From assembly GCA_019561615.1 (NCBI GenBank), contig JAHEQA010000045.1, positions 1-35,738 on the forward strand: 35,738 nucleotides of DNA, in the 5' to 3' direction. Below, piece by piece: positions 1 through 35,738 of this stretch. Position numbers and translations under genes: made by a program. The stretch's first letter is position 1. Each line of letters opens with the position of its first letter. The notes under the pieces are model-generated. The model made no database searches, had not been told where the DNA came from, and saw only the letters and a list, made by a program, of their open reading frames with translations. The DNA is from Methanothermococcus sp. SCGC AD-155-E23 (GTDB lineage: Archaea; AGJL01; Methanococci; Methanococcales; Methanococcaceae).

Positions 1-95
<95 letters not shown>

Positions 96-1037
96 CCATA
101 CGGCGGTAGTAGAATGGCCATGGAATTTGCAGAAGCAGGTCACGATGTAGTACTCTCAGAGCCTAACGGGGATATGCTAACAGAGGAGATGTGGAAGAAG
201 GTGGAGGAGGCTGGGGTTAAGGTTACCCAGGATGATCTAGAGGCTGCAAGACATGGGGAGATACATATCCTCTACACCCCTACAATTAAAACCCTGGAGG
301 TAGCTAAGAAGATAGTGAGACACCTACCTAAGGATGCAGTGCTCCTAACTACCTGTACCATATGTCCACTTGCCCTATACTGCTGTTTAAAATATGAACT
401 TAGAAACAGAAAAGACATAGGTATTACATCATTACATCCTACCACAGTACCAGGTACACCTCAGCATGATCGTTATGTAATAGGAGATAGATCTCTAGAT
501 GGAAAGAGATTCTTAACAGAGGAGCAGTTGAAGAAGTGTATTGAATTGGCAGAGAGTGTTAATAAGAAAGTTTATATAGTGCCTATAGATGTGACATGCC
601 CTATTGGAAACAAAGGATCATCTCTCTTAACTGCAGTGGTATTGGCTGGTATACTGGAGTACTACGATGTTGGTACTAGGGTTATGGAGTTCTCCGAGGA
701 TACAGTTGAACGAGAAATAGTCATGGTACTTGAAGTACTAGCCTCCATAGTGGAGACCTCAGGTATTCTAGGTCTCTTAAAGGCTCTAAATATGGAGTTG
801 ATCACAAAGAGCGCCTCTTCTCTCGGTCTTTCAGAAGATAGGGAAATTTTAAAAATAGCACTGAAAAGGCTAAAAAATATAGATGAAAAATTATTAGAAA
901 AGGTTAAAAATGCCAGGATAAATCCCACAATACCTGTGGCATCTCAGGCACTTGTAAAGGAACTTAGAACCATAATTGGAGGAAAGGCGGCAGAGGGAAT
1001 GATTGAAAGGAGCATGAAAAAACTCTTTATGGGTTAG
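96..1037 (+). CDS. H2-forming methylene-H4MPT dehydrogenase-related protein (HmdII/HmdIII paralog), 5'-truncated
   Basis: The frame stays open upstream of ATG114 (P-Y-G-G-S-R). PYGGxxMAxEFAxAGHDVVLSEPN, TCT, HPTxVPGTP and C-terminal IGGKAAEGMIERS match Hmd paralogs. The N-terminus is lost in the poly-C. Confidence 0.88.
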   Translation, partial: PYGGSRMAMEFAEAGHDVVLSEPNGDMLTEEMWKKVEEAGVKVTQDDLEAARHGEIHILYTPTIKTLEVAKKIVRHLPKDAVLLTTCTICPLALYCCLKYELRNRKDIGITSLHPTTVPGTPQHDRYVIGDRSLDGKRFLTEEQLKKCIELAESVNKKVYIVPIDVTCPIGNKGSSLLTAVVLAGILEYYDVGTRVMEFSEDTVEREIVMVLEVLASIVETSGILGLLKALNMELITKSASSLGLSEDREILKIALKRLKNIDEKLLEKVKNARINPTIPVASQALVKELRTIIGGKAAEGMIERSMKKLFMG

Positions 1038-1060
1038 AAATTAGGGGAGTATTTGTTGTG

Positions 1061-1276
1061 TTAAATGGAAGTAGAAAGGGTAGAATCTATCTTACTAAGA
1101 ATAATCCTTATGTCTGTTTTCCTTGTAATATTCCTCTCCTTTTTTAGCAACTCCTTTAACTTCCTTTTTAAATCCTCTAAATCTTCACACCTATCTAGGA
1201 GTTCCTTAAAAAACTCTATATCCTCAATATAGGGACCTATGTTTATCAACAACTCTTCTTTTGTTTTTTCATCCAT
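1061..1276 (-). CDS. Small hypothetical protein (~71 aa, charged, helical)
   Basis: MDEKTKEELL... has the K/E-rich composition of real genes here and fills the gap between the Hmd paralog and dadD. ATG1276 avoids overlap with dadD. Confidence 0.7.
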   Translation of the reverse strand: MDEKTKEELLINIGPYIEDIEFFKELLDRCEDLEDLKRKLKELLKKERNITRKTDIRIILSKIDSTLSTSI

Positions 1277-1301
1277 GTTATCCCAATTATATGGTGATAA
1301 G

Positions 1302-2588
1302 ATGGACATACTTGTTAAAGATCTGGACTATGCCTTAGATCCTGATCTAAGGATCTATAGGGGTATTGATATACTAATCAGGAGAGAGGATGGAGGGGTG
1401 AAACTATATAGGGGGAGAAACCTTCTGGAGAAATTTAACTTAGACAGGAGGGATTTAAAGGTAATAGATGGGGATAAGAAATGTGCAATACCTGGGTTAA
1501 GTAATAACCACACCCATATCCCTATGACCCTCCTAAGGGGGATAGCAGATGACATGATACTACAGAACTGGTTGAGGGAGAAGATATGGCCTAACGAGGA
1601 AAAACTAACAGGGGAAGATGTATATTACGGGGCGCTACTTGGATGTTTGGAGATGTTAAGGTTTGGTGTAACATCCTTCAACGACATGTATTTCTTCCCA
1701 GAGGAGATAGTCAGGGCGACTAAGGAGGTTGGTATAAAGGGGGCTATAGGTTATCCTGTAATAGACTTTGGTACCCCTCAATATAAGGACTTGGACAAAC
1801 TTCTAATTAACTGTGAAAAATTTATAAGAAGGTATATTGGGGAGGAGAGGATTAAGCCAGTTGTAGCTCCCCATGCCCCCTACACCTGCTCCAAGGATAC
1901 CTACCTCTACTGTAAAGAGGTATCTCAGGAGTACAACGTCCCCATGCACACCCATCTCTCTGAGACCAGGTATGAAGTTGTGGAGATGGAGAATAGGATG
2001 GGGATGAGACCTGTAGAGTATCTGGAGAGTATAGGGGTACTGGGGGAGAACCTTATAGCTGCCCACTGTGTATGGGTTACAAAAGAGGAGGTAAAGAAAC
2101 TTGCCAGATATGGGGTTAAGGTGGTCCACTGTCCAGGGAGCAATATGAAACTTGCCAGTGGAGGGGTTATGCCCCTTGTAGAGATGTTAAGGGAGGGTGT
2201 GCCCCTCTCCCTTGGGACAGATGGACCTGCAAGTAACAACAACCTGGATATACTGGAGGAGATGAAGATATGTTCACTACTTCACAAGGCCCATAGATGG
2301 GATCCTAGAGTTGGTGATGTGGACACTGTTTTAGGTATGGCCTTCAACAGTGAAGTCATAGGTTTCGAAAATAAGGATATAGTACTACTAGATCTTAAAA
2401 GTCCCCATCTAAGACCTGTCCACAGTATAAAGTCTAACATTGTGTACTCTGCAAATGGGAACGACGTAGATACTGTTATTGTGGATGGGGAGGTGTTACT
2501 GGAGAACAGGAAATTTACCAGGATAGATGAGAGGGATTTAAGGACCCTCTACAGTAAGATAGATAGAATAGTGGAGAAATTTGAGTGA
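1302..2588 (+). CDS. dadD: Amidohydrolase, 5'-deoxyadenosine/MTA/SAH deaminase family
   Basis: HTH metal motif (NNHTHIPMTLLRG), PHAPYTCS, HLSET, AAHCVW, SNMKLASG and LGTDGPASNNNLD. GGTGAT RBS precedes ATG1302. Confidence 0.85.
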   Translation: MDILVKDLDYALDPDLRIYRGIDILIRREDGGVKLYRGRNLLEKFNLDRRDLKVIDGDKKCAIPGLSNNHTHIPMTLLRGIADDMILQNWLREKIWPNEEKLTGEDVYYGALLGCLEMLRFGVTSFNDMYFFPEEIVRATKEVGIKGAIGYPVIDFGTPQYKDLDKLLINCEKFIRRYIGEERIKPVVAPHAPYTCSKDTYLYCKEVSQEYNVPMHTHLSETRYEVVEMENRMGMRPVEYLESIGVLGENLIAAHCVWVTKEEVKKLARYGVKVVHCPGSNMKLASGGVMPLVEMLREGVPLSLGTDGPASNNNLDILEEMKICSLLHKAHRWDPRVGDVDTVLGMAFNSEVIGFENKDIVLLDLKSPHLRPVHSIKSNIVYSANGNDVDTVIVDGEVLLENRKFTRIDERDLRTLYSKIDRIVEKFE

Positions 2589-2643
2589 AGCTCTATGTTC
2601 TTTAGAGAGGTGTTTTCTTTTTTGGTGTAACCATATTCCCTAC

Positions 2644-3543
2644 AGTGAAACCCTCACACCGTTAACCTTAGTAGTGATGGAAGTGGCACTACACCTCCCA
2701 TCCCATTTTCTTATAATGAAAAGTTGGACCCCCGGTGCGAAATCCGCACCCCCTCAAAGATTTTCCCCGGGCTTTTTCTCACCCACCTTCCCAAAATCCC
2801 AATTTCATATATATACCTGCGTCCCAGGGTATATATACCCCGTGACGCATTTCGCACCAGGGGGAAAGTATTCACTATAAGAAAAGAGGATGGAGGGTGC
2901 GAAATCCGCACTTGTGCAAGGTTTTGCCCCAGGATTATGAGGGTTAGGGGTACGCATTCCGCACCTTTTCGAAAATCTCCCCGGGACTCCTGTTCTCGGA
3001 ACTGCCGCATTTCGCACCACCTCTCTTTTTTCCTTATAATATAAATCCCATTTCTTATAGTGAAACCTCCTCTTGTACCGTTAACCTTGGTAGTGATGGA
3101 AGTGGCACTACACCTCCCATCCCATTTTCTTATAATGAAAAATTGAACCCCCGGTGCGAAATCCGCACCCCCTCAAAGATTTTCCCTGGACTTTTTCTCA
3201 TCCACCTTCCCAAAATCCCAATTTCATATATATACCTGCGTCCCAGGGTATATATACCCCAGGACGCATTCCGCACCCCCTACCCCATTTTCTTATAGTG
3301 AATACCTGAACCCCCGGTGCGAAATGCGTCACAAAATCCCTCTTAAGGTGCGGATTTCGTCCACTTCTGAAGGTCAACCTCGAGATTTTCCCGGGACTCT
3401 TCCTTGACAACTGCCGCATTTCGCACCCCCCTCCAAGACCCCACAATTTTTTCTTATAATATAAACCTCATTTCTTATAGTGAAACCTTGGACCCTGGTA
3501 GCCTCAAGGGGCGGTAGAGGTCACTATACCCTTCCTATCACAT
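2644..3543. repeat. Non-coding tandem repeat locus: two ~415-420 bp units plus a degenerate partial third
   Basis: AGTGAAACC recurs at 2644, 3059 and 3479. Block 2658-2841 matches 3077-3260 at offset 419 with 6 mismatches in 184 bp. Tails 2975-3068 and 3385-3488 are also similar. Confidence 0.95.
2734..3427. repeat. Array of ten 17-bp quasi-palindromic sites, consensus GGTGCGnAWTnCGCACC
   Basis: Copies start at 2734, 2842, 2896, 2949, 3002, 3153, 3261, 3316, 3347 and 3411. Confidence 0.9.
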
Positions 3544-3683
3544 GCCAACACTTAACTTAACCCCTAGGAATGGTGATGGGTTAAATTAAAATAATAAAAA
3601 TCCAATTTTTTGTAATAACCACCTTTTTATAACCTTATAAAAAAGTTAAAAAATATTAATAGGGATTAAACGGTGAAAATTAG

Positions 3684-4382
3684 ATGAAAGTAGATATGCA
3701 TGTTCATACCCTGAAGTCAAGCTGCTCCCTGAACCCCATAAGACTGTTGAAAAAGCTATGCTCAAAGATGGGTATACTCCCCTTTATATGTGATCACAAC
3801 ACCCTTACAAAGACAGATTTTGGAATACCTGGAGAGGAGATATCCACAGACAAAGGTGAATTTATAGGGCTATTTTTAAACGAGGCTGTAAATGACAGGG
3901 ATATCTTCGAGGCCATGGATAAGGTGAAGGAGCAGGGAGGATTGATATACCTACCTCACCCCTTTGACGAGAACAGGGGTAGGTCCCTCTGCCGATACAA
4001 CATACTTAACGACAAGGAGTTTAAAAAGAGGGTAGATATTGTAGAGGTTTTCAACAGTAGGTGTAGGGACAACAGACCTAACGAAATGGCTTATCAATAC
4101 GCCAAGATGAACAACATGTTAATGGGTGTAGGGAGTGACTCCCACTTTCCCTGGGAGTTGGGTAATGCATATCTAATACTCGAGGAGGAATTTGACAGGG
4201 ACAACCCCAAGGAATTTCTAAGGGTACTGAAAAAGAACAACAAAAATGGTTTTAAATACTACGGGAAGTTAGGGAGCCCAATTAACATGATATGTAGTAA
4301 AATCTCAAAGAAGATAAACAAATCAGGCTCCCTGAGACTCCCCAAGTTGAAGTTTAACAAAGACCTGATAAGATACCTGTGA
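3684..4382 (+). CDS. PHP-domain metal-dependent phosphoesterase (TrpH-like)
   Basis: DMHVHT, CDHN, GEEI, PHPF, EVFNSR and GSDSH motifs; GGTGA RBS. Confidence 0.88.
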
Positions 4383-4392
4383 GGAGGTTAAC

Positions 4393-5721
4393 ATGGATGT
4401 TAAAGTGGAGAGCCTAGACAACTGGAGGAGAACCCATTACACCTCTGAGATAAAGGGAGAGATGGATGGAGAGGAAGTAACAGTTATGGGATGGGTAAAC
4501 TCCATAAGGAAGTTAGGTAAGTTGATATTCATCATACTGAGAGACAGGGAGGGGATGATACAGATAGTTATTCCCAAGAAGAAGGTGCCCGAGGAGGTAT
4601 TTAGTATTGGGAAGTCCCTTGGAAGGGAGGACGTTATTGCCATTAGGGGTAAGGTGGTGGCAAACGAGAAGGCTCCCGGAGGATGTGAGATAGTACCCCT
4701 GGAGATCAAGGTATTAAACAGGGCTGAGTCCCCCCTTCCACTGGATCCCTCGGAGAAGGTACCTGCAGATCTAGATACAAGACTTGACAACAGGTTCCTA
4801 GACCTTAGGAGGCCAAAGATAACAGCAATTTTTAAATTGAGATCTGAGATGTTAAGAGCTGTAAGGGATACCTTCTACAGGGAGGGCTTTATAGAGGTCA
4901 ACACACCTAAACTTGTGGCAAGTGCCACAGAGGGAGGTACAGAGCTCTTCCCACTATCCTACTTTGAGAGGGAGGCCTTCCTAAGTCAAAGCCCCCAGCT
5001 CTATAAACAGATGTTGATGGCTGCAGGCTTTGAGAGGGTATTTGAGATAGGACCTATATTTAGGGCTGAGGAGCACAACACCAGGAGGCATCTAAACGAG
5101 GCCATATCTATAGACTGTGAGATGTCCTTTGCAGATGACAGGGATGCCATGGAGATGCTTGAGAAGGTGGTGTATAATACCCTCCTACATATAAAGGAGC
5201 ACTGTAAGAGGGAGTTGGAGTTACTAGATGTAGACCTTAAGATACAGGATATCCCATTCCCAAGGCTGACATACGATGAAGTTTTAGATATTGTAAACAC
5301 CAGAGGTGTGGAGATGGAGTGGGGAGAGGACCTCTCAAGGGCTGGGGAGAAGGTGTTGGGGGATTACATGGAGGGGTTCTACTTTATTACCAAGTGGCCC
5401 AGGGATATAAGACCCTTCTACACCCTTCCATGTGAGGAGGATCCAAAACTCTGTAAGGCCTTTGACCTTATGTATAAAGATCTGGAGATTGCCTCAGGTG
5501 CCCAGAGGATCCACATATACCCCCTTCTAGTGGAGAATATTAAAAGGATGGGTTTAAACCCTGAGAGTTTCGAGAGCTACCTCCAGGCCTTTAGATACGG
5601 GATGCCACCTCATGCAGGCTGGGGTCTAGGTGCAGATAGGTTTATGATGGTGTTGGGAGGCCAGAAGAATATTAGGGAGTGTGTCCTCTTCCCAAGGGAT
5701 AGACATAGACTTACACCTTAA
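4393..5721 (+). CDS. aspS: Aspartate--tRNA ligase, archaeal type (probably non-discriminating Asp/Asn)
   Basis: OB-fold (GWVxxIRxLG, ILRDR), [32 protein letters not shown] and [14 protein letters not shown]; GAGGAGG RBS. Confidence 0.97.
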
Positions 5722-5779
5722 AGTAATAAATAGAAAAATAAAGATAATATTAGGCTATATAAAGAAATAGGTGAAAACC

Positions 5780-6067
5780 ATGGTATCAAAAGAGGATGTA
5801 ATAAAGGCCTTAAAGAATGTTAAAGATCCCCACATGGGGATAAGTATCGTTGATATGGGACTGGTAAAGAACGTAGAGATAGACGAGGAGAACAACGTCT
5901 CCTTTGAGTTGATACCTACAAACCCTGCATGTATGAGTGTAATGGGGATGGCCTTAGGGGCCAAGGAGGAGGTTAAGAAGATAGAGGGGGTAAAGGATGT
6001 TAAGGTCATTGTTAAGGGGCATATAATGGAGGAGGACATAAACAAGATAGTTAACAACAGTGAATAA
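5780..6067 (+). CDS. DUF59/SufT-like metal-sulfur cluster assembly factor
   Basis: [16 protein letters not shown] and PTNPAC motifs; AGGTGA RBS before ATG5780. Confidence 0.88.
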
Positions 6068-6098
6068 ATCTCTTTTTTCTTTTTTTAAAGGTGGAAGG

Positions 6099-7349
6099 AT
6101 GTTTACCAGGCCCAAGGGGACGAGGGATTTTCTACCTAAGGAGATGAAGAAGAGGAGGATTGTGGAGGAGAAACTTAGGAGGGTTTTTGAGAGTTACAAC
6201 TTCAGGGAAATACTTACACCTACCTTTGAAAGTTTTCAACTACTCTCTAGGAAAACTGGGGAGGAGATAAGGAGGCAACTCTTTGTATTTAGGGATCATG
6301 GAGGTAGGGAGATGGGCCTTAGACCTGAGATTACCTCCTCTGTTGTAAGACTCTATCTCAATGAACTTAAAAACTACCCTAAACCTATAAAACTCTACTA
6401 CTTTGCAAACTGTTTTAGGTATGAGAACCCCCAGGCTGGAAGGTACAGGGAGTTTTGGCAGATGGGTTGTGAGTTGATAGGGAGTAAGTACCCCATAGCA
6501 GATGGGGAGGTTATAAACCTTGCCATGGATGGTCTAGATGCAGTAGGTGTAGACTACGAGACTCACATAGGACACCTGGGAGTACTTAAGGGAATATTCC
6601 AGAAATTTAACCTCTCCGAGGAGGAGGAGTTGAATATAAGGAGACTTATAGATAAGGAGGATTATAAAGGTCTCAGGGATTATTTGGAAAGTATAGAGTC
6701 CTCCCAGGAGTTAAGGGAGATAGTATTCACCCTTCTGAAGTTTAAGGGGGAGAGGGAGGTATTAGGTGAGGTAAGGGAGGTTTTAAGGGACTACCCCCTC
6801 TCACTCCAGGCCCTTAGGAATCTAGAGGAGATACTGGAGTTTGTAAAGAAGGAGGATGTTGTGATAAACTTTGGAATAGCAAGGGGTCTAGATTACTACA
6901 CAGGTATGGTATTTGAGATATACGGGAAGAGGGGAGGGGCTAAACAGGTATGTGGTGGAGGTAGATACGACAATCTGATAGAGCTCTTTGGAGGGGAACC
7001 TACACCTGCAGTTGGTTTTGCCTATGGTTTTGACAGGATAATGATGAATATTCCAGACTTTGAGGTGGAGGAGGAGGTTATACTTGTAGTACCTGTTAAA
7101 AAGGATATTAATTTACTTAAGAAGTCTATGGAGATTGCAGATGAACTTAGGAGAAGGGGTAAAGTTGTAGAGGTAGATCTGATGTACAGGAGATTGAACA
7201 AGGCACTTAACTACGCCAACACCATGGGTATTAGGAAGGTGATAATTGTAGGTGAGAGGGAGCTGGAACAGGGGATGGTATTATTAAGGGATATGAGAAC
7301 TGGGGAGCAGATAGGTGTAAAGTTGGAGGAGTTAGGGGAGTATGTCTAG
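6099..7349 (+). CDS. hisS: Histidine--tRNA ligase
   Basis: [39 protein letters not shown] and GGGRYD motifs, plus a C-terminal anticodon-binding domain. Confidence 0.97.
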
Positions 7350-7362
7350 ACCAAGTGATAAT

Positions 7363-7716
7363 ATGAGAGCATATTTACTTTTAATATTACTAACACTATT
7401 TTCAGGTTGTATAGATGTGGGAAGTGATGAATATTTAACAGAGGATTTGAATCTTGAAGGAAAGACCGTGGTAATAGTGTTTTACGCTGACTGGTGTAAG
7501 TACTGTAAGGCCCTTGAACCTACACTAAACCAGTTGGAGAAGGAGGGGATAGAGATTATAAGGATAAACGTTGATGAACATCCAGAGTTGGCACGAAAAT
7601 TTGGAATCAGAGGGCTGCCTACTGTTCTCTACATCAAAGATGGTGTTGAGGTTGGAAGAACTATCGGCTACAATCCAGAGGAGGTAGTAAATAAGGCCAG
7701 GGAACTTTATCACTAA
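7363..7716 (+). CDS. Thioredoxin-family lipoprotein
   Basis: Signal peptide with lipobox (MRAYLLLILLTLFSG-C), FYADWCKYC active site and GLPT cis-Pro loop. Confidence 0.88.
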   Translation: MRAYLLLILLTLFSGCIDVGSDEYLTEDLNLEGKTVVIVFYADWCKYCKALEPTLNQLEKEGIEIIRINVDEHPELARKFGIRGLPTVLYIKDGVEVGRTIGYNPEEVVNKARELYH

Positions 7717-7733
7717 TGCTTTAGGGAAGTTTT

Positions 7734-8375
7734 ATGGATCTACTGCTAATATTTATTTCAGGAGTATTTACGGCACTGGGTCCCTGTGTATTAAGTGTAC
7801 TACCTGTAGTGTTTACCTATACCTTTGGAATCTCAGAATCTAAAAGAGAGGCATTTATTGTATCCCTATTTTTTGTTCTGGGATTCTCCATAGTTTTTAG
7901 TTTATTGGGAGCTATTTCCTCGATTTTTGGTATGCTCTTAGAAATTTATAAGTTAAAGTATGTTGCAGGTATTCTGGCGATAGTTCTAGGTTTATTGATC
8001 ATCTTCAAAAAAGGCTTTTCATTTAGATTAAAAAAGAACTTTTTTAGTAAAGTTAAAATCGATAAAAGTATCTCCCTTAGGTATAAAGTACTTACCTCTT
8101 TTATCCTTGGATTATCTTACGGTGTTGGAGCCAATGTATGTGCAGATCCTATTTTAGCAGGAATATTAACCTACGTATCTACAAGATCAGATGTTATATT
8201 TGGGGTCTTGGCTTTATTTGTATATGCAATGGGTTATGGACTTCCGATAATTCTCCTAAGTGTTATAGGTGTTGAGGGTAAAGAGGTATTTCAGAAATTT
8301 GCAAACTCTAATCTTGTAAGTTTTATCTCAGGTTTTATACTGATTGTATTGGGATTTTTTGTTATTCTCCATTAA
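7734..8375 (+). CDS. ccdA: CcdA/DsbD-TM family membrane electron transporter
   Basis: About six hydrophobic segments, two conserved Cys (LGPCVLSVLP, NVCADPIL) and a YAMGYGLP motif. Confidence 0.88.
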   Translation: MDLLLIFISGVFTALGPCVLSVLPVVFTYTFGISESKREAFIVSLFFVLGFSIVFSLLGAISSIFGMLLEIYKLKYVAGILAIVLGLLIIFKKGFSFRLKKNFFSKVKIDKSISLRYKVLTSFILGLSYGVGANVCADPILAGILTYVSTRSDVIFGVLALFVYAMGYGLPIILLSVIGVEGKEVFQKFANSNLVSFISGFILIVLGFFVILH

Positions 8376-9572
8376 TAGAAAGACTCTGTCATTTTCCCTG
8401 GCGATTCCTCTGATCTTAACCCCAACTCTCTCCCCCTTCCTGGCGATCTTTACAGGTCTATGGTTGATCTCCATGGATTCAACCCTCTCCTCAATACACC
8501 CTGTCTTATTCCCCATTATAAGTATGGTGTCCCCAACCTTTAAATCCCCTGTAAGTTTAATCTCTGCCACCCCTATCTTCTTGTAGAAGTTTGTTACAAC
8601 TCCTATCTCAACCTTTCTATATGGAGAGGCGTTTCCCTCTATCTCGTACTGGAAGTCATGCCTATCTACCCTATCCCTGAAGTAGAAACCTGTATCAAAT
8701 CCCCTGTTGTAGGACTTAAGGAGCTCCTTTTTAAAGTAAGGCAACTTCTCATAGTAGGTACCATCTAATACAGAGTCTATGGCCTCCCTGTAGACCTTCA
8801 CAGTTCTCATTACATAGTCGGCGTTCTTACTCCTCCCCTCTATCTTGAAGCTGTCCAACACCTCCATAAGCTCTGGAATATGCTCTATCATACAGAGATC
8901 CTTTGGAGACAGGAGGTACTTCCCCTCACATATTAACTCATGGGTACCGTCATGGTGCTCATTTATCAACTTCCATCTCCTTCTACATGGTTGGAGACAG
9001 TCTCCACAGTTTGCATTTCTGTTGAAGAGGTAGGCACTTAGGAAGCACCTTCCACTTATAGCTACACAGAGTGCCCCATGGACAAAACCCTCCAACTCCA
9101 AATCTACACCCTCCTCCTTCAACTTCTCCCTTATCTCCCTTATCTGATTCAAGGTCAACTCCCTGGATAGTATAACCCTCTTTGCAAACCTGGAGTAGAA
9201 CTTTGCACTTAGGGAGTTTGTAATGTTGGTCTGGACACTTGCATGTACCCTTAAGCCATAGTCTCTCGCCAACATCATGGCCCCTATATCACTTGCTATA
9301 ACTGCATCTACCTCAGACTCCACTGCAAAGTCTAAAACCTCCTCCAACTTCTTCAGATCTTTCTCGTATATCACGGTATTTAAACAGAGGTAGATCTTCC
9401 TGTTGTTGTCATGGGCTATCTTCACACCCTCCTTCAACTCCCTCCTACTGAAGTTCTTGGTAGTTGCCCTCATGTTAAACTCCTTCAACCCACAGTATAC
9501 CCCATCTGCTCCATAGTCAATTGCAGTTTTTAGACATGTGAGATCCCTTGCAGGGGCGAGAAGTTCCACCAT
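8328..9572 (-). CDS. Peptidase U32 family Fe-S protein (TrhP/RlhA-like O2-independent hydroxylase family)
   Basis: ELLAPA, GADGVYCG, HASVQ, RVILSREL, EGFVHGALCVAISGRC...CGDCLQPCR, SPKDLC and FKIEGR; C-terminal beta-barrel; GGAGGTGAT RBS. Confidence 0.93.
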   Translation of the reverse strand: MVELLAPARDLTCLKTAIDYGADGVYCGLKEFNMRATTKNFSRRELKEGVKIAHDNNRKIYLCLNTVIYEKDLKKLEEVLDFAVESEVDAVIASDIGAMMLARDYGLRVHASVQTNITNSLSAKFYSRFAKRVILSRELTLNQIREIREKLKEEGVDLELEGFVHGALCVAISGRCFLSAYLFNRNANCGDCLQPCRRRWKLINEHHDGTHELICEGKYLLSPKDLCMIEHIPELMEVLDSFKIEGRSKNADYVMRTVKVYREAIDSVLDGTYYEKLPYFKKELLKSYNRGFDTGFYFRDRVDRHDFQYEIEGNASPYRKVEIGVVTNFYKKIGVAEIKLTGDLKVGDTILIMGNKTGCIEERVESMEINHRPVKIARKGERVGVKIRGIARENDRVFLLMENNKKSQYNQYKT

Positions 9573-10905
9573 CTTTATCACCTCCCATCCTCTTTAACAT
9601 CCTACTTAACTCCAGGTAGTACCTACTTAACTCCTCCCTGAAGTAATCTAAATCTAGATACTTCGCCTGGTGGTTCTCCAGGTAGATGGCTCTATCAGCC
9701 AGTGCAGTTAGTAGATCTAAACTACTGGTGGCGATGATAAAGGTAGAGGTTAATTTCTCCCTCTCCTTCATTATAATCTCGGAGAGGGACTTCACCCCCT
9801 CAAACCACTTAGAGAGTAAACCACTTACAAGGAGATTTACTGCAGAGTTGTCCTCGTCTATAAGTATAAGATCCACCCCACTTGTCATGGCCCGCTGGAT
9901 CCTGTAGGCCATTGTCATGGAGGTTGAGGCCCTACCTACAACCCTCTTTGGAGTACCCTTTAACCCCCTAGGTAACTTCTCAAAGAATAGACTGATATCA
10001 CAACCCTGCATATCCATGGAGCCCCCTGTAACCTTGGCAAGATTCCTGGTGGTGATTATATACTCCCTCCCATCACCTAGGAGGTGATCATCCTGACCAC
10101 TCTCTATACCTTCAAGTAGGGTGGTCTTTCCCTGGGCATTCCTCCCGGTGATAACAAATATCTCCCTCTTCTTAATACCTAGGCCTGTTATAGTTCTTCC
10201 ATCGTACAACTCCACCTCAAGTGGGTCCAACTCTCTAGGTGTTACAAAGGGTATGTTAACACCCTCCTTAGGCCCTGCTATTCGAAAGTGTCTCCTTACA
10301 GGGGTATAACTCCTGGCAGGTCTAGAGTAATCCCCTATAAAGGCTACAAGGCCTAGACTCTCCAATCTTTCCCTTAGATCCTTCTGGTTGACAATGTTTG
10401 TATTCTCCCTCTCCAGCAGAGGATAGGGTATACTGTCTATATATTCCCCTAACTCCTGGGAGAGTTCATCTATCTCTCTACCTATATGCCGTGGATCTTT
10501 CTCTGGGAATATCATCCTTAGAAGGAGGTGTATCTCCTCCCCCTCTATGTAGTTGTATCTGTCAGCCCTCCAGAGGTTGCTCCCTATATTCATATCACAG
10601 TTTACCACGGTGAGGGGCTCGTAGAGTTCCCTGTACCTCCTTGAAAGGTTCCCTGAAAGTGGAGAGAATCTTCCCCTCCTCATCTCCTCCTTGATACACT
10701 CTATAACCCGTGCTGTACTCCCCTCCAACCCCTGGGGGTTTAGATGGATAAGATCCTCCCTCTTAAAAACAAAGGGCAGGACTATCTTTACCTTCCCATC
10801 TCCCTGGGCACTGATGTAAAAGAGTTTGTTTTTATTGGAGGGTGTCAAAACCTCCCTGTTTAAATTGGGGGTTGTAATATTCTTTATTACCTCCTCTATC
10901 TTCAT
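9517..10905 (-). CDS. ABC-class P-loop ATPase domain protein (COG3044/PF09818-like, divergent)
   Basis: Walker A GRNAQGKTT, HLLGDGRE, DISLFF..LP.G, ASTS and Walker B LILIDEDNSAVN. No transmembrane partner nearby. Confidence 0.8.
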   Translation of the reverse strand: MKIEEVIKNITTPNLNREVLTPSNKNKLFYISAQGDGKVKIVLPFVFKREDLIHLNPQGLEGSTARVIECIKEEMRRGRFSPLSGNLSRRYRELYEPLTVVNCDMNIGSNLWRADRYNYIEGEEIHLLLRMIFPEKDPRHIGREIDELSQELGEYIDSIPYPLLERENTNIVNQKDLRERLESLGLVAFIGDYSRPARSYTPVRRHFRIAGPKEGVNIPFVTPRELDPLEVELYDGRTITGLGIKKREIFVITGRNAQGKTTLLEGIESGQDDHLLGDGREYIITTRNLAKVTGGSMDMQGCDISLFFEKLPRGLKGTPKRVVGRASTSMTMAYRIQRAMTSGVDLILIDEDNSAVNLLVSGLLSKWFEGVKSLSEIIMKEREKLTSTFIIATSSLDLLTALADRAIYLENHQAKYLDLDYFREELSRYYLELSRMLKRMGGDKDGGTSRPCKGSHMSKNCN

Positions 10906-10922
10906 CCCTATCACAAAAAGAG

Positions 10923-11225
10923 TTAGATGTATATTATGTCCTTCTTTATACTTTCTTTTACCTCTTTAACCCTTATGGATTCTATACCTGCAGGTGTTAA
11001 AAGATCCACTTCTCTCCCAAAAAGTTCCTCGAGGAAATCAACAAGTCCAGCAACATTCCTAAAAGTGGCTTTTCCCTTTTCAAATTCTACAAGGATATCA
11101 ATATCACTATCCTCCCTAGCCTCATCCCTTGCAAAGGAGCCAAATATTCCAATTCTTTTAACTCCAAAACTCTCTATTTTCTTTCTGTTTTCCCTAAGTT
11201 TTTTCAGTACTTCTTCCCTGTCCAT
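10923..11225 (-). CDS. Minimal nucleotidyltransferase (MNT, COG1669 family)
   Basis: 100 aa; GIFGSFARDE...SDIDILVEF, LEELFGREVDL and C-terminal IIYI. Confidence 0.92.
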   Translation of the reverse strand: MDREEVLKKLRENRKKIESFGVKRIGIFGSFARDEAREDSDIDILVEFEKGKATFRNVAGLVDFLEELFGREVDLLTPAGIESIRVKEVKESIKKDIIYI

Positions 11226-11229
11226 ATTA

Positions 11230-12237
11230 TCAACATACCCTAGGTATAGGATCTCCCATTGGAGTATCCACTATCCTTCTACCTACCAGGGTCTCCATCA
11301 CCACCATCTTATGATCTGATACAACCTCCCCTATGATCTGGGCGTTCCTCCCCAAGGGGTGGGAGCGTAGTATCTCCAGTGCCCTCTCTCCATCCTCCCT
11401 CTTAACTGCCATAACAACCTTCCCCTCGTTAGCCACAGTTAGAGGATCTATACCAAGGGCCTGGGAGAGGAATTGCACCTCCTCACTTAGAGGTATCCTC
11501 TCCTCGTATATGTTTATACCAAGACCACTTTTTTCCACCATCTCATTTAGGGCGCTGGCAAGACCTCCCCTGGTAGGATCCTTCATGGCATGTACCTCTA
11601 CACCACTGTCAAGTACCTTCTTTATCAGCTTGTTGAGAGGTGCAACGTCAGATTTCAAATTACTCTTAAAGTCAAACTTCTCCCTTGCTAGAAGGACAGC
11701 CAACCCATGCTCCCCTATGTTGCCAGAGACTATGATAACATCCCCCTCCTCCATACCACTGTCCCTTATAACCCTCCCTCTCTCAGTTACCCCTATACCT
11801 GCAGTGGTTATCACTATGTCGTCCACCTGGGATACCTTTGTATCTCCAGTGATCACAGGTACCTCTGCCTCCTTGGAGGCCTTATTTATAGACTTCATTA
11901 TCCTGTCCAACTTATCCATGGGAAAGCCCTCAGGTATCACCAGGGAGAGGGAGAGAGCTACAGGCTCCCCACCCATAACTGCAATGTCGTTAACAGTGCC
12001 ACAGACTGCCAACCTACCTATATCCCCCCCTGGGAAGAATATAGGTTTAACGGTATGTCCGTCTATGGTGAAAATTATCTCCTTATCTCCAAGGGGTACA
12101 CTTCCCCCATCCTCTAACTCCTTTAACCCTACACCTCCCTCTACAGAGGTTAACTCCAAGTTGCCCAGTATCACCTTCTTGATAAGTTCCTGCATCAACT
12201 TTCCTCCGGCACCGTGCATCCTGGTTATCCTCTCCAT
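11230..12237 (-). CDS. hypE: [NiFe]-hydrogenase maturation protein HypE
   Basis: HGAGG, FFPGGDIGRLAVCGTVND, TGDTKV, KDPTRGG, ANEG and C-terminal PRVC. Confidence 0.97.
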   Translation of the reverse strand: MERITRMHGAGGKLMQELIKKVILGNLELTSVEGGVGLKELEDGGSVPLGDKEIIFTIDGHTVKPIFFPGGDIGRLAVCGTVNDIAVMGGEPVALSLSLVIPEGFPMDKLDRIMKSINKASKEAEVPVITGDTKVSQVDDIVITTAGIGVTERGRVIRDSGMEEGDVIIVSGNIGEHGLAVLLAREKFDFKSNLKSDVAPLNKLIKKVLDSGVEVHAMKDPTRGGLASALNEMVEKSGLGINIYEERIPLSEEVQFLSQALGIDPLTVANEGKVVMAVKREDGERALEILRSHPLGRNAQIIGEVVSDHKMVVMETLVGRRIVDTPMGDPIPRVC

Positions 12238-12255
12238 AATATCCCTAGAATAATA

Positions 12256-12269
12256 TATTTAAAATTTTT
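12256..12269 (-). promoter_or_regulatory. Putative BRE/TATA for hypE (possibly short-leader or leaderless)
   Basis: Minus strand reads AAAAATTTTAAATA about 19 nt before the hypE ATG, just after a T8 tract that follows rps27e. Confidence 0.5.
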
Positions 12270-12291
12270 AATAAAGATCATTAAAAAAAAT

Positions 12292-12477
12292 TTACTCCAG
12301 TACCTCCAGTATCTTGGCCTTTATCAGTCCCTTAGATGCCCTAGGTTCTGCAATTACCCTTCCACAGGCGATACACTTTACAACAGTTGCAGGGCATCCA
12401 AATATAACCTGCTCGTTACCACACTCTGGACATTGGACCCTTAAAAACCTACTTCTAGGCTTAGGTATCAGATCCAA
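12292..12477 (-). CDS. rps27e: 30S ribosomal protein S27e
   Basis: [20 protein letters not shown]...CIACG zinc ribbon; TTG start behind GGAGGTGA. Confidence 0.96.
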
Positions 12478-12496
12478 CCTCTCACCTCCAAAGGAA

Positions 12497-12778
12497 TTAC
12501 TCCACCAGTTCAAATACCCTCACTCTAAATCCACCACTACGTCTAGTGTGCATCTTTCCACATTCTGAACACTTGTATCTCAAGTCCAACTTCTTAACAG
12601 GTTTTGATCCACTTGGTAAAGGTCTTGGGTATCCTCCATAACCTGCCAAGACCCTTCTGAACTGTCTCTGACCCCAGGTTAACTCACTTGGTTTTCTCTT
12701 CTTAGCCAGCTCTACAGTATGCACGGTATGTTTTTTACAGTAGGGGCAATACCTCTTTATCCTTTTTTTCATCTTCAT
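12497..12778 (-). CDS. rpl44e: 50S ribosomal protein L44e
   Basis: [26 protein letters not shown] and [10 protein letters not shown]. Confidence 0.96.
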
Positions 12779-13253
12779 AGAATTCACCCTTTATCCTTTT
12801 AACGATCTTGTACTTCTCCAGTATCTCAACAATCCTCCTATCTAGAGAAATAATGTCGTTCTTTTCCAGGTTGTAAACTCTCTCTCCATCTGTAAATTCT
12901 GGAAAATTAGTTAGGACCCTTACAATGTCAATAGGTCTCTGGGTATTTATAGGTTTTGGTACCTCTACCCTCTCCTCCTCTCTCAAACTAGGTATACCTT
13001 CAACATCCTCAATTGCCCTTAGTATCTCCCTCTCCTCCTCCAGGAGGTTCTCCCTGTCACCATAAAAGGCCTTGTATATCCTTAACTTCCTCAACTCCCT
13101 GAGGTAGTAAAGTAGTCGTCTGTACTCCCTCTCACTCCCGTACTCCCTATCTTCTATATACCTTCTAACATCCTCATAAAAATTCTCAGGTAGTTTTGTC
13201 AACTTGTCATTTTTCAACTCGTTAAAAAATGTATTGACAACTTTTTTATACAT
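12735..13253 (-). CDS. GINS family (Gins15/51-like) replication protein
   Basis: [10 protein letters not shown] and LRKLRIYK A-domain plus a C-terminal B-domain (VRVL..FPEF.DG..YNL..NDII.L). It sits in the conserved archaeal pcn-gins-rpl44e-rps27e cluster. Confidence 0.8.
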
Positions 13254-13272
13254 AATTCCCCGGGAAAAAAGT

Positions 13273-14019
13273 TTAGGACTCTATCCTTGGGGCCAGGAGG
13301 AAGAGGATCTTTCCATCTGCAATGTTGAACTCTATCTTTACAGGCATGTCAGAGCCCAGGTATATGTGAAGTATGTCATCTGAGGATGCTGCCTTTGTAA
13401 TGTCCTCTAGATAGGAGAGGCTGAAGGTACTCTTTGCAGGTTCTGTAATCCTCATATCCAGTATGGCATCACTGTTTTCATCGAAGATGGTCTCACTTTG
13501 ATTTGTCTCCCCCTTGGAGGATACTATAAACCTACCCTCCTCATCTACCTGTAAGGTAACGTGGTCGTTAACTAACTCTGCATCCTTAAGGGCCTCTTTG
13601 AATGCCCCGGCCTTTATAACTATCTCGTTGGGATAGTTTAGATCTGGGACCTTGACATTTGAGGTACTGATGTCGTAGAGGGCAAGTGAGAACTTCCTAG
13701 TTGCATCGTTTTTAAGGATAACATTTAACCTATTCCTCTCCTCGTCTAACTCTAAAATCAACTTCTCCTTTGATTTAGCCCTTTTAACAATCTTTTTTAA
13801 CGCCTCTAGATCCACACCTATCTCGTGGGGATCTGCAACGAACTCCTCAAAGGCCTCCCTTGGAACGTTGACACTTACCAGTGCAACGTGGGAGGGATCC
13901 ATTGCACTTGCCCTTAGACCCTTCTCATCTATCTCAAAGGAGATCTCGTCTACTAGGTTACTCATGGCATCCACTATCTTTTTAAACTCCTTGGCATTGC
14001 TGATAGTTGCTTTAAACAT
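13273..14019 (-). CDS. pcn: DNA polymerase sliding clamp PCNA
   Basis: [18 protein letters not shown] and C-terminal FLLAPRIE; AGGTGA RBS. Confidence 0.97.
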
Positions 14020-14089
14020 CAATTTCACCTTTAAAAAATATTCCCCACCATCTCCTTTTAATTTCCAAAAAGAAAAAAAGATTTTATAG

Positions 14090-14119
14090 GTTTTATCTCC
14101 ACTGTAATCCGATTTTAAC
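14090..14119 (-). CRISPR. Solitary CRISPR-repeat-like 30-mer (no array)
   Basis: Minus strand GTTAAAATCGGATTACAGTGGAGATAAAAC resembles 30-nt methanogen repeats of the GTTAAAATCAGA...GAAAN type. Single copy in the window. Confidence 0.4.
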
Positions 14120-14152
14120 AGCCTCTACGATAATATGAGGTGTACCTCCCAA

Positions 14153-14166
14153 TATTTAAAACTTTC
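14153..14166 (-). promoter_or_regulatory. BRE/TATA promoter upstream of the repeat-like element and pcn
   Basis: Minus strand GAAAGTTTTAAATA directly after the aminotransferase stop. Confidence 0.6.
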
Positions 14167-15467
14167 TACCTGTGGAGATACTCCTCTATCTTCTCTCCAA
14201 GGGTGTAGTATATCCACTTCAATTTATCCCTGTCCCTCTCAAGGAGTGTAGACCTAAACCCATAGAGGTGGGTGTTGAAGGAGGACATAGGTACAACACA
14301 GATGCCAGTAGATGCTAGGAGGTAGTAGGTAAATCTCATATCTTCAGGTTTGCCCCTTGAAACCCTCTCTATATATCTCCTAAGTTCTCTGTTCTCCACC
14401 TCTAGGGAGTTGCCATTTAAATAATCCCTCTCAAATACCACCCCCATATAGAAGGCTCCACAGGTTCTATTTACAAGGAGGCCTTCAATAGATTTCAACC
14501 TCCGGTATGCAAGGTTGGAGGCCCACTGGTAGTACTCCCTCCTCTCCTCCAAGTATCTCTGGAACCTTGGATCACCCATAACCTTAGGTATCACCTTCTG
14601 GGGCAGTGTAGTGGAGCACACCTCTATCATCTTAAACTTACATATACCTTCTATGTACTTTTTAAAAACCTCATCCCTGTGGGCGTTGTACACCTCCATC
14701 CAACCACACCTGGCACCTGGCCAGGGGAACTCCTTGGATATCCCCTTTAGAGAGATACCACAGACGTCATCTATAACCTGGGAGAGGTAGACATGTTTCC
14801 TGCCGTTGTATACCAGGTTGTGGTATATCTCGTCACATAGGATAAAGAGGTCGTACTCGTTGGCAATATCTACGATCTCATCAAGTACCTTCTTTGGATA
14901 GACACCACCTGTAGGGTTACCTGGATTTATTACAAGTATTCCAGATACTACGGGGTTGTACTTTACCTTGTTCCTTAGATCCTCTAGATCTGGATACCAG
15001 TTGTTCCTCTCATCTGTTCTATAGGTTAGGGGGTGGCACCTGGCGTGGAGGCCCTCTGCAGAGGAGTGGGTAGGGTAGGCGGGAGAGGGTCCTATAACCC
15101 TAGCCTCCTTTTTCAACAGTCCGTATATCTTTGTAATGGCGTCTCCAAGACCGTTGAAGAAGATAATGTCTTCAGGGGTTATCTGGACCCCGTTCCTTCT
15201 GTTGTTCTCCTCTGCCAGAAACTCCCTAGTCTCCAGTAACCCCTTAGTTGGACAGTAGAGATAGGAGTCGTCCTCCATGACAGTCTCTGCTATAATCTCC
15301 TTTATCCACTGGGGTACCTTCTCCCCCTTTACTATAGGATCCCCTATGTTTTCCCAGGTGATATCAATCCCGTAACTTTCCACCTTTTTTGCAACCTCCA
15401 CTATCTCCCTTATCTCGTAACTTAACTCACCAACCCCTTCATGTACTATATCCATCCTCATTGCCAT
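14166..15467 (-). CDS. PLP-dependent aminotransferase class I/II (AlaA-like)
   Basis: YEIR, NIGDP, INPGNPTG, DEIY and GISKEFPWPGARCGW (PLP lysine). Start is ATG15467 or ATG15461. Confidence 0.92.
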   Translation of the reverse strand: MAMRMDIVHEGVGELSYEIREIVEVAKKVESYGIDITWENIGDPIVKGEKVPQWIKEIIAETVMEDDSYLYCPTKGLLETREFLAEENNRRNGVQITPEDIIFFNGLGDAITKIYGLLKKEARVIGPSPAYPTHSSAEGLHARCHPLTYRTDERNNWYPDLEDLRNKVKYNPVVSGILVINPGNPTGGVYPKKVLDEIVDIANEYDLFILCDEIYHNLVYNGRKHVYLSQVIDDVCGISLKGISKEFPWPGARCGWMEVYNAHRDEVFKKYIEGICKFKMIEVCSTTLPQKVIPKVMGDPRFQRYLEERREYYQWASNLAYRRLKSIEGLLVNRTCGAFYMGVVFERDYLNGNSLEVENRELRRYIERVSRGKPEDMRFTYYLLASTGICVVPMSSFNTHLYGFRSTLLERDRDKLKWIYYTLGEKIEEYLHR

Positions 15468-15522
15468 CACATCTTAATAGAACTCTATTTTATCTTGAAC
15501 AGGGATTTATTTTAAAAAATAT

Positions 15523-15536
15523 TATTTAAATTTTCC
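15523..15536 (-). promoter_or_regulatory. Putative BRE/TATA for the aminotransferase
   Basis: Minus strand GGAAAATTTAAATA about 55 nt upstream of the start. Confidence 0.5.
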
Positions 15537-15622
15537 CAAGCAATTTTTTAATAGGGCGGTATTTAGATGTTTTTTATCCTAAAAAAATCTCATTATTGTT
15601 AGAGGTAAAAGGAGGAGATAAG

Positions 15623-16075
15623 ATGGATATCTCCAAATCTAAAAACCTCCTTTTAAAGGGTTTAGAGAGGTATGGGGTAGACCTGGAGAGTATAATAGAT
15701 ACTGCCATGGAGTTATGTATCTCAGAGGACAGGGAAAATATAAGGTTGAAGCTTAGGAAGGTGATGTTGAAGAAGTTGGAGGATCCCAACCTCCTAATAT
15801 TGATGATAGCAGCCTTAAAACTTGAGGAGGAGGGTATGAAGGGGAACCTACCCTTTACCTATAAGGGGGATCCAATCCATATCTACATAGACGAAGTTAT
15901 CGGTATGACCATTGCCAACGAGATATCTGGAACTAAGGGGATATTTAACTTCAGATGGTACGATGCAAAGAAACCTGGAATAATAGGAGAATTGGATAAG
16001 AGGGGTTGTGTCTTTTTAGACGATGCAATAGCAGGGTTTATTGCAGGGTGTATGTCCAGGGTATTTGAAGAATAA
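15623..16075 (+). CDS. cobZ: Alpha-ribazole phosphatase CobZ (PgpA-like fold)
   Basis: DPN, DPxxxxxDEVIG, GTKGIFNFRWYDAKKPGI and FLDDAIAG motifs; GGAG RBS. Confidence 0.8.
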   Translation: MDISKSKNLLLKGLERYGVDLESIIDTAMELCISEDRENIRLKLRKVMLKKLEDPNLLILMIAALKLEEEGMKGNLPFTYKGDPIHIYIDEVIGMTIANEISGTKGIFNFRWYDAKKPGIIGELDKRGCVFLDDAIAGFIAGCMSRVFEE

Positions 16076-16077
16076 TC

Positions 16078-17740
<1,663 letters not shown>

Positions 17741-17752
17741 GGCACTCACATT

Positions 17753-18535
17753 TTAGACAAATTGTAAATTTCTCAACCTGTTACATATGTGATCTAACAT
17801 ATCCCTTAGATTCTTCCTGTTGTCAAATCCCTCTACAATCCTCTGAAGTTCCTCCCTATCTAGTCTTTTATACTCCCTGACGTACTTCCTAAGTAGGGGT
17901 AGACATCTAGTTAACTCGTCTACTATGGTAACTGTAGATCTCTGGGCTGTCCTGGAGAGGGGATTTAGGTCTATGGATATTACCTTTTTACCCATCTTTA
18001 CAAGGGCCTCAGTTCTATCCCCGTCCTCCAGGGGTACTAGAACTACATCTGCAGAGTATATCCCCTCCTGGGAGACCCTACCCCTTGCACTCTCCAGGTT
18101 AGGTATCTGTTTATTTCCCTCCTCCACCCCTAGGATCTTTATCCTACCACTTCTTATCTTCTCCCTGATAACAGGATCCTCCTCAAAGAACTCTTTAATC
18201 TTTCTCAACCTCTCCTCACTTCTGTAAAAGAGATTTACCTCAATCTTTCCATTTAACTCCTCTGCAAGTTTAACAACCTCATCTCTAGCCAGGGCTACGG
18301 TATTGCCGTTAACTGAGATAACTGGATTCTTCGCCAGTACCAACATTGCAGCGGCAGCCTTTATAGCCCTGAGAGCTATATCTGTAGTTTTCTCCCCTAT
18401 GAGATAGTCGAAGGTCTCCCCCCTACCATGGGCTATAAGCCCTGCCTTTGCAAGTATCCCTCTATCTAAGGCCTCAACAACTTTCTCCCTATTTAGCAGG
18501 GATTTATACCTTGGATGACTTTTTGGAATATTCAT
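17753..18535 (-). CDS. 4-phosphopantoate--beta-alanine ligase (phosphopantothenate synthetase, COG1701)
   Basis: [40 protein letters not shown] and IDLNPLSRT. Confidence 0.93.
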
Positions 18536-18544
18536 GTTATCCTT

Positions 18545-19339
18545 TCAACGACTTCTCTTGGATGTAAGTTGGTATACCTCACAGGAGTGATTACCCTCCT
18601 CATCCACTATCTCAATATCCTCGATGGATTTTAAACCTAGACTATCGGCAGTCCTCTCTATACCTAGTTTTCTATCTGTATCGATCTCTATGACGTAGGC
18701 CTCCAATTTAGGTATCTTCAGGATATTACAGGCGACAACCCTGTGATGCCCGTCTACAAGGATATACTTATCATCCTTACCTCTCTTTTTTATAACTATT
18801 ATAGGTTCAGCGAGACCTCTCTTCAACTCGTATATCCTACCCTGTAACTCATCTGCGTAGATCTTATCCTGGGTAGGTCTTATCTTATTTACAGGGATGG
18901 TATCTGTATACACCTTAACCTTAAACCCTAACCTCCTATAGGCCTCCACTATCTTATTTAACTTCTCTGGAGTAGTCTTCTCTATCTGGGACCTTATAAC
19001 ATCTGTGTTAGTGATAATACCTAGTAGTCTATCCTCCTCGTCTATCACAGGTAGTTTTGAGAAACCTGTCCTAAACATCAACCTTCCAACATCCCTTATA
19101 TTGGCATCTGGCCTGGTAGTTATCATCTTTTCCCTTTTAACCATGATATTCTCTATCTTCTCATTCTCCTCTCTACCTATTAGATCATGGACTGAGACTA
19201 TACCCACTACCTTACCTTCAGAGACTACTGGGAAGGTGTCATGGGAGGTTTTCTTAATAAGTTCTATTACATCCTTTACAGTGTCCTCTGGACTGACGTA
19301 GTATACATTCCTAGTCATGTACTCCTCCACTTTAACCAT
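18545..19339 (-). CDS. CBS-pair plus ParB/Srx-like domain protein
   Basis: Two CBS repeats (FPVV..GKVVGIVS..D; KLPVID...LGIITNTD), then IRPTQ, EPIIV and LVDGHHR. Confidence 0.88.
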   Translation of the reverse strand: MVKVEEYMTRNVYYVSPEDTVKDVIELIKKTSHDTFPVVSEGKVVGIVSVHDLIGREENEKIENIMVKREKMITTRPDANIRDVGRLMFRTGFSKLPVIDEEDRLLGIITNTDVIRSQIEKTTPEKLNKIVEAYRRLGFKVKVYTDTIPVNKIRPTQDKIYADELQGRIYELKRGLAEPIIVIKKRGKDDKYILVDGHHRVVACNILKIPKLEAYVIEIDTDRKLGIERTADSLGLKSIEDIEIVDEEGNHSCEVYQLTSKRSR

Positions 19340-19370
19340 AGGAGACCCTTTCCTCTTTTTTATGATTAAT

Positions 19371-20087
19371 TTAGATTTCATACTTAAGGGCATCCTTCTT
19401 ACAGATACTTTTACATTCAAAACATCTTATACATTCATGTTGAGGTATCCCCTTCGTCAACTCTATCTGTACTGGACATCTCCTATCACATAACTTACAA
19501 TTTACACATTTTTCATTATCAATTTTTAATTTAAATAAGGGTTTAATTGAGAATATACCTAATAAAGCCCCTATTGGACAGAAGTACCTACAGAAAAAGA
19601 GGGGATATAAAAATCCCATGATTAGAAAAAAGAGAAGTAGCATTATAGACACTACAGTCCCATAGAGGTTGGTTAAGGTACCAAGGGGACACACCTTACA
19701 GAATGCATAAGTTGATAACTTATAGGTTAGGTACAAGAATAAGACTAATAACCCATACTTCAGATAGATCATCTTACTGTGGATCTCCTCTGGAACTGTT
19801 GGAGGAAACTTTAAATTGGAAACCTTCATTTTCAATTTATAGACACCATGGAATATGAAACCCAGGGGACATACCCATCCACAGAACACCCTACCAAAGA
19901 TAAGTGTAATTAAGAGGACAACTAAGGTAGAAGTTAGATAGAAATCTCTCATTAAAATAAACCTCTCTATCACACCCAATACACAGAGACACAGCCCAGA
20001 GAAAAACAAAAAATAGATAAAAAACAGTGATTGAGTCCACTTTCTTATAGGTTGTAAATATCTTTCAAAGAGGTGGTAGATCTTCAA
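19371..20087 (-). CDS. NapH/MauN-type 4Fe-4S binding membrane protein
   Basis: TM helices, GRVFCGWVCPLG, FCKVCPLG, FCRYFCPIG and C-terminal CxxCxxCxxxCP / CIRCFEC ferredoxin motifs. Confidence 0.9.
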   Translation of the reverse strand: MKIYHLFERYLQPIRKWTQSLFFIYFLFFSGLCLCVLGVIERFILMRDFYLTSTLVVLLITLIFGRVFCGWVCPLGFIFHGVYKLKMKVSNLKFPPTVPEEIHSKMIYLKYGLLVLFLYLTYKLSTYAFCKVCPLGTLTNLYGTVVSIMLLLFFLIMGFLYPLFFCRYFCPIGALLGIFSIKPLFKLKIDNEKCVNCKLCDRRCPVQIELTKGIPQHECIRCFECKSICKKDALKYEI

Positions 20088-20111
20088 ACCTTACCACCCT
20101 TAGCCTGATTT

Positions 20112-20441
20112 TTAAATATTAATAATTTTTTCCAATAAATCCCATAATATTTTTTTCAGGTTAACCTCCATAAAAAGAAACTCTACTACCCTATCCATAA
20201 AGGATTTCCTATCTTGATTACTATTTTCACCATTATTTGTATTCCCTTCTTCAAGGTTTACTATACTCTCTGGTGCCGGTTCACAATGGTCGCAGATGTT
20301 ATTGTTATTTGTATCTATATAGAGGTTACAGTATCCAGGATAGAGGCAAGAAGAGTTTGTTATCCCGTAAGGACAGTCATTCCAGGCAAGGTTTAAAGGT
20401 AGTATTGTAAAAATTATCAGAAGAATAGTAAATTTTTTCAT
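20112..20441 (-). CDS. Small secreted Cys-rich protein (CPYG...PGxC..YxDxN...CD motif)
   Basis: Signal peptide MKKFTILLIIFTILPLNLA, then WNDCPYGITNSSCLYPGYCNLYIDTNNNNICDHCE; AGGTGA RBS. Confidence 0.78.
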   Translation of the reverse strand: MKKFTILLIIFTILPLNLAWNDCPYGITNSSCLYPGYCNLYIDTNNNNICDHCEPAPESIVNLEEGNTNNGENSNQDRKSFMDRVVEFLFMEVNLKKILWDLLEKIINI

Positions 20442-20491
20442 AACGTCACCTATATTTAGGTAAAAAATTATTAAACTTAAAAAGTATAGTG

Positions 20492-21958
20492 TTAACTACT
20501 CTTAACCTTTTCCTCCTCCTCACTTATTCCCATAGCTTCCAGTATCTTGGTCTGTATAGCCTCCTCCACCAACCTCCTAAGTGAATCCTTATCTGAGACA
20601 GATTCAAATATACCAAGGTCTATACTTGCCGCTGCAGCCTTTTGATGTCCACCTCCTCCAAAGGCCCTCCTCATAATCTCTCCCACATCTATCCTTAGAT
20701 CCTTAGTTCTGGCACTTATGTGTATCTTACTTCCAGATATTCCAAATACAAAGGTTGTGGTTATACCCTCCATCTTAAGTAAGAAATCTGCAGCCTTGGC
20801 TAACGCCCCCCTGTTTTTCACCGTACCTACATAGGAGAGTGCAATACTACTTCTAACTACCTTCCTATTTAGGACAGATCTTGCAAGGATCTCCATGGTT
20901 TCAGTGTCCATCTCAGGATTCTCTATCATCTCCAGGATCTTTGGATCCATTAGATCCTGAAGATACCCTGCAGCCTCGAAGTCCTTTTTAGATGTTTTTC
21001 TCCTGAAGTAGTTGGTATCTGAGCATATGGCGTAGTAAAGTGCTGTTGCCAGATCCTGTTTTGGAATTATCCCCAACTCATTTAGATACTCCAACATTAT
21101 AGTTGCAGTTGCTCCAATCTCTGGCCTTATATCCATATATTTTGCAGTTAGGTCCCCATTCTCATGGTGGTCTATAAGTATGTCTATCTCACGATCTAGA
21201 TTTACAGGCAGTAACTTTGAGGAGGAGGTATCTACAACTGCAATACCACTATATTTGTTAATGTCTATATCCTCGATAGGTATCAACTTTATACCTAGGA
21301 GGTTGATCATCGCCTTATTTTCATCGAACTCTATCCTACCACCATAGCCAATATCTGCCCTTACCCTCCATCTCTCAAGTATCCTCTTAAGGGCCATGGC
21401 ACTGGCTATGGAGTCTGGATCTGGGTTGTTGTGCATAAGTATTAAAAAGGATATAGAGTTTTCGTTGTTAACACCTTCCTTTAAGTTGTCTGCATCTATA
21501 GTTATCCCATGTTTTGACTTTATATCCATTATCACCTTTTCAAGATCCATTAACCTCTTCCTAAGCTTAGATTTCTCTATCTCAGATACTATCTCCCTGG
21601 CTGCACAGTCAACAGGGTATATTACCTTGTTCACCTGGGTTCCAGAGTAGAGATCTGGATACTTGGGAATTCCCCTGGCAATTAAGTAGGCGGTAGGATT
21701 TAACTCCTTTATAAGTTCCACTATCTTCTTATTTGCAGTAGGATCGTTGGTAAGTATAATTACCGTATCCGCCTCCTTAACACCAGCCTTTAAAAGTGTC
21801 TCTTTTTTACAGGCATCACCTACAATGTATTCAAAGTCCAACTTCTCCACAGATTCAAAGACCGTTGGATTCTTATCTACAACCCTTACCCTATCAAGGG
21901 TTTTAGCATAATTTACAACTTTACGACCAAAGGAGCCGTAACCTATGATTAGTATCAT
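20492..21958 (-). CDS. TrkA-N (RCK) plus DHH/DHHA1 phosphoesterase
   Basis: N-terminal IIGYGSFG and GDA; HNNPDPDSIAS, VVDT, IDHH, SDT, ISAR and GGGGH motifs. Confidence 0.92.
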   Translation of the reverse strand: MILIIGYGSFGRKVVNYAKTLDRVRVVDKNPTVFESVEKLDFEYIVGDACKKETLLKAGVKEADTVIILTNDPTANKKIVELIKELNPTAYLIARGIPKYPDLYSGTQVNKVIYPVDCAAREIVSEIEKSKLRKRLMDLEKVIMDIKSKHGITIDADNLKEGVNNENSISFLILMHNNPDPDSIASAMALKRILERWRVRADIGYGGRIEFDENKAMINLLGIKLIPIEDIDINKYSGIAVVDTSSSKLLPVNLDREIDILIDHHENGDLTAKYMDIRPEIGATATIMLEYLNELGIIPKQDLATALYYAICSDTNYFRRKTSKKDFEAAGYLQDLMDPKILEMIENPEMDTETMEILARSVLNRKVVRSSIALSYVGTVKNRGALAKAADFLLKMEGITTTFVFGISGSKIHISARTKDLRIDVGEIMRRAFGGGGHQKAAAASIDLGIFESVSDKDSLRRLVEEAIQTKILEAMGISEEEEKVKSS

Positions 21959-22131
21959 ATCTCCTCCACCAGAAAGAGAGGTTTTAGTTAATCATAAGAA
22001 GGGGATAATTTAAAATTTTTTCCGAATATATTTATTAAATTAAATATAGATATATTTTGAATCCAACAAAATGTTAAATTACTTCCCCCTACTATTATTT
22101 AACATTTACGTATCCTTATGGAGGTTGAAAT

Positions 22132-24012
22132 ATGAAGAAGTTGATAATCTGTGAGAAACCCAAGGTTGCGAAGAAGATAGGTGAGGCGCTGGGAAAGGTG
22201 AAGAAGAGATCCTACAGGGGTGTACCTTACTACGAGGTGGAGAGAGATGGGGAGAAGATTGTAGTGGCATCTGCAGTTGGACACCTCTTTACCTTGGAGG
22301 AGGATAAGAGGGGTAAAAAGTTTGGGGAGTATCCAGTATTCCATGTAAAGTGGGTACCTGCATGGATGGTAAAGGGGAGAGAGTATGTGAAGAAGTACAT
22401 AGAGACTTTGAAGAAACTCTCCAGGGATGTGGATGAGATCTATATAGCCACAGATTGGGATATTGAAGGGGAGTTGATAGGATTCCATGCCCTCTACTAC
22501 ATCTGTGGAAGAAGGAATGCCAAGAGAATGAGGTTCTCCAGTTTAACAAGGGAGGAGATTTTAAGGGCCTATAAGAATCCAGATAGTATAGACTATGGTC
22601 TCGTAGGTGCTGGAGAGAGTAGACATAAGTTAGACTGGTACTACGGGATCAACGTCTCCAGGGCTCTTATGCAATCCCTCAAGGCTGTAAATAGATGGAG
22701 GACCATGAGTACCGGGAGGGTTCAAGGTCCAGCCCTGGCCTTCCTGGTGGAGAGGGAGCTGGAGATAAGGAACTTTAAAAGTAGGAAGTACTGGGTTATA
22801 GAGGGTTTATTGGAGGGGGATGTAAAGGCCATTCACAGTAGGGAGAAGTTCTGGGATGAGGGGGAGGCTAAGGAGGTATACAACAGGATAAAAGGTATTG
22901 GAGAGGGTAGAGTTCTAAGGGTATTAAGAAGGGAGAGAAGTATAAGACCCCTTCCCCCCTTTGACCTGGGAACTCTCCAGAGGGAGGCCTATAGGATCTA
23001 TAAACTCTCTCCTAAAGAGACCCAGGAGATTGCCCAGAGACTTTATGAAAAGGGATACTGTTCCTATCCAAGGACAAGTTCCCAGAGACTCCCTGACAAC
23101 TGGAAATACCTAGGTAATATACTTAGGAAAATAGGGGAGATTGAGGAGTACAGGGGATATGTGGAGAGGATACTTAGGGAGGGTAGAAGACCTGTCAAGG
23201 GTAAGAAGGAGGATCCTGCCCACCCTGCAATACATGTGGTAGATGTCCCTGAGGAACCTCTTACACCTAAGGAGGAGAAGATCTACCACCTTATAGCTAG
23301 AAGGACCTTGGGGGTTTTCTGGGAGGATATGAGGAGGGAGTATATAGAGGTGGATCTGGAGATAGGTGGTGAGTTGTTTAAAGTTAGTGGTGCCAGGACC
23401 TTGAAGAGAGGTTGGCATGAGATATACTACTTCACTGAATTTGAGGAGAAGGAGATCCCCAACTTCAGGAGGGGGGATGTAGTAAGGGTTAAAGAGATAG
23501 TGTTAGAGGAGAGAAAAACTAAACCTCCTAAGAGGTACACCATGGCCTCCATTATAAAGGAGTTGGAGAGGAGAAGGTTGGGAACAAAGTCAACAAGGGC
23601 TGAGATTGTGGAGAAACTTATAAAGAGAGGTTATGTCCTTGAGGAGAGAGGTTACCTTAGGGTGACCAACCTAGGTATGGCGGTGATCGAGACGTTAAAG
23701 AGGTACTGTCCAGAGATAGTGGAGGAGGGTATGACTAGGGATATGGAGGATAAACTGGAGAAGGTACAGAGGGGGGAGGTGAAGAAGGAGGACATCTTAA
23801 AAGAGGCTGAGGAGAGACTAAGGAGGATACTCCTGGAGGTTAAAAGAAGAGAGATGGAAATTGGAAGGGAGTTGATAAGTAGGATGGAGGAGGATAAAGC
23901 CTCTACTCGCTGTCCTATATGTGGAGGATCTCTAGTGGTTAGAAGAAGTAGGTATGGAGAATTTCTAGGATGTTCCCAATATCCCAGGTGTAGGTATATC
24001 CAAAGGGAATAA
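22132..24012 (+). CDS. topA: Type IA DNA topoisomerase
   Basis: TOPRIM (CEKP, GHL, ATDWDIEGE), STGRVQGP, catalytic SYPRT, AHPAI, LGTKSTRA and a C-terminal C4 zinc finger. Confidence 0.96.
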   Translation: MKKLIICEKPKVAKKIGEALGKVKKRSYRGVPYYEVERDGEKIVVASAVGHLFTLEEDKRGKKFGEYPVFHVKWVPAWMVKGREYVKKYIETLKKLSRDVDEIYIATDWDIEGELIGFHALYYICGRRNAKRMRFSSLTREEILRAYKNPDSIDYGLVGAGESRHKLDWYYGINVSRALMQSLKAVNRWRTMSTGRVQGPALAFLVERELEIRNFKSRKYWVIEGLLEGDVKAIHSREKFWDEGEAKEVYNRIKGIGEGRVLRVLRRERSIRPLPPFDLGTLQREAYRIYKLSPKETQEIAQRLYEKGYCSYPRTSSQRLPDNWKYLGNILRKIGEIEEYRGYVERILREGRRPVKGKKEDPAHPAIHVVDVPEEPLTPKEEKIYHLIARRTLGVFWEDMRREYIEVDLEIGGELFKVSGARTLKRGWHEIYYFTEFEEKEIPNFRRGDVVRVKEIVLEERKTKPPKRYTMASIIKELERRRLGTKSTRAEIVEKLIKRGYVLEERGYLRVTNLGMAVIETLKRYCPEIVEEGMTRDMEDKLEKVQRGEVKKEDILKEAEERLRRILLEVKRREMEIGRELISRMEEDKASTRCPICGGSLVVRRSRYGEFLGCSQYPRCRYIQRE

Positions 24013-24015
24013 TTT

Positions 24016-25935
24016 TTATCCCTTTAACCTCTCCTCTATCTTAGATCTTACTATCTCACTTACAGTTTTACCATCTATTCTTCCCCTCAAAACAGCCATA
24101 CACTTACCCATAAGTACTCCCATGGCTCCCATACCCTTACTTCTAACAAGATCTATATTCTTCTCAACTATCTCCTCTATTATCTTCTCTGCCTCCTCCC
24201 TGGAGAGGGATTTAAGTCCCTTCATCTCCAGTATCTCATCTAAACTTCTATCTGGATATTGGGCAAATCCCTTAAGTACCTCAACTATGGCCTCCTTGGA
24301 CATCTTACCCTCAATCAATCCCTCAAATAACGTTAAAAAGTGTTCCCTCTTAATATTGTCAATGTTATAACCCTCCCTCTTGATCTCCTTCAAGGTATTT
24401 TCCATGGTTGTTGCAATAAGTGTAGGTTTTACCTTACCCTTAAACCTCTCACATAACTCCTCAAAGAGTTGAACCCTTGGAGAGGTTACAAGGATCTCTG
24501 CCAACTCCCTGTTTAACTTATACTCCCTTATAAACCTCTCCAATTTCTCCTCTGGCATCTCTGGGAGGTTCTTTCTTATACGTTCCAGGAGTTCCCCCTC
24601 TATCTTAATAGGTGGTATATCAGTCTCTGGATACATCCTGGCAGCTCCTGGCAGGGGTCTTAAATAGGTGGTATTTCCATTCTCAAGTGCCCTTCTAGTC
24701 TCCTCAGGTACCCCCTTAATAGCCTCCCTGGCCCTCTCTATAACTGCCTCAAGCGCCTTATCCACCTTCTCCTCCTCATCCCCTATAAAGACTATGGCAT
24801 CCTCAGGGGTTATCTCTATCCCAAGTATTTTCCCCATATACTCCCTTATCCTCTCCACCTCCTCCTGGGTGATACCGTAGTTGGGAAGTTCATCTGTATG
24901 GAAGAGACCTCCAACTCCAGCTATAACTTTAGCCCTATCTGCCAACTCAGATCCTAACCTCCTACCCTCCTGTATCTCCCTACCTACAAGACCTCCAAAG
25001 CCCTTTAACACTATCCCCTTTATCCTTCCCCCCTTCTTCAACACCCTCTGTAGTACCTTACATTTAGTATCCTTTAATATCTCCGTTAAATCTACCACCC
25101 TCTCAATTACTTCAGCCCCTCTCTCCCTCAGTATCCTAGATATCTCCAGGAGGTTCAACTGTCTAATTACCTCCCTCTCAATTACCTTCTCTATAAGGTC
25201 AAGATCCTGTACCCCCTTTATCTCCACCCTGGCCCCATCCCTTATAGAAATGTTTATATCCTGTCTTATGGTTCCCAGCCCCCTCTTCACCTTTCCAGTG
25301 GCCCTGAGTATCATACCTATTCTCTTTGCAGTCTCCCTCCCCATCTTAGGTGAATCTATGTCAGGTTCCGTTGAGATCTCCAGAAGTGGTATACCTAACC
25401 TGTCCACCCTATACTTTATATAGTCCCTTCCCTCCTCCACCTTCCTGGAGGCATCCTCCTCTAGACATAGGCTGCTAATTCCCACCTTACCGTACTCTGT
25501 CTCCACGTATCCATCCTTCCCTATGAACATAGTTCTCTGAAACCCTGAGGTGTTGGAGCCGTCTATGACTATCTTTCTCATGGTGTGTATCTCATCTACT
25601 ATATCCATGTTCATAAGGAGGGCAACCTGTAGTGCAACCTCTAGGGCCTCCTGGGAAGGAGGATGGGGTGGTTCTTCATCTAACTCCACTAAGCAGGTGG
25701 TGTCGTTGTAGTACTGGTATAGATAGTACTTACCCTTTTTCCACTCTACAAGGGCTGCCCTATCTACATCTCCCATCTCACTCTGGGATACCCTGAGAAA
25801 CCTCTTAATCTCTCCATGGGGTTCATCCTCCCTTAACATCGTTGGACAGTTGCAAAATAGCTTTCTACTGGTGTCCAACTGCTGATGTATCTCTAGACCT
25901 ACCTTTAAACCTAGTTTTTTGTAGTCTAACTCCAC
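24016..25935 (-). CDS. gatE: Glutamyl-tRNA(Gln) amidotransferase subunit E
   Basis: GLEIHQQL, RKIVIDGSNTSGFQRT, LEED, RGLGTIRQD, HTDELP and RPLPGAARMYPETD. Confidence 0.97.
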   Translation of the reverse strand: MELDYKKLGLKVGLEIHQQLDTSRKLFCNCPTMLREDEPHGEIKRFLRVSQSEMGDVDRAALVEWKKGKYYLYQYYNDTTCLVELDEEPPHPPSQEALEVALQVALLMNMDIVDEIHTMRKIVIDGSNTSGFQRTMFIGKDGYVETEYGKVGISSLCLEEDASRKVEEGRDYIKYRVDRLGIPLLEISTEPDIDSPKMGRETAKRIGMILRATGKVKRGLGTIRQDINISIRDGARVEIKGVQDLDLIEKVIEREVIRQLNLLEISRILRERGAEVIERVVDLTEILKDTKCKVLQRVLKKGGRIKGIVLKGFGGLVGREIQEGRRLGSELADRAKVIAGVGGLFHTDELPNYGITQEEVERIREYMGKILGIEITPEDAIVFIGDEEEKVDKALEAVIERAREAIKGVPEETRRALENGNTTYLRPLPGAARMYPETDIPPIKIEGELLERIRKNLPEMPEEKLERFIREYKLNRELAEILVTSPRVQLFEELCERFKGKVKPTLIATTMENTLKEIKREGYNIDNIKREHFLTLFEGLIEGKMSKEAIVEVLKGFAQYPDRSLDEILEMKGLKSLSREEAEKIIEEIVEKNIDLVRSKGMGAMGVLMGKCMAVLRGRIDGKTVSEIVRSKIEERLKG

Positions 25936-25970
25936 AATACCACCGTTTGAAAAATAAAAAAGTTTAAGGG

Positions 25971-26267
25971 TTAATTCCCATTTACAATACTGTCCATGGT
26001 ATCTATGATAGTCTTTACCTTTGGGTTTACTATGTAGTAGTAGTTCCAGGTACCCTCCTTTCTCGCCTTTATAAGTCCAGACTTCTTCAGTATGTTTAGA
26101 TGATGGGAGATGGTAGGTTGTGGTTTTTTCAACTCCTCTATTATCTTACATACACACATACTCTCATTTTCACTGAGTAACTTCAATATCATCAACCTCG
26201 TTGGATCTGCAAAGGCCTTGAATATCTCAGCCATTGTTTCATACTTACTTGTATCCAGGTTGTCCAT
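25971..26267 (-). CDS. ArsR/SmtB family transcriptional regulator
   Basis: FKAFADPTRL.IL, CVCKI, QPTISHHL..L...GL and YY; GGTGAT RBS. Confidence 0.93.
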   Translation of the reverse strand: MDNLDTSKYETMAEIFKAFADPTRLMILKLLSENESMCVCKIIEELKKPQPTISHHLNILKKSGLIKARKEGTWNYYYIVNPKVKTIIDTMDSIVNGN

Positions 26268-26314
26268 AACATCACCATAGAAGTAATCCTTCTAAAAAAT
26301 AGCAACAACATTGT

Positions 26315-26345
26315 ATATATAGATTTTTATATATTGCTATATAAA
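26315..26345 (-). promoter_or_regulatory. TATA box plus candidate ArsR/SmtB operator
   Basis: Minus-strand TTTATATA at 26345-26338, followed by the imperfect inverted repeat ATATATAGA-TT-TTTATATAT (26315-26334). Confidence 0.5.
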
Positions 26346-26353
26346 TATTTTGA

Positions 26354-27049
26354 TTACTTCCTTTTTATCCTTATAACAATACTCCCTGGATTCTCCACAC
26401 CCTTGAAAGAGGAAACCATTCCAACAAGGGTATTTTTAACAACCTTGGAAACAAAGGGATTTAGGGGTATTCTTCTCCCATCCACTACAAGTTCTACCTC
26501 CCTAGAGAGTGCACAGTCCCTCCAACTTAACTCCCCTCTAATTAACCTCTCAACAAACTCCCTACAGTTATAACCACAGTGTCCACAGTTAAGGTTGTAG
26601 GTGGGAACAACACTCTTATCCAGGATCTCCTTAACAACATCCTCTGTATTATACTCCATATTCTCAACAACCCTAATGGTATGGCTATCTACAAGTTCCC
26701 TCCCCTCCCCGTCTTTCACAGTAACTATTTTAGGTATATTCAACTTCCTTAACTTTTCCTTAAACCCCTCCACTATAACAAGGTCAACATCTAACTTGGA
26801 GAGTATCTCCTCCAAGTCCATTACCCCATAGAAAAAAGTAGTTCTACCCCTAACATCTGAAAGAACTGTTACATCTGCATAACCTTGAAATCTGTAGGTG
26901 TCTGTCCCCTCCCTCTCCACCTCTACAGGGTGGCCACTGTGTTTCACCACTGCCACCTTAAGACCTCTCTCCTTTAGCACCTTCAATACATCACATATCA
27001 AGGTAGTTTTGCCAGAGTTCTTAGGACCTACAACTCCAACAACCCTCAA
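26354..27049 (-). CDS. mobB: Molybdopterin-guanine dinucleotide biosynthesis protein B with C-terminal Fe-S domain
   Basis: GPKNSGKTT, AVVKH, GTDT, VEGFK, LNCGHCGYNC...C and PLNPFV; TTG start behind AGGTGAT. Confidence 0.92.
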   Translation of the reverse strand: MRVVGVVGPKNSGKTTLICDVLKVLKERGLKVAVVKHSGHPVEVEREGTDTYRFQGYADVTVLSDVRGRTTFFYGVMDLEEILSKLDVDLVIVEGFKEKLRKLNIPKIVTVKDGEGRELVDSHTIRVVENMEYNTEDVVKEILDKSVVPTYNLNCGHCGYNCREFVERLIRGELSWRDCALSREVELVVDGRRIPLNPFVSKVVKNTLVGMVSSFKGVENPGSIVIRIKRK

Positions 27050-27076
27050 AGGTATCACCTTTAAAAAATAATAAAA

Positions 27077-28291
27077 TTAGAAGGTTTTTATCTCCCCCCT
27101 TATAACCCTCTCCATAACCTCTGGAATTCTATCCAACCATTTTTTAGCAATATCCTTTGCCTTAGGCTCTATATCCTCTACGCTGTAACCCTCCTCAGTT
27201 ATTACCTCTATATCCAGGATTTTCGGTTCATTAATTGGCCTTCCTATCTGGCTGAGTATTTTAACGTAACACTCTTTAACTCCCTTTATCTCTGCAACCT
27301 CCCTGGCTATTATATGGGCAAGTATGTTGTATATCTTGCCCACGTGATTTACAGGGTTCTTACCACTGGCTGCCTCCATACTCATTGGTCTAAAGGGGGT
27401 TATCAACCCATTTACCCTGTTACCCCTTCCCACTGAACCGTCATCACCCATCTCTGCAGAGGTCCCAGTTACTGTCAGGTATACACTTTCACCACTGTCT
27501 GCAGTGTTTATAAATACCTCCACCTGGTAGTCCTTTGCAATCTCCTTAGCCAGCTTCTCCACCTTCTCCTTAACCTTCCTCTTTACCTCGTAGTACTCCT
27601 CAAGGGACTTTACATATTTATCCACCACTGCCATGGCTATAGTTAAGGTGATCTTCTTCCCCTCCCTTAGACCCATAACCTTTATATCCTCCCCAACTGC
27701 GGGAATCTCCTCCTTTAACTCTTTACTGTTTAAAAATCTCTCTGTCTCCAAGACCAGTTTCTCCGTGGTACTCAGTGGGGCGTATCCCACACCAAAGGAG
27801 GTGTCATTTGCCAGGGGTATCTCAGATTTTCTCCTTTCAAATACTTCGATGAGATCTGTAGAACCTTGCCCCATCCTACAGTCTATTATTACATCCCTAT
27901 CTATGTTTATGTTTCTCAGGGTCTTCCTTAGATAGGCTCTTGCAGCCTCCACGGCAACAGTTCCAGTGGGCAATTTAACAATCTCACCCTTCTCCCTGTC
28001 CAGTATCTCCATGGTAGCCCTTCCAGATATAAGAATATAGATGGGGCTAACCATGTGACCTCCTCCAAATTTAGGGTAGGCGTGGCCACCAACAAGTTCC
28101 ACCTGGTCTGTGTTGTGGTGAAGGATAGTACCTACCTTCTCCCTGTACATCTTGCAGAGTGCAGTACTTACACTTTCAGCTATACCGTCGCAGATGCTGT
28201 CTGGATGGCCTAGTCCCTTTCTCTCCACGATCTCAATATCCCTCTCCTCTACAGGTATGGTGTTTAGCTTCTTAACTACGATATTGGCCAC
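27077..28291 (-). CDS. mat: S-adenosylmethionine synthase, archaeal type
   Basis: [50 protein letters not shown] and [16 protein letters not shown]28291 follows GGTGAT; ATG28309 is the alternative start. Confidence 0.96.
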
Positions 28292-28344
28292 GATATCACC
28301 AGTTCCCATTTATGAAAAATTATAAAAAAGATTAACTTTTATAA

Positions 28345-29169
<825 letters not shown>

Positions 29170-29204
29170 CTTCTATTTTTTAATAAAAGTTACATGTGAA
29201 GATA

Positions 29205-29699
29205 ATGGAGAACATTAGGATTAGAAGGATGAGATACGAGGATATACCCCAGGTAGTGGAGATAGAGAGGAACTCTTTTAGTCAACCTTACCCTCCACTT
29301 CTCATAATGCAGATACTCTCCTACTTTCCCCAGGGGTTTCTAGTGGCAGAGGATGAGAGGAGTAAGAAGGTAGTAGGCTACATCATGGGACTGATAGAGT
29401 TTGGACATGGACATATAATATCCATTGCAACCTCTAAAGAGTATAGAAAAAGGGGCATAGGTAGTGCACTACTAAAGGAGCTAGAGGATATTCTATTTAA
29501 AAAGTACAACGTTGCCTATATAACTCTAGAGGTAAGGTTCAACAACAGGGAGGCAAGACTATTCTACTACAAGAGGGGTTATATGGACAAGAGGCTTCTA
29601 CCAAGGTACTACGAGGACGGTACAGATGCTATTCTCATGATAAAAAAGAACCCCTATATGGACTTACCTAATCCCCCAGTTGTAGTAAGTATGTGGTAG
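29205..29699 (+). CDS. rimI: GNAT N-terminal acetyltransferase (RimI/Ard1)
   Basis: IE..SF, GHIISIA....R..GIG, LEVR..N..A..FY and YYEDG.DA. GTG29196 is the alternative start. Confidence 0.88.
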   Translation: MENIRIRRMRYEDIPQVVEIERNSFSQPYPPLLIMQILSYFPQGFLVAEDERSKKVVGYIMGLIEFGHGHIISIATSKEYRKRGIGSALLKELEDILFKKYNVAYITLEVRFNNREARLFYYKRGYMDKRLLPRYYEDGTDAILMIKKNPYMDLPNPPVVVSMW

Positions 29700-29702
29700 G
29701 TT

Positions 29703-30683
29703 ATGATAGATAGGAAGATCCTCTTTCGGGGCAAATTCCTAATAAAGATTTTAGCCCTTATTTTAATACTCTACTACCTATGTCTCAAGTTAAAGATCTA
29801 CAAGTATCTATTTATCCTCGAGTTGTATATCAACGAGATAGTTATAACGGCAGCCCTAATACTAGGTACCTTGATATTCCTGGATATCTCCCTTGAGTTG
29901 ATAAGGGAATTCTTTGAAAAGAGGGGGGAGTTAAGGGACTATCCAATTTTTGCATCAGTTTTCAAGTATGTAACATGGTTTGTCGCCGGATTGATAGGTA
30001 TCTCCATTCTATACAATGACATAGGTTCCCTTCTAATGTCTCTAGGTATTATAGGTGCAGCCCTTACCTTTGCACTCCAGAGACCTATTATGAACTTTGC
30101 AGGGTGGATAAATATAGTGATAACTAGGCCCTTCAAGATAAACGACAGAATATACATAAAGAACATAGGGATGGGTGACGTATACAAGATAGACACCATG
30201 CATATCTATCTAAGGGAGGTTGTTGGAGAGCCCACTGGAAGAACCCTTATAATACCTAACGCCTACGTACTAACTAACGCCATAACAAATTACACCAAGG
30301 GATCACCTTATATCTGGGATAACGTCAAGGTAGTAGTTACCTACGAGAGTAACTTTGAAAAGGCCAGGAGGTTAGTTTTAGAGGCCTGTGAGGAGGTAGT
30401 GGGAGATCTTATGAAGGAGTTGGCGGAGATCTGGAGAAATAAACCTAGACCCTTTACAAGTGCAAAGGTCTACGACAGACCTATTCTAAGGGTGAACTTC
30501 TTAGAGAGAGGTATTGAGTTAAAGGTTAGATACCTGGTAAATGTCTTTGAGTGGGCAGAGGTAAAGACCGAGATCTTCAGTAGAATAATAGAGAAGATCA
30601 AAAAAGAGAAGGATGTTGAGATAGCCTATCCACATCTGGAGGTTATATACAGACCTAAGGAAAAGAATACCCCTAATACTTAA
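29703..30683 (+). CDS. MscS family mechanosensitive channel
   Basis: TM helices, LG..GAAL.FALQ....NFAG, RPFKINDRI, G.V..I, IPN, TNY and IAYP. Confidence 0.92.
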   Translation: MIDRKILFRGKFLIKILALILILYYLCLKLKIYKYLFILELYINEIVITAALILGTLIFLDISLELIREFFEKRGELRDYPIFASVFKYVTWFVAGLIGISILYNDIGSLLMSLGIIGAALTFALQRPIMNFAGWINIVITRPFKINDRIYIKNIGMGDVYKIDTMHIYLREVVGEPTGRTLIIPNAYVLTNAITNYTKGSPYIWDNVKVVVTYESNFEKARRLVLEACEEVVGDLMKELAEIWRNKPRPFTSAKVYDRPILRVNFLERGIELKVRYLVNVFEWAEVKTEIFSRIIEKIKKEKDVEIAYPHLEVIYRPKEKNTPNT

Positions 30684-32019
30684 GGGCACTTAAAGCCTCC
30701 TTTACCAACTTAACACTTTTCTCCAGGAGATCCCTTGCAATAGTACTATTTTTCCCCTCCACCCTTATCCTTATACAGGGTTCAGTTCCAGAGGGTCTTA
30801 TAAGTACCCAACCATCCTCCAGGTTAAACCTAGCTCCATCTACAGTTTCAGGGCTCCTCTGGAATATCTTCTCCCCATGTTCTATAACGTACTTCATAAC
30901 AAGGGCCTTCTTACTTTCCTCACAGGGTATCTTCTCCCTTAGGTTTACATAGGAGGGTACCTGATCTAAGAGGTTACAAAGTTTCTCGTCGAAGTACTCC
31001 ATCATCTCCAGAATCCTTAAACCAGAGAGTATTCCATCTGGAGTCATATGTATATCTCCATGGATCCAGGTACCAGAGGGTTCTCCTCCAAAGAGGGCCC
31101 CGTATCTAGAGAGTGCCTGGGACACTGCCACATCTCCAACCTTGGTCCTAATAACCTTAACTTTATCTCCAAGGTACTCCTCCAGGGACATGGAGGCATC
31201 CACCGTAGTTACTATCACCTTACTCCCAGTTTTTTCCACTATATATTTAGAGAATACTGCAAGTAACTTGTCAAAATCAGCTATCCTACCCCTCTCATCT
31301 ATAGCCACCATCCTGTCTCCATCTCCGTCATGGGCTATCCCTATGTAATTTCCTCCTCCCTGATTTAATCCCTTAACTATTCTCATGGTCTCCTGGAGGT
31401 TCTCCCCACTGGGTTCAGGCATCCTCCCTACAAACCTCCCATCTACATGGGCATTTAGGGATATAACATGGGATCCAACATCTGTAAATAGATAGGGGGA
31501 GATAACAGCACTTGCCCCGTTGGCACAATCCACAACTACGTTAAACTCCCTAGATATGGAGAGATGTTTAAGGATATGGCCCCTGTACTCCCTTAGTGCA
31601 TTCTCATCCCTTAACACCTCTCCAACAGATCTCCAATCCACCCTTTTAAAGTTACCTCTAAATATAATCTCCTCTATCTCCCTCTCCTCCTCAGGACTGT
31701 AGGGGGTACCCTCCCTTTTAAAGAGTTTTATACCGTTGTACTCTGGAGGGTTGTGGGAGGCAGTTATCATAACACCTACCTCCCCTTTCCTCGTGGAAAA
31801 ACCTAAGGTTGGAGTGGGGGCAATACCTATATCTGTAATTGTAGCCCCTCCACTTAAGAGACCTGATATGAGGGCACTCTTTATCAACTCCCCAGTAGTC
31901 CTGTTATCCCTGGCAACAACTACATCCTTCACCTTCTGGGATAGGGCAAAACCAATCTTATAGGCGATCTGGGGATCTAGATCCTTCATCCTTATACCTG
32001 AGGTTCCAAAGAGTCTCAT
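30673..32019 (-). CDS. glmM: Phosphoglucosamine mutase / phosphohexomutase
   Basis: LFGTSGIR, TASHNP.EYNGIK, DGDGDR, GGEPSG and RPSGTEP. Confidence 0.88.
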   Translation of the reverse strand: MRLFGTSGIRMKDLDPQIAYKIGFALSQKVKDVVVARDNRTTGELIKSALISGLLSGGATITDIGIAPTPTLGFSTRKGEVGVMITASHNPPEYNGIKLFKREGTPYSPEEEREIEEIIFRGNFKRVDWRSVGEVLRDENALREYRGHILKHLSISREFNVVVDCANGASAVISPYLFTDVGSHVISLNAHVDGRFVGRMPEPSGENLQETMRIVKGLNQGGGNYIGIAHDGDGDRMVAIDERGRIADFDKLLAVFSKYIVEKTGSKVIVTTVDASMSLEEYLGDKVKVIRTKVGDVAVSQALSRYGALFGGEPSGTWIHGDIHMTPDGILSGLRILEMMEYFDEKLCNLLDQVPSYVNLREKIPCEESKKALVMKYVIEHGEKIFQRSPETVDGARFNLEDGWVLIRPSGTEPCIRIRVEGKNSTIARDLLEKSVKLVKEALSALKY

Positions 32020-32078
32020 GTTATCAACCTTAACTTAATTTAAATAAAAATAAGGGTTATCTTATATAAGGTGGTATT

Positions 32079-33065
32079 GTGATCCTTGGGATTGATATAG
32101 GAGGGGCAAATACAAAGGTAACTGAGTTAAAGGGAGGGGATTACAGGATACATCACATCTACCTCCCCCTGTGGAAGAGAAGGGACAAACTTGAGGAACT
32201 TTTAAAGAGATATAACAGGGAGGATGTGGAAAAAGTTGGTATAGTTATGACAGCTGAGCTGGTGGATAGATACAGGAGTAAGAGGGAGGGTGTGGAGGAT
32301 ATATTAAAAACTGTGGAAAGGGCCTTTCCCAACAAGGATATCTATATCTTTGATGTAGAGGGGAACTTTCTAGATGTAGATGCTGCCAGGAGGGACTATA
32401 TTAAAGTCTCGGCCTCAAATTGGACTGCCACTGCCTACTTTGTAATAAGGGATATCTGTGACACCTGTATACTTGTAGATATGGGTTCTACAACAACAGA
32501 TATCATACCTATAAGGGAGGGGAAGGTACTGGCTGAAAAGACAGATCTAAAGAGGTTGATGAGTAACCAGTTGGTATATGTGGGGACACTTAGAACCCCC
32601 CTCTCCTTTCTCAGTAGTACTGTAACCTTTAGAGGTTGTAAGACCAATGTAGCCTCTGAGTACTTCTCCATAACAGGGGATATAAACCTTATACTGAATA
32701 AGATAGGGGAAGAGGACTATACCTGTGATACACCAGATGGTTCCCCTGTGGACAGGGAGAGTTGTATGAGGAGGGTAGCTAGGATACTATGTAGCGATCT
32801 AGAGGAGGTAAAGGAGGAGGAAATAGTAGATATATCCCATCAACTCTACAGTAAACTTCTAGATACGATCAGATATAACGTAGATCGTATCTCCCAGAGG
32901 TACGGTATTGAAGATGTTGTTATTACAGGTCTTGGGGAGGGGATACTGAGGGAGGCCCTGGAGGGTTACAGTATGCTATCTATAGGGGAGATGTATGGAA
33001 GGGAGGTGTCCCTCTGCACTCCAAGTTTTGCAGTGGCTAAGTTGTTAGAGGGTTGGCAGAAGTGA
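32079..33065 (+). CDS. mfnF: Methanofuran biosynthesis enzyme MfnF (hydantoinase A-like)
   Basis: GIDIGGANTK, MTAEL.D, ASNW, DMGSTTTDIIP, G.LRTP, SEYF and TPDG. Confidence 0.87.
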   Translation: MILGIDIGGANTKVTELKGGDYRIHHIYLPLWKRRDKLEELLKRYNREDVEKVGIVMTAELVDRYRSKREGVEDILKTVERAFPNKDIYIFDVEGNFLDVDAARRDYIKVSASNWTATAYFVIRDICDTCILVDMGSTTTDIIPIREGKVLAEKTDLKRLMSNQLVYVGTLRTPLSFLSSTVTFRGCKTNVASEYFSITGDINLILNKIGEEDYTCDTPDGSPVDRESCMRRVARILCSDLEEVKEEEIVDISHQLYSKLLDTIRYNVDRISQRYGIEDVVITGLGEGILREALEGYSMLSIGEMYGREVSLCTPSFAVAKLLEGWQK

Positions 33066-33069
33066 AAAC

Positions 33070-33441
33070 ATGGGATACAGTAAAAGGAAGATAAAAAAGA
33101 TAAAGGAGATAGCCCTGGAGAGGATAGAGATCCTTATGAATCTTGCTGAAGAGGCCTATAGGAAAGGTCAACTGGAGAGGATGAGGAGGTATATAGAGTT
33201 AAGTAGAAGGATTGCAATGAAGGCAAGGGTACGTTTTCCAAAGAAGTGGAAGAGGAGGATATGTAAGAAGTGTCTTACAATACTTGTCTACGGGGTGAAC
33301 TGTACCGTGAGAACTGTCAGTGACAAGAGCTGTCCCCATGTAGCTATAAAGTGCCTAAACTGTGGTAACGTTATTAAGATCCCAATGGTAAGGGAGAAAA
33401 AGCTAAAGAGAAGACTTAAAAGAATGGCATCTACAAAATAA
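33070..33441 (+). CDS. rnp4: RNase P protein component 4 (Rpp21)
   Basis: IA.ERI..L, RY..L.R.IAM, KRRICKKC and C.NCG; highly basic. Confidence 0.94.
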   Translation: MGYSKRKIKKIKEIALERIEILMNLAEEAYRKGQLERMRRYIELSRRIAMKARVRFPKKWKRRICKKCLTILVYGVNCTVRTVSDKSCPHVAIKCLNCGNVIKIPMVREKKLKRRLKRMASTK

Positions 33442-33452
33442 AAGGTGATTCA

Positions 33453-34268
33453 ATGGTAATTAAGGTTGCAGTAACTGGCGCCCTGGGGAGGATGGGTAGT
33501 GGAATTATAAAAAGTTTATGTCAACATCCAGATCTTAAGTTAGTCGCTGCAGTTGAGGCTCCCAACCATGAGAAGAGGGGAAAAGATATTGGTAAGTTGT
33601 TGGGCATAGGTGAGGTGGGGGTGGTATTAGAGACTGCAGATAGATTGGAGGAGGTTTTAAAGGAGAGTAAACCTGATGTCCTCGTTGATTTTACAACCCC
33701 CGAAGCCACTGTAAAAACTGTTAAGGTCTCTGCACCTCAAGGTATAAATCTAGTTATTGGGACTACAGGGTTTACCGAGGAACAGAGGAAGGAGATAGAA
33801 AGTACTATAGAAAAGTATGGAGTTGCCGCTGTAATATCCCAAAACTACGCTATAGGTGTAAATATATTCTTTAAGGTTTTGGAGTTTTTAGCTAAAAAAC
33901 TTGGAGATTACGACATAGAGATAGTGGAGATGCATCACAGGTACAAGAGGGATGCTCCAAGTGGCACTGCCCTGAGGGCTGCCAAGATTATAAGTGACAA
34001 CCTAGAGAGGGAGGTATCCATTATCTACGGGAGGGTAGGTATCCTTGGGGAGAGAAAGAAAGAGGAGATATGTATTCACGCCATAAGAGGAGGGGATGTT
34101 GTAGGGGAGCATACAGTTATATTTGCAGGGGATGGTGAAAGATTGGAGGTTACCCACAGGGCCAGTAGTAGACAGGCCTTTGTAAATGGGGTGATACTTG
34201 CAATTAGATTCATTGCTGGAAAGAGGGGAGGTATATACGATACCTTCGATGTACTAGGTCTAAGGTGA
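33453..34268 (+). CDS. dapB: 4-hydroxy-tetrahydrodipicolinate reductase
   Basis: [29 protein letters not shown] and R.GDVVGEH. Confidence 0.96.
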
Positions 34269-34900
34269 AAACCTTGAGGGAGTTTATTCTCAAGGCCAAC
34301 AAGGCCATAACCTCCGGGGATATCAATCTCAAGGACCTTCCAGGTAGTTGTGGCAGGCTGGACCTGGTATGTAGATGTATAAGTAGTGCATTTTTCCTCT
34401 CCCACGATATAAGGAGGGATACTGTCTTCTACTCTGTACACTATGGGAGACCTAACCCTCCAGTGGCCTTAAAGTTTGTAGGATCCCAGTTGAAGAGGGT
34501 AAGCCCAGATGAGAGAAGTATAGCTATTTTTATAAAGAAGGCTCTAAGTAGGGAACATGGACCTCAGTGGAGGGAGAGTACTCCAGGTATATACCATGCT
34601 AAAAAAGACTTCAGGGAGATAGTACTTGAGAAGGTAAGGGAGGGGAGAAATGTCTACCTCCTACATCTAAAGGGGAGACCTATAGAGGAGGTTATAAATG
34701 AAGAGACATATCCAGAGATGAGGGAGAGAGGTTTTGTCTTCATACTTGGAGATCACATAGGGCTAAGTGAGGAGGATGAGAGGTTTTTAAGGGATTTAGG
34801 GGTGGAGAGGATATCCCTATCCCCCCTGGAGTTACATGCAAACCAGTGTATAGATATAGTTCACAACGTACTTGACAAGTTAGAGTACAGGAGAGGTTAG
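34265..34900 (+). CDS. trmY: tRNA (pseudouridine54-N1)-methyltransferase
   Basis: [36 protein letters not shown] and SLSP..LHA..CI..VHN.LD (SPOUT fold). Confidence 0.93.
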
Positions 34901-35553
34901 AAGTCATACAACTCTATACCCTTTACAATTACCCCCTCCCCTGTAGAGATATCAGAGAGGAAGAAGGATCTTGGAGAGGGGTTTACAATATATGTACTTC
35001 CCAGCTTGTCTATACATCTACTCTCGTGTATATGGCCACAGGCCACCAGTACAGGACTGTACTCCTGGATAATTCTTCTTATAGCCACACTACCTACGTG
35101 ACCATCTAAGGTCCTATCTGCCATTGTGTTGTAAGGCGGGGCATGACTTATGAGTATAAACCTACCTTTAATATCCTCTCCAATCTCTTTAACGGTGTTT
35201 ATAAATTTAAAGTATAACTCCTCCTCGGAGTACTCGTTGGGGGTGTTGAAGGGTGTCTTGTTACTTCCACCAATACCTACATAGTAGATACCACCTATAT
35301 TGACCCATCTTCCATCTAGGTTTATACCTAACTTGTTCATCTTCTCTATAACCTCAAGGGTGTCACAGTTCCCAGGAACTGCAAATACTTTTATACCCTC
35401 CTCTTGCAGATACCTTAAGTAATCTATCACCTTCAAGTCCCTACCAAAGTGTGTAATATCCCCTGAGACAAGGAGTACATCTGGTTTGTATTGAAGTACC
35501 CTACTTAGATGGTGATATCTGCCATGTAGATCAGTTATCCCTATCACCCTCAT
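34897..35553 (-). CDS. Calcineurin-like metallophosphoesterase
   Basis: TDLHG, SGDIT, PGNCD, GGS..TPF.T, SHAPP and CGHIHE. Confidence 0.9.
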
Positions 35554-35611
35554 AGTATCCTCCAATTTTTTTAACACCTATAATAATTTTTTCTATAAAA
35601 AAGGTGATTCA

Positions 35612-35738
35612 ATGGGGGATAGAGATATACATCTGAGGAAGCTGGAGCATATCCTTATATGTAATCACTGTGACGTAGAGTATAAGAAAGGTACCCTCTT
35701 TAACGCTGTGGAGTTGATCCATAGGGGGGTGCCCAACT
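35612..35738 (+). CDS. fni: Type 2 isopentenyl-diphosphate delta-isomerase, N-terminal fragment (runs off window)
   Basis: AGGTGAT RBS; translates as [42 protein letters not shown], showing the RKxEH and LxH IDI-2 motifs. Confidence 0.82.

Follow-up and report, generated by a model that had tools for sequence, protein, structure and literature searches.

A dispersed mosaic repeat in a Methanothermococcus genome carries arrays of candidate Ptr2-type operator sites

Ten 17-bp palindromes clustered in a 35,738-nucleotide contig of Methanothermococcus sp. SCGC AD-155-E23 (JAHEQA010000045.1, analyzed over its whole length and referred to below as the window) are modules of an interspersed repeat family and not ten independent events. 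The best reading of this family, and one that we regard as probable, is that of a repeat resembling BIMEs and MITEs that bears arrays of candidate operator sites of the Ptr2 type. The palindromes, termed here B boxes, match the operator found upstream of fprA, which, judging from gene neighborhood and motif form, would be used by the organism's own Lrp/AsnC-family (FFRP) regulator. On the evidence of sequence, the most likely role of these boxes is to bind this Ptr2-like regulator, which the repeats may sequester or put to new use.

Two tandem copies of a composite element

The ten sites, their CG-n-AWT-n-CG core and their spacings had been described in an earlier note on this DNA, and the description holds throughout: coordinates and letters agree at all ten sites, the core is present in 10/10, and the centre-to-centre distances are 108, 54, 53, 53, 151, 108, 55, 31 and 64 bp. 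When CGNAWTNCGCACC is sought with at most one mismatch, 14 strand matches are obtained in the 35,738 bases of the window, all of them at these ten places, against a shuffle expectation of 0.08 (100 shuffles, none of which reaches 14). Near-perfect self-complementarity is confined to the boxes at 2734, 2896 and 3153, the others conserving one half and the centre, and all ten boxes read CG-n-WWW-n-CG, and thus conform to the 13-bp pattern abcdeWWWedcba with an A/T centre. Since positions 2658–2858 and 3077–3277 form a direct repeat (96% identical, period 419), the array can be resolved into five plus five sites, carried by two tandem copies of one element.

The repeat array starts 24 bases past the stop codon of a gene encoding an amidohydrolase-family protein of 449 aa (1239..2588, plus strand; Pfam PF01979, E 1.5e-56). 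It opens with a degenerate remnant of the right end of the element, an A'-A module (2612..2653, plus strand) that repeat search shows to be 62% like 3027–3068. An optional left extension, or "spacer", comes next (2658..2705, plus strand; repeat search, BLAST and alignment), which is repeated at 3077–3124, with a loose end at 3085 in the independent run X2, and which also precedes element copies on contigs C29 and C9. The first complete copy is a 363-bp form, variant 2 (2706..3068, plus strand), delimited by an alignment of eight copies with their flanks and by nhmmer, and its left boundary at 2706 is set by a loose end in run X2. A 56-bp spacer (3069..3124, plus strand), which also joins the tandem pair on C29, separates it from a 364-bp copy of the commonest form, variant 1 (3125..3488, plus strand; alignment and run X2), whose right boundary at 3488 is likewise set by loose ends in that run. 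The two variants have the first ~150 and the last ~60 bp in common, and the centre of variant 2 is an inverted A-B module. Downstream lies a gene for a PHP-domain protein (3684..4382, plus strand; Pfam PF13263), preceded by an AT-rich region (~3580–3683) that is conserved in relatives without the repeat.

Scored with a matrix of native fprA operators (see below), the B boxes of the variant 2 copy lie at 2734..2750 (box 1, GGTGCGAAATCCGCACC, 13.5 bits), 2842..2858 (box 2, 9.1 bits), 2896..2912 (box 3, 12.2 bits), 2949..2965 (box 4, a weak 5.4 bits) and 3002..3018 (box 5, a weak 4.2 bits). Those of the variant 1 copy lie at 3153..3169 (box 6, 13.5 bits), 3261..3277 (box 7, a weak 4.6 bits, 4 bp from a TATA palindrome), 3316..3332 (box 8, 9.1 bits, 31 bp centre to centre from box 9), 3347..3363 (box 9, at 16.8 bits the highest of all, reading TGGACGAAATCCGCACC on the minus strand) and 3411..3427 (box 10, a weak 4.2 bits). 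The left end of the element is marked by an A box (TTTCTTATARTGAA; 2707..2720, plus strand), a TTTC-N7-GAAA near-palindrome with a TATA-like centre, further copies of which are located at 2871–2884 (minus strand), 3051–3064, 3126–3139, 3289–3302 and 3471–3484; genome-wide, 28 of 29 A-box matches with at most one mismatch fall inside elements. Repeat search also yielded a TATA palindrome (TATATATACC-N10-GGTATATATA; 2808..2837, with a second copy at 3227–3256) and an X box (AGATTTTCCCnGGnCT...; 3177..3198, plus strand, and also 2758–2779 and 3383–3404), the latter recognizable across species in the related genomes G005, G009 and G011.

Spacing of the sites

The sites had been taken to lie mostly near whole helical turns from one another, on one face of the DNA. 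This is borne out in part: phasing is poor at the canonical period of 10.5 bp (Rayleigh R = 0.47), and the best period within 10–11.5 bp is 10.8 bp (R = 0.79), with about 1% of 2000 random placements equalling that value. The 10.8-bp period is also the fifth harmonic of a 53–56-bp sub-repeat lattice, for which R reaches 0.81 when all ten sites are taken (51.9 bp) and 1.00 when the first five are taken alone (53.6 bp), and further periodicity peaks occur at 8.9, 13.6 and 18 bp. Much of the regular spacing derives from this ~54-bp lattice. Related arrays in G005 and G011 follow the same ~54-bp lattice, with a best period of 10.7–10.9 bp, and are not independent tests of phasing because of their common ancestry.

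Dispersal in the genome

The source assembly is a metagenome bin of 51 contigs (1.04 Mb, 86% complete), and the interiors of repeats may for this reason be partly averaged by the assembler. Within it, exact matches to the 13-mer pattern number 57 (28 forward and 29 reverse) and are spread over nine contigs, as against no occurrence of the same pattern read backwards, and 48 of the 62 CGnWWWnCG sites in the 1.04 Mb fall inside elements, which constitute 0.39% of the genome. There are six full copies (95–98% identical), two variant copies and three partial copies cut by contig ends; the stretch 3125–3488 is 95–98% identical to C4:82288-82651(-), C17:15763-16125(+), C29:15247-15609(-), C36:88685-89047(+) and C47:6826-7189(+). 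The ends of the element are sharp, as seen both in alignments with 150-bp flanks and in the loose ends of run X2, where element pieces reach a contig depth of ~5,500 against 362 for the flank, a ~15-fold excess in depth that does not equate to copy number. A single-locus array is contradicted by the dispersed contigs and by the loose ends of run X2, and a CRISPR array by the conservation of the would-be spacers between copies and the occurrence of boxes in both orientations. An Rfam search of 2550–3700 at an E-value threshold returned just a chance match to an animal microRNA (E 0.5), outside the elements, and no tRNA was found by ARAGORN. Among the listed sequencing runs that contain 2400–4400, none is recorded as RNA, and the metatranscriptome X13, represented by contigs only, had none on the stretch; neither result has a bearing on expression.

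A series of palindromes at regular spacing, interspersed with AT-rich boxes, could also be replication-origin iterons or a centromere-like (parS) array, on the chromosome or in an integrated plasmid; parS- and iteron-like sites had been among the suggestions of the earlier note, and this order of methanogens is not known to have a clear Orc1/Cdc6 or a mapped origin. Near-identical arrays are found, however, at at least nine dispersed loci next to unrelated genes, and no rep, orc or par gene, nor any other replication or partition gene, adjoins the array of the window, the neighbors of which encode the amidohydrolase and the PHP protein. Moreover, nine of the 13 genomes of the genus yielded no member of the family, and a distant-mode search of plasmid and phage collections returned no match. 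An origin or partition function is therefore highly improbable, and that part of the earlier proposal is not supported.

Copies stand directly behind stop codons at many loci, next to unrelated genes, and 0 nt separate stop codon and element at C17, C29 and the pyrI gene of G011. In 28 clusters, the facing gene ends comprise 26 3' ends against 10 5' ends (24 against 10 without two duplicate loci). Such a placement, along with T-runs on both strands, would suit a REP/BIME-like single-stranded element, whose hairpins in 3' untranslated RNA or single-stranded DNA stabilize or terminate transcripts and require no sequence-specific protein. On either strand, the 364-nt element folds far better than shuffled versions of it do (z = -7.4 and -5.7), its B boxes pair in nested fashion, and both arms of the palindrome have changed together in G011 (GGTACG..CGTACC vs. 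GGTGCG..CGCACC). The six boxes of G005 nonetheless share a single orientation and have no inverted partner, just three boxes of the window are near-perfect self-complements, the whole window matches no Rfam family at the gathering threshold, no GTAG tag is present, and no RAYT gene was found in the four carrier genomes. Since, in addition, hairpins alone would not reproduce the native operator motif, we consider it quite unlikely that folding is all there is to the repeat.

Distribution among species and concerted evolution

Related versions of the repeat were found in 4 of the 13 genomes of the genus and in none of the others among the 40 genomes of the order that were searched. Scanning of genome contigs returned 12 stretches, three of them from two records labelled Methanothermococcus okinawensis and the other nine single matches from unrelated bacteria, without a box cluster; scanning of metagenome contigs returned 15, one of which (L141) has a cluster of six B and four A boxes. 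The locus of the window is filled in 2 of the 12 genomes with an orthologue (the present genome, G000, and G009), the rest having short or AT-rich spacers without the motifs, and the nrdD locus is filled in 3 of 13 (G000, G009 and G011). G009 carries the element at both the C17 and the C29 locus and G011 at the C29 locus, and both loci are empty in G001, G004, G005 and G008. Of the six G000 loci open to assessment (pyrI, cut by a contig end, is left out), five have the element in G009 as well, and there is hence little sign of recent movement. A gene 3'-end fragment travels with the element copies at C36 and at C14 of G011.

Over the first 82 nt, identity is 0.94 within G000 (mean of 28 pairs) and likewise 0.94 for G009 against G009, compared with 0.86 and 0.78 for orthologous G000–G009 pairs and 0.70–0.90 for non-orthologous pairs across species. 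The copies therefore cluster by genome and not by locus, which indicates concerted evolution and makes the family a clean case of this process among dispersed non-coding repeats in a polyploid lineage. The family would have entered its present loci before the present species split, and gene conversion is the simplest account of how its copies have since stayed alike in each genome. The possibility had been raised that the sites might decay at the same rate as their spacers, and the comparison, made among the six full copies of a single genome (G000), gives a divided answer: B boxes are as variable as the rest of the element (6/85 columns against 23/279, p = 0.82), whereas none of these six variable columns touches the CG/AWT core. 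The A boxes (1/68 columns variable) and the TATA palindrome (0/31) are better kept than the B boxes.

Multiple copies, sharp ends and orthologous sites that are filled or empty might equally betray a purely selfish miniature transposon, in which the A and B boxes would be multiple subterminal sites of some extant or lost transposase or recombinase and the likeness to Ptr2 sites would be coincidental or irrelevant. The low variability of the terminal A boxes and the gene fragment carried along would fit, and an autonomous copy could be unassembled, given that assemblies break at the element. The six full copies, however, show neither inverted repeats at their very ends nor target-site duplications, and a Y1 transposase (PF01797) was found in none of the four carrier genomes, three of which are 96–99% complete. 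In G000 (86% complete), TnpB is represented by one fragment, broken by a stop codon and without matching ends, no tyrosine recombinase match was obtained, and self-BLAST shows no other interspersed repeat or IS. No recombinase gene adjoins the array either, so that the recombinase-core interpretation of the palindromes, also advanced in the earlier note, is not sustained. Together with the scant recent movement, and with an operator match that coincidence would leave unexplained (30 of the 34 best matrix hits lie in elements; see below), these observations make a purely selfish transposon unlikely.

Match to the fprA operator

[quoted passage not shown] Relative to these published sites, a box of G011 (GGTACGAAATTCGTACC) includes the TvFL3 optimum at 13/13 positions, and the left half of box 9, GGACGA on the minus strand, coincides with the Ptr2 consensus half-site. 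Exactly one PF01037 match was obtained per genome in all six genomes examined, and no second FFRP was found in G000 by tblastn. The Ptr2-like FFRP gene of G000 (C46:29579-29998) encodes a protein of 140 aa that is 75% identical to one named Ptr2 by NCBI, with Tyr, Ser, Glu, Ser, Ser and Arg at the six Ptr2 contact positions given in Table 4 of PMC2715240, and in 6/6 genomes fprA-hemerythrin lies 1.2–2.5 kb from the FFRP gene.

In front of fprA, 13 of 13 genomes of the genus have a site of this form immediately 5' of gttaaattaatata (the fprA upstream region of G000 lies at C46, ~27640–27720), and seven genomes without the repeat have a second site 30–32 bp further upstream, a native pair that boxes 8 and 9, 31 bp apart, resemble. 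A position weight matrix was derived from 13 fprA-upstream sites of seven non-carrier genomes, with no repeat sequences used. Above 8 bits, this matrix detects 34 places in G000, 30 of them in elements, and ranks the native fprA site third; six of the ten boxes in the window exceed this score, the other four reaching 4.2–5.4 bits, and none of 500 column-shuffled matrices attains six hits on the window (mean 0.06, maximum 4). The genome-wide number of hits is not above that of column-shuffled matrices (34 vs. a mean of 78), owing to the scarcity of CpG, and the signal hence resides in where the hits fall and not in their number. The suggestion that the palindromes are operator-like sites of a dimeric protein gains indirect support from these top genome matches to the fprA matrix and from the 5-3-5 form that the boxes share with FFRP sites.

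[quoted passage not shown] An autoregulatory site at the FFRP gene was considered and rejected, no CG-type site being found within ~1.2–1.5 kb on either side of the gene in six genomes. In the elements, the distance between B boxes and TATA-like boxes exceeds that of the native promoter by ~10 bp, and this position is said to be tightly constrained in the native case (PMC2995911). The G011 regulator has Thr at contact position 36, and the boxes of G011 have A at base b. This co-variation of residue 36 and base b (Ser and G in G000, Thr and A in G011) is a real change, but it departs from the published rule by which Thr at position 36 specifies T at base b (PMC2715240), and it is consequently not counted as support.

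A repeat that may redistribute its host's regulator

In the mechanism that we propose, the host is a small-genome hydrogenotrophic vent methanogen in which a ~364-bp non-coding mosaic repeat, assembled on a ~54-bp lattice from B boxes together with A boxes, TATA palindrome and X boxes, is dispersed behind stop codons. The B boxes are predicted sites of the only Lrp/AsnC-family regulator of this host, a Ptr2 orthologue, and most likely so because they combine the FFRP form with a copy of the conserved two-site fprA operator, which stands just upstream of the fprA BRE/TATA, beside the gene of the regulator. Ptr2-like dimers would occupy the boxes, perhaps assembling into higher oligomers, and the arrays would then act as a sink for the regulator, as roadblocks at gene ends or, in view of the TATA-like boxes between B boxes, as extra Ptr2-dependent promoters.

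A further step, which we deem rather unlikely, is that the repeats have been domesticated as genome-wide docking arrays, serving either as roadblock terminators and insulators or as a buffer of the free regulator level. In this reading, arrays are held at fixed gene-end positions in streamlined genomes of 1.0–1.2 Mb, and buffering would concern the regulator of oxygen-defence genes (fprA-hemerythrin), the native operator of which is outnumbered by repeat sites by ~30 to 1. Should domestication prove true, the family would be the first archaeal repeat to rewire or buffer a transcription factor network, in the manner of eukaryotic transposon-borne sites. Transcription factor sites borne by transposons are well known in eukaryotes, and so are bacterial interspersed repeats with sites for host factors, some BIMEs carrying IHF sites; no description of an archaeal repeat family with host-factor sites, or of the present family, was found in the main texts of open-access papers. 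For the favored reading of a repeat with candidate Ptr2-type operator sites, binding by the Ptr2-type regulator would mean that most of its high-scoring sites reside in repeats and not in promoters, with consequences for regulator dosage, for transcription-unit ends and for the tolerance of repeats in small archaeal genomes. Another product of the analysis is an operator model, open to testing, of the oxygen-defence locus fprA-hemerythrin throughout the genus.

Relation to known systems

As described for enterobacteria, REPs are interspersed, extragenic and located mostly behind coding regions (PMC3733652). The present family shares these traits with BIMEs and REPs, including the location between convergent or co-directional genes, and it is likewise a mosaic of short palindromes in both orientations with conserved linkers, occurring in single and tandem forms and, by prediction here, with sites for a host DNA-binding protein. 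Its short imperfect palindromes, in high copy, extragenic and grouped in mosaic clusters of alternating orientation, thus correspond to what defines a REP/BIME. It differs in being archaeal, in its unrelated unit sequence and in having no GTAG/CGTC tag beside the palindromes (the boxes are preceded by CCCC, GGAG, TAGG and similar), in that no RAYT-type Y1 transposase was found in 4/4 carriers (G000 being 86% complete), and in its unit, which matches a transcription factor operator and has TATA-like boxes interleaved with it along a ~54-bp lattice.

With the published M. jannaschii Ptr2 sites and the native fprA operator, the B boxes have in common the 5-3-5 palindrome, C/G at positions c and d, the AAT/ATT centre, the GGACGA half-site, a pair 30–32 bp apart and a TATA box close by. 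Unlike those sites, they occur five to every 364 bp, at many loci, behind genes and not before them, with most neighbors 53–56 bp apart and not two or three helical turns, and with a distance to the TATA-like boxes that is longer by about one turn than that of the native fprA promoter.

Archaeal MITEs (listed in PMC10969869), such as the Sulfolobus SM elements and the haloarchaeal PATEs, are also short, non-coding elements that occur in many copies and have sharp ends, with orthologous sites either filled or empty. The ends of the present element are instead direct A boxes, with no terminal inverted repeat and no target duplication in the six full copies, although inverted modules are present internally; no parent insertion sequence with matching ends was found in the incomplete assembly, and the occupied loci are old and common to several species.

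The MJRE1-3 families, reportedly described by Suyama, Lathe and Bork in 2005 (cited in PMC2229807) as palindromic repetitive elements of M. jannaschii, resemble the present one in being palindromic repeats of a methanogen of the same order. By contrast, none of the 17 genomes searched in the sister family yielded the A-B module pattern; two genomes of that family, G029 and G037, have weak 25-nt DNA matches (E ~1e-4) that cover the AT-rich A' box only and were set aside.

A mosaic repeat between two window genes

The 1,095-bp intergenic gap at 2589-3683 of the window, between an amidohydrolase gene (1239-2588, plus strand) and a PHP-domain gene (3684-4382, plus strand), holds the array of ten 17-bp palindromes (B boxes 1-10, 2734-3427), all of which were found where and as the earlier note had listed them. 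The half-site-plus-centre pattern CGNAWTNCGCACC, searched window-wide over two strands with at most one mismatch, yielded 14 matches, all at the ten B-box places and none elsewhere; shuffled controls averaged 0.08 matches, and 0 of 100 shuffles reached 14.

Within the gap, 2658-2858 and 3077-3277 share 96% identity, and a BLAST search with the gap as query against the full assembly of the window's Methanothermococcus genome (G000; 51 contigs, 1,043,924 bases, 86% complete), an incomplete bin whose contigs break at repeats, located the same sequence on contigs C4, C17, C29, C36, and C47, with a tandem pair on C29, as in the window, and truncated copies at the ends of C9, C13, and C23. When eight copies were aligned with 150-bp flanks, identity set in abruptly at TTTTCTTATAATG... 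and ended abruptly past ...TTTCTTATAGTGAAACCT. These boundaries define two copies in the window, variant 2 (363 bp, 2706-3068) and variant 1 (364 bp, 3125-3488), separated by a 56-bp spacer, in addition to a decayed right-end remnant at 2612-2653. In an independent public run, 2706 and 3488 are the exact points at which contigs stop or branch, and from there they run into the flanks of other copies.

The element is a non-coding mosaic of four module types: A boxes (TTTCTTATARTGAA), at its two ends and in the middle, five B boxes per copy, a 30-bp TATA palindrome, and X boxes. Its modules are present in either orientation, and the whole element can therefore fold into nested long-range pairs; the predicted RNA fold scores z = -7.4 for the plus strand and z = -5.7 for the minus. 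In G000, 57 exact matches to the box pattern were counted (backwards control, 0), 28 of 29 genome matches to the A box lie inside elements, and so do 48 of the 62 CGnWWWnCG sites, although elements make up 0.39% of the sequence. Among G000 copies, variability is not lower in the B boxes than in the rest of the element; the six B-box columns that vary all lie outside the CG/AWT core. As a whole, the family is a BIME/MITE-like mosaic repeat for which searches of open-access papers found no description, and it belongs to a narrow lineage of methanogens.

G000 self-BLAST revealed no further interspersed repeat, the other duplicated stretches being ordinary genes that probably reflect assembly redundancy. 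Several kilobase-scale duplicates of ordinary genes lie across contigs (C11 and C25:1-2597; C41 and C32:26938-31092; C16 and C35); redundancy in the assembly, or a mix of strains in the bin, seems a better explanation for them than true repetition.

Spacing of the B boxes

The B-box spacings reported previously (108, 54, 53, 53, then 151, then 108, 55, 31, and 64 bp) proved exact on re-measurement, and box centres follow a 53-56-bp lattice, with a TATA-like box or an X box in each inter-box stretch. The corresponding spacings are 87, 56, 53, 55, and 53 bp in the congeneric genome G005, and 105, 162, 164, 55, 53 bp and so on in G011. In the helical range, the best period in each array's periodogram lies at 10.7-10.9 bp; phasing at 10.5 bp is poor (R = 0.18-0.62). 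Since 10.8 equals 54/5 and further harmonics are also present, the regularity is real, but the proposed alignment of sites on one DNA face is inseparable from an origin in tandem units.

The B boxes resemble the probable operator of a Ptr2-type regulator

Archaeal Lrp/AsnC-family regulators (FFRPs) are described by Yokoyama et al. (2009; PMC2715240) as recognising 13-bp sites that follow the pattern abcdeWWWedcba, with AAT/ATT at the centre in most cases, and the invariant CG-N5-CG of the B boxes occupies bases c and d in this scheme. Exactly one Lrp/AsnC gene was present in each of six genomes examined. The G000 protein (C46:29579-29998) has six contact residues identical to those listed for Ptr2 in the same source, and shows 75% identity to a Methanocaldococcus protein named Ptr2 with the same contact residues; in G011, a Thr36 change departs from the published rule.

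One of the 14 CG-type sites outside elements in G000 lies 1.9 kb from the FFRP gene and just ahead of the TATA region of the flavodiiron gene fprA and its hemerythrin neighbour. Each of the genus's 13 genomes keeps this site immediately before gttaaattaatata, and seven of them, all lacking the repeat, have a second site 30-32 bp upstream of the first, a pair that matches the two-site, promoter-proximal layout of Ptr2-type activators outlined in a review (PMC2995911). The single Ptr2-like gene is transcribed convergently with fprA and the hemerythrin gene (C46:27640-29998). Within about 1.2-1.5 kb on each side of the FFRP gene itself, no CG-type site was found in any of six genomes.

A weight matrix built only from 13 fprA-upstream sites of seven non-carrier genomes scored above 8 bits at 34 places in G000, 30 of them inside elements, with the native fprA site ranking third. 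The window B boxes scored 16.8, 13.5, 13.5, 12.2, 9.1, 9.1, 5.4, 4.6, 4.2, and 4.2 bits, and none of 500 column-shuffled matrices gave six hits in the window; boxes 8 and 9 lie 31 bp apart, as does the native fprA pair. Because CpG is rare, the genome-wide number of matrix hits shows no excess. CpG-containing motifs are very scarce in G000 (14 CGnWWWnCG outside repeats in 1.04 Mb), and column-shuffled, CpG-breaking matrices gave 2-3 times more hits in the genome than the true matrix.

Comparative evidence favours the operator-like reading among those offered by the earlier note and lends no support to parS, iteron, or recombinase sites; a transposase or recombinase partner was searched for in the incomplete G000 bin and, for Y1 transposases, in all four carrier genomes, and none was found. 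By sequence comparison, the element's palindromic modules replicate what is probably the operator of the single Ptr2-type regulator. The FFRP-type site just ahead of the fprA BRE/TATA, kept throughout the genus, together with the second site kept in seven genomes, would give a ready operator model for a locus of oxygen defence. The sole TnpB-like (PF07282) trace in the assembly, a 51-aa frame with a TGA at C4:6152-6301, is apparently a dead fragment.

Distribution and evolution of the element

The A-B module pattern was detected in 4 of 40 searched genomes of the order, all within the window's genus (4 of 13): G000, G005, G009, and G011. Among about 185,000 species genomes scanned, the only further carriers were records labelled Methanothermococcus okinawensis (metagenome bins), and nine single bacterial matches were judged to be chance; a metagenome scan added one true element contig of 1.5 kb. 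G011 contains 46 boxes at about 15 loci, G009 seven element loci, and G005 two decaying ones; G004 has one lone match and G001 none.

At the window locus, G000 and G009 carry the element, and in seven species the amidohydrolase gene is followed by a short AT-rich spacer and then the PHP gene. At nrdD, an element is present in G000, G009, and G011, with an identical right boundary in G000 and G011, and the C17 and C29 loci show similar filled and empty states. Of the six G000 loci at which a call was possible, five carry the element in G009 too, so the insertions predate these species. Mean identity among copies within G000 is 0.94, the value within G009 is likewise 0.94, and orthologous G000-G009 copies share 0.86 and 0.78, no higher than cross-species pairs in general; at nrdD, shared flanks enclose a 364-bp version in G000 and a version of about 190 bp in G011. 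This likeness of copies by genome, together with the nrdD length change, points to concerted evolution or repeated replacement.

On the 3' side of nrdD in G006 (L059, C1, about 868,500-870,600), a head-to-tail unit of about 115 bp, including the last nrdD codons, occurs at least five times. The 3' end of the C29-locus gene recurs as an identical fragment (gagaggttaagtaggttgttg...) alongside element copies at other loci (G000 C36:88545-88627; G011 C14, L063 1330-1520), in G011 as a tandem duplication with a 96-bp period, and the last residues of the C29-locus protein differ across species exactly at the element start.

Position relative to genes

Elements start 0 nt past the stop codon at C17, C29, and pyrI in G011, and within about 35 nt of it at most other loci. 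The gene ends that face an element were tallied for 28 clusters from four genomes: 26 are 3' ends and 10 are 5' ends (24 and 10 without two duplicate loci). Both flanks are known for eight clusters, none of which is placed between two gene starts. At C4:82651-82668 in G000, the left end of an element is only 16 bp from the ATG of the next gene (product beginning MKIGVVSESRD), the transcription of which may depend on the element A box or on read-through; its G009 orthologue has about 65 bp upstream, with its own TATA-like box.

The window, and with it contig C45, opens with a C run of about 97 nt (1-97, 95% purity), which probably arose at the contig end as an artefact of assembly or sequencing. 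The 307-aa protein encoded at 114-1037 has an HMD C-terminal domain and only weakly matches the N-terminal domain; it may be a paralogue of Hmd and not the dehydrogenase proper.

Follow-up and report, generated by a model that had tools for sequence, protein, structure and literature searches.

In bacteria, intergenic DNA carries short palindromic units known as REP, BIME, or REPIN elements, which often lie after stop codons, assemble into mosaic arrays, and form hairpin doublets, and for which a RAYT, or Y1, transposase is the defining feature. In shufflons (R64, Rci/sfx) and invertible promoter switches (fimS, hin), it is a short segment that is bounded by inverted repeats. We describe here a non-coding repeat from an uncultured small-genome vent methanogen that can be compared with both groups. 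Two near-palindromic boxes, which we call P (17 bp) and T, build it together with the conserved linkers that join them, and the resulting P/T mosaic is best read as a lineage-specific, REP/BIME-like repeat family.

As in REP, BIME, and REPIN elements, the boxes are numerous (50 at nine loci), occur in both orientations, and are accompanied by conserved linkers, and one form of the central module (type A) folds as a hairpin with a 14-bp stem, in the manner of REPIN doublets. Unlike those elements, the P/T repeat resides in an archaeal host, has an unrelated box sequence, carries TATA-like AT-rich boxes in its loops, and occupies only nine loci, and no RAYT or Y1 transposase scored over the cut-off in the genome studied here (G000) or in four relatives (G011, G009, G005, and G002). 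With shufflons and invertible switches, it shares a segment that is bounded by inverted repeats, occurs in both orientations, and has its breakpoints at box edges. It differs from them in that no cognate recombinase was found in the families searched, the segment codes for nothing and, being nearly symmetric, would offer no one-way promoter, and orientation is fixed for each copy and subtype, with the flipped copy 26% diverged. On sequence grounds, then, the P/T repeat is not a member of the shufflon/invertase class: its inverted repeats are present, but neither a recombinase of the families searched nor an orientation-dependent output was found. Like MITEs, it is a small, non-coding, multi-copy element whose presence at a given locus varies among close relatives, but its ends are direct T boxes rather than terminal inverted repeats, no target-site duplication was seen, and no parent transposase (Y1, TnpB, or DDE_Tnp_1) was found in G000. 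At the level of abstracts, the literature yielded no relevant report of such repeats in Methanococcales or Methanocaldococcus.

Genomic setting of the two tandem units

The window, by which we mean the whole 35.7-kb stretch of DNA that was analyzed, is contig C45 of G000, an assembly of 1.04 Mb in 51 contigs that is 86% complete. The contig begins with a run of 92 C bases. Among the proteins of G000 are TBP and an Hmd-related protein, while Cdc6_C gave no match there, as it gave none in the M. jannaschii control. These features suggest that the organism is a hydrogenotrophic member of the Methanococcales-type methanogens. The repeat occupies a 1.1-kb intergenic region (2589-3683) that is without credible genes; it encloses four ORFs of 82 to 106 aa, none of which has a Pfam match at E values up to 0.1. 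Neither a tRNA nor a tmRNA was found in the 35.7-kb window, which also holds no Rfam family at the gathering score. Three weak Rfam matches (E 0.55-2.1) fall within 2500-3750, all of them outside the repeat units, and Tandem Repeats Finder reported a single repeat of 21 bp and 1.9 copies in 2400-3900.

Two copies of the repeat stand here in tandem, recognizable as a direct repeat (D1, 2658-2858 and 3077-3277) of 96% identity with a spacing of 419 bp. The spacer of about 55 bp that separates such units is also found at C9 and in the metagenome contig L211. The main features of the locus are as follows.

1239-2588, plus strand: amidohydrolase-type gene, the upstream neighbor (ORF call, NCBIfam name)
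2589-3683, no strand: non-coding intergenic region between the flanking ORFs
2612-2653, plus strand: degenerate remnant of the right end of a repeat (T'/T3 block), 62% identical to 3027-3068
2654-2705, plus strand, second copy 3069-3124: inter-unit spacer of arrays, about 55 bp, part of direct repeat D1
2706-3068, plus strand: unit 1, type B, with flipped core and B-specific right half (alignment of all copies)
2913-3001, plus strand: right segment specific to type B, with a P box at 2949-2965, not alignable to type A 3333-3410
3125-3488, plus strand: unit 2, type A, the common form, 95-97% identical to the copies at C17, C36, C4, and C47 and to unit A of C29
3590-3683, plus strand: native upstream region of the PHP-like gene, 3' of the repeat, with homology to the short intergenic regions in G002, G007, G001, G011, and G009
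3684-4382, plus strand: PHP-like metallohydrolase gene, the downstream neighbor (ORF call, NCBIfam name)

A core inverted between inverted boxes

The central module of unit 1 runs in the opposite direction to that of unit 2, and both can be divided into two P boxes and a core that contains a T box (T2).

2842-2858, minus strand: P box, left inverted repeat of the flipped module (motif and inverted match)
2859-2895, minus strand: inverted 37-bp core, made of the T2 box (2868-2884) and two 10-bp linkers (inverted 28/38 versus direct 14/39)
2896-2912, plus strand: P box, right inverted repeat of the flipped module and right end of the 162-bp stretch absent in C13 (motif; C13 match)
3261-3332, plus strand: unflipped module of unit 2, with P at 3261-3277, core at 3278-3315 (T2 forward), and P at 3316-3332 (repeat search, alignment)

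When the inner cores of the two units (37-38 bp, without boxes) are compared, 28 of 38 positions agree in the inverted alignment and only 14 of 39 in the direct one, and none of 2000 shuffles reached the inverted score of 28 (maximum 20). With both boxes included, global alignment of 2842-2912 with 3261-3332 gives 58/72 inverted versus 43/74 direct, which bears out the proposal of the first-pass annotation that a module of about 70 bp is turned around between the units. The inverted matches pair 2868-2908 with 3265-3305 (41 nt, 83%) and 2842-2863 with 3311-3332 (22 nt, 95%); the P box at 2842-2858 is the reverse complement of the box at 3316-3332 at all 17 positions, and the 17-nt T2 boxes of units 1 and 2 are likewise perfect reverse complements of each other. 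The 37-bp inversion between the inverted 17-bp boxes at 2842-2858 and 2896-2912 is real. Flipped and unflipped cores differ at 26% of positions (10/38), against 4% for the flanks.

Some details of the first description need adjustment. Identity between the units had been said to stop exactly at a 17-bp site, and the breakpoint does lie at a box, but at its inner edge (2858/3277) and not at 2842/3261. The related forward modules that had been placed at about 2681-2750 and 3100-3169 were recovered as repeats at 2692-2746, 3111-3165, and 3274-3328. For the next site, which had also seemed flipped (2946-2967 versus 3345), there is a 16-nt inverted match of 88%, but its orientation rests on few bases; given that the boxes are near-palindromic and that the surrounding segments are not homologous between the units, a flip at this site is unproven.

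Box structure, symmetry, and folding

The boxes themselves are confined to the repeat. With up to two mismatches, the P motif GGTGCGAAATSCG occurs nine times in the 35.7-kb window, always within 2734-3427, whereas 0.31 occurrences would be expected for GGTGCGAAATSCG and none of 100 shuffles reached nine. All 10 P boxes of the window fit nnCGn-WWW-nCGnn. The T motif TTCTTATARTGAA has six exact occurrences in the window, all within 2708-3484; the T box is a near-palindrome, TTTTC-N7-GAAAA, and takes the form TTTTC-TTATART-GAAAA, which resembles a TATA box. Outside the flipped and unflipped modules themselves, or as alternative boundaries within them, the following elements were delimited.

2708-2720, plus strand: T1 box, left end of the repeat (exact motif match)
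2734-2750, plus strand: P box after T1 (fits nnCGn-WWW-nCGnn)
2818-2849, no strand, second copy 3237-3268: 32-bp palindrome around TATATATA (89% inverted match)
3002-3018, 3153-3169, 3347-3363, and 3411-3427: further P boxes (fit nnCGn-WWW-nCGnn)
3052-3064, 3127-3139, 3290-3302, and 3472-3484, plus strand, and 2871-2883, minus strand: other T boxes (exact motif match)

Two inverted P boxes flank the T2 box at 10-11 bp and make of it a 72-bp near-palindrome. As single-stranded DNA, the type A module folds with its P boxes paired in a 14-bp stem and T2 in a loop of about 44 nt (z = -4.9; 0/200 shuffles as good), and the type B module gives z = -1.9, a value equaled by 13 of 200 shuffles. The 32-bp palindromes give DNA folds with z = -3.5 (2818-2849) and -5.6 (3237-3268). 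Owing to the near-symmetry of the module, inversion leaves the positions of the boxes almost unchanged, and the flip should thus change little, which argues against an on/off output.

A dispersed mosaic repeat with two subtypes

Both units belong to a non-coding mosaic repeat whose copies measure about 365 bp and are found at nine loci in the 1.04-Mb assembly. The exact 13-mer of the P box was counted 28 times on nine contigs of G000, and 41 times if one mismatch is allowed; a second count gave 38 exact occurrences in G000. In addition to the pair in the window, blastn located these copies.

C17:15762-16135, C36:88685-89047, C4:82288-82651, and C47:6826-7189: single copies, type A
ends of C9, C13, and C23: partial copies
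C29:16028-15209: second B+A array, collinear with window 2706-3527, 95.1% over 823 bp

Alignment of all copies reveals sharp ends, with the T box TTTTCTTATAATGAAAA (T1) at the start and the T box TTTCTTATAGTGAAACC (T3) at the end, beyond which the flanks are unique sequence. Type A, the form of unit 2, is the common one, while type B, represented by unit 1, unit B of C29, and the partial C13 copy, has a flipped T2 core and a different right half. Since the two types also differ to the right of the module, the relation between them is not one clean inversion. In six of the eight complete units of G000, T2 points in the same direction as T1 and T3; the two flipped units, unit 1 of C45 and unit B of C29, both belong to type B.

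The partial copy on C13 documents another kind of rearrangement. Its positions 1-177 match 2896-3072 at 99.4% and are joined directly to the T1-P segment, and the copy is without exactly the 162 bp that lie between the identical direct P boxes at 2734 and 2896. The suggestion that the 17-bp boxes serve as recombination points gains support from this deletion between direct boxes, as it does from the inversion between inverted ones. With respect to location, the repeats often stand just after stop codons, and at C4 the T1 end is 17 bp before a gene start. No target-site duplication was seen in the aligned flanks, and blastn of 2600-3530 against plasmid and phage collections gave no match.

The first-pass annotation had supposed that a recombinase acts on the sites in trans and had called for a list of the tyrosine and serine recombinases in the genome; for the two families searched (Phage_integrase and Resolvase), that list is empty for G000, which is 86% complete. 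Profile searches, whose controls matched as expected, covered five enzyme families in G000. There were no matches to Y1_Tnp (PF01797), Phage_integrase (PF00589), or Resolvase (PF00239) in this 86% complete assembly, nor to OrfB_IS605 (TnpB) or DDE_Tnp_1, and neither Y1_Tnp nor Phage_integrase scored over the cut-off in G011 (99% complete), G009, G005, or G002.

Distribution in relatives and in other sequencing runs

The exact P 13-mer is absent from 40 relatives, but 12 contigs of G011 carry a total of 21 matches to a looser form, CGRAATNCGYACC. G011 is a close relative, and most of its flanking proteins share 89-98% identity with their G000 counterparts. The complete genome G005 has four exact matches to CGRAATNCGYACC, or six with up to one mismatch, at a single locus, and a pair of additional one-mismatch sites at another; in G004, G006, G010, and G012, CGRAATNCGYACC is at background level. 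Five of the G011 repeat loci share flanks with G000 loci (C13, C17, C23, C29, and C47). By contrast, two arrays have no counterpart at the same place in G000: one of more than 1.2 kb in G011, where the corresponding stretch of G000 (C32 43620-43699) is 79 bp long, and the one in G005, where it is 56 bp long. At the locus of the window, no repeat is present in the more distant congeners G002 and G007, whose intergenic region measures only about 105-150 bp, and in G011 and G009, repeat remnants are found at contig ends. The absence of the repeat from this locus in G002 and G007 indicates that it is extra DNA gained in the subclade, and it is placed between the upstream stop codon and the retained upstream region of the downstream gene (3590-3683).

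Both orientations of the module exist in the sister species G011, at different loci, with the flipped form degenerate. The C40 module of G011 agrees with type B at 52/81 positions directly and at 39/81 inverted, and the C61 module agrees with type A at 54/95 directly and at 47/97 inverted and is thus unflipped. This unflipped module is followed by a segment that resembles the B-specific right segment of the window (2913-3001; 63/99) more than the A-type segment (44/102). From the presence of both orientations in G011, it follows that the flip is older than the split of the two species or that it has recurred rarely.

As a cross-run check, we used Logan unitigs, which drop minority variants, from four runs of four studies, all on hydrothermal-vent samples. 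In run X1, a unitig that corresponds to 2815-3128 with 0 differences bridges both junctions in the flipped state, and in X2, one that covers 2784-3128 with one difference does the same, although X1 and X2 may be the source of the window itself and are perhaps not independent. A unitig of X6 (2840-3110, seven differences) bridges the right junction, also flipped, and has a different sequence to the left. No strand-changing joint was reported among the unitigs of the four runs, in which minority forms are invisible. In X3, a short unitig leads from a forward T box into the 2896 box and on into the right part of type B; the linker of this unitig is not the one that a simple flip of the window copy would give, so that it is another copy or strain.

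A probable old inversion, fixed in one subtype

We consider it likely that the locus records an old inversion between short inverted repeats, which became fixed in a single subtype of a mosaic interspersed repeat specific to this lineage. The 37-bp core between inverted P boxes would have been inverted once, or rarely, in an ancestor of the type B copies, and the likely route, we infer, is recombination or replication template switching between the inverted repeats. The flipped form would then have been copied or homogenized to several loci and would have diverged since, and the 162-bp deletion between direct P boxes at C13 could be the deletion counterpart of the same process. That orientation is fixed per subtype follows from the fact that both flipped units are type B and that six of the eight units are unflipped; that the flip is old follows from a core that agrees with type A at only 28/38 while the flanks agree at 96%, and from the two orientations in G011. 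The inversion may nonetheless have occurred more than once, to judge from the sequences of the C61 and C40 modules of G011 and of the X3 unitig. The flip is probably a fixed structural variant of type B and not a phase-variable switch, with the proviso that unitigs drop minority variants. An old one-off rearrangement had already been entertained as the outcome that would undo the switch, on the expectation that its breakpoints would be unrelated to the 17-bp sites. Such a rearrangement is the better reading, but the breakpoints do coincide with boxes.

Active site-specific inversion, in which a recombinase encoded elsewhere would flip the T2 core and change a promoter-like output, is very improbable. 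Inverted repeats of 15-17 bp flank the flipped core exactly, as such a system would have it, but what they enclose is a near-palindromic module without coding content, the flipped form of which is 26% diverged from the forward one. It is true that both orientations exist in the clade and that an unflipped junction to a right part of type B is seen in X3; within G000, however, orientation tracks subtype, with six of eight units forward and both flipped units of type B, and the unitigs of three runs have the same orientation and no strand-changing joint. Although a recombinase could be encoded in the missing part of an assembly that is 86% complete, the searches for tyrosine and serine recombinases (Phage_integrase and Resolvase) were negative in G000, and the search for the tyrosine family gave nothing over the cut-off in G011, G009, or G005. 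The working invertible switch that the first-pass annotation had in mind thus gives way to a repeat with nine loci, a near-palindromic module, and a flip that is fixed in one subtype and has a core diverged by 26%, and, as a candidate switch, this locus should not be counted among archaeal phase-variation systems. That the flipped core is an artefact of mis-joined repeat copies in a metagenome-assembled genome is scarcely credible. Repeat copies do break this assembly, as C9, C13, and C23 end inside them, and the window's contig starts with the 92-base C run, but the same arrangement stands between different flanks on C45 and C29, whose copies are 5% diverged, it recurs in unitigs of X1, X2, and X6, and a degenerate flipped form is present in the assembly of another species.

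A role for the boxes is a separate question. It is quite unlikely that the repeats are promoter cassettes whose T boxes act as TATA boxes for transcripts that start about 22-25 bp away in the P boxes, in both directions, and we give little credence to the related view of small-RNA genes or portable promoters in which the flip merely swaps a transcribed linker. TBP is present in G000, TTATAA or TTATAG stands within the T box, whose edges are 10-11 bp from the P boxes, and in the interval from -70 to -15 of 684 crude gene starts TTATAA shows a 3.7-fold enrichment, but the k-mer enrichment is dominated by general AT-richness and does not single out the T box. Similarly, the T1 end at C4 is 17 bp before a gene start and T runs follow the first P box, but at the window the downstream gene keeps its own upstream region, no Rfam family in the window reaches the gathering score, and the presence of two matching arms in only 13 of the 50 P boxes (manual count) speaks against a conserved RNA hairpin. 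By the same count, 48 of 50 boxes have one TGCGR half, the other half in these being TGCGN (13), GACGN (23), GCCGC (7), TCCGC (3), or TACGC (2); two matching arms in only about a quarter of the boxes do not resemble a conserved RNA hairpin.

P boxes as putative protein-binding sites

The P boxes are putative protein-binding sites, possibly for the organism's single regulator of the Lrp/FFRP type. For the FFRP sites given in PMC2715240, the format is 13 bp in a 5-3-5 arrangement, with AAT or ATT at the center and CG at positions c and d; the examples include TACGA[AAT/ATT]TCGTA for TvFL3, TACGC..GCGTA for Ptr1, and GGACGA[AAA/TTT]TCGTCC for Ptr2, and the contact residue Thr36 is linked there to T at base b. 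The P boxes share this 13-bp 5-3-5 format with the archaeal sites given in that source (Ptr1, Ptr2, TvFL3, and FL10), from which they would differ in that these putative sites lie in repeats only and not at ordinary promoters.

It is possible, if on the unlikely side, that the P boxes form site arrays for such a regulator, either as regulated cassettes or as a titration sink, in which case binding would be what has kept their symmetry. All 50 boxes fit abcde[AAT/ATT]e'd'c'b'a' with C and G at c and d, and 50 of the 62 genomic CGnWWWnCG boxes fall in the 4,998 bp of repeat regions, against 12 in the other 1,038,926 bp. One AsnC/Lrp-family gene was found in G000, on contig C46 (L043:1492-1914, minus strand); its product resembles P. 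furiosus LrpA (E 5.5e-48) and has a Ptr2-like residue set. The residue-to-base rule fits G000 but not G011: the common G011 box does contain the TvFL3 optimum TACGA-AAT-TCGTA, but the Thr36 of the G011 ortholog predicts T at base b where the boxes have A, so that co-variation fails. Moreover, the same protein occurs in G010, which is without arrays, and the commonest half-site begins with T and not with the G expected for Ser37. The concentration of nearly all Lrp-format CG boxes in the repeats still provides a testable hypothesis for the target of the Lrp-type protein.

Apart from any binding, the P/T repeats are, we infer, largely selfish or neutral DNA just after stop codons. A bolder reading, which we hold to be rather unlikely, would make them an archaeal counterpart of REPINs, that is, hairpin doublets that spread and rearrange through inversion, deletion, and synteny breaks, and would imply an unrecognized trans-acting DNA enzyme or DNA-binding protein dedicated to the boxes. 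If this were true, an Lrp/FFRP-type protein would be one candidate, as nearly all CG-centered boxes are in the repeats. Under the preferred reading of an old, fixed inversion, assembly breaks are explained by the repeat family, as is at least one loss of synteny between sister species, and short inverted or direct boxes would be the points of rearrangement in a genome without any of the searched recombinase or transposase families.

Further occurrences of the boxes

Two other identities were considered for the repeat and rejected. A replication origin with ORB boxes does not agree with the nine loci, with the lack of a Cdc6_C match, or with a motif that is absent or at background level in most congeners, and a CRISPR array or leader is contradicted by the lack of a repeat-spacer array and by the unique flanks after T3. 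In sequence collections, the exact 17-nt P box was found in eight viral and at least 116 genome stretches; each of the stretches listed has a single match and belongs to an unrelated organism, and we take these occurrences as chance and not as relatives of the repeat. In metagenome contigs, an 18-nt T2 word occurs at 57 loci, but P boxes accompany it at only one, L211, where the copy is of type A and continues into the same right flank as at C4.

Distribution of the repeat in related genomes

The repeat family, a non-coding mosaic of roughly 365 bp that occupies nine loci in the SCGC AD-155-E23 genome (G000), also occurs in related genomes. In the complete genome G005, it is essentially confined to one locus (G005:C1:1111058-1111374, stretch L004), in which six P-type boxes, that is, 17-bp near-palindromes, are found together with TATA-like T boxes within some 900 bp of AT-rich intergenic DNA that separates two divergent genes. 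In G000 this gene pair lies 56 bp apart. The G005 locus may approximate the family's ancestral state. The close sister species G011 carries an array of more than 1.2 kb (G011:C40:1-1200, stretch L027), with about 16 P-type boxes that mostly point the same way and are spaced at about 54 bp; at a higher order, the array has a periodicity of roughly 434 bp. Between the genes that flank this array, G000 has only 79 bp (C32:43620-43699).

Within G000, the left flanks of two repeat copies (C13:205-330 and C36:88560-88685) are near-identical to each other and hold an additional P box and TATA-like box; thus, at these loci the left end of the repeat lies some 85 bp beyond where it lies in other copies. 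We also compared a G011 copy located beside an nrdD-like gene (G011:C113, stretch L036) with G000 C47:6817-7198 and C45:63200-63360. The G011 repeat adjoins orthologs of the G000 C45 genes at 63-65 kb, and no repeat is present at the corresponding position of G000 (C45:63200-63360), so that a break in synteny between the two species coincides with a repeat copy.

Recombinases and a candidate binding protein

A search for tyrosine recombinases (Phage_integrase) gave nothing over the cut-off in G000 and three near-complete congeners (G011, G009 and G005), while the same search found a match in all 14 control genomes, Methanocaldococcus jannaschii among them. For an archaeal clade, the lack of a detectable Xer-type recombinase would be unusual.

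Outside the repeats, G000 has almost no CGnWWWnCG boxes: 50 occur in 5 kb of repeats versus 12 in the 1.04 Mb outside. One possible candidate for binding the P boxes is the single Lrp/AsnC-type protein, encoded on G000 C46 (L043:1492-1914), with its G011 counterpart on stretch L225 (G011:C13). At one predicted DNA-contact position, this protein differs between the sister species G000 and G011, with Ser in G000, G005, G009 and G010 and Thr in G011.

Start of the contig

The first 92 bases of the window (1-92) are all C except for two G, a run that appears to be an artefact of sequencing or assembly and that gives the first ORF a false poly-proline extension. For the Hmd-related gene, the probable start is position 114 or close to it, with the gene truncated by the contig end.
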